A stretch of 64,000 nt of DNA from an uncultured Acidimicrobiales bacterium (GTDB taxonomy: Bacteria; Actinomycetota; Acidimicrobiia; Acidimicrobiales; SZUA-35), in the NCBI GenBank assembly GCA_937997485.1, contig CALKTH010000009.1, forward strand, positions 187,538 through 251,537. The letters are read 5' to 3'. The first letter of the stretch is position 1. Each line of letters begins with the position of its first letter. The notes beneath the pieces were generated by a model. It was not told the DNA's origin. It made no database searches and worked only from the letters and a program-made list of their open reading frames with translations. Positions 1-64,000 of the stretch are shown here, piece by piece. The position numbers and the translations under genes are program-made.

Positions 1-91
1 TCCATGCGCCCATCATTTCGGCGAAGCCTTCTTCACCGGGAGCGGGGTAGTCCGTGGACTCTTCAGCGTTGTTCAGAATCATGTATTCCAT
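1..91 (-). CDS. YciI/DGPF-family protein, 5' part only (runs off window)
   Basis: Manual translation from ATG at 91: MEYMILNNAEESTDYPAPGEEGFAEMMGAW, resembling YciI N-termini; lies downstream of the SRPBCC gene on the same strand. Confidence 0.55.
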   Translation of the reverse strand, partial: MEYMILNNAEESTDYPAPGEEGFAEMMGAW

Positions 92-141
92 TGGTGCAAT
101 CCTTGCGTGTGTTGGTTGGTTTGTCTTCGAAAGGGGGCAGG

Positions 142-630
142 TCAGGCGTCGACTGAGCGACGACTGGCTTCTGCGGTGCGAGCGAGCTGGTCGAGCGTGG
201 TGACCATGTCCTTGCGAACGTGGGTCGAACGGTCGGTCACGCCGGCCTTGCGCTGGAAGTACCGGACGATCGGCGGCGACGGGTGTGACTGGTGTACGGA
301 CTCGGTCACAATGGTCCCTTCGGCGGTCTCGACAAAGTCGTAGCGCCATGTTGGCCCCGACTTGCCCGGAACTTCGAAGGCGAACGCCCGGCCCGGATCA
401 GCGACGGTGACCTTGGGTTTCGTGGACCAGGACACCTTGCCGATCGCATTGCTGCCCTTGAAGCGGGCGCCGACTGTCGGCCCCGTCGCTCCCTTGATCC
501 ACTCGACGTCGGCGACCTCGGGGCTCCATTCGCTCATCCGAGTCACGTCGCTCACGAGGTCGTACAGAACGTCGGCTGATGCGTCGATCGTTCGCTTGAC
601 GGTGATGTTCAGAGGCACTTGCTTTGCCAT
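142..630 (-). CDS. SRPBCC/polyketide cyclase family protein
   Basis: IDASADVLYDLVSDVTRMSEWSPE and VGARFKGSN motifs; start set at ATG 630 because GGGAG RBS precedes it (track ORF starts at 672). Confidence 0.85.
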   Translation of the reverse strand: MAKQVPLNITVKRTIDASADVLYDLVSDVTRMSEWSPEVADVEWIKGATGPTVGARFKGSNAIGKVSWSTKPKVTVADPGRAFAFEVPGKSGPTWRYDFVETAEGTIVTESVHQSHPSPPIVRYFQRKAGVTDRSTHVRKDMVTTLDQLARTAEASRRSVDA

Positions 631-729
631 TGCTCTTCTCCCGGTTGCAGTGAGGCCGAGTGCCTCGCTCACCGGTATGTCGCAGCAACCTCAGCGGATC
701 GACAGGCGCAGGAAAAGAATTTCCGAGAA

Positions 730-1668
730 TTACGCGAGCGACGGGTCGCAAAGGCGATCGATCGCTCGAGTCGCCTTCTCCGCCAGGGCCAGCACGCGTG
801 CCACCGAGTCCAGAGACGCCTCGACCATCGGGCGCCGCAAGCGGTCGGCGCCGATCGTGCCAATGCTGGCCAGCACCCCCTTCCAGACGGCGGGGCTCGG
901 TTCACTGAAGCCGGCAACGACGACGGGGAGCAGCTCGGCCGCGATCGCCGTGGCCAGGCTCATGTCTTCCGCCCGCGCCGCGTTGGTCATGGACACGAAG
1001 CCGCCGGTGCAGAGATGAGCGGCAGCAGCGATCGCGCCGGTCCCTCCCATCGCAATTGTGGGAGTGATGAAGGCGTCATCTCCACAGAGCACCTCAAAGC
1101 CCGTTCCGATTCCGGCCAGGAGCTGGAGCGTGTCGAGATCCAGCCCGCCAACCGCCTGCTTCAGGCCGATGATTCGTGGATGTTGGGCGAGCTCGAGCAG
1201 GGACGAGGCACCGAGGCCTCGACCCGTCCGGTACGGGATGTTGTAGGCCAGGAGCGGGATCGCGCTGGCAGCGGCCACGGCTTCGAAGTGCTCGACGATC
1301 GCCGCTTCGCTGGGTCGGGTGTAATACGGCACCACCACAAGAGCCGCCCGAACGCCCGTTCCGTCGCTGAGCAGATGGATCTCCTCCATCGTGCCCTGGG
1401 TGCTGTTCGTACCAGCCCCAACCATCAGGGGCTTGCCTGCATCACGGCAGATTCGATCACACACCTCGACGACGCGGCGACGCTCATCTCGAGAGAGCGT
1501 GGCCGGCTCGCCCGTCGTGCCGAGGGCGATCAGCCCGTCAACTCCGCTGGTGAGCAATTGAATCCCCAGCCGTTCCAGTGAGGCGAGGTCAACCTCGCCG
1601 GCCGCATCGAAGGGCGTGACAATGGGAACCCAAAGGCCCCGCACATCGAAGGTAGGTGAGGAAGCCAT
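730..1668 (-). CDS. Dihydrodipicolinate synthase (DapA) family protein
   Basis: GLWVPIVTPF, ALGTTGE, YNIPYRTG and IIGLKQA (Schiff-base Lys); divergent from a LysR gene, so probably a paralog rather than the main dapA. Confidence 0.9.
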   Translation of the reverse strand: MASSPTFDVRGLWVPIVTPFDAAGEVDLASLERLGIQLLTSGVDGLIALGTTGEPATLSRDERRRVVEVCDRICRDAGKPLMVGAGTNSTQGTMEEIHLLSDGTGVRAALVVVPYYTRPSEAAIVEHFEAVAAASAIPLLAYNIPYRTGRGLGASSLLELAQHPRIIGLKQAVGGLDLDTLQLLAGIGTGFEVLCGDDAFITPTIAMGGTGAIAAAAHLCTGGFVSMTNAARAEDMSLATAIAAELLPVVVAGFSEPSPAVWKGVLASIGTIGADRLRRPMVEASLDSVARVLALAEKATRAIDRLCDPSLA

Positions 1669-1693
1669 GCAGCGACGATGACGCTCGTCGAGA

Positions 1694-1740
1694 GAAAGCA
1701 AAAGTTCTGATGCCTTTGTCTTGAGCTAACTTCTGCTTTC
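1694..1740. promoter_or_regulatory. 13-bp imperfect inverted repeat between dapA-like and lysR (candidate operator)
   Basis: GAAAGCAAAAGTT (1694-1706) and AACTTCTGCTTTC (1728-1740): 12/13 complementary, 21-nt spacer. Confidence 0.5.
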
Positions 1741-1741
1741 G

Positions 1742-2650
1742 ATGATGGATCTTGTACACCTCCGATCGTTTACCGAAGTGGCCGAGCGGGGAACGATCGC
1801 AGCCGCAGCTGCTGCGCAGAGCTACACCCCACCGGCGGTCTCTCAGCAGCTAGCCAAGCTCGAGACCGCGATCGGCGAGCCGCTGTTCGACCGCGTGGGC
1901 GGTCGCCTCTCGCTCACAGGAGCAGGACGAGCACTGCTCCCTCTTGCGTTCGAGATGCTCGACCTCGAGGCCTCCGCTCGCACGCGTCTGAGCAGGCGAC
2001 ACCAGCAACAGCGGGTCGTGTTCACCGGGTTCGCCTCGGCTATTGCCACCGTGCTCATTCCTCGACTCGAGGCGCTGAACGATGTGGCGTCGATCGAGAT
2101 CATCGAGGCCGAGGACCACGAGGCGCTTCGCGATCTCTCGCTCGGTGCCGTCGACATTGTCCTCACGCAGGAATACGACGGCTTTCCGGTCGAGCGGAAT
2201 CGTCGCTTCACCTACACGCCGTTGGTCTCTGACCGCCTCGTCCTGGTCCTCCCGCCAACGATGCCCACCTCGACCAGGCTCGAAGACCTGACGAACGCCT
2301 CCTGGCTCGTGAACGGCCAGGGCACGAGGTGCACCGCCGCCACCGACCACGTCCTCGACGTGGCCGGGATCGAGCCGAGAATCGTGGGAACCGTTGCCGA
2401 CAACTCCACGCTCCTCGCGCTGGTCGCCGCCGATCAGGGGGTGACGGTCGTGCCGTCTCGGGTCATCACCGACAACCCCTCGGTCTCGGTTGGCGAACAA
2501 GACCTCGGCATGAAGCGAACGATTCTGGCCGTCACCCGCACCGCGCTCCTCCCTCGGCTTGCACCGGTGCTCGACCTCCTCACCGACCCCAACCACACCG
2601 ACCCCAACCACGCCGGTGGCACCGTTACTTGTCGTCAGAGCGACAAGTAA
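1742..2650 (+). CDS. LysR-family transcriptional regulator
   Basis: N-terminal HTH LRSFTEVAERGTIAAAA..YTPPAVSQQLAKLE..LFDR followed by a substrate-binding domain. Confidence 0.93.
   Translation: MMDLVHLRSFTEVAERGTIAAAAAAQSYTPPAVSQQLAKLETAIGEPLFDRVGGRLSLTGAGRALLPLAFEMLDLEASARTRLSRRHQQQRVVFTGFASAIATVLIPRLEALNDVASIEIIEAEDHEALRDLSLGAVDIVLTQEYDGFPVERNRRFTYTPLVSDRLVLVLPPTMPTSTRLEDLTNASWLVNGQGTRCTAATDHVLDVAGIEPRIVGTVADNSTLLALVAADQGVTVVPSRVITDNPSVSVGEQDLGMKRTILAVTRTALLPRLAPVLDLLTDPNHTDPNHAGGTVTCRQSDK
2581..2610 (+). repeat. 15-bp tandem duplication (CACCGACCCCAACCA x2) in the lysR 3' end
   Basis: Two exact copies encoding TDPNH-TDPNH. Confidence 0.85.
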
Positions 2651-2692
2651 CGGTGCCACGAGGCGTTTGGCAGAGGCGTGAGCGGCGGGCGG

Positions 2693-3541
2693 TTAGGAGG
2701 CGCTGAGGCGGGCGAGCCAGTCGTCGATCAGCCAACCGGCGATCGACATACCGCCTCGGGGCACAGGTGGGAGCTCATTCGGGCTGAACCAGCCAGCCTC
2801 GACGATCTCCTCCTCCTGGATGGTGATGTCGCCGCTGACGTATCGAGCGGTGAAGCCGATCATCAGTGAGTGGGGGAACGGCCACGGTTGGCTCCTGAAG
2901 TAGCGCACGTCGTCAACGTCGATGCCGCACTCTTCCTTCACCTCACGCACGACGCATTCTTCGAGGCTCTCCCCTGGCTCAACGAAGCCGGCCAGGGCGC
3001 TGAAGAATCGCCCCGGAAAGGCACGGCCCCAGGCCAGCAAGACTTCGGGACCCGACGGACCATCTCGCTCAACGAGCATGATCACCGCTGGGCTGAGCCT
3101 GGGGAATGACATGAGCGAGCACGAGGGGCACACCTTCGCCCGGTCGGTCGCGTGTGCCTCATTCTTCGTGCCACATCGACCGCAGAACTGATGGTCACGA
3201 TCCCAGGTGAGGACCTGAGCGGCGCGTCCGGCGAGCACCCATTCCTCGTCCGGCAGCACGCCGAACAACCCGCGCAGGTGCGTCCATTGAGCATCCTCGA
3301 AGGCGTCGCCGAACGCCGCTTCGTCGATCATCGACGCATCACCCCGAACCGCCCAGATCGGAACCCCGTCCTGTGTGCCAAGCAGGTGCGGAGCTCCGCC
3401 GACCGGAGATGTCTCCCCCGTGGGGAACACGGCGGTGCCACGATCGGACTCCACTGTCATCACGTTCAACCGGTCGTCGATGACGATCCAGGAACCGGAT
3501 GTTGGTGCAGCGTCAGGCAGGGTCACGAGAGGGTCGAACAC
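2693..3541 (-). CDS. nudC: NAD(+) diphosphatase NudC
   Basis: Zn finger FCGRCG..CPSC, Nudix box GFVEPGESLEECVVREVKEE, and SQPWPFPHS motif. Confidence 0.95.
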   Translation of the reverse strand: MFDPLVTLPDAAPTSGSWIVIDDRLNVMTVESDRGTAVFPTGETSPVGGAPHLLGTQDGVPIWAVRGDASMIDEAAFGDAFEDAQWTHLRGLFGVLPDEEWVLAGRAAQVLTWDRDHQFCGRCGTKNEAHATDRAKVCPSCSLMSFPRLSPAVIMLVERDGPSGPEVLLAWGRAFPGRFFSALAGFVEPGESLEECVVREVKEECGIDVDDVRYFRSQPWPFPHSLMIGFTARYVSGDITIQEEEIVEAGWFSPNELPPVPRGGMSIAGWLIDDWLARLSAS

Positions 3542-3623
3542 GAGCGGGACCGTAGCAACTGCCGCCGACGGGGTGGATTTTGCGCCGGCGGATCTCGAAA
3601 ACGGCGGCTGCTTCGCGCTTCAG

Positions 3624-3664
3624 ATTCAGGATTCAGGATTCAGGATTCAGGATTCAGGATTCAG
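3624..3664 (+). repeat. Heptamer tandem repeat (ATTCAGG)5 plus ATTCAG
   Basis: Read directly; overlaps the stop codon of the MBL-fold gene and lies about 80 bp upstream of nudC. Confidence 0.95.
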
Positions 3665-4381
3665 CGAGAGGGCGTCACAGTGACTGAAGTAGACGACCTC
3701 GGGCTTCAGCGCCTTGATCCGTTCAATCGACGCCACCGCTGCCGCCTGGAGTTCAGGGACCGGGTCGACGTTCGCCGGGGCCGCAACTCCCTGCGAGTAC
3801 TCGGCGGCATGCCACACCACCTGCGCTCCGATGACGAGCCGTCGGCCGTCGGCCTCCACCACCACGGACTGGTGGCCAGCGGTATGCCCCGGCGTCGCCA
3901 GCAAACGAACGCCGTCCGCAACCAGCTCGTCTCCGTCGACCACCCGCTGCTGGCTGGTTGGTGCAATCGCCCACGCGTGATCGGTGTAGAGCGGATCGGC
4001 ACGAACGGTGCGCAGTTCTGCAGCTTGGGCAACGAAGCTGGTCTCACTCCCAAAGAACGTCGGGTTCTGGCCGCAGTGATCGAAGTGCAGGTGGCTGTTG
4101 ATGACCATCACCACGTCGTCGAGGGCCACACCTGCTGGTCTGAGGGCGATCTCGAGCGCCTCGGTCTCTGGGGCGTACGCCTCGTCGATGAACGCATTGC
4201 CCATGCCGACTCCGGTGTCGACCAGGATCGCCCCGTCCGGATGTCGGATGCAGAAGCCGTACACGGGAACCGTTCGACCGAGAGATGCTGCGGGATGACT
4301 GGCCGGGAGCTGAACCGTTGCCAGTGACAACGGCACGATCTCGGGCAATATCCGAAGGCCAGCCATCCCACATCCTGCCAC
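3647..4381 (-). CDS. Metallo-beta-lactamase-fold hydrolase, N-acyl homoserine lactonase-like
   Basis: LVDTG, SHLHFDHCGQN (HxHxDH) and TPGHTAGH motifs; start uncertain. Confidence 0.85.
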   Translation of the reverse strand: MAGCGMAGLRILPEIVPLSLATVQLPASHPAASLGRTVPVYGFCIRHPDGAILVDTGVGMGNAFIDEAYAPETEALEIALRPAGVALDDVVMVINSHLHFDHCGQNPTFFGSETSFVAQAAELRTVRADPLYTDHAWAIAPTSQQRVVDGDELVADGVRLLATPGHTAGHQSVVVEADGRRLVIGAQVVWHAAEYSQGVAAPANVDPVPELQAAAVASIERIKALKPEVVYFSHCDALSLNPES

Positions 4382-4396
4382 GTCGCCGACGTTGTC

Positions 4397-7240
4397 TCAG
4401 CCGGTGATACGGAGGGCGACGGCGGGCGGCGTGTTGCCCGCACGGCGTGCCGGACCGATTGCGGCGATGAGCGAAGCGGCGAGTGCCACGGCGCCCAAGG
4501 CCAGGAGTTCGACGAAGGGGACGGAGAAGGTGAGCCCTTCCTCGAATGCCGACGACCTGGTCAGCGTCTGCCAGGAACTGAGCAAGCCCATGCCGACGCC
4601 GAGCAGCACACCCTGCAGCCCGATGAACGCCGCTTCCACCACGAACGCCCGGCGACTCTGACCCGCAGGAACGCCGATGGCGTTGAGCATGCCGAGCTGG
4701 CGACGCCGTTCACGGACGGCTCGAACCAACACCACGCTCAACCCGGCGATGCCGATCAGAAGGCCGAGGCCGAGGTAGCCCGACAACAAACGGAGGAAGC
4801 CTTCCTGCTCCTTCATTTCAACCTGGGCGTCGGAGAGCACGGTGCGAGCGTCAACGCCCTGTTCTGGGAGGGACCCAGTCAGCGACGCTGCGAGCGCTTC
4901 TCCTGCCTGGGCATCCGAGGTCGAGACCAGCACCCGACTCGGTGTACTCGGCTCGAGCGTGGTGCCGACTGCGGGCGACAGGTAGATGCCAGCGCCGATC
5001 AGCCAGTTGTTCCTGGTAGTACCGGCGACAGTGGCGAGCGTCGAACCGCCTTCCGCTGCCAGCACCTCGACCTCATCGCCGACGATGAAGTCGCTGTACT
5101 CGGGAACGATGATCCAGTCCTGACCTGGGCCGGGCGAGGCGATGGCCGCCCATGCCTCGCTGTCGGAGGTGAAGCCCGCAGCGCGCTCATCGAGCGCTGG
5201 CATCCGTGCCGGATCCACGTTCTCGCTGAGCACCGTCACAGACCAGCCCTCGACATCCTCACTGCCCGGCGAGCGAAACTCAGCCCCGGTTCGGGTGACA
5301 ACGACGGCGCTCTCGACACCGGGTTCGGATTGCACCTGGTCGAGACGGATCGGGGCGACGGGGTTGCTGTCGACCACAACGTCGTAGGAACCGGAAGCCT
5401 GCGCCGCCAGGTCCGGTGCGGCTGCGGTGAACACCGAATTCATCACGGACATGAAGGTCACCGTGAAAAGTACCAAGGCGTACATGGCCACGAGGAGGGC
5501 GCTCCGCACCGGACGAGACAGGGGGTGAGCGAGGCCCAGTCGGACCCCGATGCCGCCGCCGCCCAATCGCTTGGCCGCCGCTAGCCACACGGCGTCGAGC
5601 GACGCGACCATCGTGGTAGCCAGTCCGACGAGCAGCACCCCTTGGAGCAGGAAGAGCTCGATACCAGGATCCGCCATGGTCTCGGGCAGCACACCGAAGA
5701 CCGAGGCAGCCCATGCCAGCGCCACGCCGCACAGCGCCACCGTTGAGACCCGACGAGCCAACCCCGTTGCCGGGAGAAAGCGCCCGACAACCGGAATGAG
5801 GGAGATCAGTCCGACCACCGGGGCGAGCAGAGCGACCACTGGAGTGGTGCTGGCCAGCACGAAGAGCGCCGCAGCACCGGCCAAACCGATCAGGCCGACG
5901 ACGAGACGACGAGTGGAGTGTGGCGTACCCGCCGGTTCGGGAAGGTCCTTCAGCGCCCGGATGATGTTGACCTTGGTGAGCCGGATGCTGGTGAAGGCCA
6001 CCGTCAGTTGGGAGATGGCCAGGCCGATGACCGCACCGGTCAACAGATCGACGGCATCGAGACCCAACGACACGGTGAAGTCATCGCCATCGCTGGCGAA
6101 GATGTTCGATGCCACCCCGATGACGCCGGCACCGACCACGACGCCGAGCAACGCACCAACGATTGCCGCGATCACGCCGTACACCGCTCCTTCCATCATG
6201 AACGAGCGCAGGAGGTGGCCACGCTTGAGACCGACGGCTCGCATCGTTCCCAGCTCCGTCTGACGTTCGCCGGCGAGCATCACGAACAAGTTGATCACCA
6301 GGAGAATGCCGGCGATGACGCTGAAGCCACCGACCGTTCCGAACAGCTCGGTCATCTCCGCCCCTTCGGCGTCGGCATCAGCGAGGAGCTCTCGCTTCAC
6401 CGCGTTGGTGTCGACCAGCTCCGCCGAACCGAGCTCGGCGGCCGCCACGTCGTCGATGATCGAGGACACCGTGTCGGTTCGGTTCACGCCGTCGTAGACG
6501 CCACCGGTATTCGACACGAGCACGCCCGAGCCGGCGACAGATTCGACATCGCCACCAGCGGCGATGACCGCGTCAGAGAACGTTCCCGGGCTCACAACGA
6601 TGTCGGCGAAGCCAGCAAGACCGGTGGCAGGAACGACGTCGATCACATCGAGCACGCGCCCCTCGGTCCCGGCGAAGACCTCAACCGTCGCGCCGGTCGA
6701 GACACCCAGCTCGTCAGCCAGTCGCTGATTGATGACTGCCTCGGCTGGCCCAGGAGCGGTCACGCCGCTGAGTCCGGTGAGCTCTGGCTGACCGCCGAAA
6801 CCGCCGGCCCGCTCGACGTCCACTTCGAACAGCTGCGCCGAGGGCTCCACTCGTCGTGCGTCGCCCGCCGGGCCGCCTACCGCAACATCGGCAAAGAGCA
6901 ATGGCAGCGTGCCATCGATCTCGCCGCTCGTATTGCGTTCGAGACCGGCGGCGAGTCGATTCGCTGAGTCCAAATCCTCGGTGATCACCAGCTCGTCCGC
7001 AGGGCCCCACGTTGTCTCTGCGATGGCACGGATCGACTGCTCGAAGCTGGTTCCGACCACGAGCGAGCCGGTGATGAGGGCGGTGGCGAGCATCGAACCG
7101 CCAACCACCAAGGCCGCTTCGCCCTTGCGGCGAGCAACGTTGCGGAGCGCAATGCGACGAATCGTTCCGCCACGCAGAAGATCAGCTGCCACGATCGGCA
7201 GCAGAAGTGCGAGTGCACCCAGTGCGAGAATGAGGATCAT
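4397..7240 (-). CDS. FtsX/MacB-like ABC permease with duplicated permease modules
   Basis: Two FtsX-type segments (ERQTELGTMRAVG; ERRRQLGMLNAIG) with large extracytoplasmic loops; ATG at 7240 overlaps the ATPase stop (ATGA). Confidence 0.88.
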   Translation of the reverse strand: MILILALGALALLLPIVAADLLRGGTIRRIALRNVARRKGEAALVVGGSMLATALITGSLVVGTSFEQSIRAIAETTWGPADELVITEDLDSANRLAAGLERNTSGEIDGTLPLLFADVAVGGPAGDARRVEPSAQLFEVDVERAGGFGGQPELTGLSGVTAPGPAEAVINQRLADELGVSTGATVEVFAGTEGRVLDVIDVVPATGLAGFADIVVSPGTFSDAVIAAGGDVESVAGSGVLVSNTGGVYDGVNRTDTVSSIIDDVAAAELGSAELVDTNAVKRELLADADAEGAEMTELFGTVGGFSVIAGILLVINLFVMLAGERQTELGTMRAVGLKRGHLLRSFMMEGAVYGVIAAIVGALLGVVVGAGVIGVASNIFASDGDDFTVSLGLDAVDLLTGAVIGLAISQLTVAFTSIRLTKVNIIRALKDLPEPAGTPHSTRRLVVGLIGLAGAAALFVLASTTPVVALLAPVVGLISLIPVVGRFLPATGLARRVSTVALCGVALAWAASVFGVLPETMADPGIELFLLQGVLLVGLATTMVASLDAVWLAAAKRLGGGGIGVRLGLAHPLSRPVRSALLVAMYALVLFTVTFMSVMNSVFTAAAPDLAAQASGSYDVVVDSNPVAPIRLDQVQSEPGVESAVVVTRTGAEFRSPGSEDVEGWSVTVLSENVDPARMPALDERAAGFTSDSEAWAAIASPGPGQDWIIVPEYSDFIVGDEVEVLAAEGGSTLATVAGTTRNNWLIGAGIYLSPAVGTTLEPSTPSRVLVSTSDAQAGEALAASLTGSLPEQGVDARTVLSDAQVEMKEQEGFLRLLSGYLGLGLLIGIAGLSVVLVRAVRERRRQLGMLNAIGVPAGQSRRAFVVEAAFIGLQGVLLGVGMGLLSSWQTLTRSSAFEEGLTFSVPFVELLALGAVALAASLIAAIGPARRAGNTPPAVALRITG

Positions 7241-8031
7241 GACGCCACCGATCCGTTCTTGATCAAGCCATCCCGAACCTCGACGAGACGGTGGGCCCGC
7301 TGGCCGATGGTCGGATCGTGTGTCACAACGACCATCGTCTGACCAGCAGCGTTTGCCTCGCCGAAGAGCTCCAGCACGGCGGCTGCAGTGGCGCTGTCGA
7401 GGTTGCCTGTCGGTTCGTCGGCCCACACCACGGCTGGCTCGGTGACGAGGGCCCGCGCCACGGCGACTCGTTGCTGCTCGCCACCGGACAGCTCGGCCGG
7501 GCGGTGGCGACCTCGTTCAGCCAGGCCGACGCGACCCAGCATTCGACTGGCAGCTTTGCGGGCTGCTGCCGGTTTGGTTCCGGCGGCCAAGAGGGGAAGC
7601 TCCACATTCTCCTCGGCACTCAGCACCGGAATCAGGTTGAAGCTCTGGAACACGAAGCCCATGCGGGCGGCGCGGTGCGCCGTCCGCATCCGGTCCGGTA
7701 GCTCGTGAATGGATCGGCCATCGATGACCACCTCGCCGGCGTCGATCGTGTCGAGCCCGCTGAGGCAGTTCAACAGCGTCGACTTGCCGTTACCGGAGGG
7801 CCCCATGATGACCACAAACTCGCCGCTGTTGATGTCGAGATCCACTCCCCGCAGCGCCGAGACCACAAGATCCCCGCTGCGATAGGTCTTACTCACTCCC
7901 CGAGCAGAGACAAGCGGCGCCCAGCCGGGTCGGTCGGCGCCCGCCCCGGGGGCGGTCGTGTTGGTCAACGGATCCGTGGTGTCGAGGGCGGCCTTCTTCG
8001 GATTCGTGCTGTTTTGATGCGTGCTGATCAT
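7237..8031 (-). CDS. ABC transporter ATP-binding protein (LolD/MacB type)
   Basis: GPSGNGKST, LSGGEQQRV, WADEPTGNLD, VVTHD. Confidence 0.95.
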   Translation of the reverse strand: MISTHQNSTNPKKAALDTTDPLTNTTAPGAGADRPGWAPLVSARGVSKTYRSGDLVVSALRGVDLDINSGEFVVIMGPSGNGKSTLLNCLSGLDTIDAGEVVIDGRSIHELPDRMRTAHRAARMGFVFQSFNLIPVLSAEENVELPLLAAGTKPAAARKAASRMLGRVGLAERGRHRPAELSGGEQQRVAVARALVTEPAVVWADEPTGNLDSATAAAVLELFGEANAAGQTMVVVTHDPTIGQRAHRLVEVRDGLIKNGSVAS

Positions 8032-8066
8032 GATGCTCAGCCTGATCGGACCGTCGCCCCTGAGCG

Positions 8067-8094
8067 ATCAGTGGTGACCCTGAACGCACCCTGA
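8067..8094. promoter_or_regulatory. Operator-like motif ATCAGTGGTGACCCTGAACGCACCCTGA, copy 1
   Basis: Near-identical to 10038-10065; about 23 bp upstream of a candidate -10 (CAGGCT) of the ABC ATPase gene. Confidence 0.7.
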
Positions 8095-8110
8095 GCGCAC
8101 TCGGGGGTGG

Positions 8111-8752
8111 TCAGACGATCCGTCGACGCGCGGCCCAGCTGGAGAGTTCGTGTCGGCTCGAGAGCTGCAGTTTTCGCAGCACGCTCGATGCGTGGGTCTC
8201 CACCGTCTTGATCGAAATCGTCAGGCGGCGGGCGATCTCTTTGTAGGCGTACCCCCGGGCCAGAAGCCTCATGACCTCCTGCTCGCGGGGCGAGAGCAGG
8301 TCGAGCTCCGGGTCCGCAGGTTCAGGAATCGCGGCGGAGAACGCATCGATGACGAAACCAGCGAGCCGGGGCGAGAACACAGCGTCACCCTCAGCGACTC
8401 GGCGAACAGCATCGACGAGCTCTGCCCCCGGGATGGCCTTTGTGACGTAGCCCCGAGCTCCGGCCCGGATCACCGCGATTACGTCGTCGGGAGCATCGGA
8501 AACCGAGAGCGCAAGAAATCGGACATCGTGGCCGCGAGCGACCACGCCGGCGATCACGTCCGCTCCTGTGCCGGAGGGCAAATGAACATCGAGCAGAACC
8601 ACATCGGGCTGAGTCTCGACCACGACGTCGACCGCTTCGACCACGTCGCCTGCCTCACCGACGACTCGCACGTGATCGCCGAGTTCTGCGCGAACGCCAG
8701 CTCGCACGAGATCATGATCGTCGATCAGCACCACACTCGGTTGATACACCAT
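8111..8752 (-). CDS. NarL/LuxR-family response regulator
   Basis: VVLIDDH, DVVLLDVHLP, GARGYVTK; C-terminal LSPREQEVMRLLARGYAYKEIA HTH. Confidence 0.95.
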   Translation of the reverse strand: MVYQPSVVLIDDHDLVRAGVRAELGDHVRVVGEAGDVVEAVDVVVETQPDVVLLDVHLPSGTGADVIAGVVARGHDVRFLALSVSDAPDDVIAVIRAGARGYVTKAIPGAELVDAVRRVAEGDAVFSPRLAGFVIDAFSAAIPEPADPELDLLSPREQEVMRLLARGYAYKEIARRLTISIKTVETHASSVLRKLQLSSRHELSSWAARRRIV

Positions 8753-10002
8753 CAGCTCGGCTCCTCGGTCGTGTTGGGTGTGGACATCGTGGCCTCTCGC
8801 TGAACAGAAAGCTCCACCTCGGTCCCTTCTCCCGGCGCAGTGTGGATGAGCGCTTCGCCCCCAGCTCGCTCCATACGTCCGTGAATCGATTCGCTGACGC
8901 CGCGACGGTCTTCTCCGACGGTCGCAGGATCGAAGCCTTGGCCAGTGTCACGAACAAAGATCTCCACGCGTTGCGCGCTCACCTCAGCGAACACGTCGAT
9001 TCGCGAAGCGCCGGAGTGCTTCGCCGCGTTGACCGCCGCTTCGCGGCAGGCACCGATGAGCGCCTCGATCGCATCGTCCACGAGCGCATCACCAACGTTC
9101 ACCACTTCGATCGGCACACCGAAGAGATCCTCGACATCGGAAGCGATGTCGTCCAGACGCCCCCGCAGGCTGCCGCCGGAACGGGAGGCTCGGCTGGGAT
9201 CGAGGTAGTTCCGGAGCTCACGCTCTTGCCGGCGCGCCAAGCTGACCATCTGCTGCGGATCCTCACCCTTCTGGATCAGCGCCAATGTCTGCAGCACCGA
9301 ATCGTGGAGATGCGCGGCAACCTCGGCTCGTTCGTCAGATCGGGCGCGAGCTTGGCGTTCCGCATCGAGGTCGGTGACGAGGCGCATCCACCATGGGGCG
9401 GAAAAGGCGATCAAACCGGTGACCGCCGCGGCAGCTGCAAACGACGACTGAAGATCAAGGCCCAGATCCAGAGATGTCAGGAAGCCGGCGAACCCAGCCA
9501 CGGCGATCAGGAGCCCTCCAAGGCGCGGCACCCACACCGGCACGCGAGATGCCAGATGAGCGCCGTACAACGGCCGAAGGGCGAGCAAGGAACCGGCGCC
9601 CATGAGGGCCAACGGCCAAATGATGTTGGCCCGTAGCCCACCGAGCTGGCCCAGGAACAACGTCAGGCCGAGCGTCACGAGCACCAGGCCAGCGAGTCGC
9701 CGCGGGCGATCCTTGGCTTTGGCTTGGGGTGGCTGCGCCGAGACGAACCCTCGGTAGGCGGCGAGTGAAAGGCCGCCCCACGCGATCAGGTAGAGCAACC
9801 CGCCCCAGCCACCCACAGCGAAGAGCACGACGAAGGCCAGACGCACCAGCAGGACATCAACACCGATCTCGGCGGCGACTCCCGAAGCAACACCGCCGAA
9901 CAATCGCTGACCGTTCCGCACATCGGGCAATTGCCAGAACGGGCGCGCCGAGTCGCCGGAGGGTGCCAACGGCACATGAGGAGGAGGAAGGACGCCCGAC
10001 AT
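8752..10002 (-). CDS. PspC-domain sensor histidine kinase
   Basis: N-terminal PspC (FGGVASGVAAEIGVDVLLVRLAF), TM helices, HLHDSVLQTL H-box, RDTGQGF and GTEV ATPase boxes. Confidence 0.92.
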   Translation of the reverse strand: MSGVLPPPHVPLAPSGDSARPFWQLPDVRNGQRLFGGVASGVAAEIGVDVLLVRLAFVVLFAVGGWGGLLYLIAWGGLSLAAYRGFVSAQPPQAKAKDRPRRLAGLVLVTLGLTLFLGQLGGLRANIIWPLALMGAGSLLALRPLYGAHLASRVPVWVPRLGGLLIAVAGFAGFLTSLDLGLDLQSSFAAAAAVTGLIAFSAPWWMRLVTDLDAERQARARSDERAEVAAHLHDSVLQTLALIQKGEDPQQMVSLARRQERELRNYLDPSRASRSGGSLRGRLDDIASDVEDLFGVPIEVVNVGDALVDDAIEALIGACREAAVNAAKHSGASRIDVFAEVSAQRVEIFVRDTGQGFDPATVGEDRRGVSESIHGRMERAGGEALIHTAPGEGTEVELSVQREATMSTPNTTEEPS

Positions 10003-10037
10003 GAAGAACCATGATCGCACGAGCGAGAGCACTGCAC

Positions 10038-10065
10038 ATCAGGGGTGACCCTGAGCCAACCCTGA
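10038..10065. promoter_or_regulatory. Operator-like motif ATCAGGGGTGACCCTGAGCCAACCCTGA, copy 2
   Basis: TCAGGG-N4-CCCTGA palindrome plus a CCCTGA direct repeat at 11-bp period, in the divergent kinase/pspC intergenic region. Confidence 0.7.
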
Positions 10066-10133
10066 CGAGGACAGCGAAGAATGCGAGACTCACCTGATGG
10101 GCAACAGCGACGAACGGGCGGATCATCGTCGGT

Positions 10134-11423
10134 ATGAACGACACGCTTGCTCCCGACGACGACTCATCTCCGATGACTGATCACGACGCTCCAGATCCTG
10201 GCGCCGCGACGACGCCCCCAACGGATCCCCGATCCTCGTCGCCCGGTGCGGGATACCAACAACCGCCTGCACCGCAGCGTCGGCTGCGCCGGTCCGCTCG
10301 CGGCCCGTTTGGCGGCGTGGCCAACGGCATCGCCGAGTTTCTGGGAGTCGATGCGATTCTCGTCCAGGCGGCATTCGTCGCTTTGACCGTGTTCGGTGGG
10401 AGTGGCGTCCTCCTGTACCTGGCGGGCTGGTTCCTGATTCCGGATCACACGAGCACCGACCCTCGCCCCGTCGCGGTGAGCAACAAAGCGCTCAACGTCA
10501 TCATCGGCGTGCTCTTTGCCACCGGAGCCGCATCGCTTGTCTTCGGCTCGATCACCCTCGGCTTCTCTGGCAACTTCATCGCCGCTCTGGCCCTCGTCGG
10601 GCTCGGCGTGTTTTTGCTCAACCAGCGGCCGGAGGCAAACAGTTCTGGCAGTGTGGTCGCGGCTCCCGCTTCGATGGCGGCGCCTACGTCATCAACGACG
10701 GCCCCGGCGCCCTCCATGTGGGCGCCGCCGACACCTCCCCCTCCTGCGCCGTCGGACGCCCATTGGGCGATGACACAGGTCCACGACGAAGTCCTCGGCT
10801 CTCCTCCCCCGGTTGAGCCTGGGCCACCGGTCACCAGTGTGACGCTGGCGCTGTCCGCCCTCGTTGTCGGCGTGCTTCTCACCATCGATCAGCTGACGGG
10901 AGCGGACATCTCCGCCTCTGTCATGATCGGGGCGGCCCTCGCCGTCATGGGTGGCGGGCTCGTCGTGAGCGCCTTCGTCGGACGTGCACTCGCCCTGATT
11001 CCCATCGGCATCGTCACCGCCCTTTGCCTGCTCGTTGCTCCGATTCTCGACTTGACGATCGACGGCGGCAGCGGCTCGCGAGAAGTTGTCGAGACCGACG
11101 TCGCCAACCTTCAGACGGACTACGTGCTTGGCGCCGGTGCGCTGGAGCTCGACTTCACCGGCCTCGAGATCATCGAAGACACCACCGTCAACGTGGCCGT
11201 CGGCGCCGGCTACACCGAGATTTGGGTGCCGGACGATGTGAATGTCAAGGTCATCGCGTCCTCCGACTTCGGATACGTCGAGGTCTTCCGCCGAGAATCC
11301 GCAGGCGTCGGGGCGGAACGAACCAGCACCGTCGCACCACGAGGCGACATCGATCCGAGCACAGCACCCACGCTCACGGTGACGGCAGACGTCCGCTTCG
11401 GCTACGTGGAGGTCAACCGATGA
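10134..11423 (+). CDS. PspC domain membrane protein with C-terminal LiaF/DUF2154-like beta domain
   Basis: RRLRRS..GGVANGIAEFLGVD PspC motif, several TM helices, YVLGAGALELDF..VAVGAG..EIWVP C-terminus. Confidence 0.85.
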   Translation: MNDTLAPDDDSSPMTDHDAPDPGAATTPPTDPRSSSPGAGYQQPPAPQRRLRRSARGPFGGVANGIAEFLGVDAILVQAAFVALTVFGGSGVLLYLAGWFLIPDHTSTDPRPVAVSNKALNVIIGVLFATGAASLVFGSITLGFSGNFIAALALVGLGVFLLNQRPEANSSGSVVAAPASMAAPTSSTTAPAPSMWAPPTPPPPAPSDAHWAMTQVHDEVLGSPPPVEPGPPVTSVTLALSALVVGVLLTIDQLTGADISASVMIGAALAVMGGGLVVSAFVGRALALIPIGIVTALCLLVAPILDLTIDGGSGSREVVETDVANLQTDYVLGAGALELDFTGLEIIEDTTVNVAVGAGYTEIWVPDDVNVKVIASSDFGYVEVFRRESAGVGAERTSTVAPRGDIDPSTAPTLTVTADVRFGYVEVNR

Positions 11424-11767
11424 ACGCCACGTACGTTTCCCCAACATCTCGCCGACGACCGGCGATCGGCAGCCTCGCCTGGGGCAGCCTCTTCCTTCTC
11501 GTGGGGATCTCCGCCGCTCTCACCGACGCAACCGATATCGACGCCGGTGCCGTTGCTGCCATAGGCCTTCTCCTCGTCGGCACGGTGGTGCTTGTCGGGT
11601 CACTCTTCCGGTCTCGCACGGCATCTTCCGACGACAGCGTCCTCGAGACCAGCTCCGTTGCAGACGACGGGGAGACGACCGAGAGCGCAAGCGGCGAGAA
11701 CGACACGGTCTCTGGTTTCGACCCTGATCAGTTCCGTGATCCAGACTGGACAGATGTCGATTCGTGA
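11420..11767 (+). CDS. Small two-TM membrane protein with acidic tail
   Basis: ATG overlaps the pspC stop (ATGA); SLAWGSLFLLVG.. hydrophobic hairpin of the kind seen after pspC genes in actinobacteria. Confidence 0.7.
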   Translation: MNATYVSPTSRRRPAIGSLAWGSLFLLVGISAALTDATDIDAGAVAAIGLLLVGTVVLVGSLFRSRTASSDDSVLETSSVADDGETTESASGENDTVSGFDPDQFRDPDWTDVDS

Positions 11768-12902
11768 GCCGCTCGAGACCGTCCTGCTCGAAGCCCGGTC
11801 TCGGGCTGCGGAGATCGAGTCGGGCGGTCGGCTTCCGGCCGACCTGATCGACCGGCTGGCTGCAACCGAAGTCTTCCGCCTCTGGCTTCCCAAGCACCTG
11901 CACGGCTACGAGGCACATGTTCTCGAGGTCTTGGAAGCCATCGAGCAGGCGAGCTATCACGACGGAGCAACGGGCTGGTGCGTGATGATCGGCTGCACAA
12001 CGTCGCTCAACGCCGCCTTCCTTCCCCCCGCTCACGCCACGGCAATCTTTGGCGACCCAAAGGCCATCGCCGGAGGATTCGGCATGCCAGCCGGCGTCGC
12101 CCGCATCGTGGAAGGCGGCCTTCGGGTCACCGGTGAATGGGCCTGGGGCTCGGGAAGCAGCCACGCAACCTGCATGGGTGGTGGCGTGCGCATCGTTGAC
12201 ACCGACGGTCAGCCTGCCGCCCTCGCAGATGGCGGCCGGACTGCCTTCGTCTTCTTCGATCGCGACGACGTCGAGCTCCTCGACACCTGGCACGTGATGG
12301 GGATGAAGGGCACCGCATCCACCGACTACCGGGTGCAAGAAGCCTTCGTGCCTGAAGGCCGATGGGTCTCGTTCGGCACCGGCGGCGAGCCGACATCGGA
12401 CTCGCCGCTCTACCGCTTCTCCTTCTTTGGTGCTCTGGCGCTTGGCGTCGCCAGCGTCACCATCGGCCTCGCCCGCCGAGCCATCGACGAGCTGATTGCC
12501 CTTGGAGCGAAGCAACCCTTCGGCAGCAGTCGGTCATTGGCCGAGCGCGGCTCGACGCAGGCGGAACTGGCCACAGCGGAAGCTGGCGTCCTCGCAGCCA
12601 AGGCGCTCATTCGTGACGTGGTTGAAAGCGGTTGGGACACCGCTGAGCGGGAAGGGGCGATGACGGGTGAACAGAAGCGACAGCTCCGTCTGGCCGCGAA
12701 CCACGCAGCAACGGCCAGCGTCAGAGCGGTGGACATTTGCCATGCCGCAGCAGGCGGGACCGCCGTGTACGAGACCAGCCCGCTGCAGCGCGTCTTTCGC
12801 GACGTACATGTGGCCAAGCAGCACGGCATGATCGCTCCCCGGCTCATGGAACCGCTCGGACGCATGGCGTTCGGACTCCCGACCAGCACGGCCCAGTTCT
12901 GA
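11754..12902 (+). CDS. Acyl-CoA dehydrogenase-fold flavin-dependent hydroxylase (HsaA/HpaB-like group)
   Basis: GEWAWGSGSSHA, DTWHVMGMKGTAS, LQRVFRDVHVAKQH; start ATG 11754 overlaps the previous gene. Confidence 0.85.
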   Translation: MSIREPLETVLLEARSRAAEIESGGRLPADLIDRLAATEVFRLWLPKHLHGYEAHVLEVLEAIEQASYHDGATGWCVMIGCTTSLNAAFLPPAHATAIFGDPKAIAGGFGMPAGVARIVEGGLRVTGEWAWGSGSSHATCMGGGVRIVDTDGQPAALADGGRTAFVFFDRDDVELLDTWHVMGMKGTASTDYRVQEAFVPEGRWVSFGTGGEPTSDSPLYRFSFFGALALGVASVTIGLARRAIDELIALGAKQPFGSSRSLAERGSTQAELATAEAGVLAAKALIRDVVESGWDTAEREGAMTGEQKRQLRLAANHAATASVRAVDICHAAAGGTAVYETSPLQRVFRDVHVAKQHGMIAPRLMEPLGRMAFGLPTSTAQF

Positions 12903-12922
12903 TCTCGGCCGAGGTCTGAGAC

Positions 12923-14059
12923 GTGGACTTCGATCTTCCCCCCGACGACGACCCCCGGCGCCTTGCTGTCCGGGATTGGATCGCCAACCATCCTGATCCG
13001 ACGCCGACTGACCTGGCTCGGGCCGGATACACCGCGCCACACTGGCCCGCTCCGTGGGGCCTCGACGCGGACCCCGAACATCAGCTGATCATCGATCAGG
13101 AGCTGGCGTCGATCGGCATCGACAACGTCGGGGTCTCCATCGGTTTGGGGTGGGCCGGCCCGACGATTCTCACCGGGGGTACAACCGCACAGCAGCAGCG
13201 CTGGCTCCCCGGCATTCTCGACGGTTCCGAGCAGTGGACGCAGCTCTTCAGCGAACCTGATGCCGGCAGCGACCTGGCCTCACTCCGCATCAGCGCCGTG
13301 CGCGACGGCGACGAGTACGTGATCAATGGCCAGAAGATCTGGAGCACCTGGGCCGACCAATCCCAGTGGGGCATCCTCATCGCTCGCACAGACCCCAGTT
13401 CGCTCGAAGAAGGAGACCGCCGACAGCGTGGCATCTCCTACTTCGTTGTTGATATGGACACGCCAGGCATCGAAGTGCGGCCCATCATCGAGATGACGGG
13501 AGGCAACCACTTCAACGAGACATGGTTCACCGATGTGCGTGTCCCCGTCGATTGCCGCATTGGACCTGAGAACGAAGGCTGGAGGTTGGCCAAAGTCACG
13601 CTCGGCAACGAGCGTCTCTCGCTGTCTCACGGCGGCGTGATCTGGGGCATGGGGCCGGTGAGCGATGACCTCTTCGCTTTCGTGAAGGACGAACTCGGCT
13701 CCATCGACGATCCCGTGCTTCGCCAAAAGGCGGCTCGTGTCTACACCGAGAAGCGGCTCATCGAACTGTTCGGTCTTCGCATGATGACGATGGCCCTTGG
13801 CGGCAACGACCCGGGGCCCTTCGCCTCGATCCGCAAGACCCTCGCTGATGAACACGGCCAGTCGATCACGACGCTCATGAAGGATCTTCGAGGCGCCCAC
13901 GCCATGCTCGGCGAGCAGAACGAACACACCGAGGAAGACGACGTCTGGCATTGGTCGTACCTGTTCAGCCGAGCACTGACCATCGGCGGCGGCACGAGTG
14001 AGGTGCAGCGCAACATCATAGGGGAGCGCCTGCTCGGCCTTCCGAAGGAGCCAGGATGA
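12923..14059 (+). CDS. Acyl-CoA dehydrogenase
   Basis: FSEPDAGSDLA, INGQKIWST, FNETWFTDV, TIGGGTSEVQRNIIGER. Confidence 0.95.
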   Translation: MDFDLPPDDDPRRLAVRDWIANHPDPTPTDLARAGYTAPHWPAPWGLDADPEHQLIIDQELASIGIDNVGVSIGLGWAGPTILTGGTTAQQQRWLPGILDGSEQWTQLFSEPDAGSDLASLRISAVRDGDEYVINGQKIWSTWADQSQWGILIARTDPSSLEEGDRRQRGISYFVVDMDTPGIEVRPIIEMTGGNHFNETWFTDVRVPVDCRIGPENEGWRLAKVTLGNERLSLSHGGVIWGMGPVSDDLFAFVKDELGSIDDPVLRQKAARVYTEKRLIELFGLRMMTMALGGNDPGPFASIRKTLADEHGQSITTLMKDLRGAHAMLGEQNEHTEEDDVWHWSYLFSRALTIGGGTSEVQRNIIGERLLGLPKEPG

Positions 14060-14763
14060 ACGATCTGCTCACACGTCACCTTCGTGACTATCTCGGTGTT
14101 TGGCCGCCGCCGGCTCCGGGTCTGACCGTGGTGGGATCCGAGCTTCGAACCACCCCGTCTTGGGACGGGTCCGTTCGTTCGGTCGCCGGTGTGGAAACCA
14201 CTGACGGGGCCGTCCTTTCCGTCACCCCGGATCAGGTCGAGGCGGTGCAAGCGCTGGGCACCGACCTGGACGACATCGGGCGCCAACTCGGCGCGGCCCT
14301 CGGACGACCGTCATGGAGGTTCGGCCGAGGCATCTTCCGCTGGTCCGAGAGCCCGACGCAGGGTGACGACCCCGGCGTTTGGCTCCCTGCCGATGATCCG
14401 CGAGTCCCAGAATGGCTCCGCCCCTTCAATGGTGATGTTCTCGTGGCGCTCGTCCCTTCCGCCAACTCCGAGCAGCCCGGCGCCGAAGAAGTCGCCGCCG
14501 GTGTCGGCCGCAAGCAGCACGACGCGGCAGGTCACGAGCTGGCGGTCGTCACCGAACCGGGGCATCGAGGCCAAGGTTGGGCCCGAAGGCTCGTCACCCA
14601 AGCTGCTCGGCGGGTGCTCGCCGACGGCGCCATCCCCATCTATTTGCACGCCGAAGACAACCTCGCCTCCGCCCGAACTGCGGATGCATCCGGGTTTCCC
14701 GATCTCGGATGGCGCATGCTGGGACTCTTCCCCGGGCAAGAGAAAGCGAACAACGATGGCTGA
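14056..14763 (+). CDS. GNAT-family N-acetyltransferase
   Basis: VVTEPGHRGQGWA acetyl-CoA motif A and NLASARTA. Confidence 0.8.
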   Translation: MNDLLTRHLRDYLGVWPPPAPGLTVVGSELRTTPSWDGSVRSVAGVETTDGAVLSVTPDQVEAVQALGTDLDDIGRQLGAALGRPSWRFGRGIFRWSESPTQGDDPGVWLPADDPRVPEWLRPFNGDVLVALVPSANSEQPGAEEVAAGVGRKQHDAAGHELAVVTEPGHRGQGWARRLVTQAARRVLADGAIPIYLHAEDNLASARTADASGFPDLGWRMLGLFPGQEKANNDG

Positions 14764-15343
14764 CGGCGACGCCGAACACTGGGACTCCCGCTATGCGAGC
14801 AAGGCGGCGGCTGCCGCAGCCGAGATGGCTGCCTCGGGCCATTCACCCCACCTCGTGGACTTGGCCGAACTCCTCCCAGTTGAAGGTCTTGCGCTCGATT
14901 TGGCGGGTGGCGATGGCGCCGACGGCTGCTGGCTGGCTCAGCACGGTTTGGAGGTCACCGTCGCCGATGTGTCTCGGATCGCACTGGATCAGGCCATCTC
15001 GCGAGCTGCCACCCTCGGCGTCGGCCTCGATGCCGTTGTCTTTGACGCGGATGTCGCGACCATCCCAGATCGGCCCTGGCAGCTCATTCACGTCGCCCAT
15101 TTTCTCCACATCGACCTGATGAACGCGGCTGCTGCCTCCCTTCCGGCCGGCGGCACGTTCGCCGCCGCCATCGGGACGATCTGGAATCTTCAGCGGCACG
15201 ACCGTCCTGGGCGACGCTTCCTGCTCGAGCCCGGTGAGATCAAAGCCTGGGCGGAACCACACTTCGACGTACTCCATTGGAGTGAAGACTGGCGGACGAA
15301 CGATCAGCACGAGGCATGGCTCGTGGCCAGGAAGCCTGGCTGA
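14756..15343 (+). CDS. Class I SAM-dependent methyltransferase (TehB-like)
   Basis: HWDSRY, ALDLAGGDG, VTVADVS; ATG overlaps the GNAT 3' end. Confidence 0.85.
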   Translation: MADGDAEHWDSRYASKAAAAAAEMAASGHSPHLVDLAELLPVEGLALDLAGGDGADGCWLAQHGLEVTVADVSRIALDQAISRAATLGVGLDAVVFDADVATIPDRPWQLIHVAHFLHIDLMNAAAASLPAGGTFAAAIGTIWNLQRHDRPGRRFLLEPGEIKAWAEPHFDVLHWSEDWRTNDQHEAWLVARKPG

Positions 15344-16075
15344 TCAACCCAGGGACGGGGCCCACCAAGCAATCGCGGTGAGGGTTCCGGCGGGGATCTC
15401 GGTGTAGCCGCCATCGTGGATGTCGACCACTCCCGGCGCGCCCACCTGGCCAACCAGGTGTTCCCACAACTTCGACCCGACATGCACGACGTGGAGTGGA
15501 TGGCCAGCTTCTGCCCATCGCTCACGTGCTGGCGCCGGTTGCGCCTCCCACAGGCGCTGTCCGGCATGGGCACATTGGGCCGCGCGCTTACCCCATGACA
15601 TCTCGTGCTCGGGTGTGACCGCCACCCACATCGCCTCGCCGTCAGCCCTCGGCAGGCATCCGTCAGCCAACGCGTCGAGCTGTTCCGGCTCCTCGAGCGG
15701 GGTCGACTGGATCTGCAGCTTGGCGAGCCCTGCCGGGGCTTCATCCATCCGACCCGGCACAAAGGCCCGAACCTCGGCGATGACACCTCCTTCATCGTCG
15801 TGAAGGGCAACCGTCACCCCCGGCACATCCTGAGCGCGTTCCCATGCCGAGGCTCGGCCGCGACGCACTAGCTTGCGGATACGCGATCCATTCCAGGCAC
15901 CAACCGCCTCCGCCCATTCGCCGTCTGGTTCGGTGCTTCGGGGGTCATCGAGCAATGCGATCGTCGCGAGGATGGCGGCCCGGCACACATCGATGGCACG
16001 AGGCGGGTTCAGCTTCTCGACACGCGCCGCGAGTTGCAGCGCCAGCGGTGATTCGTCTCCGTCGGTTGGCGTCAC
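15344..16075 (-). CDS. Peptidyl-tRNA hydrolase, Pth2-like actinobacterial type
   Basis: MSWGKRAAQCAHA and IHDGGYTEIPAG Pth2 motifs. Confidence 0.8.
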   Translation of the reverse strand: MTPTDGDESPLALQLAARVEKLNPPRAIDVCRAAILATIALLDDPRSTEPDGEWAEAVGAWNGSRIRKLVRRGRASAWERAQDVPGVTVALHDDEGGVIAEVRAFVPGRMDEAPAGLAKLQIQSTPLEEPEQLDALADGCLPRADGEAMWVAVTPEHEMSWGKRAAQCAHAGQRLWEAQPAPARERWAEAGHPLHVVHVGSKLWEHLVGQVGAPGVVDIHDGGYTEIPAGTLTAIAWWAPSLG

Positions 16076-16133
16076 CCGCCCTGTCTACCACTGGCTGGCA
16101 CCGGGCCCGGTCTCCGGGCTCTACCATCGCTCC

Positions 16134-16838
16134 ATCACTGTTGATCCCCTGCCCACTCCCGCCATTGGCACGCTCAACGAGGGTCACCTGCATGCCTCGT
16201 TGAAGCGGCACTACGCGGAACCCGGCGATGCCTTCGAGGTGCCATTGCACGGCTTTGTCATCGACCTGGTTCGTCACGCGGGGACACGCCACGAACGTCT
16301 GGTGGAGATCCAGACGGGTTCGTTCGGAGCGATGGGCAACAAGTTGGATCGGCTCCTCGAGGACCACCGGATGCTGCTCGTGCATCCCATCGCTGTCTCG
16401 ACGATTCTGGAGCGGCCGGGAAAGGCCGATCGGCGATCGCCGAAGCGGGGTTCGCTCCTGTCTGTCCTCGATCAGCTCGTGAGCCTGCCGACGATGCTCG
16501 ACCACCCCAATCTCGAACTCGACGTCGTGCTGCACACCGAGATCAAGAAACAGATCCACGACCCATCGCTGCGACGTCGACGGGGTGGGTATCGCACCGT
16601 GGATCGCCACCTCGGCGAGATCGTGGCCACGCACCGGTTCTCGTCGATCGCCGACATCGCGGCGCTCGGTCCTCCCCCGGCAACACCGACCTTCACGACT
16701 GCGGACCTCGCCGAGCACAACAACATCTCGAGAGATGCGGCCCAGAAGCTCTGCTACTGCCTCCGGGCCGCGGGTCTCTTCGAGGTCACCGGCCGCACCC
16801 GAGCCGGCAATACGTTCAGGGCAGTTCGAGAATCGTGA
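16134..16838 (+). CDS. Hypothetical PD-(D/E)xK/CoiA-like nuclease-fold protein with C-terminal HTH-like region
   Basis: IGTLNEGHLHASLK..FVIDLV..LVEIQTG; start uncertain (no in-frame ATG/GTG/TTG between the pth start and the conserved core). Confidence 0.55.
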   Translation: MTVDPLPTPAIGTLNEGHLHASLKRHYAEPGDAFEVPLHGFVIDLVRHAGTRHERLVEIQTGSFGAMGNKLDRLLEDHRMLLVHPIAVSTILERPGKADRRSPKRGSLLSVLDQLVSLPTMLDHPNLELDVVLHTEIKKQIHDPSLRRRRGGYRTVDRHLGEIVATHRFSSIADIAALGPPPATPTFTTADLAEHNNISRDAAQKLCYCLRAAGLFEVTGRTRAGNTFRAVRES

Positions 16839-18570
16839 CCATGCCGGTGTCGCCATCCACCTCGATGAGCGCACCATCGGGAATCCGATTCGTGGCATCG
16901 GTGGCCGAGACCACACACGGGATGCCGAGCTCTCGACTCACGATGATGGCGTGGCTCAACGGCGCACCCACATCAACGACGACGGCTCCCGCGGGCACGA
17001 ACAGCGGTGTCCACGACGGGTCAGTGATCGGCGCCACGAGAATGTCGCCGGGATCCAGTGCCGTTGGATCGTGAGAGTCGGTCACGACTCGGGCAATGCC
17101 CCGCTCCTTGCCTGGGCAGCCGGGTACCCCAGCCAGGGTCTCTCCCGCTCCGAGTAGCTCGTGGGTCACGGCGTCTCGGCGGGGGTAGTCGGCGAATTCC
17201 GGCGGCGGTCCGTCGAAGAGGAAGGGCTCTTGGAGCTCGCTCACCTGGGTGTAGTGCGCTTCCCTGGCGGCGATGATCTCCGGCCAGCCCGTCGGGTCGT
17301 CGAGGAACTGATACTGCTCGGGCTTGGTCAGCATGCCGAAGCTCGAAATCTTCGGGAAGTGGCCGGCCTCAACTTGCCGGCGACCGAATTCCCGCATCGC
17401 CATGCGCGCCTCCTGGACGAGCTTGATGTTGTTCGTTTTCGTCCGCTCCCGACCGGGCATGAACACCGTGGCGGAGTGAAGCGCTGCGAGGAATTGGCCC
17501 TGTGTCTCAGGGTCACCGGCCAGCATCTCGGCGATCTGAGCGCCGAGCTGTTCGCGTTCGGACGCTCGCGCTGCGTTGTTCAGCGCCGGTGCGGCGTCAT
17601 CAGGTGAGAGCCGCATGCGGTCGATGGCGGCCAAGGCCAGATCAGGTTCGGTTTCCCACGTAGGCGATCGGACCTCCCACTCGTTCGGGCCGCGGGATCC
17701 GTAGGAATAGAGGAACGCATCGAACGACGTGACGAAGCCCGCCGCCGCGTCCGCAGCACTGGCTCGCAGCCGAGCGTCGAGTCCCTCGTAGCCGTCATCG
17801 AAGAGGGCCATCAGTTCGGGGGAAGCGGCGACAACACGCCCGAGCTCCCACATCGCCATGGCGGGAGCAGCGGACTCGACGTCACCCAGACCGGCAAGGA
17901 GTTTGAGCGTGCTCTCCGGTTGCCCGACGGCCGTGCAGACCGCGGTGATGATGCCGATCGGGAGCGTGGCCAGGAAGCTGATGAAGATGTGCTCGGTGAA
18001 GAACGTCGCGAAGTGCGTGTCGAGGAGATCCCAGGCATAGTCGCTCAGCTCGCGATCTGACATCGAGGCCAGGTCTGGCCGGTTGGCGCGCAGGCTGTTT
18101 GCCAGCCGTTCCTGCTCGAGCACGTCCGGCAGGTCCGGAGTCGTCAGGACCCAGCCAAAAGTCTCGCCGATCTTCTCGGTCAGCTCGGGGCGGTCGTCGC
18201 CTTCGCGGACGACAAAGGGCGGCACGCCCGGCGCATCGCCGAAGAAGGAGTCGTCGATGTCCTGGGCGGTCATGCCTGGCGCCCGGTGACCCAGCATGCG
18301 GAGTGCGCTCGCGTTCAAGTAGGCGTAGCCCCCCGCCACGCCCAAGAACACGTTCTCGTCGTCGGGGATCTCATCTGGCGTCATCACGCCGATCCGGTAG
18401 TAGGCCTCTCGGAAACCGATCTCGGAACCTCCGAGACCGTCCTCGCCAAGGAATCCGAACGAGAAGGTCATCGGCGCCACGGGATCAGGAAACACCTCGC
18501 CCACGTTGGCCCTTGTGTAGAACGAGTGCCGTTCGCTCAGCGCCGTTTCCACCATCCACTTGTCGACCAT
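16816..18570 (-). CDS. PEP-utilising enzyme mobile-domain protein (rifamycin phosphotransferase-like central domain plus His swivel domain, no ATP-grasp)
   Basis: YTRANVGEVFPDP N-terminal motif; C-terminal GDILVAPITDPSWTPLF..GAPLSHAIIVSRELGIPCVV. Confidence 0.85.
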   Translation of the reverse strand: MVDKWMVETALSERHSFYTRANVGEVFPDPVAPMTFSFGFLGEDGLGGSEIGFREAYYRIGVMTPDEIPDDENVFLGVAGGYAYLNASALRMLGHRAPGMTAQDIDDSFFGDAPGVPPFVVREGDDRPELTEKIGETFGWVLTTPDLPDVLEQERLANSLRANRPDLASMSDRELSDYAWDLLDTHFATFFTEHIFISFLATLPIGIITAVCTAVGQPESTLKLLAGLGDVESAAPAMAMWELGRVVAASPELMALFDDGYEGLDARLRASAADAAAGFVTSFDAFLYSYGSRGPNEWEVRSPTWETEPDLALAAIDRMRLSPDDAAPALNNAARASEREQLGAQIAEMLAGDPETQGQFLAALHSATVFMPGRERTKTNNIKLVQEARMAMREFGRRQVEAGHFPKISSFGMLTKPEQYQFLDDPTGWPEIIAAREAHYTQVSELQEPFLFDGPPPEFADYPRRDAVTHELLGAGETLAGVPGCPGKERGIARVVTDSHDPTALDPGDILVAPITDPSWTPLFVPAGAVVVDVGAPLSHAIIVSRELGIPCVVSATDATNRIPDGALIEVDGDTGMVTILELP

Positions 18571-18674
18571 TGCATCCCCTTGAAGCTCAGCGCACCGACA
18601 CCGGGTGTGTGGGCACGGCAGGAACCTAGCCGCGCGCTGTGACGGGTGTCATACGCAAGCGAGCGTCGGCCGGC

Positions 18675-19634
18675 TCAGGGAACGATGTCGACCGGCGTGC
18701 CGGCGGAGATGAGACCGGCAAGCGCCGTGATGTCCTCGTTGGCGAGCCGAATGCACCCCAAGGAGACCTCGGAGCCGAGAAGATCGGGCCGCTGCGTGCC
18801 ATGAATGGCGACGACGGCTTCGCCACCGTTGATCTGATCGATCGTCTCGGAATACGCAGAAAGCGGAATCACCCACGGGCCATAGACGGAGTCAGGATCC
18901 CACGGGAAGACACTGCGAACGTAGAAGGAGCCGACCGGGGTGGGATCTTTGGGTCGCCCGACCGCACCCGTCGTATCGAGCACCACCTCATCGCCATCCC
19001 ACACGATCACCGATTTGTCGGAGAGGTCGATCTGAATGCGTTGCGTCACCGGACGGAGTTCGACGTCGTCTTCGAGCACCCACCCCTCGCTGCCGTTGGG
19101 TCGAACCGGAACCTGCACCCGAAGCCAGTTGCCTCGCACTTCGGTGACCAGAAGCGCCCGCGGCTGACCGAACTCATCGGGTACCGCGAGATTCCAGATT
19201 TCGGGATAGTGCGTGTCTGGCCCGGCATGGATCCGGAGTGATGTTGCGCCCGGAAGCGAGTGGGCCACGACGGCACCCTCAACATCGCTCAGTTGAACCA
19301 CATCAGGCAGACCGGGAATGGAGATCCCTTGTTCAGCGAGGGTGGTGAGCTCCTCGTTCGCCTCTTCGATGCTGTCTTCGGACGGCACCGGATCGGGGCG
19401 GACCGGCGGACGCTCTGCGACGACGGATGCAGGCGCAGGCGCATCAAGTCGATCGTCTGCCGAGCTGGCGGTCGCCTGCAGGCCGGCGAGGATCAGCAGC
19501 AAGACCGCAGCCGTCACGACGACGATGCGAAACGGACCGAGGCGCGACTCCGACGACGACCCATCGGAGCGTGCGACTTCTGGCAACACTCCATCATCGA
19601 CAATCATCGTCAAAGTCAACGGCATGTTGGGCAC
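18675..19634 (-). CDS. L,D-transpeptidase (YkuD domain), membrane anchored
   Basis: TM helix, IQIDLSDKSV, TPVGSFYV, AIHGT and SLGCIRL (His/Cys catalytic motif). Confidence 0.92.
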   Translation of the reverse strand: MPNMPLTLTMIVDDGVLPEVARSDGSSSESRLGPFRIVVVTAAVLLLILAGLQATASSADDRLDAPAPASVVAERPPVRPDPVPSEDSIEEANEELTTLAEQGISIPGLPDVVQLSDVEGAVVAHSLPGATSLRIHAGPDTHYPEIWNLAVPDEFGQPRALLVTEVRGNWLRVQVPVRPNGSEGWVLEDDVELRPVTQRIQIDLSDKSVIVWDGDEVVLDTTGAVGRPKDPTPVGSFYVRSVFPWDPDSVYGPWVIPLSAYSETIDQINGGEAVVAIHGTQRPDLLGSEVSLGCIRLANEDITALAGLISAGTPVDIVP

Positions 19635-19760
19635 AAAACCAAAGCGATTCCCGCCCGACCCCTGACCCGGCGCAGAAAGCAGGAAAAGCCATGAGGTCAG
19701 ATCACACCAGGGAATTCGACCGATGGTCGCCGATGGTCAACGCAGACTACGGTCGCAGCC

Positions 19761-20321
19761 ATGTCGATCTCGGACGAACTGCGGCCCGTGTGTGCTCTTG
19801 CGTATCAACGCGCCCGAGCCCTGGCCAAGGAAGACGAGGCCGCCGTCCCGGCTCCCATGAGGCACTTCCTGCATATGGCGGCACAGACCCCTCGTTCGCT
19901 CACGGTGGCCCGCCAGGTCCTGGAAACCGATCCGGCGTTTCGAGCGAAGGTTATGGAGGACGCGAACGATGCGACCGTGGGCACCGCTGGCTACACATGG
20001 CTTCGTCGGCTCGAAGCGGCTGCGGCCATCCCGCCACCGCCGGAGCCGCCTCGCTTCGACAGCGGCGGCAATCTCGCCGTTCATGAGACAGACGACATGG
20101 AGAGCGTCGAACTCCGGCGACGAGTCCGGGAGCTGGAAGGAACGGTCAGCTCGTTGCAGGCGAAGCTCGCCACTCGGACGCTGCAGTGGCGCCAGGTGTT
20201 ACGCGAACTGAGCGCTGCGATGGAGCAGATCCCCGAGGATCAGCACGAACAGATCATCGATCTTCGGGACCCACCGGCGTCTCCGTCGGCATCGCCATCG
20301 GCGGCGCATCGAGCGACGTAA
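19761..20321 (+). CDS. Hypothetical protein with C-terminal coiled coil
   Basis: TACGGT -10 7 nt before the ATG; coiled coil ELRRRVRELEGTVSSLQAKL; contains one TTA codon (20199). Confidence 0.65.
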   Translation: MSISDELRPVCALAYQRARALAKEDEAAVPAPMRHFLHMAAQTPRSLTVARQVLETDPAFRAKVMEDANDATVGTAGYTWLRRLEAAAAIPPPPEPPRFDSGGNLAVHETDDMESVELRRRVRELEGTVSSLQAKLATRTLQWRQVLRELSAAMEQIPEDQHEQIIDLRDPPASPSASPSAAHRAT

Positions 20322-21387
20322 CCAATCCGATCGGCCGCCACGACGGATCGATCACCACAAAGGGCGGGATCACACCCCGGCGCAGGACCTCGTCGAGCGG
20401 CTCGTGGAGGAACGCAGCCCGGCTCTGATCGATAGGGAGCATCACGCCCAACACGGGATCCGTGCCATCCAGGTCTGCCGCTCGGCTGATGGCGGCGATA
20501 TCGGCCACGCCTCGAGCCACGCCGTCTTCGTCTCGGACGATCGCCCAACGCTCACGCTGCGGCGACGGCAGCAGCGCCCGAGCCGTGGCCGTGTTCGTCA
20601 ACTCTTCGGTCATGGGCGGCTGGAATCGAGTGACCTCTTCCACCGTTCGCCCCATCACCCGATCAGACAACTGGGCATGCGCCAGCTCGGCGTCAGCTCC
20701 CCGCATGAGAACCCAGCCGATGAAGGCGGTGTAGATACCAAACACGCTCTGCAACACGATGAACTCGTAGGCCGCAAACGCCAAGGCTGCGTAGCCCAAT
20801 ACCTTGCCGACCTTGGCGGTCGTCGCAACCGCCGCCGCGCGATTTTGGCGACGACGCCACAAGAAACCGGTGAGAACTCGGCCGCCATCGAGCGGAAGGC
20901 CGGGGACGAGGTTGAGCAGGCCGAGCACGATGTTGACTCCGCCAATCCAGGTCAGCGCTCGCATCGTGATCGTGGAGTCGACACCAAGTGAGCGCAGCCC
21001 GAACGCCCCGCCGAGTACAAGCGCACCGATGACGAGGTTGGTGCCAGGCCCGGCGGCGGCCACCTTCATTTCGGTGTTGGGATCGGGTGCGCCCTGCTCG
21101 AGCGCGGCCACGCCGCCAAGCAGCGACAGCCGAATCTCCGACGTGCTGATGCCAGCCCGCTTGGCAGCGACGGTGTGACCGGCCTCATGGGCGACGATCG
21201 ACGCCATGAAGCCGAGTGCGGTAGCAATCGCTCCAGCCGCAACCGCGAACGAACTGGCGTCGCCTTGCCAGCCGCTGCCCAGGGTGAACGCGATATATGC
21301 CGCAACAAGAATGGATCCGGGGCCGACGCGGACGGGTGCGCCCGCGATGCGACCGATGGTGATCGAAGCGCCTGAGCCGGTGAGCAT
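20254..21387 (-). CDS. Site-2 protease (M50) with degenerate CBS-like C-terminus
   Basis: VAHEAGH (HExxH), AAAGPGTN, LNLVPGLPLDGGR; start from TACTGT -10 plus ATG 21387. Confidence 0.92.
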   Translation of the reverse strand: MLTGSGASITIGRIAGAPVRVGPGSILVAAYIAFTLGSGWQGDASSFAVAAGAIATALGFMASIVAHEAGHTVAAKRAGISTSEIRLSLLGGVAALEQGAPDPNTEMKVAAAGPGTNLVIGALVLGGAFGLRSLGVDSTITMRALTWIGGVNIVLGLLNLVPGLPLDGGRVLTGFLWRRRQNRAAAVATTAKVGKVLGYAALAFAAYEFIVLQSVFGIYTAFIGWVLMRGADAELAHAQLSDRVMGRTVEEVTRFQPPMTEELTNTATARALLPSPQRERWAIVRDEDGVARGVADIAAISRAADLDGTDPVLGVMLPIDQSRAAFLHEPLDEVLRRGVIPPFVVIDPSWRPIGLVTSLDAPPMAMPTETPVGPEDR

Positions 21388-21501
21388 GAGACGACAGTAC
21401 CCGCCAAGAGGTAAGCCGAGCCTAAGCAGGGAGAGAGTGGAGCGCGAGCGCCGGTGCTGGCCCCCAAGACACTCATCGTTCTCAGCGGGTAAGTTCCCGG
21501 C

Positions 21502-21939
21502 GTGAGCGCGGAAACGGTGGAAGCAATTCTGAGTCGTATGCAGGCATCTGGAGCTCGGTTGACGGCGCCGCGGCGGGCGGTCATCGAGGCGCTGGTGGAA
21601 CTCGATCTGCACCCAACGGCAGAAGACCTGGCCGAACACGTCGCAGCCAAGAACGCGACGGTCCACCGGTCCAGTGTCTACCGAACGCTCGAGGCTCTGT
21701 CCGAGCTCGGCCTCGTCGAGCATGTCCACCTCGGACACGGACGGGCCGTGTACCACCTCGTCGGTCCCGACGCTCGAGCCGAACGAACGGTGCATCTGGT
21801 GTGCGATTCATGCGAAGCGGTCGTTCACGTCGATTCGTCTGTCTTTGTCGGAGCGGCCGAGGTGATCCTCGAGCAGACGGGCTTCACGATTCAGCCGGGC
21901 CACTTCGCCATCCCTTCTCGATGCCGCCACTGCGAGTGA
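21502..21939 (+). CDS. Fur-family regulator, Nur-like
   Basis: RLTAPR, SVYRTL, HVHLGHG, HLVCDSC, HFAIPSRCRHC. Confidence 0.9.
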   Translation: MSAETVEAILSRMQASGARLTAPRRAVIEALVELDLHPTAEDLAEHVAAKNATVHRSSVYRTLEALSELGLVEHVHLGHGRAVYHLVGPDARAERTVHLVCDSCEAVVHVDSSVFVGAAEVILEQTGFTIQPGHFAIPSRCRHCE

Positions 21940-21966
21940 TGGGCACCTCGACGAGACCGCTGGGAT

Positions 21967-23268
21967 TCAGGAGTCTGGCAGGTCCAGGAGACCCAGACGG
22001 TCCTTGAGCTCCAACACACGGCGTACTGAGGCATCGAGCCGATCGATGCTGATACGCCCCGATGCCACCGCTGCGACCACACCTCCGTGGGCGGCCGCAA
22101 TGTCGGGCGGCGCGAGCAAGATGTCAACGCCAGCCTCAATGGACTGCACCGCCAACTCGGCCCGGTCCTGATCCTCGACTGCACCCATGTCGAGCGCATC
22201 GGTCATCACGATGCCGTCGAATCCGAGATCAGAGCGTAGGAGTTCGTCGATGAGGACCGAGGACACCGTCGCCGGAGCCCCGGAGGGGTCCAACCCGGGA
22301 AGCGAGAGGTGGCCCGCCATCACGATGGCGACATCCCGCTCGACAGCGGCGGCGAACGGCACCCGCTCGCGTTGCTCCCAGAGCTCGCGATCCACCTCGA
22401 TGAAGGGCAGCACGCGATGACTGTCGAGTGTGGTGTCACCGTGTCCGGGCCAGTGCTTCACTGCCGCAGCAACTCCGTTGCTTTGGAGTCCTTCCACCGA
22501 GGCGACCACCAGCTCCGCGGCCACGATGGGATCAGCGCTGAAGGAGCGGTTGCCGATCACTCCTGCGTTGCCATCGGTGAGATCGGCGACCGGGGCCAGC
22601 ACGATGTTCACTCCCTGGGCCACAACACCTCTCGCAGTTTCAGCGGCCGCTGCCCGCACGGCGTCGGCGTCGCCCCCGAAGGAGCGGGCGGAAGGAAACA
22701 CTTCAACACCGTCCCGAATTCGGTTGACCCGCCCGCCCTCTTGATCGACGGCGATCAACGCCCCGATGCCGGGGGTGCGACGTTGCGATCGGTCTTGGAT
22801 CCCCGCCGAAAGCGCCGTCAGTTGCTGGGCCGAGGTGACGTTCGGTCCCAGGTAGATGACGCCGCCGAGCCCGAAGGCCTCGACCGCATCGCCGATCGTG
22901 TCGACGCCGGCGAGAGCACGGTTCGACGCCGACGCCTCGTCGACCGACGTGCCGGCGAGAACAGGCATGATCAGCTGGCCGACTTTGGTCTCCACATCCA
23001 TGCCGTCGAGAGCGATCTCGATCGGGTCTGGCGGCTCTGTCGTGGGAGCAGCGGTGGTCGGAGCGGCCGTCGTTGTGGGCGCAGTGGTCGTTGGCGCGTG
23101 CGTCGTTGTTGCATCCTCCGCCGACGCGGTCGCTGCGGACGTCGTTGCGGACTGCTCGGCCGAGGCGTCGGTGACGACCTCACCCGCGCCCACGCATGCG
23201 CCGGCGAACAACGCAGCAAGGGCAACGAGCATCGGCAACCGAAGACGTGTGAATCGTCGGTGGGTCAT
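21967..23268 (-). CDS. GH3 beta-N-acetylhexosaminidase (NagZ-like) lipoprotein
   Basis: Lipobox LFAGAC, Thr/Ala/Pro linker, AVDQEGGRVNR, KHWPGHG, DSH and TDALDM motifs. Confidence 0.92.
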   Translation of the reverse strand: MTHRRFTRLRLPMLVALAALFAGACVGAGEVVTDASAEQSATTSAATASAEDATTTHAPTTTAPTTTAAPTTAAPTTEPPDPIEIALDGMDVETKVGQLIMPVLAGTSVDEASASNRALAGVDTIGDAVEAFGLGGVIYLGPNVTSAQQLTALSAGIQDRSQRRTPGIGALIAVDQEGGRVNRIRDGVEVFPSARSFGGDADAVRAAAAETARGVVAQGVNIVLAPVADLTDGNAGVIGNRSFSADPIVAAELVVASVEGLQSNGVAAAVKHWPGHGDTTLDSHRVLPFIEVDRELWEQRERVPFAAAVERDVAIVMAGHLSLPGLDPSGAPATVSSVLIDELLRSDLGFDGIVMTDALDMGAVEDQDRAELAVQSIEAGVDILLAPPDIAAAHGGVVAAVASGRISIDRLDASVRRVLELKDRLGLLDLPDS

Positions 23269-23987
23269 GATCGCCCCATCTTGGCTCGCAGTTCGGCGAG
23301 CACCCGTGACCCAAGCATGGCCTCGAGCTCGTCGGCGAGGCTGTCGATCACTTGGCTCGACCCGACGAACGCCGACGGGGCGGAACTCCCAGGCTCAGGT
23401 GCCTCTGTGCAGGTCCAGCATGGCCGCTCCGCGTCGTCGGCATTCCAGTCTTCGGTGTGCCAACGCCGCAACGACCGGACGGACACGCCCGACTCGGGGT
23501 CCGGACCGGAGGTGTCGATCTTGAGGGGGAGCTGCCAGCAGATGGACGGCTTCCAATCCAGCGGCGCTTCGCCTTCATCCTCGGCGCCCAGGTGCAGAGC
23601 ACACCCGGCGCCGCCGGCGAATCCGGGCCGGTTGAGAAAGATGCAGGCGCCATCGACGACGCGCGTATGCCAATGGCTGCGGCCGCTTGCTCCGTCAGGC
23701 GGATCGAGCAATCCGCCGTCGTGAGCGGCCTCGTGATGCTGGAATCGAGCGGGATCCAGGGCGGCCCCCAACGCCGTGATCGTCATGGCCTCGCCCTCAT
23801 CGAGAAGCTGGGCACCGACCGAGCAGCATCCCTCGCCCAACGCAGCGGCAGGAATCGGAAGGATGCCCTCACATCCCTGGCCCCACAGACAGGTCCAGTG
23901 TGATTCGAGGAACGAACGCTCAACGTGCCACTCGGTCGAAGGATCGTCTGGGTCGGTGAGGCGAAGGGTGTCGTCAGGCGAGCGCAC
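23265..23987 (-). CDS. Conserved Cys-rich hypothetical protein (possible metal/Fe-S binding)
   Basis: WTCLWGQGC, GCCSVG, ACIFLN, GCALH, KPSICWQLP; stop overlaps the GH3 start (ATGA). Confidence 0.75.
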   Translation of the reverse strand: MRSPDDTLRLTDPDDPSTEWHVERSFLESHWTCLWGQGCEGILPIPAAALGEGCCSVGAQLLDEGEAMTITALGAALDPARFQHHEAAHDGGLLDPPDGASGRSHWHTRVVDGACIFLNRPGFAGGAGCALHLGAEDEGEAPLDWKPSICWQLPLKIDTSGPDPESGVSVRSLRRWHTEDWNADDAERPCWTCTEAPEPGSSAPSAFVGSSQVIDSLADELEAMLGSRVLAELRAKMGRS

Positions 23988-23994
23988 CGGGCCA

Positions 23995-24004
23995 AGCCTA
24001 CGAT
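23995..24004. promoter_or_regulatory. Overlapping divergent -10 hexamers (TACGAT on +, TAGGCT on -)
   Basis: Each TAnnnT hexamer lies 7 nt from a GTG start (ung 24012; Cys-rich gene 23987). Confidence 0.6.
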
Positions 24005-24011
24005 CCGGAGC

Positions 24012-24686
24012 GTGCCTGACCGCCAGCAGCCCGTCACCGATTGGAACCCACTACTGCGGGCTGAATTCGACAAGCCCTATTGGAAGGAGCTCCAAGCCTT
24101 CGTGGCCGGGGAACGTGCCGCCGGGCCCGTCTACCCGCCGCCGAGCGAGGTCTTCACCGCGCTGCACCTGACCCCGCATGCATCGGTGAAGGTGATGATT
24201 CTCGGCCAGGATCCCTATCACGGACCGGACCAGGCTCACGGCCTGGCGTTCTCGGTTCGAACGGGCACGCCCATCCCGCCGTCGCTTCGAAACATGTTCA
24301 CCGAGCTCACCGATGACCTCGCAATCGAGCGCCCTGATCACGGCTCGCTCGAGCCGTGGGCCCGGCAGGGAGTGTTGTTGCTGAACACCACACTCACCGT
24401 GCGCGCTCGGGAAGCAGGCTCCCACCAGAAGAAGGGCTGGGAGCGATTCACGGATCGGGTCATCCAGGTCGTCAACGACAAGCGTGAGCCCGTGGTGTTC
24501 GTGCTTTGGGGCAACTCGGCCCGGGCCAAGAAGGCCCTCATCGACGCTGAACGACACCACGTGATCGAGGCTCCCCACCCATCCCCCCTGTCCGCCCACA
24601 GGGGATTCTTTGGTAGCCGACCCTTCAGTACGGTCAATGAAGCGCTGGCGGCCAACGGCCGCTCACCCGTTGACTGGCGGCTCTGA
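24012..24686 (+). CDS. ung: Uracil-DNA glycosylase (family 1)
   Basis: ILGQDPYHG, IPPSLRN, GVLLLNTTLTV, HPSPLSA. Confidence 0.97.
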   Translation: MPDRQQPVTDWNPLLRAEFDKPYWKELQAFVAGERAAGPVYPPPSEVFTALHLTPHASVKVMILGQDPYHGPDQAHGLAFSVRTGTPIPPSLRNMFTELTDDLAIERPDHGSLEPWARQGVLLLNTTLTVRAREAGSHQKKGWERFTDRVIQVVNDKREPVVFVLWGNSARAKKALIDAERHHVIEAPHPSPLSAHRGFFGSRPFSTVNEALAANGRSPVDWRL

Positions 24687-24795
24687 ACCACCGCAAAACC
24701 GCTGCCGCGGCATGACCGAACAATTCGTCGCCTATGTTGGAAGTCACTGGATCCGATCCAGGCGGGCGATCTAGTGTTTTCAGCAGAGACCTCCC

Positions 24796-25698
24796 ATGAC
24801 CTCGATCCAACGCTCCCCGCGGCCGGAGCGTCGCCGCCACGAGTTGCCTCCAGACTCGCCTCCGTCGACTCCCGATGCCACCGGCTTGTCAGGCACAGAC
24901 GCGATCGAGACGCAGAGCACCGCAGAGGCCAACATCTCGCTGGGCACCCGCATGTGGGACCTCACCCGGAATGCGGCGCTGCTGGTCGGGCTGTGGTTTG
25001 CCTACGCGCTGGTTCGCACGCTCACTTCTGATGAGTTCTCCACCGCCATCGAGAACGCACAGCAGGTCATCGATTTCCAAAACGCCATTGGCTTGCCGAG
25101 CGAAGTGCACATGCAGCGTTTCCTGCTTGACCACCCAGGCCTCATCAAGGCAGCCAACACCTTCTACATGTGGGTCCACTTCCCCCTCACGGGGGTGTTC
25201 GTGATCTGGGTCATGTTGCGCCACCGCCACGTCTTCCCAGTGATTCGCGACGCACTCATTCTCTTGACTGCGGCGGCCATGGTCCTGCACGTGGCGTTCC
25301 CGTTGGCGCCGCCCCGCTTCATTCCCGGCTTCTTCGACACCGGAGCGCTCTTCGGACCGAGCCCCTACAGCCTGAGCGCATCGCAGGCGGCGAACACGAT
25401 CGCCGCGATGCCGTCACTGCACGTGGGCTGGGCGTTCGTGATCGCCATCAGCGTCGTCACCCTCACGAGGAGCCGCTGGCGCTACCTGGCGTTCTTGCAT
25501 CCGCTCGTGACCTCAGCCGTGGTCGTGGCGACCGCCAATCACTACTGGGTCGATGCGATCGTGGCCATCTTGCTCGTGATCGGGGCGTGGGAGTTCAGCG
25601 CCCGCCTCGCACATCACCAGTTGCTGAAGCCTCGCCACGAGAGCGAGCTCGAGCCGAGCGACGCCGATGGCGACCTCCAACTCACATCAAGCCCCTGA
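24796..25698 (+). CDS. PAP2-family (inositolphosphotransferase Aur1/Ipt1-like) membrane protein
   Basis: FPLAPPR, AAMPSLHVGW, TANHYWVD. Confidence 0.9.
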   Translation: MTSIQRSPRPERRRHELPPDSPPSTPDATGLSGTDAIETQSTAEANISLGTRMWDLTRNAALLVGLWFAYALVRTLTSDEFSTAIENAQQVIDFQNAIGLPSEVHMQRFLLDHPGLIKAANTFYMWVHFPLTGVFVIWVMLRHRHVFPVIRDALILLTAAAMVLHVAFPLAPPRFIPGFFDTGALFGPSPYSLSASQAANTIAAMPSLHVGWAFVIAISVVTLTRSRWRYLAFLHPLVTSAVVVATANHYWVDAIVAILLVIGAWEFSARLAHHQLLKPRHESELEPSDADGDLQLTSSP

Positions 25699-27002
25699 AC
25701 GCGAACACCCGGCTCAAGTCTGGTGAGTGTTCCGAACGAGCTGCGGATCGCCGACGTGGCCATGCCGTCAGTGAGGCCCGCGTGCGGCTCAGCTTCAGCA
25801 TCGAGTGAACCAGCCCGCTGGATCCACGCTGCGGTCTGGCACAGCGAGGCGTGAAGGTCGCGACCGTGACCTGCTTCGAGCGCTCGAACGATGGCTCCGG
25901 CGAGACGGAACCCTGTGGTGTAGTCGGTTGCCGCCGCTGGCAGCATCGTGGGGGCTGGTGCATCCGGCTGAACGGCATCGAAGTCGGCGAGGCCCGACAC
26001 GGACTGCGCAAGCTGCTCCCATCCAGCGCGTTGGGCGAATGGCCCGGTGGGCCCGTAGCACGACACCGACGCATGAAGGCCAGTGAAGCCGTCGGTCCGT
26101 AGCGAGCCTGCATCGAGTCCGAACCGCTCGACGACGCCGGGCCGGTAGCCCTGCACGATGACATGAGCTCGCTGAGCGATGTGGCGAAGATCCTGCAACT
26201 CGTCGGCGTTCGTGAAGTCACAAAAGGCTCGCCGCTTTCCGTGGCCGGTGTCGATGACGAAGACAGGCACGTTCGGCGTCGCTGGACTCGTCACCTGGAG
26301 AACGTCGGCGCCCAGGGCGGCCAAGGTGCGCCCACAGGCCGGACCGGCGAGCACTCTTGTCAGATCAAGCACCCGCAAACCTGCCAGCGGCCGACGGGAC
26401 GCCGGTTCCCAACCGGCGATCGGATCGATCGCCGGACCCGTGATGACGGTGGGAAGCGCCTGGACGGCCGACCCGTGCTCGTGGTCGTGCCACTCGGCAG
26501 TGGTCCGCAACATCGCGCCGCACAGACGTCGGTCGGCGATCTCGTTCTCCAGATCCTGGGCCTGCCGTGTGCGGCACGCCGCGGCCACGACATCGAACGG
26601 AGCGTCGACAGCCACACCGAGAAGCTCAGCGAGTCCTGCCTGGAGATGCGGGAACCCACCGTGGAGATAGACCCACCGGCCGTCGGCGCAGCGATGGGGC
26701 CGAACAAACGGGTTGGACTGGTTCGTTCTGGCCACGGGCTCGCCGTCGACGCGAAGGAGTCCGAAGGAAATGATGGCCTGCGCGCCTTCCTTGACCGAGG
26801 TGCTCACCGGTCCCGGATCGCCACCAGCGACGATCGAAAGCGTTCTGGCGCCATCACCCACCTCCGCCAAGGCCAGCGCTGCGACCTCGCCGATTCGGTG
26901 CCTGGTGGGCAGCCATGGATCGTGACCTTCGACGTAGAGATCAGCGCCGGACAGTTGGAGGTGCCCAGCCGCGGCGAGTCGATCGATCTCTGCGGGGTCC
27001 AC
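25614..27002 (-). CDS. CoA transferase family III (CaiB/BaiF), two-domain type
   Basis: LAGLRVLDLTRVLAGP, DTGHGKR, VQGYRPG; 3' end overlaps the PAP2 gene by 85 bp. Confidence 0.88.
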   Translation of the reverse strand: MDPAEIDRLAAAGHLQLSGADLYVEGHDPWLPTRHRIGEVAALALAEVGDGARTLSIVAGGDPGPVSTSVKEGAQAIISFGLLRVDGEPVARTNQSNPFVRPHRCADGRWVYLHGGFPHLQAGLAELLGVAVDAPFDVVAAACRTRQAQDLENEIADRRLCGAMLRTTAEWHDHEHGSAVQALPTVITGPAIDPIAGWEPASRRPLAGLRVLDLTRVLAGPACGRTLAALGADVLQVTSPATPNVPVFVIDTGHGKRRAFCDFTNADELQDLRHIAQRAHVIVQGYRPGVVERFGLDAGSLRTDGFTGLHASVSCYGPTGPFAQRAGWEQLAQSVSGLADFDAVQPDAPAPTMLPAAATDYTTGFRLAGAIVRALEAGHGRDLHASLCQTAAWIQRAGSLDAEAEPHAGLTDGMATSAIRSSFGTLTRLEPGVRVQGLDVSWRSPSASLGSSSLSWRGFSNW

Positions 27003-27008
27003 TTCGTG

Positions 27009-27815
27009 TCAGGCGAGCGAACGGCGAAGCTTGGCCAGCAACGCGTCGAAGATGCCGGGCAGCTCTCCAGCCCGCCGACCGAACGCATGGATGGGCGCTC
27101 GCTCGCCGTGGGCTTGGTTCACGATCACGCGTTGCGGAATCGACGGCGACCACACAGCTTTCGAGCCGACCATCTTTGCCAGTTCCTGTTGACGCAACTG
27201 GGCGTCGGAGGACACGGCGGGGACACGGTTGAGAATGACGCCAGCAAGATCTAGCGCTGCGTTGTCGGACTCCCACACCTGCTCGACCAGATCGACGACG
27301 GGATTCACGCCGCGCACCCCGAAGATCGTGGGCTCCACCACCAGCAGGGCCTGGCTGGCGGCAGCGAGAGCGTTCTGCGTGTTCAGGCCAAGTGACGGGG
27401 CACAGTCAATGAGCACAAGATCGAAGGTGGAGGCCACGCCATCGAGCGCTTTGGCCAACCGGCGGGCCGGGTCAGCGCGCCGTACGTCGGTCTCGCGTTC
27501 GGTGAGATCCCCGGCGGCCGGCAGAAGCCAGATGGTGTCACCCCAGCCCGACGGAACGATCATCGGCCCGGCCGCACCGGTGGCGTTCGCGGCGAGTGCA
27601 TCACCGGTTCCCCAGTTCTCGGTACTGGGGTCGACGCCAAGGGCCCACGTTGCGTTGGCCTGTGCGTCGAGGTCGACAACGAGCGTCCGGACCCCGGCGG
27701 TCCAGGCGGCGGAGGCAAGCCCGAGAGTGACAGTGGTCTTGCCGACCCCACCCTTCTGGTTCAGGACAGCGACGGTCGGACCGGTGGCGAGAGACGAGTT
27801 GGAGCTGGAGGACAT
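27009..27815 (-). CDS. ParA/Soj-family ATPase
   Basis: NQKGGVGKTT deviant Walker A, VVDLDAQAN, LIDCAPSLG. Confidence 0.92.
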   Translation of the reverse strand: MSSSSNSSLATGPTVAVLNQKGGVGKTTVTLGLASAAWTAGVRTLVVDLDAQANATWALGVDPSTENWGTGDALAANATGAAGPMIVPSGWGDTIWLLPAAGDLTERETDVRRADPARRLAKALDGVASTFDLVLIDCAPSLGLNTQNALAAASQALLVVEPTIFGVRGVNPVVDLVEQVWESDNAALDLAGVILNRVPAVSSDAQLRQQELAKMVGSKAVWSPSIPQRVIVNQAHGERAPIHAFGRRAGELPGIFDALLAKLRRSLA

Positions 27816-27835
27816 CCGCCCATGATCGCGCACCT

Positions 27836-28507
27836 TCACTCCCGGGAGAGGGGAATGTCCTCGAAGAGCGGATCTTGACGGTGCACAACCTTCTCCGACA
27901 ACCAGTGCCGCCGACAGCGCAGGTCGTAGGTGACAACCGGTGCCGGCTCGTTGCTCGCGCCACTCCCGGCGTCGTCGCCGTTGCCGGTGTCGCCCACAAC
28001 CTTGAGCTCGCCGTCGTACACCTGGCGGCCGTTGACCAGCCGGGCGTTGTGAGTGGCTCGGGCGCCGCACCAGCAGCGAGCCTCGACTTGGATTTCGGAT
28101 CGGATGTCGGCCATTTCCAGCAGGCGCTGGGTCCCGGGAAACAACTCGCCTTGAAAGCTCGTGAGCAGTCCAAACGCATAGACGTCGATGTCGAGTTCGT
28201 CGACCACCCGAGCCAACTGGTCGATCTGACGAGGCTCGTAGAACTGGGCCTCGTCGCAGATCACTGCGTGCAGTCCAGAACCTCGAAGATGCTCCATGGA
28301 GATCACTCGGAACAGATCGACGGTGTGGTCAAGAATCAGTGCTTCGGCGCTGACCCCCAGGCGGCTCGACACTCGGCCCTCCTGCCGATCGAGCTGAGTG
28401 ATCAGCAAGCAGTCCAGTCCTCGACCGGTGAGGTTGTGGCGGATCTGGAGGGCCAGGGTCGACTTTCCGGAGCCCATGGTCCCGAAATGGAAGCGCAGTT
28501 CTGCCAT
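27836..28507 (-). CDS. tdk: Thymidine kinase
   Basis: GTMGSGKST, ICDEAQF, CWCG Zn site and YDLRCRRH. Confidence 0.92.
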   Translation of the reverse strand: MAELRFHFGTMGSGKSTLALQIRHNLTGRGLDCLLITQLDRQEGRVSSRLGVSAEALILDHTVDLFRVISMEHLRGSGLHAVICDEAQFYEPRQIDQLARVVDELDIDVYAFGLLTSFQGELFPGTQRLLEMADIRSEIQVEARCWCGARATHNARLVNGRQVYDGELKVVGDTGNGDDAGSGASNEPAPVVTYDLRCRRHWLSEKVVHRQDPLFEDIPLSRE

Positions 28508-28610
28508 CGGCAGCGAGAGTAGCTGGTGGGGACATCCGTCGATGTGCTCGCCTGTGCCGCAGTGGTGACCGGGGCCCTTCGTTGTGACCCTAGAGTTCTG
28601 ACCCGATCCC

Positions 28611-29381
28611 ATGAAGAGCCCGTTGACTCCCCACTTCGAAGATGCGCCATCCCCTCGTCGGGGCATCTCGGCGTGGGTCGGCCGCCCCGTGTGGCTCGAG
28701 GCACGGAGTCCGATGGAGATTCGCACGCTGCGCCGACATCCGCTCTGGACGGGCGAAGGCGTGCCACCGGGTGAGGGGCGTCCGCTCCTCATCTTTCCGG
28801 GTTTTCTGGCCAGCAAGCGCAGCACGGGGGCACTCCACCATGTGATGAACGCCGCCGGGTGGGACGCTCGAGTCGCACCGGTCGGACGCAACGCCGGCCC
28901 GGCCCAGCACAGCGTCGATGCCGCCGAGGGAACACTGCGGGCGCTGATTGACGCCCACGACGAGCCGGTGACGATCGTCGGCCACAGTCGGGGCGGGCAG
29001 TTTGCTCGCATTCTGGCCGTGCAATATCCCGAGCACATCCGGCAGGTGATCGCCGTGGGCACGCCACTCACGGTGAAGTACCCGAGCTACATCGTGGTGA
29101 AGGCCCCAGCCGAGGCGCTGGACAAAGCTTGGCGCAAGGGAGCCTTCGGCCACGTTGACGTCGAGCGTGAGCAGTGGGTGGACGACCACCGATACATGCC
29201 ATTCCCTGACTCGGTCGACCTCGTGTCGGTCTGGTCACGTTCCGACGGCATCGTCGACTGGCGTCTGTCGCTGGAGCCGGCGGCCCGCAACATCGAGGTG
29301 GATGCCTCACACATGGGCCTGCTCAACAGCGTGGCTGGCATCAAAGGCATCGCCCACGCCCTCGAAACACATCCAGACTGA
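28611..29381 (+). CDS. Alpha/beta hydrolase (esterase/lipase)
   Basis: IFPGFL, VGHSRGG nucleophile elbow, SDGIVDW, SHMGL. Confidence 0.88.
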   Translation: MKSPLTPHFEDAPSPRRGISAWVGRPVWLEARSPMEIRTLRRHPLWTGEGVPPGEGRPLLIFPGFLASKRSTGALHHVMNAAGWDARVAPVGRNAGPAQHSVDAAEGTLRALIDAHDEPVTIVGHSRGGQFARILAVQYPEHIRQVIAVGTPLTVKYPSYIVVKAPAEALDKAWRKGAFGHVDVEREQWVDDHRYMPFPDSVDLVSVWSRSDGIVDWRLSLEPAARNIEVDASHMGLLNSVAGIKGIAHALETHPD

Positions 29382-29400
29382 CGAGTTCGAACGCTGCCGA

Positions 29401-30312
29401 TCAGAGCGCGGCGAGAAACCGTTCGATCACCACCGCCAGCCCATCGTCGTTGCTGGACGGGATGATGGCGGTGGCCACATCCTTGGCGTCGTCGGTTCCG
29501 TTGGCCATGGCATAGCTTTGGCCCGCCCAGTCCAGCATGGCCACGTCGTTGTGGTTGTCGCCGAAGGCCGCGACATCAGCCGACGTGAACCCCAGATCGG
29601 TGACCAGCGCGTCCAGGGCCGTGGCCTTGGTGACGAGGCGAGCACCCACCTCGATGAAGCGAAGGCCCGAATAGCTCGGCACGCCGTGATCTCCGAGTGC
29701 ACTGCCGACGGCTTCGAAGAGATCCTCCACCGTCCGGGCTGGGTCGAAGACCAGCACCTTCTGCAGCGGACCATCGAATGCGTCGAGGATGTCGTCGACC
29801 GGGGGCACGGGCGGTGACTGAGGAACGACCTTTTCGAATCCCGGCTCGTAGGCCATCGAGTGTTCCATTTCGAGGGCAAAACGGGCGCCCGGAAAAGCTG
29901 CTCGCATCTCATGCACCAACCCGCGAGCGATGGCCTCGTCCATCCACACACCACGGACCAGCTCGCCCGAGTTGAGATCTCGAGTGATGGCGCCATTGGC
30001 GAACACCCAGGTGCCGCCAAGCCCGAGGGCATCGATCACATCATGGGCAACCATCTCCGGCCGACCCGTTGCGGGGACCACGTGAAGCCCTGCGTCGCGC
30101 GCATCGTGCAAGGCGTTCCTGACCCGGGGAGAGAGCGTTCCGTCGAGCCGCAACATGGTGCCGTCGATGTCGGTTGCGATCATGCGGGGCACCCGCACCG
30201 AGGGAGTTTTCACCCGGTCATGATGGGCGTTTCGCGGCGAAAACGACGACCCAGCGAGGATCTCCGCTGGTGAACGCTTTGTTACAGACCCGTGGTGGCG
30301 CGCGATGACCAC
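29401..30312 (-). CDS. Cof-type HAD-IIB hydrolase
   Basis: ATDIDGT, ATGR, AFGDNHNDVAML; real start probably downstream of 30312. Confidence 0.9.
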   Translation of the reverse strand: MVIARHHGSVTKRSPAEILAGSSFSPRNAHHDRVKTPSVRVPRMIATDIDGTMLRLDGTLSPRVRNALHDARDAGLHVVPATGRPEMVAHDVIDALGLGGTWVFANGAITRDLNSGELVRGVWMDEAIARGLVHEMRAAFPGARFALEMEHSMAYEPGFEKVVPQSPPVPPVDDILDAFDGPLQKVLVFDPARTVEDLFEAVGSALGDHGVPSYSGLRFIEVGARLVTKATALDALVTDLGFTSADVAAFGDNHNDVAMLDWAGQSYAMANGTDDAKDVATAIIPSSNDDGLAVVIERFLAAL

Positions 30313-30410
30313 CCATCGGAGGGGGATATCCTCTCAGGACTTCGTGGGGAGCGAATTGGTGCGGCCAAAGGGCTGCGCTGAGCTGCTTGCGTTGTTTCCG
30401 CTAACAAAAC

Positions 30411-30435
30411 GTGCGTAACGCACACATCTCGTGTG
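30411..30435. promoter_or_regulatory. Overlapping palindromes GTGCGT-A-ACGCAC and CACAC-N5-GTGTG upstream of the nucleoside ABC operon
   Basis: Read directly at 30411-30423 and 30421-30435. Confidence 0.4.
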
Positions 30436-30484
30436 AGTCCTTGGGGAGAACTAGGGGCTCGACGGGAATGGATTGGAGAAGACC

Positions 30485-31693
30485 ATGAAGCGCTCTTGGC
30501 AAATGATGCTCGCGCTCCTCGCCGCCCTTGCCCTCGTGGCAGCCGCCTGTGGTGGCGGCGACGAAGAGACCTCTGACACCACGGCCGCTGCGGCCGAGGC
30601 AGAGACCGATTCCACCGAAGCTCCTGAAGAGGATGCGATGGAGGAAGAGGACGCCATGTAAGAAGACGCCATGGAAGAAGATGCGATGGAAGAGGAAGAC
30701 GCCATGGAAGAGGTCGCTGCTGGCGACTTCAATGTGGGTCTCACCTACGACATCGGTGGCCGTGGCGACCAGTCATTCAACGACTCCGCTGCTGCTGGAC
30801 TCGACCGTGCCAAGGCCGAGATCGGTGTGACCGGTTCTGAGGCTGAGCCGAACGCAGACGGTTCCGACCGTGCGCAGCTGCTCCAGCTCCAGGCTGACAA
30901 CTCCGCTCTGGTGATCGCCGTTGGCTTCCTCTTCGCTGGCGACGTCGCTGCTGTTGCGGCGGAGAACCCTGAGGTGAACTTCGCCGTGGTCGACGACGCC
31001 ATGCTCGACTTCGACAACGGTGGCGTGCCGATCGGTGACAACATCGCTGGCCTGACCTTCGCTGAAGAGCAGGGCTCGTTCCTCGTGGGCGCCGCTGCGG
31101 CGCTCAAGAGCGAGACCGGCACGCTCGGCTTCATCGGCGGCGTCGGTGGCTTCGGTCTCATCGAGAAGTTCGAGGATGGCTTCACCGCTGGTGCTCAGGC
31201 TGTGAACCCCGACATCGTCGTGATCCCGCAGTACATCACCGTGGCCCCTGACTTCGACGGCTTCTTCGCCGCCGACCGTGCCCAGGAAATCGCCCTCACC
31301 ATGTACGACCAGGGCGCAGACATCATCTACCACGCTGCTGGTGGCTCCGGTGCTGGCCTCTTCGAAGCTGCCAAGAGCCGCTCGGAGAGCTCTGGCTCAC
31401 AGGTTTGGGCCATCGGTGTCGACTCCGACCAATACAACACGGCCGGTGCTGACTTCCAGCCCTACATCCTGACCTCGATGCTCAAGCGCGTTGACGTTTC
31501 CGTGTTCGAGATCACCAACGCTCAGGCAGCTGGCACCTTCACCGCCGGCAACACCGTGTACGACCTCTCGGTCGACGGCGTTGGCTACTCCACCACCGGC
31601 GGCTACCTGGACGACATCGTCGACCAGCTCGAAGCCTTCAAGGCGCAGATCATCGCCGGTGAGATCGAAGTTCCGACCGCACCCGCGGGCTGA
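30485..31693 (+). pseudogene. BMP/PnrA-family nucleoside-binding lipoprotein interrupted by in-frame TAA (30659-30661)
   Basis: Lipobox LVAAAC; EEDAM repeats with TAA where other units have GAA/GAG; same frame continues into the BMP domain (GGRGDQSFNDSA, FAEEQGSFLVG, AIGVDSDQ). Confidence 0.8.
30626..30706 (+). repeat. Five coding repeats (E)EEDAM
   Basis: Five 15-18 bp units ending GAY GCS ATG. Confidence 0.9.
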
Positions 31694-31742
31694 TCTTCTT
31701 CACACAACGCATCTGAAGCACCGCTTCAACTGCTGAATCGAG

Positions 31743-31768
31743 CGGGATCGGACTACTGTCCGATCCCG
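31743..31768 (+). terminator. 11-bp hairpin after the BMP gene (attenuator/stabiliser)
   Basis: CGGGATCGGAC-TACT-GTCCGATCCCG followed by TTCGTCGTTTT. Confidence 0.7.
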
Positions 31769-31810
31769 TTCGTCGTTTTCCCCTCGTTCCCGCACCGAAG
31801 GAGCCTTGCC

Positions 31811-33364
31811 TTGGCCGCCGCCATCGAATTGATCGGCATCACCAAACGCTTTCCTGGCGTCATCGCCAATGACAACGTGAACCTCACCGTTGAGCAGGGC
31901 GAGATCCATGCCATCTGTGGAGAGAACGGCGCAGGCAAGTCGACGCTCATGAAGATCCTCTATGGCATGCAGCCCGCCGACGAGGGTGAGATGCGGGTCA
32001 ACGGCAAGAGCGTGCAGTTCGGATCGCCGACCGATGCCATCGAACAGGGCATCGGCATGGTGCACCAACACTTCATGCTCGCCGACAATCTCTCTGTGTT
32101 GGAGAACGTGATTCTCGGCTCCGAGCCAACAAAGGGTGGTGGCCGGATCGATTTCGACACTGCGGTCACTCACATCTCCGAGGTCGGCAAGGCCTACGGA
32201 CTCGACGTCGATCCCAACGACCTCGTCGAAACGCTCGAGGTCGGCGAACAGCAGCGAGTCGAGATCATCAAGGTGCTCTACCGGGGCGCCAAGATCTTGA
32301 TCCTCGACGAGCCCACCGCCGTCCTCGTGCCCCAAGAGGTCGAGGAGCTCTTCAAGAACCTGCGAGAGCTCAAGCGTGACGGCGCCACCATCATCTTCAT
32401 CGATCACAAGCTCCAGGAGGTCCTCGAGATCTCCGACCGCATCACCGTGATTCGGCGGGGCAAGACCATCGACACGGTGAACGCGGCCGATGTCACGGCT
32501 GGCGATTTGGCCGAGCTCATGGTCGGGTCCGAGCTCCCCAGTCCGGAGACCTCCGACTCCACCGTGACTGACGAAGTTGCGCTGGACGTTCGAGACCTCA
32601 CCGTTCTTGGTCCGGACGAGCGCCCGGTGGTGGACGACGTCTCAGTCGCCGTGCGCCGAGGCGAGATCGTTGGCATCGCTGGCATCGAGGGCAACGGCCA
32701 AACCGAGTTGGTCGACGCCATCATCGGCACCGTCTCGCCGCTGGCCGGCACCATCGCCCTGCTCGGCCAGGACATCACCAATCGATCCGTCCGGCAGCGG
32801 CGGGAGGCCGGATTGGGATACGTACCCCAGGACCGGCACCGAGAGGGACTGCTCCTCGACGCCCCGCTGTGGGAGAACGCAGTCCTCGGCCACCAAACCG
32901 AAGAGCCCTACGTGAAGGGCATGTGGATCAATCGATCAGGAGCTCGCAAGCAGACCGAGCACATTCGGAGCGAGTTCGATGTCCGCTCCCCCAATGTCGA
33001 CGTCTCGGCCCGGGCACTCAGCGGCGGAAACCAGCAGAAGCTCATCATCGGCCGAGAGATGACGGCCAACCCGAACCTGCTGATTGCGGCTCATCCCACA
33101 CGAGGAATCGACGTGGGCGCCCAAGCCGAAGTCTGGAATGACATTCGCCAGGCCCGAGCCGAGGGCTTGGCCACACTGCTCATCTCCGCCGACCTCGATG
33201 AGTTGATCGGACTGTCCGACACCATCGTGGTGATGTTCCACGGCAAGCTCGTGGCCACCCTCGATCCGGCCGAGATCACCCCCCGCCTGCTCGGCAGCTA
33301 CATGACCGGAGCAGCGCTCGAATCTGGTGCCGAGTCTCCGGACAGCCAGGAGGTCTCATCATGA
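31811..33364 (+). CDS. Nucleoside/sugar ABC transporter ATP-binding protein (two NBDs, NupA-like)
   Basis: GENGAGKST, ILDEPTAVL, LSGGNQQK, HPTRGIDVGA. Confidence 0.95.
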   Translation: MAAAIELIGITKRFPGVIANDNVNLTVEQGEIHAICGENGAGKSTLMKILYGMQPADEGEMRVNGKSVQFGSPTDAIEQGIGMVHQHFMLADNLSVLENVILGSEPTKGGGRIDFDTAVTHISEVGKAYGLDVDPNDLVETLEVGEQQRVEIIKVLYRGAKILILDEPTAVLVPQEVEELFKNLRELKRDGATIIFIDHKLQEVLEISDRITVIRRGKTIDTVNAADVTAGDLAELMVGSELPSPETSDSTVTDEVALDVRDLTVLGPDERPVVDDVSVAVRRGEIVGIAGIEGNGQTELVDAIIGTVSPLAGTIALLGQDITNRSVRQRREAGLGYVPQDRHREGLLLDAPLWENAVLGHQTEEPYVKGMWINRSGARKQTEHIRSEFDVRSPNVDVSARALSGGNQQKLIIGREMTANPNLLIAAHPTRGIDVGAQAEVWNDIRQARAEGLATLLISADLDELIGLSDTIVVMFHGKLVATLDPAEITPRLLGSYMTGAALESGAESPDSQEVSS

Positions 33365-34506
33365 ACACTCCCCTCCTCCGGCGGGTTCTCCTCGCCCTGG
33401 CGGCGCCCGCGCTCGCTGCGGCCTTCGCTCTGTTCGTGTCGTCCATCGTGCTCGCACTGTCGGGCAGCAGTTGGATCGACACGTACTCCGAGATGCTGTC
33501 GAACGCATCGAAGCTCGAAACGATGGTCGACATCCTCAATCGCGCCACGCCGCTGTACATCGCCGGCGTCGCCGTGGCCATCGGCTTCAAGATGAACCTG
33601 TTCAACATCGGTGTCGAGGGCCAGTACGTGCTCGCCTCGTTCATGGCGGCATGGGTCGGCGCTTCGGTGGTGCTCCCGGGACCACTCCACGTCGGACTGA
33701 TCTTGCTGACAGCCATGGTGGTTGGCGGCGCCTGGGCCGGACTTGCCGGCCTCCTGAAGGTCACTCGAGGCGTGAACGAGGTGATCGCCACGATCATGCT
33801 CAACTTCATCGCCATCGGCGGCATCATCGCTGCCTTGCTCCCGAGGGCCATCGAGGACCCGACGGCCGCCAACCAGGGCACGGCAGTGATTGCCGAATCT
33901 GGCTGGTTGCCGAACCTCAACGGAATCCTCGAACTCGTCACCCGGGAGATCACGAAGGGACGACGCCTCAGCGGCATGTTCCTGATCGCCATCATCCTCG
34001 GCGTGGCCTACCACGTCATCGTCAACCGCAGTCGGTTTGGATTCGACCTCCGATCGAGCGGCATGAACCCGATGGCCGCCCGAGCAGGCGGCGTCCCGCC
34101 CAAGCGGATGATCCTGGTGGCCATGCTCGCTTCTGGCGCCGTGGCCGGACTCATCGGTATGCCCGAGATCCTCTCGGACAGCCACAGCTACGACCAGGGC
34201 TTCGTGCGAGGACTCGGTTTCGCTGGTATCGCTGTCGCACTCCTCGGCCGCAACACTGCGCCGGGGATGGCCATCGCCGCCCTGCTGTTCGGGTTCCTCG
34301 ACACCAGCTCCGCGCCGCTGCAGGTGACGGGCACCGCCAGTCCGGAGATCGTGGTGATCATGCAGGCCACCATCCTGCTCACCGCCGTCATCGCCTACGA
34401 GGTCGTCAACCGCATCCGCCAGACCGACGAGGTCCGGCGAGCGGCACAGGCCACGGAGTCCGCTGATCCCGCCGCCGATGTTGCAACCGCAGGAGCCTCC
34501 GCATGA
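33361..34506 (+). CDS. Nucleoside ABC permease (NupB-like)
   Basis: LFNIGVEGQ, GVNEVIATIMLN, GFAGIAVALLGR. Confidence 0.92.
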   Translation: MNTPLLRRVLLALAAPALAAAFALFVSSIVLALSGSSWIDTYSEMLSNASKLETMVDILNRATPLYIAGVAVAIGFKMNLFNIGVEGQYVLASFMAAWVGASVVLPGPLHVGLILLTAMVVGGAWAGLAGLLKVTRGVNEVIATIMLNFIAIGGIIAALLPRAIEDPTAANQGTAVIAESGWLPNLNGILELVTREITKGRRLSGMFLIAIILGVAYHVIVNRSRFGFDLRSSGMNPMAARAGGVPPKRMILVAMLASGAVAGLIGMPEILSDSHSYDQGFVRGLGFAGIAVALLGRNTAPGMAIAALLFGFLDTSSAPLQVTGTASPEIVVIMQATILLTAVIAYEVVNRIRQTDEVRRAAQATESADPAADVATAGASA

Positions 34507-35837
34507 CCGCTTGGAAGACCCTCCCCGCCTGGGCCCGCTGGGCCGGAATCGCCGCCATCGGCGTCTTCGTCCTCGCCGTCGTCCAACAGGTCAGCGGCAC
34601 CACCTTGTTGACCAGCCCGAATGCTTCTGGCGGCATGCTCCGCTGGTCGATGCCCATCCTGCTCGCTGGCCTGGGCGGTCTGTTCTCCGAGCGAGTCGGC
34701 GTGGTCAACATCGGGCTCGAGGGAATGATGATCCTCGGCACCTGGTGTGGTGCCATGGGAGCGTTCGAATTCGGACCTTGGGGTGGCTTGCTCTGCGGTC
34801 TGATCGGTGGCGCTCTCGGCGGGCTTCTCCACGCCGTGGCCACCGTGCAGTTCGGCGTCGATCACATCATCTCCGGCGTTGCCATCAACATCCTGGCCCC
34901 GGGCCTGGCCCGCTTCCTGTCTGATCGGTTCTTCCCTCAGCGGGGTGGCTCGATCTCCCAGAGCCCGCCCGTCGACGGCATTGGCGACTTCACCGTTCCT
35001 GTCCTTTCCGATGCGTTCGCCGCCGTGGATGACCTCGACCTGTTCTTCATCTCCGACGTGGCTGGCCTTCTCGAAGGAGCCGTCACCGACCTTCGATGGT
35101 TCACGCTGCTCGGCCTCCTGATGGTCCCGTTCTCGGCCTGGCTGCTGTTCAAGACCCGAATCGGCCTTCGTATGCGAATCTGCGGCGAGAACCCCAAGGC
35201 GGGCGAATCGCTTGGTGTGAGCATCTACGGCCACAAGTACCTCGGCGTCATCATCAGCGGAGCGTTCGCAGGCCTCGCCGGCGCCTTCATCGTGATCGAG
35301 CTCACCGGCCTCTACCGCGGCGGCCAAACCAACGGCCGGGGCTTCATCGCCCTCGCTGCGCTGATCTTCGGCAACTGGCGGGCAGGCGGGGTCATGGCTG
35401 GTGCCATGCTCTTCGGCTATCCGTTCGCCATCTCGCTCAGCGACTTCGATGCCAGCGGCAGCGGTATCGCCACTCGAGCGCTCCTTCTCCTGGTCGTCGT
35501 CGGGCTCACGGCCTTCGCCGTGTACGCCTATCGACGCGACGGTGGTTTGGGCGCACCCGCCTCTGTCACCGACGCCGAACTTTCGGCAGACCTGGAGCGT
35601 GGCTTGACCGAGAGCTACGTACGGTCGGTCCAGGGCTTCGCCCGCTGGGGCAACTCTGCGCTGGCCGGTGGTCTGGCGATCATCATTCTGGCCTGGTACC
35701 TCCTCACCGAACGAGCCGCCGATTGGGTGCCAAACACGATGCCGTACGCGTTGGTGCTGATCGTGTTGGTGTTCGCGAGCCAGAGCCTCAAGATGCCGGC
35801 GGCGATCGGCCAGCCGTTCCGCAAGGGCGAGACATGA
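34503..35837 (+). CDS. Nucleoside ABC permease (NupC-like)
   Basis: ERVGVVNIGLEGMM, GENPKAGESLG, GRGFIALAALIFGNW. Confidence 0.92.
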   Translation: MTAWKTLPAWARWAGIAAIGVFVLAVVQQVSGTTLLTSPNASGGMLRWSMPILLAGLGGLFSERVGVVNIGLEGMMILGTWCGAMGAFEFGPWGGLLCGLIGGALGGLLHAVATVQFGVDHIISGVAINILAPGLARFLSDRFFPQRGGSISQSPPVDGIGDFTVPVLSDAFAAVDDLDLFFISDVAGLLEGAVTDLRWFTLLGLLMVPFSAWLLFKTRIGLRMRICGENPKAGESLGVSIYGHKYLGVIISGAFAGLAGAFIVIELTGLYRGGQTNGRGFIALAALIFGNWRAGGVMAGAMLFGYPFAISLSDFDASGSGIATRALLLLVVVGLTAFAVYAYRRDGGLGAPASVTDAELSADLERGLTESYVRSVQGFARWGNSALAGGLAIIILAWYLLTERAADWVPNTMPYALVLIVLVFASQSLKMPAAIGQPFRKGET

Positions 35838-36922
35838 CCATCGACCGGGAGCAGGCTCGTCGCCTGCCGAAGGTCTTGCTCCATGATCATCTCGACGGCG
35901 GCCTCCGCCCGTCCACCATTCTCGATTTGGCCGCCGAGATCGGCCACGAGTTGCCCAGTACCGATCCTGACGAACTCGTGGCGTACTTCCGGCGGGGAGC
36001 GGACGCTCGGGACATTCTTCAGTACCTGGCGACCTTCGCTCACACGGTTCCGCTTCTGCAGACGGCGGATGCGTTGGAGCGGGTGGCTCGAGAGTGTGCC
36101 GAGGATCTGGCTGCTGACGGAGTTGTCTATGCCGAGGTGCGCTTCGCCCCCGAACTGCATGCCCCCGAGGACGGCTCGGGCATGACAGTTGATCAGGCGA
36201 TCACCGCTGTGCTCGCCGGATTCGCCGCCGGTTGCGACGCCACCGGCGGCGCCATCAGCGTGAACACGATCGTGTGTGCGATGCGGACCGAGCATCGCTC
36301 GGTCGAGATCGCCGAAGCCGCCACGCGCTGGGCGCAAGAGCGAGCCGACGGAGCCTCCGGAGTCGTGGCCTTCGATCTCGCCGGGGCCGAGACCGGCTTT
36401 CGACCTTCGGACCACCCCGATGCGCTGGAGCTCGTTCGCTCAACCGGCACACACCTGACCATCCATGCCTCCGAGCCGCCGGGGCTCGATCTGATCGAAG
36501 ATGCGATTCGTTGTGGCGCCGAGCGAGTCGGCCACGGCGTTCGCCTCATCGAGGACTGCAGCGTCGCAGAGGACGGCTCGCTCGAACTCGGGCCGCTGGC
36601 GCAGCGGGTGAAGGAGGCGGGAATTCCGCTCGAGCTCTGTCCGTCGTGCAACGTGCAGATCGGCGCTGTGCCGACGTTGGCTGATCACCCGGTTGGCCCG
36701 TTCTTGCGGGCTGGCATTCGAGCCACGGTGAACACCGACAATCGGCTGATGTCTGGCGTCACCGTGTCGAGCGAGGTTGCCGCGGTGGCCCATGCCTTCG
36801 ATCTCACCATGGCCGAGATCGAGCAACTCCAGCATCATGCAGCAGATGCTGCGTTTCTCGATGCAGACGCCACCATGGCGCTGCACGAGCGGATCACCAG
36901 GGGCTTCGCCGCATCGCAGTAG
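35834..36922 (+). CDS. add: Adenosine deaminase
   Basis: LPKVLLHDHLDGG, FDLAGAE, TIHASE, RVGHG, LELCP, VNTDN; ATG overlaps the permease stop. Confidence 0.92.
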   Translation: MTIDREQARRLPKVLLHDHLDGGLRPSTILDLAAEIGHELPSTDPDELVAYFRRGADARDILQYLATFAHTVPLLQTADALERVARECAEDLAADGVVYAEVRFAPELHAPEDGSGMTVDQAITAVLAGFAAGCDATGGAISVNTIVCAMRTEHRSVEIAEAATRWAQERADGASGVVAFDLAGAETGFRPSDHPDALELVRSTGTHLTIHASEPPGLDLIEDAIRCGAERVGHGVRLIEDCSVAEDGSLELGPLAQRVKEAGIPLELCPSCNVQIGAVPTLADHPVGPFLRAGIRATVNTDNRLMSGVTVSSEVAAVAHAFDLTMAEIEQLQHHAADAAFLDADATMALHERITRGFAASQ

Positions 36923-36933
36923 CCTCAGCCGCT

Positions 36934-37611
36934 ATGAGCACTGCGTACGACACCGCCCCGCGTCTGTCACTGATCTCGACCTCGCTCCAAGCGGGGTCAA
37001 CCGGCATCGTTCGGTCGAGCGGTGTCACCGTGAGCGTGCGGCACCACGAAGGCATGCTGATCACGCCTCGCCACCTTCCGGACAAGGGAATGACGGCCGA
37101 CGACATCGTGTACGTGCACGACACGGGCAAGGCGGACGGCGTTACCGAGCCCGCGCCGGATTGGCGTCTGCACCTCGGCGTGCAAGCCGCTCGATCGGAC
37201 CTGACGGCGCTCCTGCGGGTACAAAGCCCGGCGGCGACGGCGCTGGCCATGCTCCGACGAGATCTTCCCGCTATCCATCCGCTCATCGCGCGCACAGGAG
37301 GCAACGTGGTGCGCTGCACAGACTATGTGCCGCTTCACGAGCCCACCGCGGCCGAACTGGCGCTCGAAGCGCTCGACGGACATCGGGCTTGTCTCCTCGG
37401 AAGCCAAGGCCTGCTGGTCGGCTCGGCAACTCCCGCCGGAGCGTGGCGTCTCGCCGGTGAGCTGGAACAGCTTTGCGATCAGTATCTTCGGGCGCTCGCC
37501 GTCGGCGATCCCGTCATTCTCACCGAGGCGGAACTTGTGGCGGCAACGAGCAGCACGGCAACTGGTGATGCCGACGCTGATGAGTCCATCATCGACCTGT
37601 CGACGCGCTGA
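36934..37611 (+). CDS. Class II aldolase/adducin-fold protein (FucA-like) lacking Zn ligands
   Basis: VSVR..GMLITP, WRLH, SPAATAL, LEQLCDQYL match FucA layout, but HxH is RVQ and the third His is Q. Confidence 0.8.
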   Translation: MSTAYDTAPRLSLISTSLQAGSTGIVRSSGVTVSVRHHEGMLITPRHLPDKGMTADDIVYVHDTGKADGVTEPAPDWRLHLGVQAARSDLTALLRVQSPAATALAMLRRDLPAIHPLIARTGGNVVRCTDYVPLHEPTAAELALEALDGHRACLLGSQGLLVGSATPAGAWRLAGELEQLCDQYLRALAVGDPVILTEAELVAATSSTATGDADADESIIDLSTR

Positions 37612-37614
37612 CGA

Positions 37615-39045
37615 TCACGCCACTGCGGCCTCGTCCTGCATCATCTTCCAGAGCGCTTCGACGTGTCGGCGCTCGGTGGCCGTGACACCAATCGAAACGC
37701 GCACCATCCATTGATCGTTCAGCGTGGCGGTTGACATGAACGCTCTTCCGCTCTCGTTGATGCGGTGCACCCACGCCTGATTGTGGGCATCGAGCTCGGC
37801 GGGAGACCGCACCGAGCCGTCGGCTGTCGGTGGATGGTGGCGGACACACACGGTCTGCAGCGTGAGCGGCGAGACCAGCTCCCAATCAGCGGCCGCCTCC
37901 ACTTGGTCGGCCAACCACTGGGCGTTGGCGAGATCGCGGCGGAGCCGAGTCTGGATGGCCTCAACGCCGTCAAGCTCCAGCTGGAACCAGAGCTTGAGCG
38001 CTCGAAAGCGACGGCCAAGCGGGATGCCCCAGTCTCGGTACTGCGTCACCTCGCCATCGGCCGCCGACTGCAGGTAGGTCGGATTCGTCGACATCACCGC
38101 CGTGAGGTGCGCCGTGTCGCGGAGGTACAGGAGCGAACAGTCGAGAATGGTGCCCATCCACTTGTGCGGGTTCCACGAGATGGAGTCGGCCTGCTCCACG
38201 CCATGCCACAGGTGACGAAGCTCGGGGAGCAACATGCCCGAGCCCGCCATTGCCGCATCCACGTGGAGCCAGACCCGTTCTGAGGTCGTGATCTCGGCGA
38301 TCTCTGCGATCGGGTCGATTGCGGTCACGCCGGTCGAGCCCACGTTGGCGATCACCACGCACGGCCGCTTGCCTGCGGCTCGATCGGCGGCGATGGCTTC
38401 TTGGAGGGAGCGCGGGTCCATCGCTTGGGTCGCTTCGGTGACGTCAACGGTTCGAATGTTTTCCCACCCAAAGCCGGCGAGGAGCGCCGCCTTCGCCACG
38501 GATGAGTGCGCTTGGGCCGTGGTGTAGACGACGAGGGGCTTGGGTTCGGCTTGGAACCCACCCTGGTTCTGGCTCAGTTCGGTGGATCGTTCGCGGGCAA
38601 CAAGCACCGCTGTCAGTGTTCCCGTGCTCGCGGTGTCGGTGATGGTGCCGCTCCACGCATCGCTGAGTCCGGTGAGTTGGCGCATCCAATCGCACACCAC
38701 CTCTTCCACCTCGGTGAGCGACGGACAGCTTTCCCACGAGATTCCGAGACCTCCCAGCCCGGATGACGCAAGGTCACCGAGCACCGAGGAGAGGCTGGCG
38801 TTCGAGGGAAACCAGCCAAAGTGCATCGGATGCTGCACATCCATGACACCGGGCGCAACGTCCCGCTCGAGTGCGGAAAGCAGATCGTCCACCGATGACG
38901 TCGTTGTTGGCGGAGGCCCGAAACGGCTGCGAATGTCACCGGGAGCAACCTGGGCCCGCACCGGGCGGTCCTCGCTGGCCAAGCGGTGGTCCACAATCCA
39001 ATCAATCAGGGCATGACCGGCAACTCTGAACTCCTCGGGCGTCAT
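37615..39045 (-). CDS. PLP-dependent group II decarboxylase (aromatic L-amino-acid decarboxylase-like)
   Basis: AHSSVAKA, WLHVDAAMAG, SWNPHKW, LGRRFRALKLW. Confidence 0.93.
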   Translation of the reverse strand: MTPEEFRVAGHALIDWIVDHRLASEDRPVRAQVAPGDIRSRFGPPPTTTSSVDDLLSALERDVAPGVMDVQHPMHFGWFPSNASLSSVLGDLASSGLGGLGISWESCPSLTEVEEVVCDWMRQLTGLSDAWSGTITDTASTGTLTAVLVARERSTELSQNQGGFQAEPKPLVVYTTAQAHSSVAKAALLAGFGWENIRTVDVTEATQAMDPRSLQEAIAADRAAGKRPCVVIANVGSTGVTAIDPIAEIAEITTSERVWLHVDAAMAGSGMLLPELRHLWHGVEQADSISWNPHKWMGTILDCSLLYLRDTAHLTAVMSTNPTYLQSAADGEVTQYRDWGIPLGRRFRALKLWFQLELDGVEAIQTRLRRDLANAQWLADQVEAAADWELVSPLTLQTVCVRHHPPTADGSVRSPAELDAHNQAWVHRINESGRAFMSTATLNDQWMVRVSIGVTATERRHVEALWKMMQDEAAVA

Positions 39046-39068
39046 GCGACCGGAGCGTACGCCCAGGG

Positions 39069-40043
39069 TCAGACGACAGCGAGTTCGGGTGTACGAGCGC
39101 CCATCAGCGCCTCGCTCAGCAAACCAACCGGATCAGCACCCTCTCGCAGGCGCTGGCGCCATGGGATCTCGAGGCGCTCCAGCAACTCGCAGGCTCGCGC
39201 CCCAGTGCGATAGTGACGTCCGAATTGCAGGTGATCGATCGAAAGTGTTTCCCGCTCGGACGGCTGCGACAGTCGCCGCTCTCGACCGTTGACGAACGAA
39301 TACTGGTTCTCGACGAACCGCGCCGAGCCCTCGATCTGCTCGTTGCCGGGCTCGAGGCGGGCGAGGTCGGGGCGACGGGCATGGCGTCGAGCGCGAACCT
39401 CGAGAAAGCGCTCGGCGAGGAAGAGGCCATCGGCGAGGCTCGGTGCGGTCGCCGCCGCCTCAATGAAGCGAGTTTCCTCGCCGGCGAGTTCTACATCGGT
39501 GGGATCGATCCGGAACGGCACGTTCGGGTCGTAGCCCATCGGAACACGCCAGCCCTCGACGAACAATTGATGCAGGTGGAACGCCTCGTGCACGATGAAG
39601 CGGGCGAACTCGGAGGTACGAACGCACAGGGACGGTGAGTCGATGAGGAGGACCACGCAGTCCTGGCCGGCGATCTCGAGGTCCAGCCGGACCCTGCCCT
39701 CGTCGTCAGCTTCGGGGTGGCCGGACTCGAGGACATCGTCGAGTGACAGGATGGCGGAGGCGTCGAAGAGCTGGACCGTGGACCGCAGAGCGATCGGCAA
39801 CTCGAGTTCCACGGTGGGCGCGCAGTCGGCGACTGCCGGCAGGTTCACAGCGAAGCTGGTCAGCTCGTATCGACCCGCTGCTCGTTCCGTCTCGGTACTC
39901 CGGCGAACCAGCACCATGGGGAGACGGTCCGGGCGGAACTGAGGCGACCAGATGCGAAGGGCGCCGTGGTCGAATGTCTCCTGAATCTCCAGGAGCTGAC
40001 GGAAGGCACAGCGATCAAGGGCAGTCAGCGGCTCACGATGCAT
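39069..40043 (-). CDS. Hypothetical protein with HExxH zincin motif
   Basis: VHEAFHLH plus downstream EGSARFVE; strong GGGAGG RBS before ATG 40043. Confidence 0.65.
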   Translation of the reverse strand: MHREPLTALDRCAFRQLLEIQETFDHGALRIWSPQFRPDRLPMVLVRRSTETERAAGRYELTSFAVNLPAVADCAPTVELELPIALRSTVQLFDASAILSLDDVLESGHPEADDEGRVRLDLEIAGQDCVVLLIDSPSLCVRTSEFARFIVHEAFHLHQLFVEGWRVPMGYDPNVPFRIDPTDVELAGEETRFIEAAATAPSLADGLFLAERFLEVRARRHARRPDLARLEPGNEQIEGSARFVENQYSFVNGRERRLSQPSERETLSIDHLQFGRHYRTGARACELLERLEIPWRQRLREGADPVGLLSEALMGARTPELAVV

Positions 40044-40239
40044 GGTGTCTCCCTCCCTTCGTACCGGCGGCAACGGCAACCTGAAGGGTCACGCAGCGGC
40101 ACAGGACTACAAGTATGGCCAGAAAGTCTGAGTGTTCCCTAAGAGCGTGACAGAAACCCTCCACCGAGGATGTCCCGGTGCGGTGCGACGAGAGCAGATC
40201 GAGTCCGCTAGGGTCCCGTCGACCGAGGAGGAAGTCGCT

Positions 40240-40959
40240 CTGCGAGCACTGGTGATTGAAGACGCCCCAGATATTGCACGGGCGATCAGCACCTGTTTGT
40301 CGCGCCTGGGACTCTCTGTCGACGTGAGCGAGAACGGCTCCGAAGGCATTTGGCGCGCCACTGAAGGGCACTACGCCCTGATCGTGCTCGATCTCATGCT
40401 CCCTGGCATGTCCGGCGAGGCCGTTTGCAAGACGCTTCGTCAGCGTGGTGTGGCCACTCCGATCCTCGTCTTGACCGCCAAAACCGCCGATATCGACGAG
40501 ATCAACGCCTTGACCCTCGGCGCCGACGACTTCATCCGCAAGCCGTTCTCCATCGATGTGTTGGCCGCTCGAGCCACTGCGGTGATGCGCCGAGGTCAGC
40601 CTCGCGAAGAGCCGCCAACCTTTGCCGGTATTCGCTTCGACCCCCACACACATGAGTGCGAAGTCGACGACCGCATCGTCCATCTCACGCCGCGGGAAAC
40701 CCAGGTACTGACCACGCTGATTCATGCCGGACCGCGGCCGGTCAGCAAGACCGAACTCCTGCACTCGGTGTGGGGCCTCGATTTCGAGGGCGATGCGAAC
40801 GTCGTCGACGTCTACATCCGCTATCTCCGACAGAAGTTGGGTTCGGATCGAGTGATCACGATTCCGCGCACTGGCTACCGACTGGCCGAGGCCGCCGATG
40901 TTGCCGGCAGCCCGGACCCATCGACTTCGACCGCCGGTTCCTCGCTCCTCGAGGGCTGA
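40240..40959 (+). CDS. OmpR/PhoB-family response regulator (orphan)
   Basis: ALVIED, IVLDLMLPG, ILVLTAK, GADDFIRKPF, VVDVYIRYLRQK; probable CTG start 8 nt after GAGGAGG. Confidence 0.9.
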   Translation: MRALVIEDAPDIARAISTCLSRLGLSVDVSENGSEGIWRATEGHYALIVLDLMLPGMSGEAVCKTLRQRGVATPILVLTAKTADIDEINALTLGADDFIRKPFSIDVLAARATAVMRRGQPREEPPTFAGIRFDPHTHECEVDDRIVHLTPRETQVLTTLIHAGPRPVSKTELLHSVWGLDFEGDANVVDVYIRYLRQKLGSDRVITIPRTGYRLAEAADVAGSPDPSTSTAGSSLLEG

Positions 40960-41013
40960 TCGGGCCTCTGGCGTCCCCAGACCCAGCGGCCCAGTCGACA
41001 TAGACTCGCCCGC

Positions 41014-41871
41014 ATGACGTTTGAACGAGTGGGAGTGGTCGGAGCCGGTCTGATGGGCTCGGGTATCGCCGAGGTCAGTGCCCGAGCGGGCATGGATGTG
41101 GTGGTGGTTGAGGCCAGCGAGGAAGCAGCGAAGGCAGGCCGAGCCCGGATCGAGAAGTCCCTGGGGCGAGCAGTCAAGGCAGGCAAGCTGGACGGCGACG
41201 AGGAGGTGGCCACGCTCGACCGGCTCCACTTCACCTCGAAGATGGGCGAGCTGGCCGATCGAGAACTCGTGATCGAGGCGATCATCGAGAATGAGAACGC
41301 CAAGGGGTCGGTCTTCCGCAAGCTGGACGAGATCGTGGAGGATCCCCAGGCGATTCTGGCCTCGAACACCTCATCCATTCCTGTGATGAAGTTGGCCATG
41401 GCCACCCGGCGCCCCGAGCAAGTGTTGGGTATCCACTTCTTCAACCCGGTGCCCGTGCTGCACCTCGTCGAGCTGGTGACATCGCTCCACACGTCACAAG
41501 AGACACAGGACCGGGCCACTGCGTATGCGGGAACGCAACTGGGCAAACGGGTGATCAATTCGCAGGACCGAGCCGGTTTCATCGTGAACTCGCTGCTGAT
41601 CCCCTACATCCTGTCGGCCGTGCGAATGTTCGAGTCCGGCTTTGCCAGCAAGGAGGACATCGACCAGGGCATGGTCACCGGTTGCGCCCATCCGATGGGT
41701 CCACTCGCGCTGGCTGACTTGATCGGGCTGGACACCACCATGGCCGTGGCCGAATCGCTCTACGAAGAATTCAAGGAGCAGCTCTACGCTCCCCCGCCGC
41801 TGTTGGCTCGCATGGTGGATGCTGGCCTGCTCGGCCGCAAGACCGGCCGCGGGTTCTACGACTATCAGTAG
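41014..41871 (+). CDS. 3-hydroxybutyryl-CoA dehydrogenase
   Basis: GVVGAGLMGSGIA, IEAIIEN, ASNTSSI, IHFFNP, HPMGPL. Confidence 0.95.
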   Translation: MTFERVGVVGAGLMGSGIAEVSARAGMDVVVVEASEEAAKAGRARIEKSLGRAVKAGKLDGDEEVATLDRLHFTSKMGELADRELVIEAIIENENAKGSVFRKLDEIVEDPQAILASNTSSIPVMKLAMATRRPEQVLGIHFFNPVPVLHLVELVTSLHTSQETQDRATAYAGTQLGKRVINSQDRAGFIVNSLLIPYILSAVRMFESGFASKEDIDQGMVTGCAHPMGPLALADLIGLDTTMAVAESLYEEFKEQLYAPPPLLARMVDAGLLGRKTGRGFYDYQ

Positions 41872-41915
41872 GCGTCACAACCCCAGGCACAGAACGCGAA
41901 CACACACAACGCACA

Positions 41916-41941
41916 CGGGCCACCCCCGCAGGGGTGGCCCG
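41916..41941. terminator. Bidirectional hairpin terminator between convergent genes
   Basis: CGGGCCACCCC-CGCA-GGGGTGGCCCG, 11-bp stem. Confidence 0.8.
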
Positions 41942-41968
41942 TTGCGTTTGCGAGTGGCGAGATGGCGA

Positions 41969-42679
41969 TCAGTCGCGAGCGAAGATGCGCAGGACGTACC
42001 AGAACATGGTCATGAGCGAGCCGAAGAGGGCGACGGCGGCACCGACATAGGCCCACGAGGGGTACTGCCGGATGATGTTCTGGGTCTGGTAGAGAATGGC
42101 GGCCCCGGCGAGACCGATCATGGCGACGCTGAAGATCAGGCCGAGCTGGAAGCCAAAGATGACGCCGGCGACGATGAGGCCGATCGCCGCGATGCCACCC
42201 CACATGATGACCGGGCGGAGGAAGCTGAGATCACGGCGGGTGATGAAGGCAACGAAGGTGAGGGCGGCAAATCCGAGGGCGGTGACGATCGCCGCCCGCC
42301 ACACATCGCCTCCGCCGTCTGCGTTGACGTTGAAGACGTAGAAGAGGAACGGGGCAAAGATCGCTGCCTCGGCGGCAGCGACGCCGAAGAGACCGCCGTA
42401 CTGGGCGGCTGGGTTGTCGAGCTTGGAGACCGCCATCGAGGTGAACCAGTTCACGACGGCGAAACCACCGAGCATGAGGAGCCAGGCAACGCCGCCGGAA
42501 CGGGCGAAGAAGTTGTACATGCCTTCAGCAATGCCGGTCATGAACAGCAGGGTCTCGAAGACGACGAACGCCGCGAGGGCGAGGCCCAGGTGCTGGTAGA
42601 CGCGGACGAGGAACGCGACGCGATCCTCTTCAGGAGCGTTGATAACGGGGGACATCGATGGGGCTTGGGAGTACGCCAT
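41969..42679 (-). CDS. Bax inhibitor-1/YccA-family membrane protein
   Basis: FLVRVYQHL, about 7 TM helices, ILYQTQNI, AAVALFGSLMTMFWYVL; AAGGA RBS before ATG 42679. Confidence 0.9.
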   Translation of the reverse strand: MAYSQAPSMSPVINAPEEDRVAFLVRVYQHLGLALAAFVVFETLLFMTGIAEGMYNFFARSGGVAWLLMLGGFAVVNWFTSMAVSKLDNPAAQYGGLFGVAAAEAAIFAPFLFYVFNVNADGGGDVWRAAIVTALGFAALTFVAFITRRDLSFLRPVIMWGGIAAIGLIVAGVIFGFQLGLIFSVAMIGLAGAAILYQTQNIIRQYPSWAYVGAAVALFGSLMTMFWYVLRIFARD

Positions 42680-42768
42680 GACGTGGTGTCCTTTCGGGTG
42701 GCGGACTGACAGCGGCAATTCTGCACAGACAATGGTTCCAAACGCACGATGCAGCGCGAGAGTTCCCG

Positions 42769-42799
42769 TTCTCAGTAATTCTCACAATGACGCTATGCT
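42769..42799 (+). promoter_or_regulatory. TTCTCA-N4-TTCTCA direct repeat plus TATGCT -10 upstream of the fur-family gene
   Basis: TGAGAA-like Fur half sites at 42769-42774 and 42779-42784; -10 at 42794-42799, 6 nt before the ATG. Confidence 0.5.
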
Positions 42800-42805
42800 G
42801 ACCGG

Positions 42806-43270
42806 ATGTCGGAACCTCGACCCCACGATGCAGCGACCGCTTCGGAGATCTTCGATGCAGCAAAGACCATGCTGGGTGCCGCTGATCAGCGGTACACGAG
42901 GAATCGCCAGCTGATCGTGCGGACGCTGCACGACGCCGATGGTCCCCGCACGATTGGTGATCTCTTGGAGGCCACGCCAGGCCTTGCCCAGAGCTCGGCC
43001 TACCGCAATCTGGCGGTGTTGGAAGAGGTAGGCGTCATCCACCGCATCGTGACGGCAGATGATCACGCTCGCTTCGAACTCACCGAAGCGATCACCGGGG
43101 CGCACCACCATCACCTGGTCTGCCGGGGCTGCGGCGAGGTGTTCGACATTGCGCTCAGCGACTCACTGGAAGAGCAGATCCACGAGGAACTGGCCCAACG
43201 AGCGAGTGAGCGCGACTTCGACGGTGAGCATCACCGCATCGATCTCGTTGGCACCTGCGCTCACTGCTGA
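42806..43270 (+). CDS. Fur-family regulator (Zur/Fur-like)
   Basis: RYTRNR, SAYRNL, HHHHLVCRGCG, GTCAHC. Confidence 0.92.
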   Translation: MSEPRPHDAATASEIFDAAKTMLGAADQRYTRNRQLIVRTLHDADGPRTIGDLLEATPGLAQSSAYRNLAVLEEVGVIHRIVTADDHARFELTEAITGAHHHHLVCRGCGEVFDIALSDSLEEQIHEELAQRASERDFDGEHHRIDLVGTCAHC

Positions 43271-43286
43271 CCCCTGTTCCCAGGGG
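43271..43286. terminator. Short hairpin between convergent fur and selenoprotein genes
   Basis: CCCCTG-TTCC-CAGGGG. Confidence 0.45.
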
Positions 43287-43300
43287 ACCCCTTCCTCCTC

Positions 43301-44374
43301 CTAAAGGTCGGGAACGACCTGGTAGTGCTCACCGCCACCGAGGGCGAGCACGTCGTCGAGCCAGGACGTGCCGTAGAGCTCGGTTTCCTGGGCCATGTCG
43401 GAGGGTTCGCCCTCGGGTGTGGTCTCGAGCGTCCAGGCTTGCCGCTTGTAGGTCCAATTCTCTCGATGCAGCGCGTGGGCCCGCTTCCACCAGGGAATGG
43501 CGGCCTCCCGCCCTTCAACGCGGAAGAGATGCTGCCCCATTTCGAAGCAGGCTGCGGCTTCGGCGTGTTCGAGAGGCCGGGGCGCCGCTCGTGCAATGAC
43601 GTCATCGGGTGAGAGGGCAAAGCGGCTCGCTGCCCCGTTGGCGACCCAATCGGCAATAGCCGCCCGGTAGTCGAGCCCGATGTCAGGCATCTTCTTCAGT
43701 TCGGTGAGCGCAATCTTCATGCGCTCCGGGAAGTCGTCCTGGATCTCGATCTTTTGGTACTCGCTGGCCGTGATGGATGCTGCCTCGGCCGGTCGAACCA
43801 TGGTGCCGGTCTCATCGATCCAGACCGCCATGGGCACGTTGGAGATCCCCAGCAGCTCATCGACCAGGTGTGCGGAGTCGACCAGCGCTGGATGCGTAGG
43901 TGCTGCGATCTCGATCCAGTGGCGTGCCTGTTCCGGCTGGAGATCGAGCGCAACCGTGACGACGCTGAGACCCTGCGCTTCGAACTCTTCATGCAGTGCC
44001 TGCCACCCGGGCAGGCTGGTGCGGCAGCCTCACCAGGACGCCCATGCGACGAGCAGAACCTTTCGTCCATGGAGGGCGGAAAGCGAGAAGGGATTGCCGT
44101 CGATGTCGGGGAGGACGATCTCTGGCACTTGTGCCGTGGTGAGCGCTGTGCCGCCGCTTTCGGGGCCCAGGGCGTGCAGGCCTCGTTCTTCGTCGGTGAT
44201 CAGAGGCATGCGAAGCCTGGCTGCCGCTGCCGTGACATCGAGATGGCCGGTGGGCAGCACGACGTCGGGAGCGGGGACGCATTGGGCTCCCTTGCAGAGG
44301 CCTTCGGGTTTGGGGTCCCAGCCGGTGCGGCTGGCGAACACCGCAGGGTCGACCTCGAGCGATTCCAGGATCAT
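43301..44374 (-). CDS. Probable selenoprotein, ResA/TlpA-like thioredoxin fold with WASW-U-G-C motif (357 aa, Sec115)
   Basis: Track ORFs 44030..44794 and 43301..43837 are in frame and separated only by TGA 44032..44030; read-through gives LLVAWASWUGCRTSLPGWQALHEEFEAQGLSVVTVALD. Confidence 0.88.
43998..44016 (-). other. SECIS-like hairpin
   Basis: GCCUGCC-CGGGU-GGCAGGC starting 13 nt after the UGA; loop begins 20 nt after the UGA and has G at loop position 2. Confidence 0.75.
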
Positions 44375-44435
44375 GAGGGCACGGTACACGGACGACCCCC
44401 GCCGTCTGAAAGCGAATGTGGTGCACACTGCATCG

Positions 44436-46007
44436 ATGCGCCTTGCCGTCCTCGCCTCGACCTCAGCCGCTGTTGCCGCCGCATCGTCCCGCAAAGCAAA
44501 GACGGCCGAGCTCAGTGCGGTCTTCGCCGCACTCGTCACCGAGGGTGCGACAGGTACCGAGATCGAGGCCGCCGTCGGCTTGTTGACGGGGGCGCCCAGG
44601 CAGGGACGGATCGGGATTGGTTGGGCGACCGTGGCCAAGCTCGAGATCGAGCCAGTGGACGTGCCGTCATTGGACGTGCTGGACATCGACCAACTGCTGG
44701 TGGACGTCGCACAGATACACGGGCCGGGATCGGCGCAGCTGCGGGCCGAACGGTTGCTCCGCACGCTCACCCGGGCGACGGCGACCGAGCTCAACTTCTG
44801 TCGGATGATCTTGGTCGGCGAACTTCGTCAGGGGGCGCTGGCCGGCGTCGTGAGTGACGCCATTGCGAAGACGGCAGGCGTTCCGCTGGCGTTGATGCGG
44901 CGAGCCACGATGCTGCAGGGAGACCTGGGCCAGGCCGCGGTGCTGGCGCTTCACGAGGGTGAAGTGGGTCTGCGCTCGGTGCAACTGGCCGTTGGTCGGG
45001 CGGTGGAGCCGATGCTGGCCAGTACGGCTGCGAGCCCGGCCGAGGCGTTGGAGGTCGTCGCCGAGGAGGTATCCGTCGAGTGGAAGCTGGACGGAGCGCG
45101 GATCCAAGTACACCGAGATGGCGACGAGGTACGGATCTTCACTCGAAACTTGAACGACATGACAGCCCGACTCGGTGGGGTGGTCGAGACGGTACGAACC
45201 TTCGAGTGCGAGTCCTGCGTGCTCGACGGTGAGGTGCTTGGCATGACAGCTGACGGCGATCCGGCTGCGTTCCAAGACACGATGAGCTCAATGGGTGCGG
45301 ATGGCGCAAGCGAGTCGGCCGTTGATGCGAGCGGACAGTATCTGCACCCTTCCTTCTTCGATCTCTTGTTCCTCGACGGCGAATCGCTGATCGATCGCCC
45401 CCTGCGAGAGCGACAGGACGCACTGCATCGAGTCGCCGCGAGGCACTTGATTCCCACGATTCAGACGCAGAGCGTGGAGGCGGCGGATGCCCACCTCGCC
45501 GCTGCCCTCGAAGCAGGCCACGAGGGCGTCATGATCAAGTCCCTCGACGGGGTGTACGAAGCGGGTCGAAGAGGCAAGAGCTGGCGCAAGGTGAAGCCTG
45601 TTCACACCCTCGACCTGGTCGTTCTCGCTGCCGAGTGGGGGCACGGACGGCGCCAGGGCTGGCTTTCCAACCTTCACTTGGGGGCACGACACCCCGAGAC
45701 CGGAGAGCTGATCATGGTCGGGAAGACATTCAAGGGGCTCACCGATGAGTTGCTGGCCTGGCAGACCGAGGCGTTTCTCGCCTCGGAGGTCAGACGGAGC
45801 AGCACGGGCCACACGGTCTACGTCGCACCTGTTCACGTGGTCGAGATCGGACTCGACGGGGCCCAGGGTTCGACTCGATACCCCGGCGGCGTGGCGCTCC
45901 GCTTCGCTCGGGTACGGGCCTACCGGCCAGACAAGAGCCCGGAAGAGGCGGACACACTCGATGCGGTGCGGGCTCTTCTCCCTCGGGCACGGCGACTCCC
46001 CGATTGA
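44436..46007 (+). CDS. ATP-dependent DNA ligase (LigB-type)
   Basis: VEWKLDGARIQVH (KxDG), VLDGE, EGVMIK, WRKVK, LRFARV; track ORF 43680 start is an upstream extension. Confidence 0.95.
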   Translation: MRLAVLASTSAAVAAASSRKAKTAELSAVFAALVTEGATGTEIEAAVGLLTGAPRQGRIGIGWATVAKLEIEPVDVPSLDVLDIDQLLVDVAQIHGPGSAQLRAERLLRTLTRATATELNFCRMILVGELRQGALAGVVSDAIAKTAGVPLALMRRATMLQGDLGQAAVLALHEGEVGLRSVQLAVGRAVEPMLASTAASPAEALEVVAEEVSVEWKLDGARIQVHRDGDEVRIFTRNLNDMTARLGGVVETVRTFECESCVLDGEVLGMTADGDPAAFQDTMSSMGADGASESAVDASGQYLHPSFFDLLFLDGESLIDRPLRERQDALHRVAARHLIPTIQTQSVEAADAHLAAALEAGHEGVMIKSLDGVYEAGRRGKSWRKVKPVHTLDLVVLAAEWGHGRRQGWLSNLHLGARHPETGELIMVGKTFKGLTDELLAWQTEAFLASEVRRSSTGHTVYVAPVHVVEIGLDGAQGSTRYPGGVALRFARVRAYRPDKSPEEADTLDAVRALLPRARRLPD

Positions 46008-46103
46008 AGAATCGTCAAAGAATCCGCGAAGGCGGGAACCTTTCGCCATGCTTGAGCGTCGATGAAGTTGTCGAAGCACGCTCGCATACAAGGGGAAGTC
46101 GCC

Positions 46104-47372
46104 ATGAGGCCCACGTCACTCGGTACGAATTCGCTCAGCACGAAGTTGGCTACCAGTGCGACCGCGCTCGCTCTGCTCTTCAGTGCCTGCAGCAGCGGGA
46201 GCGAAGAGAGCGGTGCCGACGATGAAGCCACGGCCGAGGCCGGCGCTGCGCAGAGCGAAGGCACCGAATCCGAAGGGTCGGCGGAGGAGCTGATCTTCGA
46301 GTCACCCATCGGTGAATTCCTCGGCGCGACCGAGGCGAACTTCAATTCTGAAGATCAGCAGGCACGATTCGCCGAGATGGAGCGAAAGGTTCAGGAAGAG
46401 ATCGCCGCGTGTATGCGAGCGGAGGGCTTCGAGTACACGCCGCTCGACCAGGGCCAGCAAGTCTTCTTCGAAGGAGACGAATCACCTGACGGTCTTGAGT
46501 GGGGCAGCGCCGACTGGACGGCGAAGTACGGCTACGGCGTGACGACGCAGCGCTACTCGCAGGCCCAGGTCGGTGATGAGCTGGTCGGGCACCAATGGGA
46601 CAACTTCGATGACGGGGCCGGCGACGATTTCACCGACCCGAATGCCGCGTATGTCGAGAGCCTGACCCCAAGCGAGCAAGAGGCGTACTACGGGGCCCTC
46701 TACGGCCAGGACACCTTCCTCGAGCCACCATGGTTCGAAGAGGGCCGCGAACCCACCCCCGAGGAGGAGCAGGCCTTCTTCGAAGAGCAGGAGGCGAACT
46801 ACGTTCCGTCCGGCTGTGAACCCGTGGCGTACGAGGAGATCTTCAACTCTGGCGACGGCTTCGGATTCGATGAGGAAGCGGCGCAACGCCTCGATGAGGA
46901 GTTCGGTGACGCCTTCGCTGAGATGGAAGAACGGATGATGAGCCACCCCGACGTCATGGCCTACGACGATGAGGTTCGCTCCTGCATCGAGGGTCAGGGC
47001 CTGGAGTACTTCAGTCAGGTCGACGGTGGAGGTCCATGGGAGTACTTCGAAGGGCTGCTGGAAGACGCAGGCCTTGGCTACGAATCGTTCGAGGATCCGC
47101 TCGAGGGTCTGGACTTCGAGAACATGACCGAGGAAGAGATCGACGAGGCGTACCGCACCGCGAGCGAGGCCCCGCTCCCCGATGATCAGCTCGCAGCGTT
47201 GGCGGAACTGCAGGAACTCGAGATCTCGACGGCACTTGCTGAGCGCGAGTGCGGCGGCGGCTGGGAGCAGCGGGAACGTGCGTTGCAGTCCGTCCGCATC
47301 GAGATGGAGCAGCAGTTCCTTGACGACAATGCAGACCGTCTGGCCGAGTTCGAAGGCGTCTTCGGCAGCTGA
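46104..47372 (+). CDS. Acidic secreted lipoprotein of unknown function
   Basis: Lipobox LLFSAC, very Glu/Asp-rich, four spaced Cys (ACMRAEG, SGCE, RSCIE, RECG); first gene of the exporter cluster. Confidence 0.75.
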   Translation: MRPTSLGTNSLSTKLATSATALALLFSACSSGSEESGADDEATAEAGAAQSEGTESEGSAEELIFESPIGEFLGATEANFNSEDQQARFAEMERKVQEEIAACMRAEGFEYTPLDQGQQVFFEGDESPDGLEWGSADWTAKYGYGVTTQRYSQAQVGDELVGHQWDNFDDGAGDDFTDPNAAYVESLTPSEQEAYYGALYGQDTFLEPPWFEEGREPTPEEEQAFFEEQEANYVPSGCEPVAYEEIFNSGDGFGFDEEAAQRLDEEFGDAFAEMEERMMSHPDVMAYDDEVRSCIEGQGLEYFSQVDGGGPWEYFEGLLEDAGLGYESFEDPLEGLDFENMTEEEIDEAYRTASEAPLPDDQLAALAELQELEISTALAERECGGGWEQRERALQSVRIEMEQQFLDDNADRLAEFEGVFGS

Positions 47373-47416
47373 CCTCGGTTTCTCCGAAGGTTCAAGGGTT
47401 CGAAGGGGAGAGCATT

Positions 47417-49192
47417 GTGAACAGACGGACGATCCTGGCGCTGGTTGCTGCCGTTGCCGTTGGATCAGCAGGGGTGGGCTGGTTCGCCGGTCAACAGATC
47501 AAGTCACCAGCTGATGTGGCGGCGGAAGCCGAGCCGCCGCCGGCATCGCTGATCACGGTTCCGGTCGAAGAGCGTGAGCTGAGCACGAACGTGATCATTC
47601 GGGGCCAAGTCGAGTTCGACGACGTCGCCGAGATTCCGGTGAACCCGTCGGCAGAGGGCTCCACGATCATCACGTCGATGACCAAGGTGGCCGGTGACGA
47701 CTTGGCCGAGGGCGACGTCGCCGTCGAAGTTGCCGGACGCCCCCTGTTCGTGCTGGAGGGTGAGCTGCCGATCTTCCGACCTCTTGCGCCCGGAGTGGAG
47801 GGACCCGACGTTCGCCAACTGGAGACCGCCCTGTCTCGCTTGGGCTTCGATCCCGGTCCGATCGATGAGACCTACGACAACGAGACCGAGGCTGCGGTCT
47901 CGGAGATGTACCGGGCTGCGGGATACAGCCCGAACGAGGCGACGTCAGCGGAGTTGGAACAGCTGCAGAGCGCTCGGGATCGGGTGCGCAGTGCGCAACA
48001 GAACCTGCAGTCAGCGCGTGAAGGGCTCGGAGGACAGAGCGTCTCGGAGTCCACCCGGTTGCAGCTCGACCAGAGCGTGCGGGAGGCAGAGAACTTCCTC
48101 GCCGACGCCAAGGCGGAGCGCGACGCCGTGTTGGCCGAGGTCGGCGTCAGGCAAGAGCAGGCGTGGGCGGCGACGGAAGTGGCGGCAACGGCACTGTCCA
48201 CGGCCGAGAGTCGGCTCGCTGAGGCCAACGCTGGGACGCACCCCGACACTGGGGAGCCCCCCACACCTGAGGAGCTCGACGTCTTGATCGACGCAGTCGA
48301 GACCGCTCAGGCGGAGGTCGCGGCGGCGACAGCGGAGGAAGGTGCCATCAAGGCCGAGATGGAGCGACTGCAGGTGGAGCAGGATCGCATCGTGGAGGCC
48401 GCCGATGTGGGCTTGCGGATTCAGATCGCCAGCCGGGCTGAGACACTGGCGCCGCCCGACAACAGCGGTGTCCAGGAGTCGATCGCCGCCGCCCAGCGGG
48501 AAGTGGCTGATGCCAACGAAGCGCTGGCCACGCTTGACGCCTCGATCGGCACGTCCATTCCGGCCAATGAGATTCTGTTCCTGCCCGAGCTTCCCCGGCA
48601 GATCCAGCGGGTGAACGTGAAGACGGGCGATGTTCCGCAGGGCTCGGCAATGTCGGTCACCGGATCTGGTGTGGCCATCCGTTCCTCGGTGTCGGCTGCT
48701 GATCGGCCGTTGCTGACCGAAGGCGTCGAAGCCTTGATGGAAGACGCCGGGTTGGGAGTCTCGCTACCGGTGACAGTGGCGTTCGTGGCCGACTCGCCGG
48801 GTGGCCCAAATGCGGGCGATGGTCGGTACGCGGTGCGTTTGGAGCCCGTCGGCGACGTTCCTGAAGATGCCATCAACCAGAACCTGCGGGTCACCGTTCC
48901 CTTCCAGTCGACGAACGGAGCAGTGCTCGCCGTGCCGATTGCAGCGCTCTCGGCCGGGGCCGATGGCAACAGCCGGGTGCAGGTGGAACGTTCCGAAGGT
49001 GTGGTCGAGACCGTTTCGGTGAAGACCGGCCTGCTGGCCCGCTCGGTTGGGCTGGTCGAAATCTCTCCGATCGACGGCGATCTGGCTGCCGGCGATCGTG
49101 TGGTGGTTGGCCGTGACACCTCATCCGGCCCGGACGAGGCAAACGAGGGCGACGACGAGACCGATGATGAGAGCAACGAGTCGGACGAGTGA
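47417..49192 (+). CDS. Efflux adaptor (membrane-fusion protein) with peptidoglycan-binding domain
   Basis: N-terminal TM, GPDVRQLETALSRLGFDPG..TEAAV PG-binding motif, long coiled coil, AVPIAAL and VKTGL MFP tail. Confidence 0.85.
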   Translation: MNRRTILALVAAVAVGSAGVGWFAGQQIKSPADVAAEAEPPPASLITVPVEERELSTNVIIRGQVEFDDVAEIPVNPSAEGSTIITSMTKVAGDDLAEGDVAVEVAGRPLFVLEGELPIFRPLAPGVEGPDVRQLETALSRLGFDPGPIDETYDNETEAAVSEMYRAAGYSPNEATSAELEQLQSARDRVRSAQQNLQSAREGLGGQSVSESTRLQLDQSVREAENFLADAKAERDAVLAEVGVRQEQAWAATEVAATALSTAESRLAEANAGTHPDTGEPPTPEELDVLIDAVETAQAEVAAATAEEGAIKAEMERLQVEQDRIVEAADVGLRIQIASRAETLAPPDNSGVQESIAAAQREVADANEALATLDASIGTSIPANEILFLPELPRQIQRVNVKTGDVPQGSAMSVTGSGVAIRSSVSAADRPLLTEGVEALMEDAGLGVSLPVTVAFVADSPGGPNAGDGRYAVRLEPVGDVPEDAINQNLRVTVPFQSTNGAVLAVPIAALSAGADGNSRVQVERSEGVVETVSVKTGLLARSVGLVEISPIDGDLAAGDRVVVGRDTSSGPDEANEGDDETDDESNESDE

Positions 49193-49887
49193 TGACGGGC
49201 TCGGTTCCCGTTGTTGATCTTGAGGGCGTGACTCGAGTCTTCGAGGGCACGCCGCCCGTGGAAGCACTGAAAGCCACGGACCTCGTGATCAACCGGGGTG
49301 ACTATCTCGCCATCGTCGGGCCCTCGGGTTCGGGCAAGTCCACGATGCTGCATTTGCTTGGCTTGCTGGACTCGCCAACGGCGGGCACCTACAGGCTTGA
49401 CGGCATCGACACGAGCGACCTGAGCGAGAAGGAACGGGCTGGCGTGCGCTCGGCCCGAATCGGGTTCGTCTTCCAGTCGTTCCATCTGCTGGGTCATCGT
49501 TCGAACGTGGAGAACGTGATGCTGGCCGAAATCTACCGACCGGGCTCTCGCCAGGGTCGGCGGGAGCGAGCGATCGCGGCGCTGGAGCAGGTGGGTTTGG
49601 GTCATCGTCTCGATGCGTTTCCCACCACCTTGTCTGGAGGTGAGCGACAGCGCGTGGCCGTGGCTCGAGCACTCGTCGGTGAGCCCAGCCTGTTGCTCGC
49701 TGATGAGCCCACCGGCAACCTCGATTCGCATACCAGCGCCCAAATTCTGGATCTCTTTGACCATCTCCACGCAGCGGGACTCACACTGGCCGTGATCACC
49801 CACGATGATGATGTGTCGGAACGGGCGGCGCGCCGGGTCCGGATTCGTGATGGCGTGGTCACGGCGGAGGCAGTCAGCGATGCCTGA
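49189..49887 (+). CDS. ABC ATP-binding protein (MacB/LolD type)
   Basis: GPSGSGKST, LSGGERQRV, LADEPTGNLD. Confidence 0.95.
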   Translation: MMTGSVPVVDLEGVTRVFEGTPPVEALKATDLVINRGDYLAIVGPSGSGKSTMLHLLGLLDSPTAGTYRLDGIDTSDLSEKERAGVRSARIGFVFQSFHLLGHRSNVENVMLAEIYRPGSRQGRRERAIAALEQVGLGHRLDAFPTTLSGGERQRVAVARALVGEPSLLLADEPTGNLDSHTSAQILDLFDHLHAAGLTLAVITHDDDVSERAARRVRIRDGVVTAEAVSDA

Positions 49888-51172
49888 GCCTGTGGTGCCC
49901 GGCGAAACGGACCTGAGCTTTCTCGACGAGCGGGACTCGATCCCGCGCTCACACCTCTCGGCGTTCGACATGCTGAGTGAGGCGACCACCGCATTGACGG
50001 CGCGACCGGCCCGCACCCTGCTCACCGCGTTGGGAACGATTCTCGGCGTGGCGGCACTCGTGGCCACGTTGGGTCTGGCCAAGACGGCGGGAAACCAGAT
50101 TGTGTCTCGCTTCGATGAATTGGAGGCCACATCGGTCGTCGTCCGTCCGCCCCGCAATCAGCCCGGCAGCAATCCCAACAGCGAGCAGCAGCAGGTCTCG
50201 GCCATTCCGTGGGATGCAGGCGACCGGCTCCAACGGTTGAACGGGGTCGTTGCGGCTGGCACCAAATCGGATGTGGCGGTGGGCGAAGCGCTGGCTCGCT
50301 CGATCCCCATCATCGACCCACTCGGTCAAAGCGAGTTCCAGATTCCCGTGATCGCTGTGTCCCCCGGCTTGTTTGACGCTGTTCGTACCCAACTGCAGAC
50401 GGGTCGTGTCTTCGACGACGGGCACAACGCGAGGGGAGACAACGTGGCCGTGCTCGGACCGGGGGCAGCCCGGCGACTCAATGTGAATCAAGTCGATACC
50501 TCCCCGGCGATCTTTCTCGGAGAGAACACGCTGGCGGTGATCGGCATCATCGCCGATGTGTCTCGAGAGCCTGAACTGCTGAATGCGATCATCGTGCCCG
50601 ACGGCTATGCGCGCGAACGATTCGCTCTCGAGCGGCCGGCCGAAGTGCAGGTCGAGGTGGCGATTGGGGCGGCCGAGCTCATCGGATCCCAGGCATCGAT
50701 TGCCCTCTCCCCCAACGATCCGAGTCTGGTGCGAGTCAGCCTGCCGCCGTCTCCTCGACGAGTCCGGTCGTCCGTGCAATCTGATGTCAATGCACTGTTT
50801 CTCGTGCTGGGTGGTGTCTCCCTTCTCGTCGGTGCCATCGGCATTGCGAACGTGACGCTGGTGTCGGTGCTCGAACGGACGGGCGAGATCGGATTGAGAC
50901 GGGCGCTTGGAGCCACGCGCATGCATGTGGCTCGGCAGTTCCTGTTCGAATCCGCCGCGCTCGGGGCGCTGGCGGGACTGCTGGGCACCAGCCTCGGAAT
51001 CCTCACGGTGGTTGCCGTCAGCGCGAATCGCTCGTGGACACCCATCCTTGACGCCTGGCTGCCGTTCGCCGCGCCCGTGCTTGGAGCCGCCATCGGCTTG
51101 TTGGCCGGGACGTACCCGGCGTGGAAAGCATCGGCGACCGAGCCCATCGCCGCCCTTCGCTCCGGCGCCTGA
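49880..51172 (+). CDS. MacB-like ABC permease
   Basis: RTLLTALGTILGVAAL, MacB periplasmic domain, SVLERTGEIGLRRALGA. Confidence 0.92.
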   Translation: MPEPVVPGETDLSFLDERDSIPRSHLSAFDMLSEATTALTARPARTLLTALGTILGVAALVATLGLAKTAGNQIVSRFDELEATSVVVRPPRNQPGSNPNSEQQQVSAIPWDAGDRLQRLNGVVAAGTKSDVAVGEALARSIPIIDPLGQSEFQIPVIAVSPGLFDAVRTQLQTGRVFDDGHNARGDNVAVLGPGAARRLNVNQVDTSPAIFLGENTLAVIGIIADVSREPELLNAIIVPDGYARERFALERPAEVQVEVAIGAAELIGSQASIALSPNDPSLVRVSLPPSPRRVRSSVQSDVNALFLVLGGVSLLVGAIGIANVTLVSVLERTGEIGLRRALGATRMHVARQFLFESAALGALAGLLGTSLGILTVVAVSANRSWTPILDAWLPFAAPVLGAAIGLLAGTYPAWKASATEPIAALRSGA

Positions 51173-51976
51173 TCAGTCGGGCTGACAGGACGGACACCAC
51201 CAGGCATTCCGGCCGTCGCAATCGGCGGCCAGGATCTCCGTCTCACAACGCCGGCACGGGCGGCCGTGGCGCTTGTAAACGTAGAGGCGGTCCCATCGGC
51301 CGAGGTCCTTGCGCTTTTCGACACCGAATTCGGAAGGGTTGGTCGTGATGATCTTGCCGATCTTCTCCCCCGCCTTGAGTTCGAGAACGGATTGTTCCCA
51401 GAGCTGCTTGACCGTTTCGGGATGTACGTCCTTCGCTCGTGTCCACGGGCTCAGGCCGATCTGGAAGAGGAGCTCGGATCGATAGATGTTGCCGATCCCG
51501 CTGATGACGTCTTGCACCATGATCGCCTTGCCGATCGTGATGGAACGACGACTCAAGCGCTCGAGAAAGTCCTCGTACCCGTCGGGCCGGTTCTGGATTG
51601 GATCGGGTCCCAAACGGTTCCGCACGGCCTCGGCTTCCCACGGCTCGAGAACTTCGCACTGGTTCGGGCCAGCCAGGTGCAGACGATCGGTCTCGGTATC
51701 CATGAGCACGCGGCAGTTGGGAGACGGTTCGGGGAACGGCAGTTTCTGAACGCGGAACTTGCCGAACAGGCCGAGGTGGATGTGCAGCTCATCGCCGGAG
51801 TCGAATCGGTAGAAGAGGTGCTTGCCTTTGGCCTCGATGTCGTCGAGCTGTTGGCCGTTCAGTCGTTCGGCACCCCCTCGAAAGCGGCCTTGCGGTGAGG
51901 CGACGTTGACGACGTGGCCGGTGAAACGCTTTCCCTGAAGACGGGCGGCGCGATGGAGAACATGACCTTCTGGCAC
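51173..51976 (-). CDS. nei: Fpg/Nei-family DNA glycosylase (endonuclease VIII-like)
   Basis: MPEGH N-terminus, GKHL, HLGLFG, SGIGNIY, Zn finger CRRC..WCPSCQ. Confidence 0.92.
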   Translation of the reverse strand: MPEGHVLHRAARLQGKRFTGHVVNVASPQGRFRGGAERLNGQQLDDIEAKGKHLFYRFDSGDELHIHLGLFGKFRVQKLPFPEPSPNCRVLMDTETDRLHLAGPNQCEVLEPWEAEAVRNRLGPDPIQNRPDGYEDFLERLSRRSITIGKAIMVQDVISGIGNIYRSELLFQIGLSPWTRAKDVHPETVKQLWEQSVLELKAGEKIGKIITTNPSEFGVEKRKDLGRWDRLYVYKRHGRPCRRCETEILAADCDGRNAWWCPSCQPD

Positions 51977-52021
51977 CGGGAGATGGTGGACCTTGGAGCC
52001 GACAAATGCGAGATCAGGTCG

Positions 52022-53260
52022 TCAGACTGCGGCGTTCCAATGGGTCGCCCAGTGGGCGGCACCAACCATCGTGGTCAGCATGGGGTTGGTGTGAGGCAAT
52101 TCGGGAAAGGCGCTGGCGTCGATGACCGAGAGCGACGGGTGACCAGCCAGGCCGTGAGAGGCACTCTCCACCACGTCGCGAAGCGTGCTGCACTGGTGCT
52201 GCACTGGGGTGCGGTCCTTCGAGATGGAGACGCTGCGCACGCCATCGAGTTCTCGCAGCCAGTAGAGCGCTTGTCGGATCCCGGCTTCCAGCACGAGGAG
52301 ACGCTCCTTTTCCAGTGCGGTGACGAGGATGACGCCATGCCGTCGGCCCTCCTTGGAGCCACCGGTGTGATCGAGCACGAGCATTTGCAGGTCGACCCGA
52401 TAGTTCTCGGTCAGCGCGGTTTGGCAGCGGAGTAGGCGGGAGCTGGGAATGCCGGCTTCGCCGGGGGCGACCTGCAGTGGTTCATCGAGCTCGGCGATGA
52501 CGGCGGTGGACCAGTGGTTGAGCGCGTCGCTGATATTCGTGTCGGAGACGAGACCGGACCGGAGAAGCAGCGATGGGGAGTTGGTGGCCCCGCAAGCAAC
52601 CGCGACGTGGCGTGCCTCGATCACTTCGCCCGACTCGAGATGTACCTCAATGCTGTTGTCTGATCGTTCGACGAGTCGTTCAACGGCGCTGTCGGTGCGG
52701 ATGGTGAGGAACGCTGCGTTCGGGTCGGCGACGTCGGGAAGCAGCGCATCGGCCGCGGTCAGGCGTTGCCCGTTCGCATCGAGGGCCAGGGCAAGTGGCA
52801 ACCAGCCCAGTCCGCCCGACGCCGAGGTTGCCGGGCCGCCAGGGAAGCCTCGCTCCACCAGGGCGCTCATGGCAGTGGTGAAAGGACCTGGCGGATTTGC
52901 CGGCGCCTCCTCGATCGTGGGGTACGCATCGCGCAGATCGGATTGGAGATCTGCCGCGTCGTCCCATCCCCAGCGACGAGCATCGCGAGGATCGATCCCT
53001 TGCAGCACCATGCCGTTGACGGCGGTCGAACCACCGAGTCCCCGGCCGCGGGGCGGCCCGCCCTCCCACCACCAGTCGTCGACCTCAACAGACGACAAGT
53101 GGTTGCCCACACGAAGCGCCGCGGGCAGCTCAGCTGGTCCCGCCTCGAGAAGGAGTGTGGGAATCTGGCGCCGGGCGAGAATCCGCGCCGCAGCACAGCC
53201 GGCGGCACCCGCTCCAATGATGACGACCGGGGCGGCGGGGGTCGTCGAGTTCGAAGGCAC
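52022..53260 (-). CDS. Short GMC-family oxidoreductase
   Basis: IIGAGAAG, RGRGLGGSTAVNGM, C-terminal H..ST and DAS.FP..NP; 412 aa, shorter than typical GMC enzymes. Confidence 0.8.
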   Translation of the reverse strand: MPSNSTTPAAPVVIIGAGAAGCAAARILARRQIPTLLLEAGPAELPAALRVGNHLSSVEVDDWWWEGGPPRGRGLGGSTAVNGMVLQGIDPRDARRWGWDDAADLQSDLRDAYPTIEEAPANPPGPFTTAMSALVERGFPGGPATSASGGLGWLPLALALDANGQRLTAADALLPDVADPNAAFLTIRTDSAVERLVERSDNSIEVHLESGEVIEARHVAVACGATNSPSLLLRSGLVSDTNISDALNHWSTAVIAELDEPLQVAPGEAGIPSSRLLRCQTALTENYRVDLQMLVLDHTGGSKEGRRHGVILVTALEKERLLVLEAGIRQALYWLRELDGVRSVSISKDRTPVQHQCSTLRDVVESASHGLAGHPSLSVIDASAFPELPHTNPMLTTMVGAAHWATHWNAAV

Positions 53261-53265
53261 GCCGA

Positions 53266-54744
53266 TCAGCCGGTCACCAGCGTGGGCGGCACGAACCGCA
53301 GGTCCAGTGCCTCACACATTGCGTCTGCGGTGGCCAGCAGCTGACGGTCAGACCAGCGGGGTCCCACGATTTGGATGCCGAGCGGAAGCCCGTCGACTGT
53401 TCCCGTGGGGATCACGACAGACGGCAGCTGCGGCATGGTGGCCAGGCCAGCCCAGAACAGGAGCTCGTGGTAGTTGCGCTCGACGCCATCGACGTCGACC
53501 GTGCGATCAACGTAGGGACGCTCTGTGTCGTGAGCGAATGCTGGCGTCTGGCACACCGGCATGATCATGACGTCGACGCTGTCGAAGAGTGTGGCCCACT
53601 CCAGTTCGACCTTGCACCGACGCTCGTGGGCGATCAACCAGTCTCGATGATCGGCGACGTTGTCTCGCATCATTCGATCGTTGAAGGTGGCGGAGTCGCC
53701 AGCATCCAGTGCGGTGGTCAGCGTGCTCCGATGCTCCACCATGCTGGCCCGGACGCGCTCCGGCAGATCGGCGCCCATCACCGCGAAGAGCAGGCGGGAG
53801 TAGATGTCGTGCAGATCCCCCGAGGAGGTAGCGGGTCTGATCCCGGGATCGATCGTCGCTCCCACGCCGTCGAGTCGCTCGGCGACACCCGTGACGGCAT
53901 TGCGCGTGGCCGCCGAGACGGGAGACACCGGATCGTCAGCCCACACCCCGACTCGGAGGGAGGCGACGTCGACCGGGGAAGCTTCGGGCAACGCCGCACC
54001 CGGCGCTCCGCCCAGCGGATTGATACGAAGGCATGCGTCGAGCATTAACTCGAGATCGGCGATGCTGCGACCCAGTGGTCCGGAAACGGAGAGGTCCGTC
54101 GTGGCCTGATCGCCCGGAGCCGGCGGCATGTGACCTCGGTACGAGATCGCTCCCCAGCTCGGTTTCAAGCCGAAGACGCCGTTGAAATGGGCTGGCACGC
54201 GGATGGAGCCCCCGATATCGGAGCCGACCTCGCCGAGCGAGAATCCGCACGACACGGCGACGGCGGCACCGCCGGATGATCCTCCAGCCGTTCGGTCCGG
54301 GTCCCACGCGTTGCGGGTGAGGCCGTAGACGTCGTTGTACGACTGATGATCACCGGCGAACAGCGGAACGTTCGTCTTGCCGTAGAGGATCCCATCGGAC
54401 TCCCGAAGGCCCCGGACAACGTCAGCGTCGTTGGTCGGGACGTGGTCGGCCCACACCGGAGCACCGGCCGTGGTGACCAGCCCCTCGGTTTCGTACGTGT
54501 CCTTGATTGTCAGCGGAATCCCGCCCAGCGGACCAAGCTCCTCCCCGGACGCCCGCGCCGCGTCTGCCGCTCTGGCGGCAGCTCTCGCCCCGTCGACATC
54601 AAAGGCAACGACGGCATTGACCGACGGATTGAAGATGTCGATCCGGTCCAGTTGCGCATCGAGCAACTCCTCGGAGCCAACCTCGCCGCGCCGCAACGCA
54701 GCGACGGCATCGGTGAGGGTGGCCCGGTCCAGATCAAGCGTCAC
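53266..54744 (-). CDS. Amidase signature family enzyme
   Basis: LTIKD, GGSSGG, GSDIGGSIR, GLPLGIQIVG; one TTA codon (54048..54046). Confidence 0.95.
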   Translation of the reverse strand: MTLDLDRATLTDAVAALRRGEVGSEELLDAQLDRIDIFNPSVNAVVAFDVDGARAAARAADAARASGEELGPLGGIPLTIKDTYETEGLVTTAGAPVWADHVPTNDADVVRGLRESDGILYGKTNVPLFAGDHQSYNDVYGLTRNAWDPDRTAGGSSGGAAVAVSCGFSLGEVGSDIGGSIRVPAHFNGVFGLKPSWGAISYRGHMPPAPGDQATTDLSVSGPLGRSIADLELMLDACLRINPLGGAPGAALPEASPVDVASLRVGVWADDPVSPVSAATRNAVTGVAERLDGVGATIDPGIRPATSSGDLHDIYSRLLFAVMGADLPERVRASMVEHRSTLTTALDAGDSATFNDRMMRDNVADHRDWLIAHERRCKVELEWATLFDSVDVMIMPVCQTPAFAHDTERPYVDRTVDVDGVERNYHELLFWAGLATMPQLPSVVIPTGTVDGLPLGIQIVGPRWSDRQLLATADAMCEALDLRFVPPTLVTG

Positions 54745-54749
54745 CTGAG

Positions 54750-56297
54750 CTACGCCTTGGTCTGGTCACGCAGGAAGCGACGCAGAATCTTGCCCGAAGC
54801 CGACTTGGGGATCTCATCGGTGAACTCGACGAGGCGAATGTGCTTGTAGCTCGCAACGTGTTCAGCGACGAACGACTGAATGTCCTCGGCGCTGGCCTCT
54901 TCCCCTGGCTTGAGCACCACGAACGCTTTCGGCAACTCGCCGGCACCAACATCGGGGACACCAATCACCGCAACGTCAGCGACAGCAGGGTGTGTCACGA
55001 TCAGCGCCTCGAGCTCCGCCGGCGGAACCTGGAAGCCGTTGTACTTGATGAGTTCCTTGACGCGATCGACGATGAACATGTGGCCGTCGGCGTCGATGCG
55101 AGCGACGTCGCCGGTGTGGAGCCAGCCTTCCGAATCGATCGTTGCTTCGGTGGCTTCGTCGTTGTTGAGGTATCCCTTCATGACCTGCGGGCCCTTGATC
55201 CAGAGCTCGCCCTCGCCATCGACGCCGAGATCGTTGCCTTCATCGTCCACGACGCGGCAGAAGGTGTTGGGAGCGGTCACTCCATTGGAGCCGCTCTTGA
55301 AGTCTGAGCCCACCGTGGCGTGGCTGATCGGGCTGAGCTCGGTCATGCCGTAACCCTGGACGACATCACAACCCAGACGGTCGGCCGCTTCCTGGGCAAG
55401 ATCGCCGCCGAGCGGTGCCGCTCCGGAGAAGATCTTGCGGATCGTAGAGACGTCGTATTGATCAACGACCGGGCTCTTGGCCAGACCCAGCACGATGGGT
55501 GGCACGGCGAAGAACTGGGTGACGCCGTGTTCCTGGATGAGGCTGAGGCCGGCCTCCATCTCGAATCGGGGCATGGTCACGATCGTGACGCCTGCTGCGA
55601 GCAAGCCATTCATGAGCACCTGCATCCCGTAGATGTGGAAGAAGGGCAGGACGGCGAGTGCGACCTCGCCGTCTTCGTAGGGCAACATGCCGTCGCTCTG
55701 CGAGAGGTTCGAGACGAGGTTGTAGTGGCTGAGCATCACGCCCTTGGGCAGCCCGGTCGTGCCGCTCGAATACGGCAACACGACGATCGACTCGTGCACA
55801 TCGACCGGCACCTGGGAGGCGCGCTCGCCGAACAGGCCGTCGTAGGAATCCTCACCGATGACAACGAGCTCTTCCGCCGGGCTGTCGGCCATCGCTGCCT
55901 TTGCCGTCTCGGCGAACATCGGCACCGTGACGAGCAGCGTGGCGCCGGCGTCATTGAGCTGGAAGCGAACTTCATCTGCTCCGTACGTGGGGTTGATGGT
56001 GGTGACGGTGCCGCCAGCCATCGCCACCGCATGGAAGACGACCGCGTACTCGGGCATGTTCGGCGCCATCAGACCGAGCGTCGAACCCGGTCCGAAGCCC
56101 CGAGCCTGGAGCCCGCCGGACAGCCGTTCGATCTGATCGATGAGCTCATCGAAGGTGAACGAACGACCGCTTGCGCCGTCGATCATGGCGACCCGATCGC
56201 CGTAGGCGGAGGCCTTTCGGAAGGTGTACTCGGTGAGCGGCGTTTCCGGCAGTTCCACGTCGGGAAGTGGGCTGGCGAAGACATGGGATGCAGACAT
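54750..56297 (-). CDS. 4-coumarate--CoA ligase-like AMP-binding enzyme
   Basis: YSSGTTGLPKG, QGYGMTE, LHTGD, ELIKYNGFQV, SGKILRR. Confidence 0.93.
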   Translation of the reverse strand: MSASHVFASPLPDVELPETPLTEYTFRKASAYGDRVAMIDGASGRSFTFDELIDQIERLSGGLQARGFGPGSTLGLMAPNMPEYAVVFHAVAMAGGTVTTINPTYGADEVRFQLNDAGATLLVTVPMFAETAKAAMADSPAEELVVIGEDSYDGLFGERASQVPVDVHESIVVLPYSSGTTGLPKGVMLSHYNLVSNLSQSDGMLPYEDGEVALAVLPFFHIYGMQVLMNGLLAAGVTIVTMPRFEMEAGLSLIQEHGVTQFFAVPPIVLGLAKSPVVDQYDVSTIRKIFSGAAPLGGDLAQEAADRLGCDVVQGYGMTELSPISHATVGSDFKSGSNGVTAPNTFCRVVDDEGNDLGVDGEGELWIKGPQVMKGYLNNDEATEATIDSEGWLHTGDVARIDADGHMFIVDRVKELIKYNGFQVPPAELEALIVTHPAVADVAVIGVPDVGAGELPKAFVVLKPGEEASAEDIQSFVAEHVASYKHIRLVEFTDEIPKSASGKILRRFLRDQTKA

Positions 56298-56442
56298 GCC
56301 GGGAATGGTGCCTCAACTGGTACGAGAACGCCACCCATGCCCTGCCAAAGCGAGGGTCAGGGCCGGCTGATATCGGCGTTCAACCGATGAACAACTGCCG
56401 AACACGGGAAGGGCACAGCGCTCCTCCTGGTTTGCTCTGAGC

Positions 56443-57912
56443 ATGTCGCGCCTTCCTGCCGCCCTTTTTCTTGGCCTTGCCTTGACCGCCACCGCCTGCA
56501 CCTCTGGCGGAGGCGAAACGGGAGCTGCTGACTCGAACACTGACTCGAGCACCGATGCGGACAGCACACCAGCCACCACGCTGCCGTCTGGGCCGGTCGA
56601 GATCCCCGAGCTCGTTGCCGGCGAGGCGATCGACTACGGCCCGGCGCCGGTCTTCAACGAGGGCGACCTCGCACCGGAGGTTGCCGAGTCGCTCGAAGGA
56701 CTGCGCCGCTCGTTCAGCCTCGGCCTCAATGCGCTGACTGTGGCCCAGCGGGCGGAGGACTTCCAGGTGCTGGCCGACAGCGGCGACGCACGCCTGCTGT
56801 GGGTGTATTCGGATCTGCTGCGCTTCCCCTTGGAGGGGCCGACTGGCAACATTCAGGTGGCAGACGCATTCGAACAGCTCTCCGGCACAGAGATCGGGAT
56901 CTCGAACCCGTGGGGCGACGCGACGAACCGACTGATCGCGTGGGATGTCCCGGCCCCGCCTGGCTACCTCGAGTTCAAGCGCAGCCTGTTCACCACGCTC
57001 GAGCCCAAGTGGGAACCCCTCTTCGCCGACGGCGCGGACATCGACTGGCGACACGTCAGCTGGGGCGGTGTCTTGATCGACGATCGCCCGCTGGGAGCCA
57101 CCAACTCCTGCGCCCGCGGCTGTATTCCAGCGTTGGATGAACCGGTCGTGACTGATGCTGCTGGAGGCGACTGGTATCCGGATGATGAAACCGTGTTCGG
57201 TGTCGTCATCAACGGCGAGGCCCGGGCGTACCCGAAGAACATCATGGAGGTCCATGAGATGACGAACGATGTGCTCGGAGGACGGCGGATCGCCATTCCG
57301 TACTGCACGCTCTGCGGTTCGGCTCAGGCATGGTTCACCGACGAACTCGATGCTGACGTCGAGTTCCCCGTCTTGCGAACGTCCGGCCTGCTCATCCGCT
57401 CGAACAAGATGATGTTCGATCTCACCAGCCTTTCCTTCGTCGACACGTTCCTCGGCAACGCAACATCCGGGCCGCTGCAGGACGCCGGTGTGCAGTTCGA
57501 ACAGGCCAGCGTCGTCGCCTCTTCCTGGGGTGAGTGGAAGGCCGCGCACCCCGACACCACGATCGTGGCCGAGGACGGTGGCATCGGTCGGAGCTACCCG
57601 CTTGATCCTCTGCGGGGCCGAGACGACGATGGCCCCATTTTCCCGATCGGCGATGTCGATCCTCGTTTGCCGGTGCAAGAGAATGTGCTGGGCGTCATCG
57701 CTGAAGACGGAACACCGATCGCCGTCCATGTGGCCATCGCCCGAGCGACACTCCAGAACGGCGAAGCGGTCGAAGTCGGCGGCTACACGATTGAACTCGA
57801 CGGCGACGGCATCCGCGCCCTGGATGGCGACGGCAATGACGTGGGCGCCCATCAGGCGTTTTGGTTCGCTTGGAGCCAGTTCCGCCCCGATACCGGGTTG
57901 TGGCCCAGCTGA
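56443..57912 (+). CDS. DUF3179-domain lipoprotein
   Basis: Lipobox LTATAC, CIPALDEP, ARAYP..HEMTND, YCTLCGS, FWFAW. Confidence 0.85.
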   Translation: MSRLPAALFLGLALTATACTSGGGETGAADSNTDSSTDADSTPATTLPSGPVEIPELVAGEAIDYGPAPVFNEGDLAPEVAESLEGLRRSFSLGLNALTVAQRAEDFQVLADSGDARLLWVYSDLLRFPLEGPTGNIQVADAFEQLSGTEIGISNPWGDATNRLIAWDVPAPPGYLEFKRSLFTTLEPKWEPLFADGADIDWRHVSWGGVLIDDRPLGATNSCARGCIPALDEPVVTDAAGGDWYPDDETVFGVVINGEARAYPKNIMEVHEMTNDVLGGRRIAIPYCTLCGSAQAWFTDELDADVEFPVLRTSGLLIRSNKMMFDLTSLSFVDTFLGNATSGPLQDAGVQFEQASVVASSWGEWKAAHPDTTIVAEDGGIGRSYPLDPLRGRDDDGPIFPIGDVDPRLPVQENVLGVIAEDGTPIAVHVAIARATLQNGEAVEVGGYTIELDGDGIRALDGDGNDVGAHQAFWFAWSQFRPDTGLWPS

Positions 57913-57984
57913 CACAAATAGACCAATGACCTACGGCGGAATCACGCTCGCTTTGCTAGCGTTGCGTTTCGGAGCGGTGGAGCA

Positions 57985-57998
57985 GCGGCTTCGGCCGC
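57985..57998 (+). other. C(UUCG)G hairpin in the leader of the FN3 protein gene
   Basis: GCGGC-TTCG-GCCGC ending 18 nt before ATG 58017. Confidence 0.45.
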
Positions 57999-58016
57999 AG
58001 AGAAGGTAAGAACATC

Positions 58017-60476
58017 ATGCGAGGCATGTCACGTGCCGAGCGAGAGGGACGTCGCACGGTTGCCGCCGTGCTCACCGGATTCTCGCTCGTTGTAGCTCTT
58101 GTCGTTGCGGCGTTCAGCGTCGCGCCTGCAGGAGCTGAAATCGATACCGGGCCCACCACCTTCTGGGGTGTTGAGGGTCTCGCGAGCGGCTCCGGCAACG
58201 ACTCCCTCCAGTCGAACATCTTTGCCATGGAGCAAATTGGCAACCGGGTGTACGTGGGCGGCCGCTTCACCGACGTGACCAACGACGGCAACAGCTTTCC
58301 TCGCGCCTACATCGCCGCATTCGACTCTGCTACCGGGATCTGGATCGACACGTTCACGCCCACGTTGAACAACGCCGTCAACGCGTTGCAGGCGTCACCC
58401 GATGGTTCGCGGCTCTTCGTTGGTGGCTCGTTCACGACCGCAAACGGGCAGCCGGCGAACGCGTTCGTGGCCCTCGACCCAATCACTGGCGCCGTCGATG
58501 CCTCGTTCTCTGGCACCGTGACGGGAACAGCGAACGTCCGAGGATTCGACTTGGTTGGCAACTGGCTCTACGTGGCTGGCTCGTTTAACGGCGTCGCCTC
58601 CCCCGTCGGCAACAATCAAGCCTTCCGCGTCGCCCGATTCAACTGGTCGAACTCGAACCACGACGTCAATTTCCGACCCGAAATTCAAGGCGGGTCGGTC
58701 TGGGGCATCGCAGCGAATCCCTCCGCTGATCGTGTCTACCTCGCCGGCAACTTCCTGACGGCCAACGGGGCAGCCACGTCTGGAGGGTTCGCTGCGGTGC
58801 GCGTTTCCGACGGTGAGAACGCCACTGGTGTTGACGTCTTCCCCGTCAACACCACCAACCCCGCCCGCCAGTATCTGTACGACGTTGTCGTGACCAACGG
58901 CCTCGTGTTTGCCGGCGGTAGTGAGCATCAGATCGTCGTCATGAACGAGTCCGACCTCTCGCTCAAGCGCTTCCATGAGTCCGGACCGAAGGGCGACTAT
59001 CAGGATCTCGAAGTCGTGGGCAATCGGGTCTACGCCGGTTGTCACTGTCGGGCTGATGCCGTCATCGATTCATCCAACGACGTGTTGTGGTTCGGCAGCC
59101 CACCCGCTGGTGTCAGCGATGGCGTTGTTGACATCACGAACAACAACACGTGGGTCACCGGCTTCGACGCAACCACGGGCGAAGTCATCTCCTCCTTCTC
59201 TCCCACCATCACCGCGCTGCGAGCTGGCGTGTGGGCCATTCACGGCGCGCCTGACGGTTGCCTATGGCTGGGCGGTGATCTCACCAGTGCGTACGGACAA
59301 CCGGTCGACGCCATGATGCGGCTGTGCGATTCGAGCACGATCGATACCGAACGACCCACTACGCCAGGGAGTCCGCAGGTTGTCAACACCACCGCTGACT
59401 CGGTCGATCTGACGTGGAACCCCTCCACCGACAACGTCGGCGTCGATGCGTATGAGCTCTACGACTCCGCCACCAATGCCCTCGTCGCCACGTCGGCCAC
59501 GAACTCGGTGACCGTGACTGGCCTCTCCCCCGGTGACGTCACTTACTACGTTCGAGCCCGTGATGCGGTCGGCAACCTCTCGTGGAAGAGCGGCAACACC
59601 ACCGTGACCATCACGGCAGGTGGCGACACCGAACGCCCGAGCGTGCCGGGCAAGCCACAGGTCGTAGCCACCACCGGCTCATCGGCCGACTTCACGTGGA
59701 ACGGCTCGACCGACAACGTCGCCGTCACTGGCTACAACCTCTACGACGCCACGACCAACGCGATCGTGGCCACTTCGGCCACCACGTCAGTCACCGTGTC
59801 GGGCCTGGCTGAAGGTGAGTACACGTACTACCTGAAGGCCTTCGATGCCGCCGGCAACACTTCGTGGAAGAGCGGCAACACGACCTTCACGATCTCAAAC
59901 GGTCCGGCGCCAGACACCGAGCGACCATCGGTTCCCGGCAAGCCTGCAGTGGTGAGCCTGGGCGCCGACTCGGCTGACCTCACGTGGACGGCGTCCACCG
60001 ACAACGTGGCCGTCACGGGCTACAACATCTACGACGCGGCAACGAACAACGTGCTGGCCACCTCGTCCACGAACGCCGTCACGGTGACGGGCCTGGCCGA
60101 GGGTACGTACGACGTCTACGCCCGAGCCTTCGACGCGGCGGGCAACCTGTCGTGGAAGAGCGGCAACCGCAACTTCACGATCGACAACGGCCCGCCGGCC
60201 GACACCGAGCGCCCATCACCACCGACCGGCCTCATGGCCACTGCTGGGCCCGCCGGCACGGTGGATCTGACCTGGAACCCCTCGACCGACAACGTCGGTG
60301 TCACGGGCTACAACGTCTACGAGGACGCAGGCGACACGATCGTGGCCACTGTTCCCGTTGATGACACCACGGTCACTGGCCTGCCCGCAGGCTCGATCTC
60401 GCTCTACGTGCGGGCCTTCGACGCAGCGGGCAACACGAGCTGGCGCTCGAACACGCAGACCCTGAACGTCCTGTAG
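58017..60476 (+). CDS. Secreted beta-propeller plus 4x fibronectin type III protein
   Basis: Signal peptide ..APAGA; propeller repeats (VYVGGRF, LFVGGSF, LYVAGSF, VYLAGNF); four DTERP..W..STDNV.V..Y..AFDAAGN.SW(K/R)S modules. Confidence 0.88.
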   Translation: MRGMSRAEREGRRTVAAVLTGFSLVVALVVAAFSVAPAGAEIDTGPTTFWGVEGLASGSGNDSLQSNIFAMEQIGNRVYVGGRFTDVTNDGNSFPRAYIAAFDSATGIWIDTFTPTLNNAVNALQASPDGSRLFVGGSFTTANGQPANAFVALDPITGAVDASFSGTVTGTANVRGFDLVGNWLYVAGSFNGVASPVGNNQAFRVARFNWSNSNHDVNFRPEIQGGSVWGIAANPSADRVYLAGNFLTANGAATSGGFAAVRVSDGENATGVDVFPVNTTNPARQYLYDVVVTNGLVFAGGSEHQIVVMNESDLSLKRFHESGPKGDYQDLEVVGNRVYAGCHCRADAVIDSSNDVLWFGSPPAGVSDGVVDITNNNTWVTGFDATTGEVISSFSPTITALRAGVWAIHGAPDGCLWLGGDLTSAYGQPVDAMMRLCDSSTIDTERPTTPGSPQVVNTTADSVDLTWNPSTDNVGVDAYELYDSATNALVATSATNSVTVTGLSPGDVTYYVRARDAVGNLSWKSGNTTVTITAGGDTERPSVPGKPQVVATTGSSADFTWNGSTDNVAVTGYNLYDATTNAIVATSATTSVTVSGLAEGEYTYYLKAFDAAGNTSWKSGNTTFTISNGPAPDTERPSVPGKPAVVSLGADSADLTWTASTDNVAVTGYNIYDAATNNVLATSSTNAVTVTGLAEGTYDVYARAFDAAGNLSWKSGNRNFTIDNGPPADTERPSPPTGLMATAGPAGTVDLTWNPSTDNVGVTGYNVYEDAGDTIVATVPVDDTTVTGLPAGSISLYVRAFDAAGNTSWRSNTQTLNVL
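59343..60473 (+). repeat. Four tandem FN3 coding repeats
   Basis: Units begin at 59343, 59625, 59913 and 60201 (periods 282, 288, 288 bp). Confidence 0.9.
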
Positions 60477-60490
60477 CTCCGAACGTCCAC

Positions 60491-61267
60491 TCAGCGCTCG
60501 TTGTTCGCTTTCCTGACCGGCTTCTTGATTGGTTCGGGAAGACGAGCGGCGGCCGCGAACGCATTGAACCACGCCTCGTAGCCCAGGTCGTTGGGATGGA
60601 ACCGATCACCGGCGGAACGCCCACGCCAGGTGAAGAGTTGCTCGTCGACATCGGCGACGACCAGTCCTTCGGCTGGTGCTTCGTTGCGAATGATTCGGTT
60701 GAGTCGCTTCGCCAGCAAGCTGCCATTGGCCGGGAGTGTTGCGAACAGTGTGCCTTTCGGGAGCCTGGCGATCAGCGACATGAGGTCACGCTCGGTGCTC
60801 CCGATGGCCATCGACCGCACCAGATCGTTGTTGCCCACGGTGCAAGTGATCAGCGTCGGCGTCTGTTCCAGGGCGCGCAGAGCGGGGAGCTGCACCTCCA
60901 TCACGTCCTTGAGTCGGGCGCCGGAACGAGAGAAGTTGACGATGTCGAGCGGCTTCCCCCTGCTCAGGTCTGCTTGATGACGAACGAGCCGATGGAGCCA
61001 GGACTGATCCCACTCTGATGCACCGATGCCCTGACTGAGCGAGTCACCGAGCGCAACGATGATCGGGCAGCCGGCCTCGATCGAAGCGACACTTCGCTCA
61101 CGCCAAAGCGCGTGAAAGTCAACGATCTGCTCTTTGGTTCGCCGAGCTCCATTGAAGACCGGCGCGAGTGAACGCAACATGACCCCCGGAGTTGGAGGCG
61201 ACAGGGCGAGCTCGAGGGCGTCATTCACCGCACGAGTGTCGACGGTCCGAGGCCCAACCTCAAGCAT
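60491..61267 (-). CDS. SGNH/GDSL hydrolase
   Basis: VALGDSLSQG, SRSGA, TVGNND, DRFHPN. Confidence 0.9.
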   Translation of the reverse strand: MLEVGPRTVDTRAVNDALELALSPPTPGVMLRSLAPVFNGARRTKEQIVDFHALWRERSVASIEAGCPIIVALGDSLSQGIGASEWDQSWLHRLVRHQADLSRGKPLDIVNFSRSGARLKDVMEVQLPALRALEQTPTLITCTVGNNDLVRSMAIGSTERDLMSLIARLPKGTLFATLPANGSLLAKRLNRIIRNEAPAEGLVVADVDEQLFTWRGRSAGDRFHPNDLGYEAWFNAFAAAARLPEPIKKPVRKANNER

Positions 61268-61299
61268 TTGTCGTCAGAAGAACGAACTAAGGTGCGGCC

Positions 61300-62529
61300 A
61301 TGAGCCGACTTCTCCATCCGTTCTCATACGCCAGCAAGGCCGAGGCCGACTACATCAACATCGTTTCTGGTGAGGGCGTCGTGCTCACTGCAGACGATGG
61401 GAAGCAGTACATCGACGGCATCGGCAGCCTTTGGTTGTGTCAGGTCGGACACGGTCGTCGAGAGATCATCGATGCCATCACCACCCAGCTCAACCAGCTC
61501 GCGACGTACAACATCTTCGACCCGATGACGAACAATGTGGCCGCCGAGGCAGCCGATCTGATCGCCGAGAAGTCACCCCACCCCGACGGGCGGGTATTCC
61601 TCGGGTGCTCCGGGTCCGAGGCGATCGACACCGCGCTCAAGATCTCACGCATGATCCAGCAGCGTCGCGGCGCTGGCGACAAGCAGATCATTCTGCGGCG
61701 CACCCGCGGCTATCACGGCACGAACTTCGGCGGCACCTCGGCGCAGGGCATCGAAGGCAACCGGGAGGGCTGGGGCGATCTCGTCCCCCACTTCATCGAG
61801 GTGCCGAGCGACGACCTCGAAGCCGCCGCCCGCGTCTTCAGCGAACACGGTCCCCAGATTGCCGCCGTCATCACCGAGCCCATTCAGGGTGCGGGTGGTG
61901 TCCACATGCCACCGGATGGATATCTCGAAGGCATGCGTCGGCTCTGCGATCAGCACAACAGCCTGCTGATCTTCGACGAGGTCATCTGCGGCTTCGGTCG
62001 CACGGGAAGCTGGTTCGCCTCGCAGACCTTCGACGTCACGCCAGACATGATCACGTTCGCCAAGGGCGTCACCTCGGGCTACATGCCGGTCAGTGGCGTG
62101 ATCATGAGCAAGCAGGTTGCCGCTGAGCTCGAACAGCCGGGTCTCAAGTTGATGCACGGCTACACGTACTCCGGCCATCCCGCCTGCGTCGCGGCTGCCA
62201 TCGCCAACATCAACGTCATCGAGGCCGACGGTCTGGTCGACCGTTCCCATCACGTTGGTGCGGAGTTCGAAAAGGGGTTCTCAGCCATGGCCGCCGACGG
62301 CATGATCGAGAGCTACCGCGGGACCGCTGGCATCTGGGCCGCCGAGCTCGGCCACGACGCGCTCCCCATCCGCGATCGCATGCTCGAACTGGGCGTCATT
62401 GTCCGCCCGATCGGCACCTCGCTCGCCGTGTGTCCCCCGCTCACCATCTCTGATGCCGAGATCGCCCAGATGATCGAAGCGATGGCCACCGCCCTCAATG
62501 AGCTGGCCCCGGAGCGAACCAGCGCGTGA
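61300..62529 (+). CDS. Class III PLP aminotransferase
   Basis: YIDGIGSLW, SGSEA, YHGT, FDEVICGFGRTG, TFAKGVTSGY. Confidence 0.95.
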   Translation: MSRLLHPFSYASKAEADYINIVSGEGVVLTADDGKQYIDGIGSLWLCQVGHGRREIIDAITTQLNQLATYNIFDPMTNNVAAEAADLIAEKSPHPDGRVFLGCSGSEAIDTALKISRMIQQRRGAGDKQIILRRTRGYHGTNFGGTSAQGIEGNREGWGDLVPHFIEVPSDDLEAAARVFSEHGPQIAAVITEPIQGAGGVHMPPDGYLEGMRRLCDQHNSLLIFDEVICGFGRTGSWFASQTFDVTPDMITFAKGVTSGYMPVSGVIMSKQVAAELEQPGLKLMHGYTYSGHPACVAAAIANINVIEADGLVDRSHHVGAEFEKGFSAMAADGMIESYRGTAGIWAAELGHDALPIRDRMLELGVIVRPIGTSLAVCPPLTISDAEIAQMIEAMATALNELAPERTSA

Positions 62530-63422
62530 CCCAACTGCGGTGGGTCTGGCGCCTCACCATCGACGTCATCAATGAGTACCGACGTGATGGTGTTGGCGAC
62601 TTGGCCGCGAGCATCACGTTCTGGACGTTGCTGTCCATCCCTGCGGCCATCCTGGCGCTGGTCAGCGCGCTCGGCACCGTGCAATCGCTCGTTGGCGAAG
62701 ACGTAGCCACTGATCTCCAGACCACGATCGATGACTTCCTCATCGACACGTTCTCCGACGCCAGCCCGCTCCTCAACACGGTCGATGACCTGTTCAACGG
62801 CCAACAGACCGGCGTCTTGACCTTCTCGGTGCTTTTCGCCTTCTTCTCGCTCAGTCGCGGGTTTGCCGGACTCGTCCGTTCGCTCGATGCGGCCTACAAC
62901 GTGGAGGAGGGGCGGAGCTGGTGGCACGTCCGTCTGCTCGCGATCGCCCTCGGCTTCGGCACGGTGGCGGTGGTGACCGTCGGGGCAACGGCCGTAGCCA
63001 TTGCTCCCAGTGTGCTCTTTGGTGAGCCGTCACGGCTGTTCGCCACGATCGTTTCCATGCCCCTGCTGTTCGCCTGGGCGCTCACGCTCTTCCACATCGG
63101 GCCGTATCACCGAACGCCGCTGCGCTACGACGCTCCAGGCGCTGCCCTGACGGCCGTTGGGTGGTTGGTAGTGACACAGGGCTTTGCGTTCTACGTGCGC
63201 CTGACCGACACCGGGAACAGCGTGCAGACTTCTGTCGGCGCCCTGCTTCTGGGCATCACGCTGATGTACGCACTCAGCGTCATCATGCTGGTGGGGGCAG
63301 AGCTCAATGATGTGTTGGCCACCAGAGCCGGGGTTTCGAAACGCCCCGCCAGCATCCGGGGCCGCTTCCGACACGTCGTGCGGCGGGCCCGTCCCAGCCC
63401 CAACCCCGACCCAGACGTCTGA
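62526..63422 (+). CDS. YihY/BrkB-family membrane protein
   Basis: DLAASITFW, LDAAYNVEEGRSWW, VGAELN. Confidence 0.92.
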   Translation: MTQLRWVWRLTIDVINEYRRDGVGDLAASITFWTLLSIPAAILALVSALGTVQSLVGEDVATDLQTTIDDFLIDTFSDASPLLNTVDDLFNGQQTGVLTFSVLFAFFSLSRGFAGLVRSLDAAYNVEEGRSWWHVRLLAIALGFGTVAVVTVGATAVAIAPSVLFGEPSRLFATIVSMPLLFAWALTLFHIGPYHRTPLRYDAPGAALTAVGWLVVTQGFAFYVRLTDTGNSVQTSVGALLLGITLMYALSVIMLVGAELNDVLATRAGVSKRPASIRGRFRHVVRRARPSPNPDPDV

Positions 63423-63438
63423 ACCACCACCAGAATTG

Positions 63439-63473
63439 CCGCGCTCATGTACCTCAGAGGTACATGAGCGCGG
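63439..63473. terminator. Perfect 17-bp inverted repeat between convergent yihY and tRNA-Leu
   Basis: CCGCGCTCATGTACCTC-A-GAGGTACATGAGCGCGG. Confidence 0.7.
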
Positions 63474-63479
63474 ACTTTC

Positions 63480-63566
63480 TGGTGCCCGGGGTGGGGTTCG
63501 AACCCACAAGCTCCGAGGAGCGGGGCCTTTTAAGGGCCCTGTGTATGCCAATTCCACCACCCGGGC
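63480..63566 (-). tRNA. tRNA-Leu, anticodon UAA
   Basis: GCCCGGG acceptor stem, D arm GTGGAATTGGCATACAC, anticodon arm GGGCC-CTTAAAA-GGCCC, long variable arm, GTTCGAAC T loop, encoded CCA; 87 nt. Confidence 0.97.
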
Positions 63567-63624
63567 GGGCGAGCGAATAGCGCCAACGTAGCGCCCCGAG
63601 GCAGACGCCGATACGAGGAGTCTC

Positions 63625-64000
63625 TCAGCTCGGCACGAGCACAATGCCCACCGCAGCCGAGACCAGCGCCACGAAGATCACAGCGTCGGCGAAGACCCAG
63701 CGGGGCTGCTGATACGCGATGCCGACCGACCCTCGCTGCTCGATCGCTTCGCCCAGCTCTCGTGCTCGCCGAACCGACGCCGCCGTCACTGTGGCCGCAA
63801 CATCCATGCCATCCACCAGGTAGTGGCGCACGTCGCGTGGGCCCTCACGTTTGGGACGAGTCCGCCACAGGGTCGTGACGAGTGCGAACTCATCGGCCAC
63901 CAGTGGCAGTGCCCGAACGGCAATGGTGAGGGCCGCTACGAGCTCGTCGATCGGCACCCGGACCCATCGCAACGGCCGCAACATCCACTCGGCAGCTCGA
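63625..64000 (-). CDS. ECF transporter transmembrane T component (EcfT/CbiQ), 3' part only
   Basis: LRPLRWVRVPIDELVAALTIAVRALP..RRARELGEAIEQRG (X-R-X motifs); runs off the window end. Confidence 0.8.
   Translation of the reverse strand, partial: RAAEWMLRPLRWVRVPIDELVAALTIAVRALPLVADEFALVTTLWRTRPKREGPRDVRHYLVDGMDVAATVTAASVRRARELGEAIEQRGSVGIAYQQPRWVFADAVIFVALVSAAVGIVLVPS

Follow-up and report, generated by a model that had tools for sequence, protein, structure and literature searches.

Two closely similar 28-bp sequences stand upstream of a sensor kinase gene and an ABC transporter gene in an uncultured Acidimicrobiales bacterium, and the question that they raise is whether both are binding sites of the response regulator encoded between them. 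The window, meaning the whole stretch of DNA analysed here, comprises 64,000 nucleotides of contig CALKTH010000009.1 (assembly GCA_937997485.1), and all coordinates refer to it. A previous sequence-only reading of this DNA had proposed such a regulon, uniting the kinase and regulator genes, a pspC operon and the ABC exporter in a response to envelope stress.

The paired 28-bp sites and the genes around them

The two sequences, ATCAGTGGTGACCCTGAACGCACCCTGA (8067-8094) and ATCAGGGGTGACCCTGAGCCAACCCTGA (10038-10065), are identical at 24 of 28 positions, and each contains two copies of CCCTGA, starting at 8078 and 8089 in the first and at 10049 and 10060 in the second. The matching pair and the 11-bp spacing of its repeats are thus real features of the DNA, as the sequence-only reading had claimed, and the additional CCCTGA that it placed beside the ABC site is present. 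Throughout the 4.86-Mb assembly the compound pattern was matched at these two positions only, and a 27-nt pattern allowing up to two mismatches likewise matched only these two in the window, with 0.00 matches expected from 100 shuffles. A genome-wide motif scan had been suggested as a check on the reading, with a motif common throughout the genome named as evidence against it. The scan returned no strong sites beyond the two. The TCAGGG-N4-CCCTGA core, with at most one mismatch, was found at seven places genome-wide compared with ~20 expected from base composition, and the bare hexamer was unenriched (30 copies versus 41 expected), which indicates that the motif is not common genome-wide. Shuffles and genome-wide scan together rule out chance or a common motif as the source of the pair.

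The gene calls of the sequence-only reading were correct, as judged by Pfam and NCBIfam domains and by solved relatives (Table 1). The PspC domain of the kinase was recognised with a Pfam E-value of 9.7e-11; its HisKA_3 part fell below the Pfam threshold, and the conserved H-box AHLHDSVLQ is present in the alignment. Translation of the kinase most likely begins at the ATG at 10002 rather than at the first in-frame GTG (10032), because of the 36-nt spacing described below and the alignment of relatives. The start codon of the regulator gene overlaps the kinase stop codon, and the regulator has NarL (1a04), DevR (3c3w) and VraR as its best solved relatives, with an identity across the phylum of 62-86%. 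For the ATPase the best NCBIfam matches were LolD, MacB and YbbA, all under their cut-offs, while the permease gene, whose ATG and the stop codon of the ATPase gene overlap (ATGA), gave weak matches to LolC/E and ADOP. The divergent membrane protein gene, referred to below as pspC, is separated from the kinase gene by a shared spacer of 131 bp.

Table 1 Features of the locus, with coordinates in the window
Feature	Position	Strand	Details
Permease, 947 aa, two FtsX domains	4397..7240	-	Pfam FtsX, two stretches
ABC transporter ATP-binding protein, LolD/MacB/FtsE type, 264 aa	7237..8031	-	Pfam ABC_tran
ABC -10-like region	8039..8047	-	GATCAG 8047-8042 overlapping CAGGCT 8044-8039
Extra half-site TCAGGG	8058..8063	-	Inside -35/spacer region of ABC promoter; not conserved in relatives
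ABC-promoter operator (predicted)	8067..8094	-	TCAGGG(8094-8089)-tgcgt-TCAGGG(8083-8078)-tcac-CACTGA(8073-8068)-T(8067); 36 nt before ATG 8031
NarL/LuxR-type response regulator (EsrR/CgtR7-like), 213 aa	8111..8752	-	Response_reg and GerE domains
Sensor histidine kinase, N-terminal PspC domain (EsrS/CgtS7-like), 416 aa	8752..10002	-	Pfam PspC 31-75, HATPase_c 315-401
Kinase -10-like hexamer GATCAT	10011..10016	-	22 nt after operator, 8 nt before ATG 10002
Kinase-promoter operator (predicted)	10038..10065	-	TCAGGG(10065-10060)-ttggc-TCAGGG(10054-10049)-tcac-CCCTGA(10044-10039)-T(10038)
pspC proximal half-site ACCTGA-T	10092..10098	+	36 nt before ATG 10134
pspC -10-like hexamer GATCAT	10121..10126	+	7 nt before ATG 10134
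Divergent membrane protein (EsrI-like), 429 aa	10134..11423	+	Pfam PspC 49-104, LiaF-like_C 330-426

Promoter geometry and conservation across the phylum

Read in the direction of the genes, both sites have the layout TCAGGG-N5-TCAGGG-N4-C(C/A)CTGA-T followed by exactly 36 nt to the kinase or ATPase ATG, and the kinase-promoter site consists of one direct repeat at an 11-bp phase and an inverted repeat. The candidate -10 elements were confirmed at the 22-23 bp given by the sequence-only reading, with 22 nt to GATCAT before the kinase gene and 23 nt to CAGGCT before the ATPase gene. Relatives carry GA(C/G/A)CAT at the same place as the kinase hexamer, which has the phylum-wide form TGnGAcCAT, and GACGAT at -12 to -7 from the ATG as the counterpart of the ABC -10. 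The distance from the -10-like hexamer to the ATG is 7-10 nt and no Shine-Dalgarno sequence was found before the kinase ATG (10002) or the ATPase ATG (8031), which suggests that both mRNAs are leaderless or nearly so. Both promoters show only a weak -35, and the scan turned up no sigma-70 consensus promoter, in keeping with a need for an activator. With its end at -37 from the start codon, the proximal half-site abuts the weak -35 region. This layout fits leaderless promoters that carry a class II-like activator site. The pspC promoter has a weaker proximal half-site, whose upstream partner is degenerate; within the genus this half-site is retained as TTGACTGTCCYGATGGG, at 35-36 nt from the ATG of pspC.

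Phylogenetic footprinting, also suggested with the earlier reading, supports a role of these sequences as operators. All 20 relatives examined retain an array of TCRGGG/CCCYGA half-sites between pspC and the kinase gene, and among 12 relatives with an adjacent transporter, 10 carry an array before the ATPase gene, in the form (TCRGGG-N5)n-TCRGGG-N4-C(C/A)CYGA-T and 35-36 nt from the ATG; the remaining adjacent transporters (L031 and L035) are without a clear site. The divergent pspC arrangement is conserved in the relatives and phylum-wide. Orientation is not fixed, as in one genus of the family, g3 (L037 and L043), it is pspC and not the kinase gene that the full array faces, at 35 nt from the pspC start codon.

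Across 80 named loci of Actinomycetota, the core yCRGGG-N4-CCCYGA-TG occurs 34-37 nt before kinase starts, and the distance from half-site to start codon peaks at 34-36 nt, a value shown by 31 of the loci. Positions that took no part in the selection of sites are also conserved, namely G at -11 (31/31), G at -12 (28/31), T at +1 (28/31) and G at +2 (27/31). Searches with TCRGGG-N4-CCCYGAT in 25 relatives yielded 71 matches versus four for the reversed control, and YCRGGG-N4-CCCYGAT gave 23 versus none in five named genomes. Phylum-wide, co-conservation with the site was seen for the kinase, regulator and pspC genes alone, an observation that favours the cognate regulator as the binding protein.

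Other genes, too, are preceded by this module. It was found 36 nt before an unlinked ABC ATPase gene of a congener (L170), at the same distance before an ABC ATPase and double-FtsX permease on another contig in Williamsia (L135/L157), and before esrI-like, PspC-only and DUF998 genes; the esrI-like gene of Saccharopolyspora rosea has an inverted repeat 36 nt ahead of it. Unlinked transporters with the operator were found in genome G003 and in a Williamsia. Among five genomes of the family without an adjacent transporter, four have no orthologue at all, and the fifth (G013) has a permease orthologue (45% identity) that is unlinked and carries no operator. A search of the window's own genome for further members, using inverted repeats with up to two mismatches and a start codon 34-37 nt downstream, gave only background-like matches besides the two known sites, and DUF998, which recurs as a target in other genomes, did not turn up in this assembly, which is 92.8% complete.

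A predicted autoregulated operator and the alternatives to it

Conservation, fixed spacing and the identity of the co-conserved genes all support the earlier proposal that the sites would be bound by the regulator encoded at 8111..8752. We consider it probable that the 28-mers are operators of this NarL/LuxR-type protein, and that the locus specifies an EsrISR-type three-component envelope-stress system by which its own operon and the ABC exporter would be induced. The regulon put forward in the sequence-only reading is supported for the sites of the kinase-regulator operon and of the exporter. It needs amending for pspC, which does not appear to be served simply by the 28-mer and has a weaker half-site of its own (10092-10098).

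From the observed sites we infer binding, activation, an inducing signal and transcription starts along the following lines. Under envelope stress, the PspC/LiaF-like membrane protein would cease to inhibit the PspC-domain kinase, which would then phosphorylate the regulator. A regulator dimer would occupy the inverted repeat TCAGGG-N4-C(C/A)CTGA, as other NarL-family proteins do, and the further TCAGGG 11 bp upstream, on the same face of the DNA, could take up another protomer or dimer by cooperative binding. The bound regulator may recruit RNA polymerase in a class II-like manner. Induction of the kinase-regulator operon would provide positive feedback, the ATPase and double-FtsX exporter would be the effector, and induction of pspC-liaF, through its own proximal half-site and the shared upstream array, would supply negative feedback.

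One alternative accepts the operators and assigns them differently: the array at 10038-10065 would act mainly on the divergent pspC promoter, leaving pspC and the ABC genes co-regulated and the kinase-regulator operon without autoregulation. The array does lie within the shared spacer, 69-96 nt ahead of the ATG of pspC, and the arrangements in genus g3 and in Saccharopolyspora rosea show a complete array or inverted repeat on that side. Nevertheless we regard this assignment as unlikely, because the array of the window and its genus agrees with the ABC site in orientation and in its 36-nt spacing to the start codon, because pspC possesses a proximal half-site at the canonical 36 nt, and because the inverted repeat precedes kinase starts phylum-wide at 34-37 nt. 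As both promoters are probably served, the matter is one of degree.

A second alternative concerns the sign of regulation. If the regulator represses these genes or sets their basal expression, stress would lower the occupancy of the operators. Activation is not to be assumed from homology alone, since EsrR of Corynebacterium glutamicum represses some genes, including nlpC under stress, and a protein at the extra TCAGGG, within the -35/spacer region of the ABC promoter, would hinder RNA polymerase. That extra site is not conserved, however, and the conserved array ends upstream of the -35 instead of covering the stretch from -35 to +1. The lack of a good -35 is typical of activator-dependent promoters, and the C. 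glutamicum homologues of these targets (esrI, esrSR and the ABC transporters) are reported to be induced. Repression is therefore improbable in our view, and induction by the cognate regulator is the reading that we retain.

There is still less to recommend an unlinked binder, such as a global factor of the envelope-stress response or an alternative sigma factor for which CCCTGA would be the -35, and we think its involvement highly doubtful. One or two pattern matches do occur in several relatives without a close PspC-kinase match (G027 and G031-G033), but others (G011, G025, G026 and G030) have neither a pattern match nor a PspC-kinase match; G024, also without a PspC-kinase match, was outside the pattern search. 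The phylum-wide co-conservation described above speaks against an unlinked factor, as does the combination of inverted and phased direct half-sites, which suits NarL-family dimers and not a sigma factor. The spacing between -35 and -10 elements is 16-19 nt, and the 22-23 nt from CCCTGA to the -10 is too far, ruling it out as a special sigma -35. Finally, it is hardly credible that the pair lacks regulatory meaning and goes back to chance, to duplication of a fragment, to a repeat element, or to a hairpin or terminator that acts in the RNA between the regulator and ABC genes. Read-through RNA could fold the inverted repeat into a 6-bp hairpin, but shuffles do not reproduce the pattern, the genome holds no other copies, and sequence, orientation and spacing are conserved where the flanks have diverged. 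A hairpin or terminator is ruled out in particular by the fold of 8025-8125 (z = -1.15) and by the terminator search, which found none.

Relation to known systems and significance

The closest known counterpart of the locus is the EsrISR system of C. glutamicum (CgtS7/CgtR7, cg0706-cg0709), a three-component cell-envelope stress system which, according to papers that cite its description (Kleine et al. 2017, PMID 28922502), is induced by bacitracin and vancomycin and regulates esrI-esrSR and ABC transporters. Bacitracin and vancomycin are inhibitors of the lipid II cycle, and EsrI acts as the inhibitor of the kinase. The kinase Cg0707 has 423 aa with PspC at 47-107 followed by HisKA_3/HATPase, and Cg0709 is of LuxR type (Bott & Brocker table). 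The kinase described here is similar in length and likewise carries an N-terminal PspC domain, a LuxR/NarL-type regulator is encoded directly downstream, and a membrane protein with its own PspC domain is encoded divergently. The regulon reportedly includes the system's own locus and FtsX-type ABC transporters in C. glutamicum, and the same is predicted here from the shared operators. The present host differs in belonging to another class, Acidimicrobiia, and in being uncultured. A further difference is that the transporter genes directly follow the regulator gene and have a copy of the operator, whereas the regulated transporters of C. glutamicum (cg3322-20 and cg2812-11) lie elsewhere on the chromosome. 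Papers citing the EsrISR work do not quote an EsrR motif.

The locus also resembles LiaFSR/VraTSR of Firmicutes in the LiaF-like C-terminal domain of the divergent protein, in its NarL-type regulator, for which VraR is among the best solved relatives, and in its predicted logic of autoregulation by three components, one of them a membrane inhibitor. It differs in its sensor, a PspC domain being fused to the kinase, whereas LiaS-type kinases sense within the membrane and have no extra sensor domain. It also differs in that the gene of the predicted inhibitor is divergent, while LiaFSR is encoded by a liaF-liaS-liaR operon, which induces liaIH (PspA homologue). The NCBIfam LiaS match of the kinase reached 29.6 bits against a cut-off of 450, which does not place it in that family, and no liaIH/pspA-type target occurs among the genes with strong sites. 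The DNA motif of the LiaR and VraR boxes appears to differ from the one found here. With BceRS-BceAB the locus shares a two-component system adjoining an FtsX-family ABC transporter, the transporter promoter being activated by the regulator, as is predicted here. BceR, however, is of OmpR type and BceS has no PspC domain, in contrast to the NarL-type regulator with its GerE/LuxR output. BceB, which is needed for sensing, consists of one permease of ~650 aa that has 10 transmembrane helices, one FtsX domain and a large extracellular domain, and the 947-aa permease with two FtsX domains is not of this type. The regulator has the same helix-turn-helix family as NarL and DosR, whose dimers bind inverted hexamer or heptamer half-sites, often with additional phased ones, and whose activator sites lie near the -35. 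NarL sites are of the 7-2-7 type and DosR recognises a 20-bp palindrome; the TCRGGG half-site with a 4-bp spacer appears to be unlike either.

The EsrISR type is already known, including a regulon of its own locus and ABC transporters, and the present locus is a new example of it. More tentatively, yCRGGG-N4-CCCYGA-T placed 34-37 nt before a leaderless start may represent an undescribed EsrISR operator-promoter module conserved across Actinomycetota, with the exporter captured beside the regulator gene through operator duplication in the family of the window; we hold this broader proposal to be possible rather than probable. The module reaches over Acidimicrobiia, Thermoleophilia-like and Actinomycetes lineages, and the targets seen repeatedly comprise the kinase operon, the esrI-like gene, and genes for FtsX-type ABC exporters, for membrane proteins with DUF998 and for small PspC-only proteins. 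Few signalling modules of Actinomycetota are as widespread as PspC-kinase loci, and to our knowledge EsrISR has been studied experimentally in C. glutamicum only.

For this genome, the gain lies in annotating the functions of a seven-kilobase locus with confidence and not in a new biological principle. If the broader proposal is true, any actinobacterial genome could directly reveal its envelope-stress regulon. An operator defined by sequence and fixed promoter geometry would allow envelope-stress and antibiotic-response regulons to be mapped in uncultured as well as clinically or industrially relevant actinobacteria, would help to pick out the ABC exporters likely to effect resistance to cell-wall-active peptides, and would offer a basis for stress-responsive reporters.

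A probable operator shared by the kinase and transporter genes

Genes at the locus were assigned by Pfam, NCBIfam and PDB sequence searches, and the ATPase stop codon was found to be overlapped by the permease start codon.

Genes and candidate regulatory sites of the locus
Feature	Position	Strand	Description
Histidine kinase	8752-10002	-	PspC domain at N-terminus
Response regulator	8111-8752	-	REC+GerE (NarL/LuxR-type); best solved relatives NarL, DevR, VraR
pspC	10134-11423	+	Membrane protein, PspC and LiaF-like C-terminal domain
ABC ATPase	7237-8031	-	LolD/MacB-like
Permease	4397-7240	-	947 aa, two FtsX domains
ATCAGTGGTGACCCTGAACGCACCCTGA	8067-8094		CCCTGA at 8078 and 8089
ATCAGGGGTGACCCTGAGCCAACCCTGA	10038-10065		CCCTGA at 10049 and 10060
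Extra half-site	8058-8063		CCCTGA
pspC half-site	10092-10098	+	ACCTGA-T

The two 28-mers are identical at 24 of 28 positions, and both their placement and the 11-bp phase of their CCCTGA copies, put forward in a sequence-only reading, were confirmed in the window. With up to two mismatches allowed, the compound operator pattern matched these two sites alone in the window (0.00 expected from 100 shuffles) and the same two alone in the whole assembly (4.86 Mb, 158 contigs, 92.8% complete). The inverted-repeat core (≤1 mismatch) occurs at seven places genome-wide versus ~20 expected from composition, the bare CCCTGA hexamer is not enriched (30 copies versus 41 expected), and genome scans found no further strong operator sites in the window's own genome. 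Coincidence does not explain the likeness of the 28-mers. A motif common genome-wide would have spoken against a shared operator; its scarcity therefore leaves the sequence-only reading standing. The extra CCCTGA that it noted is also present, within the -35/spacer stretch of the ABC promoter, where it forms an everted repeat with CACTGA (CACTGA-tcgc-TCAGGG); no conserved counterpart was found in relatives.

Both sites have the minus-strand form TCAGGG-N5-TCAGGG-tcac-C(C/A)CTGA-T, that is, 6-bp half-sites in an inverted repeat, 4 bp apart, with one more direct copy in 11-bp phase. Counted from the final A of the proximal half-site, the ATG of both the kinase (10002) and the ATPase (8031) is exactly 36 nt away, and a -10-like hexamer (A at position 2, T at position 6; GATCAT for the kinase, CAGGCT or GATCAG for the ATPase) follows 22–23 nt past the site, 7–10 nt before the ATG. 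No Shine-Dalgarno sequence, consensus -35 or consensus sigma-70 promoter was found at either promoter. Leaderless mRNAs are common in Actinobacteria, and we read both as predicted leaderless or near-leaderless, activator-dependent promoters, with the putative regulator site centred near -44 and adjoining the -35 region.

The pspC promoter has the same design, its half-site lying 36 nt from the ATG at 10134 and a -10 hexamer (GATCAT) 7 nt before it; the upstream half-site is degenerate. Within the genus the proximal half-site falls in an unusually well conserved 17-mer, TTGACTGTCCYGATGGG, 35–36 nt before the ATG (pspC upstream regions of loci L031-L036); the upstream half of this 17-mer is unlike a regulator half-site. 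The full array is oriented toward pspC, not the kinase, in the two loci of another genus of the family (g3; L037, L043). The divergent pspC-kinase spacer would evidently serve both promoters.

Conservation in the family and across the phylum

Footprinting upstream of pspC-kinase loci, a check suggested with the sequence-only reading, covered 20 relatives of the same genus, family and order, and the TCRGGG/CCCYGA half-site array was kept in every spacer (20/20). Kinase promoters of the window's genus follow (TCRGGG-N5)1-2-TCRGGG-N4-CCCYGA-TGGCA...GTGCGAnCAT...ATG, the half-site again lying 36 nt from the ATG. In 12 relatives the regulator gene is directly followed by the ATPase and double-FtsX permease genes; in 10 of these the array precedes the ATPase ATG by 35 nt (36 in one), and a GACGAT or similar hexamer occupies -12 to -7 in the relatives' ABC promoters. 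This array is kept while its flanks are unalignable, and is therefore selectively conserved. A clear ABC-promoter site is absent at the other two loci (L031, L035).

Several irregularities were observed among these relatives. Genome G003 has an adjacent transporter without a recognisable operator (L031, contig C24) and, on another contig (L170, C162), a closely similar ABC ATPase whose ATG is preceded at 36 nt by a complete operator; this could be due to paralogue exchange or an assembly split. At L035 (G020:C38) the N-terminal coding part of the ATPase gene contains about five tandem copies of a 15-nt unit, GCAGTACTCAAGACG, and the regulator-ATPase spacers of L037 and L043 carry a conserved G-rich GGGGGATGGGGGAGCG with a degenerate operator, TCCGGGtgacCCCCGA, immediately after it. 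The ATPase gene of L038 (G022:C11) is split across three reading frames, and kinase matches at G006:C37:38523-39719 and G009:C222:11112-12323 contain in-frame stops (2 TGA and 1 TAG); these may be pseudogenes or metagenome-assembled-genome errors.

A search of species-representative genomes provided 80 named loci spanning Acidimicrobiia, Solirubrobacterales, Gaiella, Pseudonocardiaceae, Nocardioidaceae, Propionibacteriaceae, Geodermatophilaceae, Kitasatospora, Williamsia and others. The pspC/kinase-regulator core is general across these, and the adjacent transporter is limited to the window's family. Spacing between a C(C/A)CYGA half-site and an in-frame kinase start peaks sharply at 34–36 nt (31 of the 80 loci). 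Alignment of the 31 on this half-site revealed G at -11 (31/31), G at -12 (28/31), T at +1 (28/31) and G at +2 (27/31), positions not used in their selection. The derived core is yCRGGG-nnnT-CCCYGA-TG, with a TGnGAcCAT-like -10 after it, ~8 nt ahead of the start codon. Regulator identity across loci is 62–86%, which would fit an unchanged DNA specificity.

Probable operators before other genes

In 25 relatives, TCRGGG-N4-CCCYGAT gave 71 matches versus 4 for the reversed control; with an initial Y (YCRGGG-N4-CCCYGAT), five named genomes gave 23 versus 0. Several of the additional matches have the complete promoter geometry, and the proteins encoded after them were identified by Pfam.

Additional genes preceded by the operator
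Genome and locus	Gene	Remarks	Distance to start
G003 (same genus), L170	ABC ATPase	On another contig; complete array of direct and inverted repeats	36 nt
Williamsia sp., L135/L157	ABC ATPase (50% identity with window's) + double-FtsX permease	Off kinase contig	36 nt
Saccharopolyspora rosea, L138	esrI-like gene		36 nt
G015, L163 (C86, ~10702)	93-aa PspC-only protein	Operator complete, with direct and inverted repeats	35 nt (ATG)
G010 (an Acidimicrobiia), L162 (C75, ~16992)	DUF998 membrane protein		35 nt
Amycolatopsis pretoriensis, L145 (G043:C13, ~455300)	DUF998 membrane protein		35 nt

These cases show a predicted module acting in trans, with FtsX-type ABC exporters as repeated putative targets, and DUF998 after the operator in two Actinomycetota classes may point to an uncharacterised gene that recurs in the regulon. 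A search for DUF998 in the window's own 92.8%-complete assembly gave no match, and an unlinked permease orthologue in relative G013 has no operator site. Lentzea waywayandensis (L150) and A. pretoriensis (L156) have in common a near-identical site, CCAGGGGGACCCCYGATTTCAA...ACCGACAAT, with no start codon at the canonical distance.

Relation to the EsrISR system

The locus has the same architecture as EsrISR (CgtS7/CgtR7), the envelope-stress three-component system of Corynebacterium glutamicum. In published accounts, the kinase (CgtS7/Cg0707, 423 aa) has PspC at 47–107 and then HisKA_3 and HATPase, its LuxR-type partner is the regulator CgtR7/Cg0709, and the inhibitor EsrI, with a PspC domain, is divergently encoded; bacitracin and vancomycin are inducers, the regulon includes esrI-esrSR together with two ABC transporters, cg3322-20 and cg2812-11, and PspC-fused kinases are known as widespread in Actinobacteria. 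The papers citing the original EsrISR study do not quote an EsrR motif. Given this regulon and the shared architecture, the model system predicts just such a regulon as the one proposed from sequence, made up of kinase-regulator, pspC and ABC exporter.

For the window locus, the transcription starts and the inducing signal are inferred, as are activation and binding by the regulator. That the sites are used for repression, or are bound by a factor other than the neighbouring regulator, is unlikely in either case because of the site positions, the weak -35 regions, the co-conservation of sites and regulator, and the C. glutamicum precedent. Activation by the neighbouring regulator is the preferred reading. 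By this comparison, the EsrISR-type system and the kind of regulon are already known, and the window locus adds another predicted member. The operator sequence, its phased repeat structure, the fixed distance to predicted leaderless starts and the conservation across the phylum may be new, as may the capture of a transporter beside the regulator gene, specific to the window's family.
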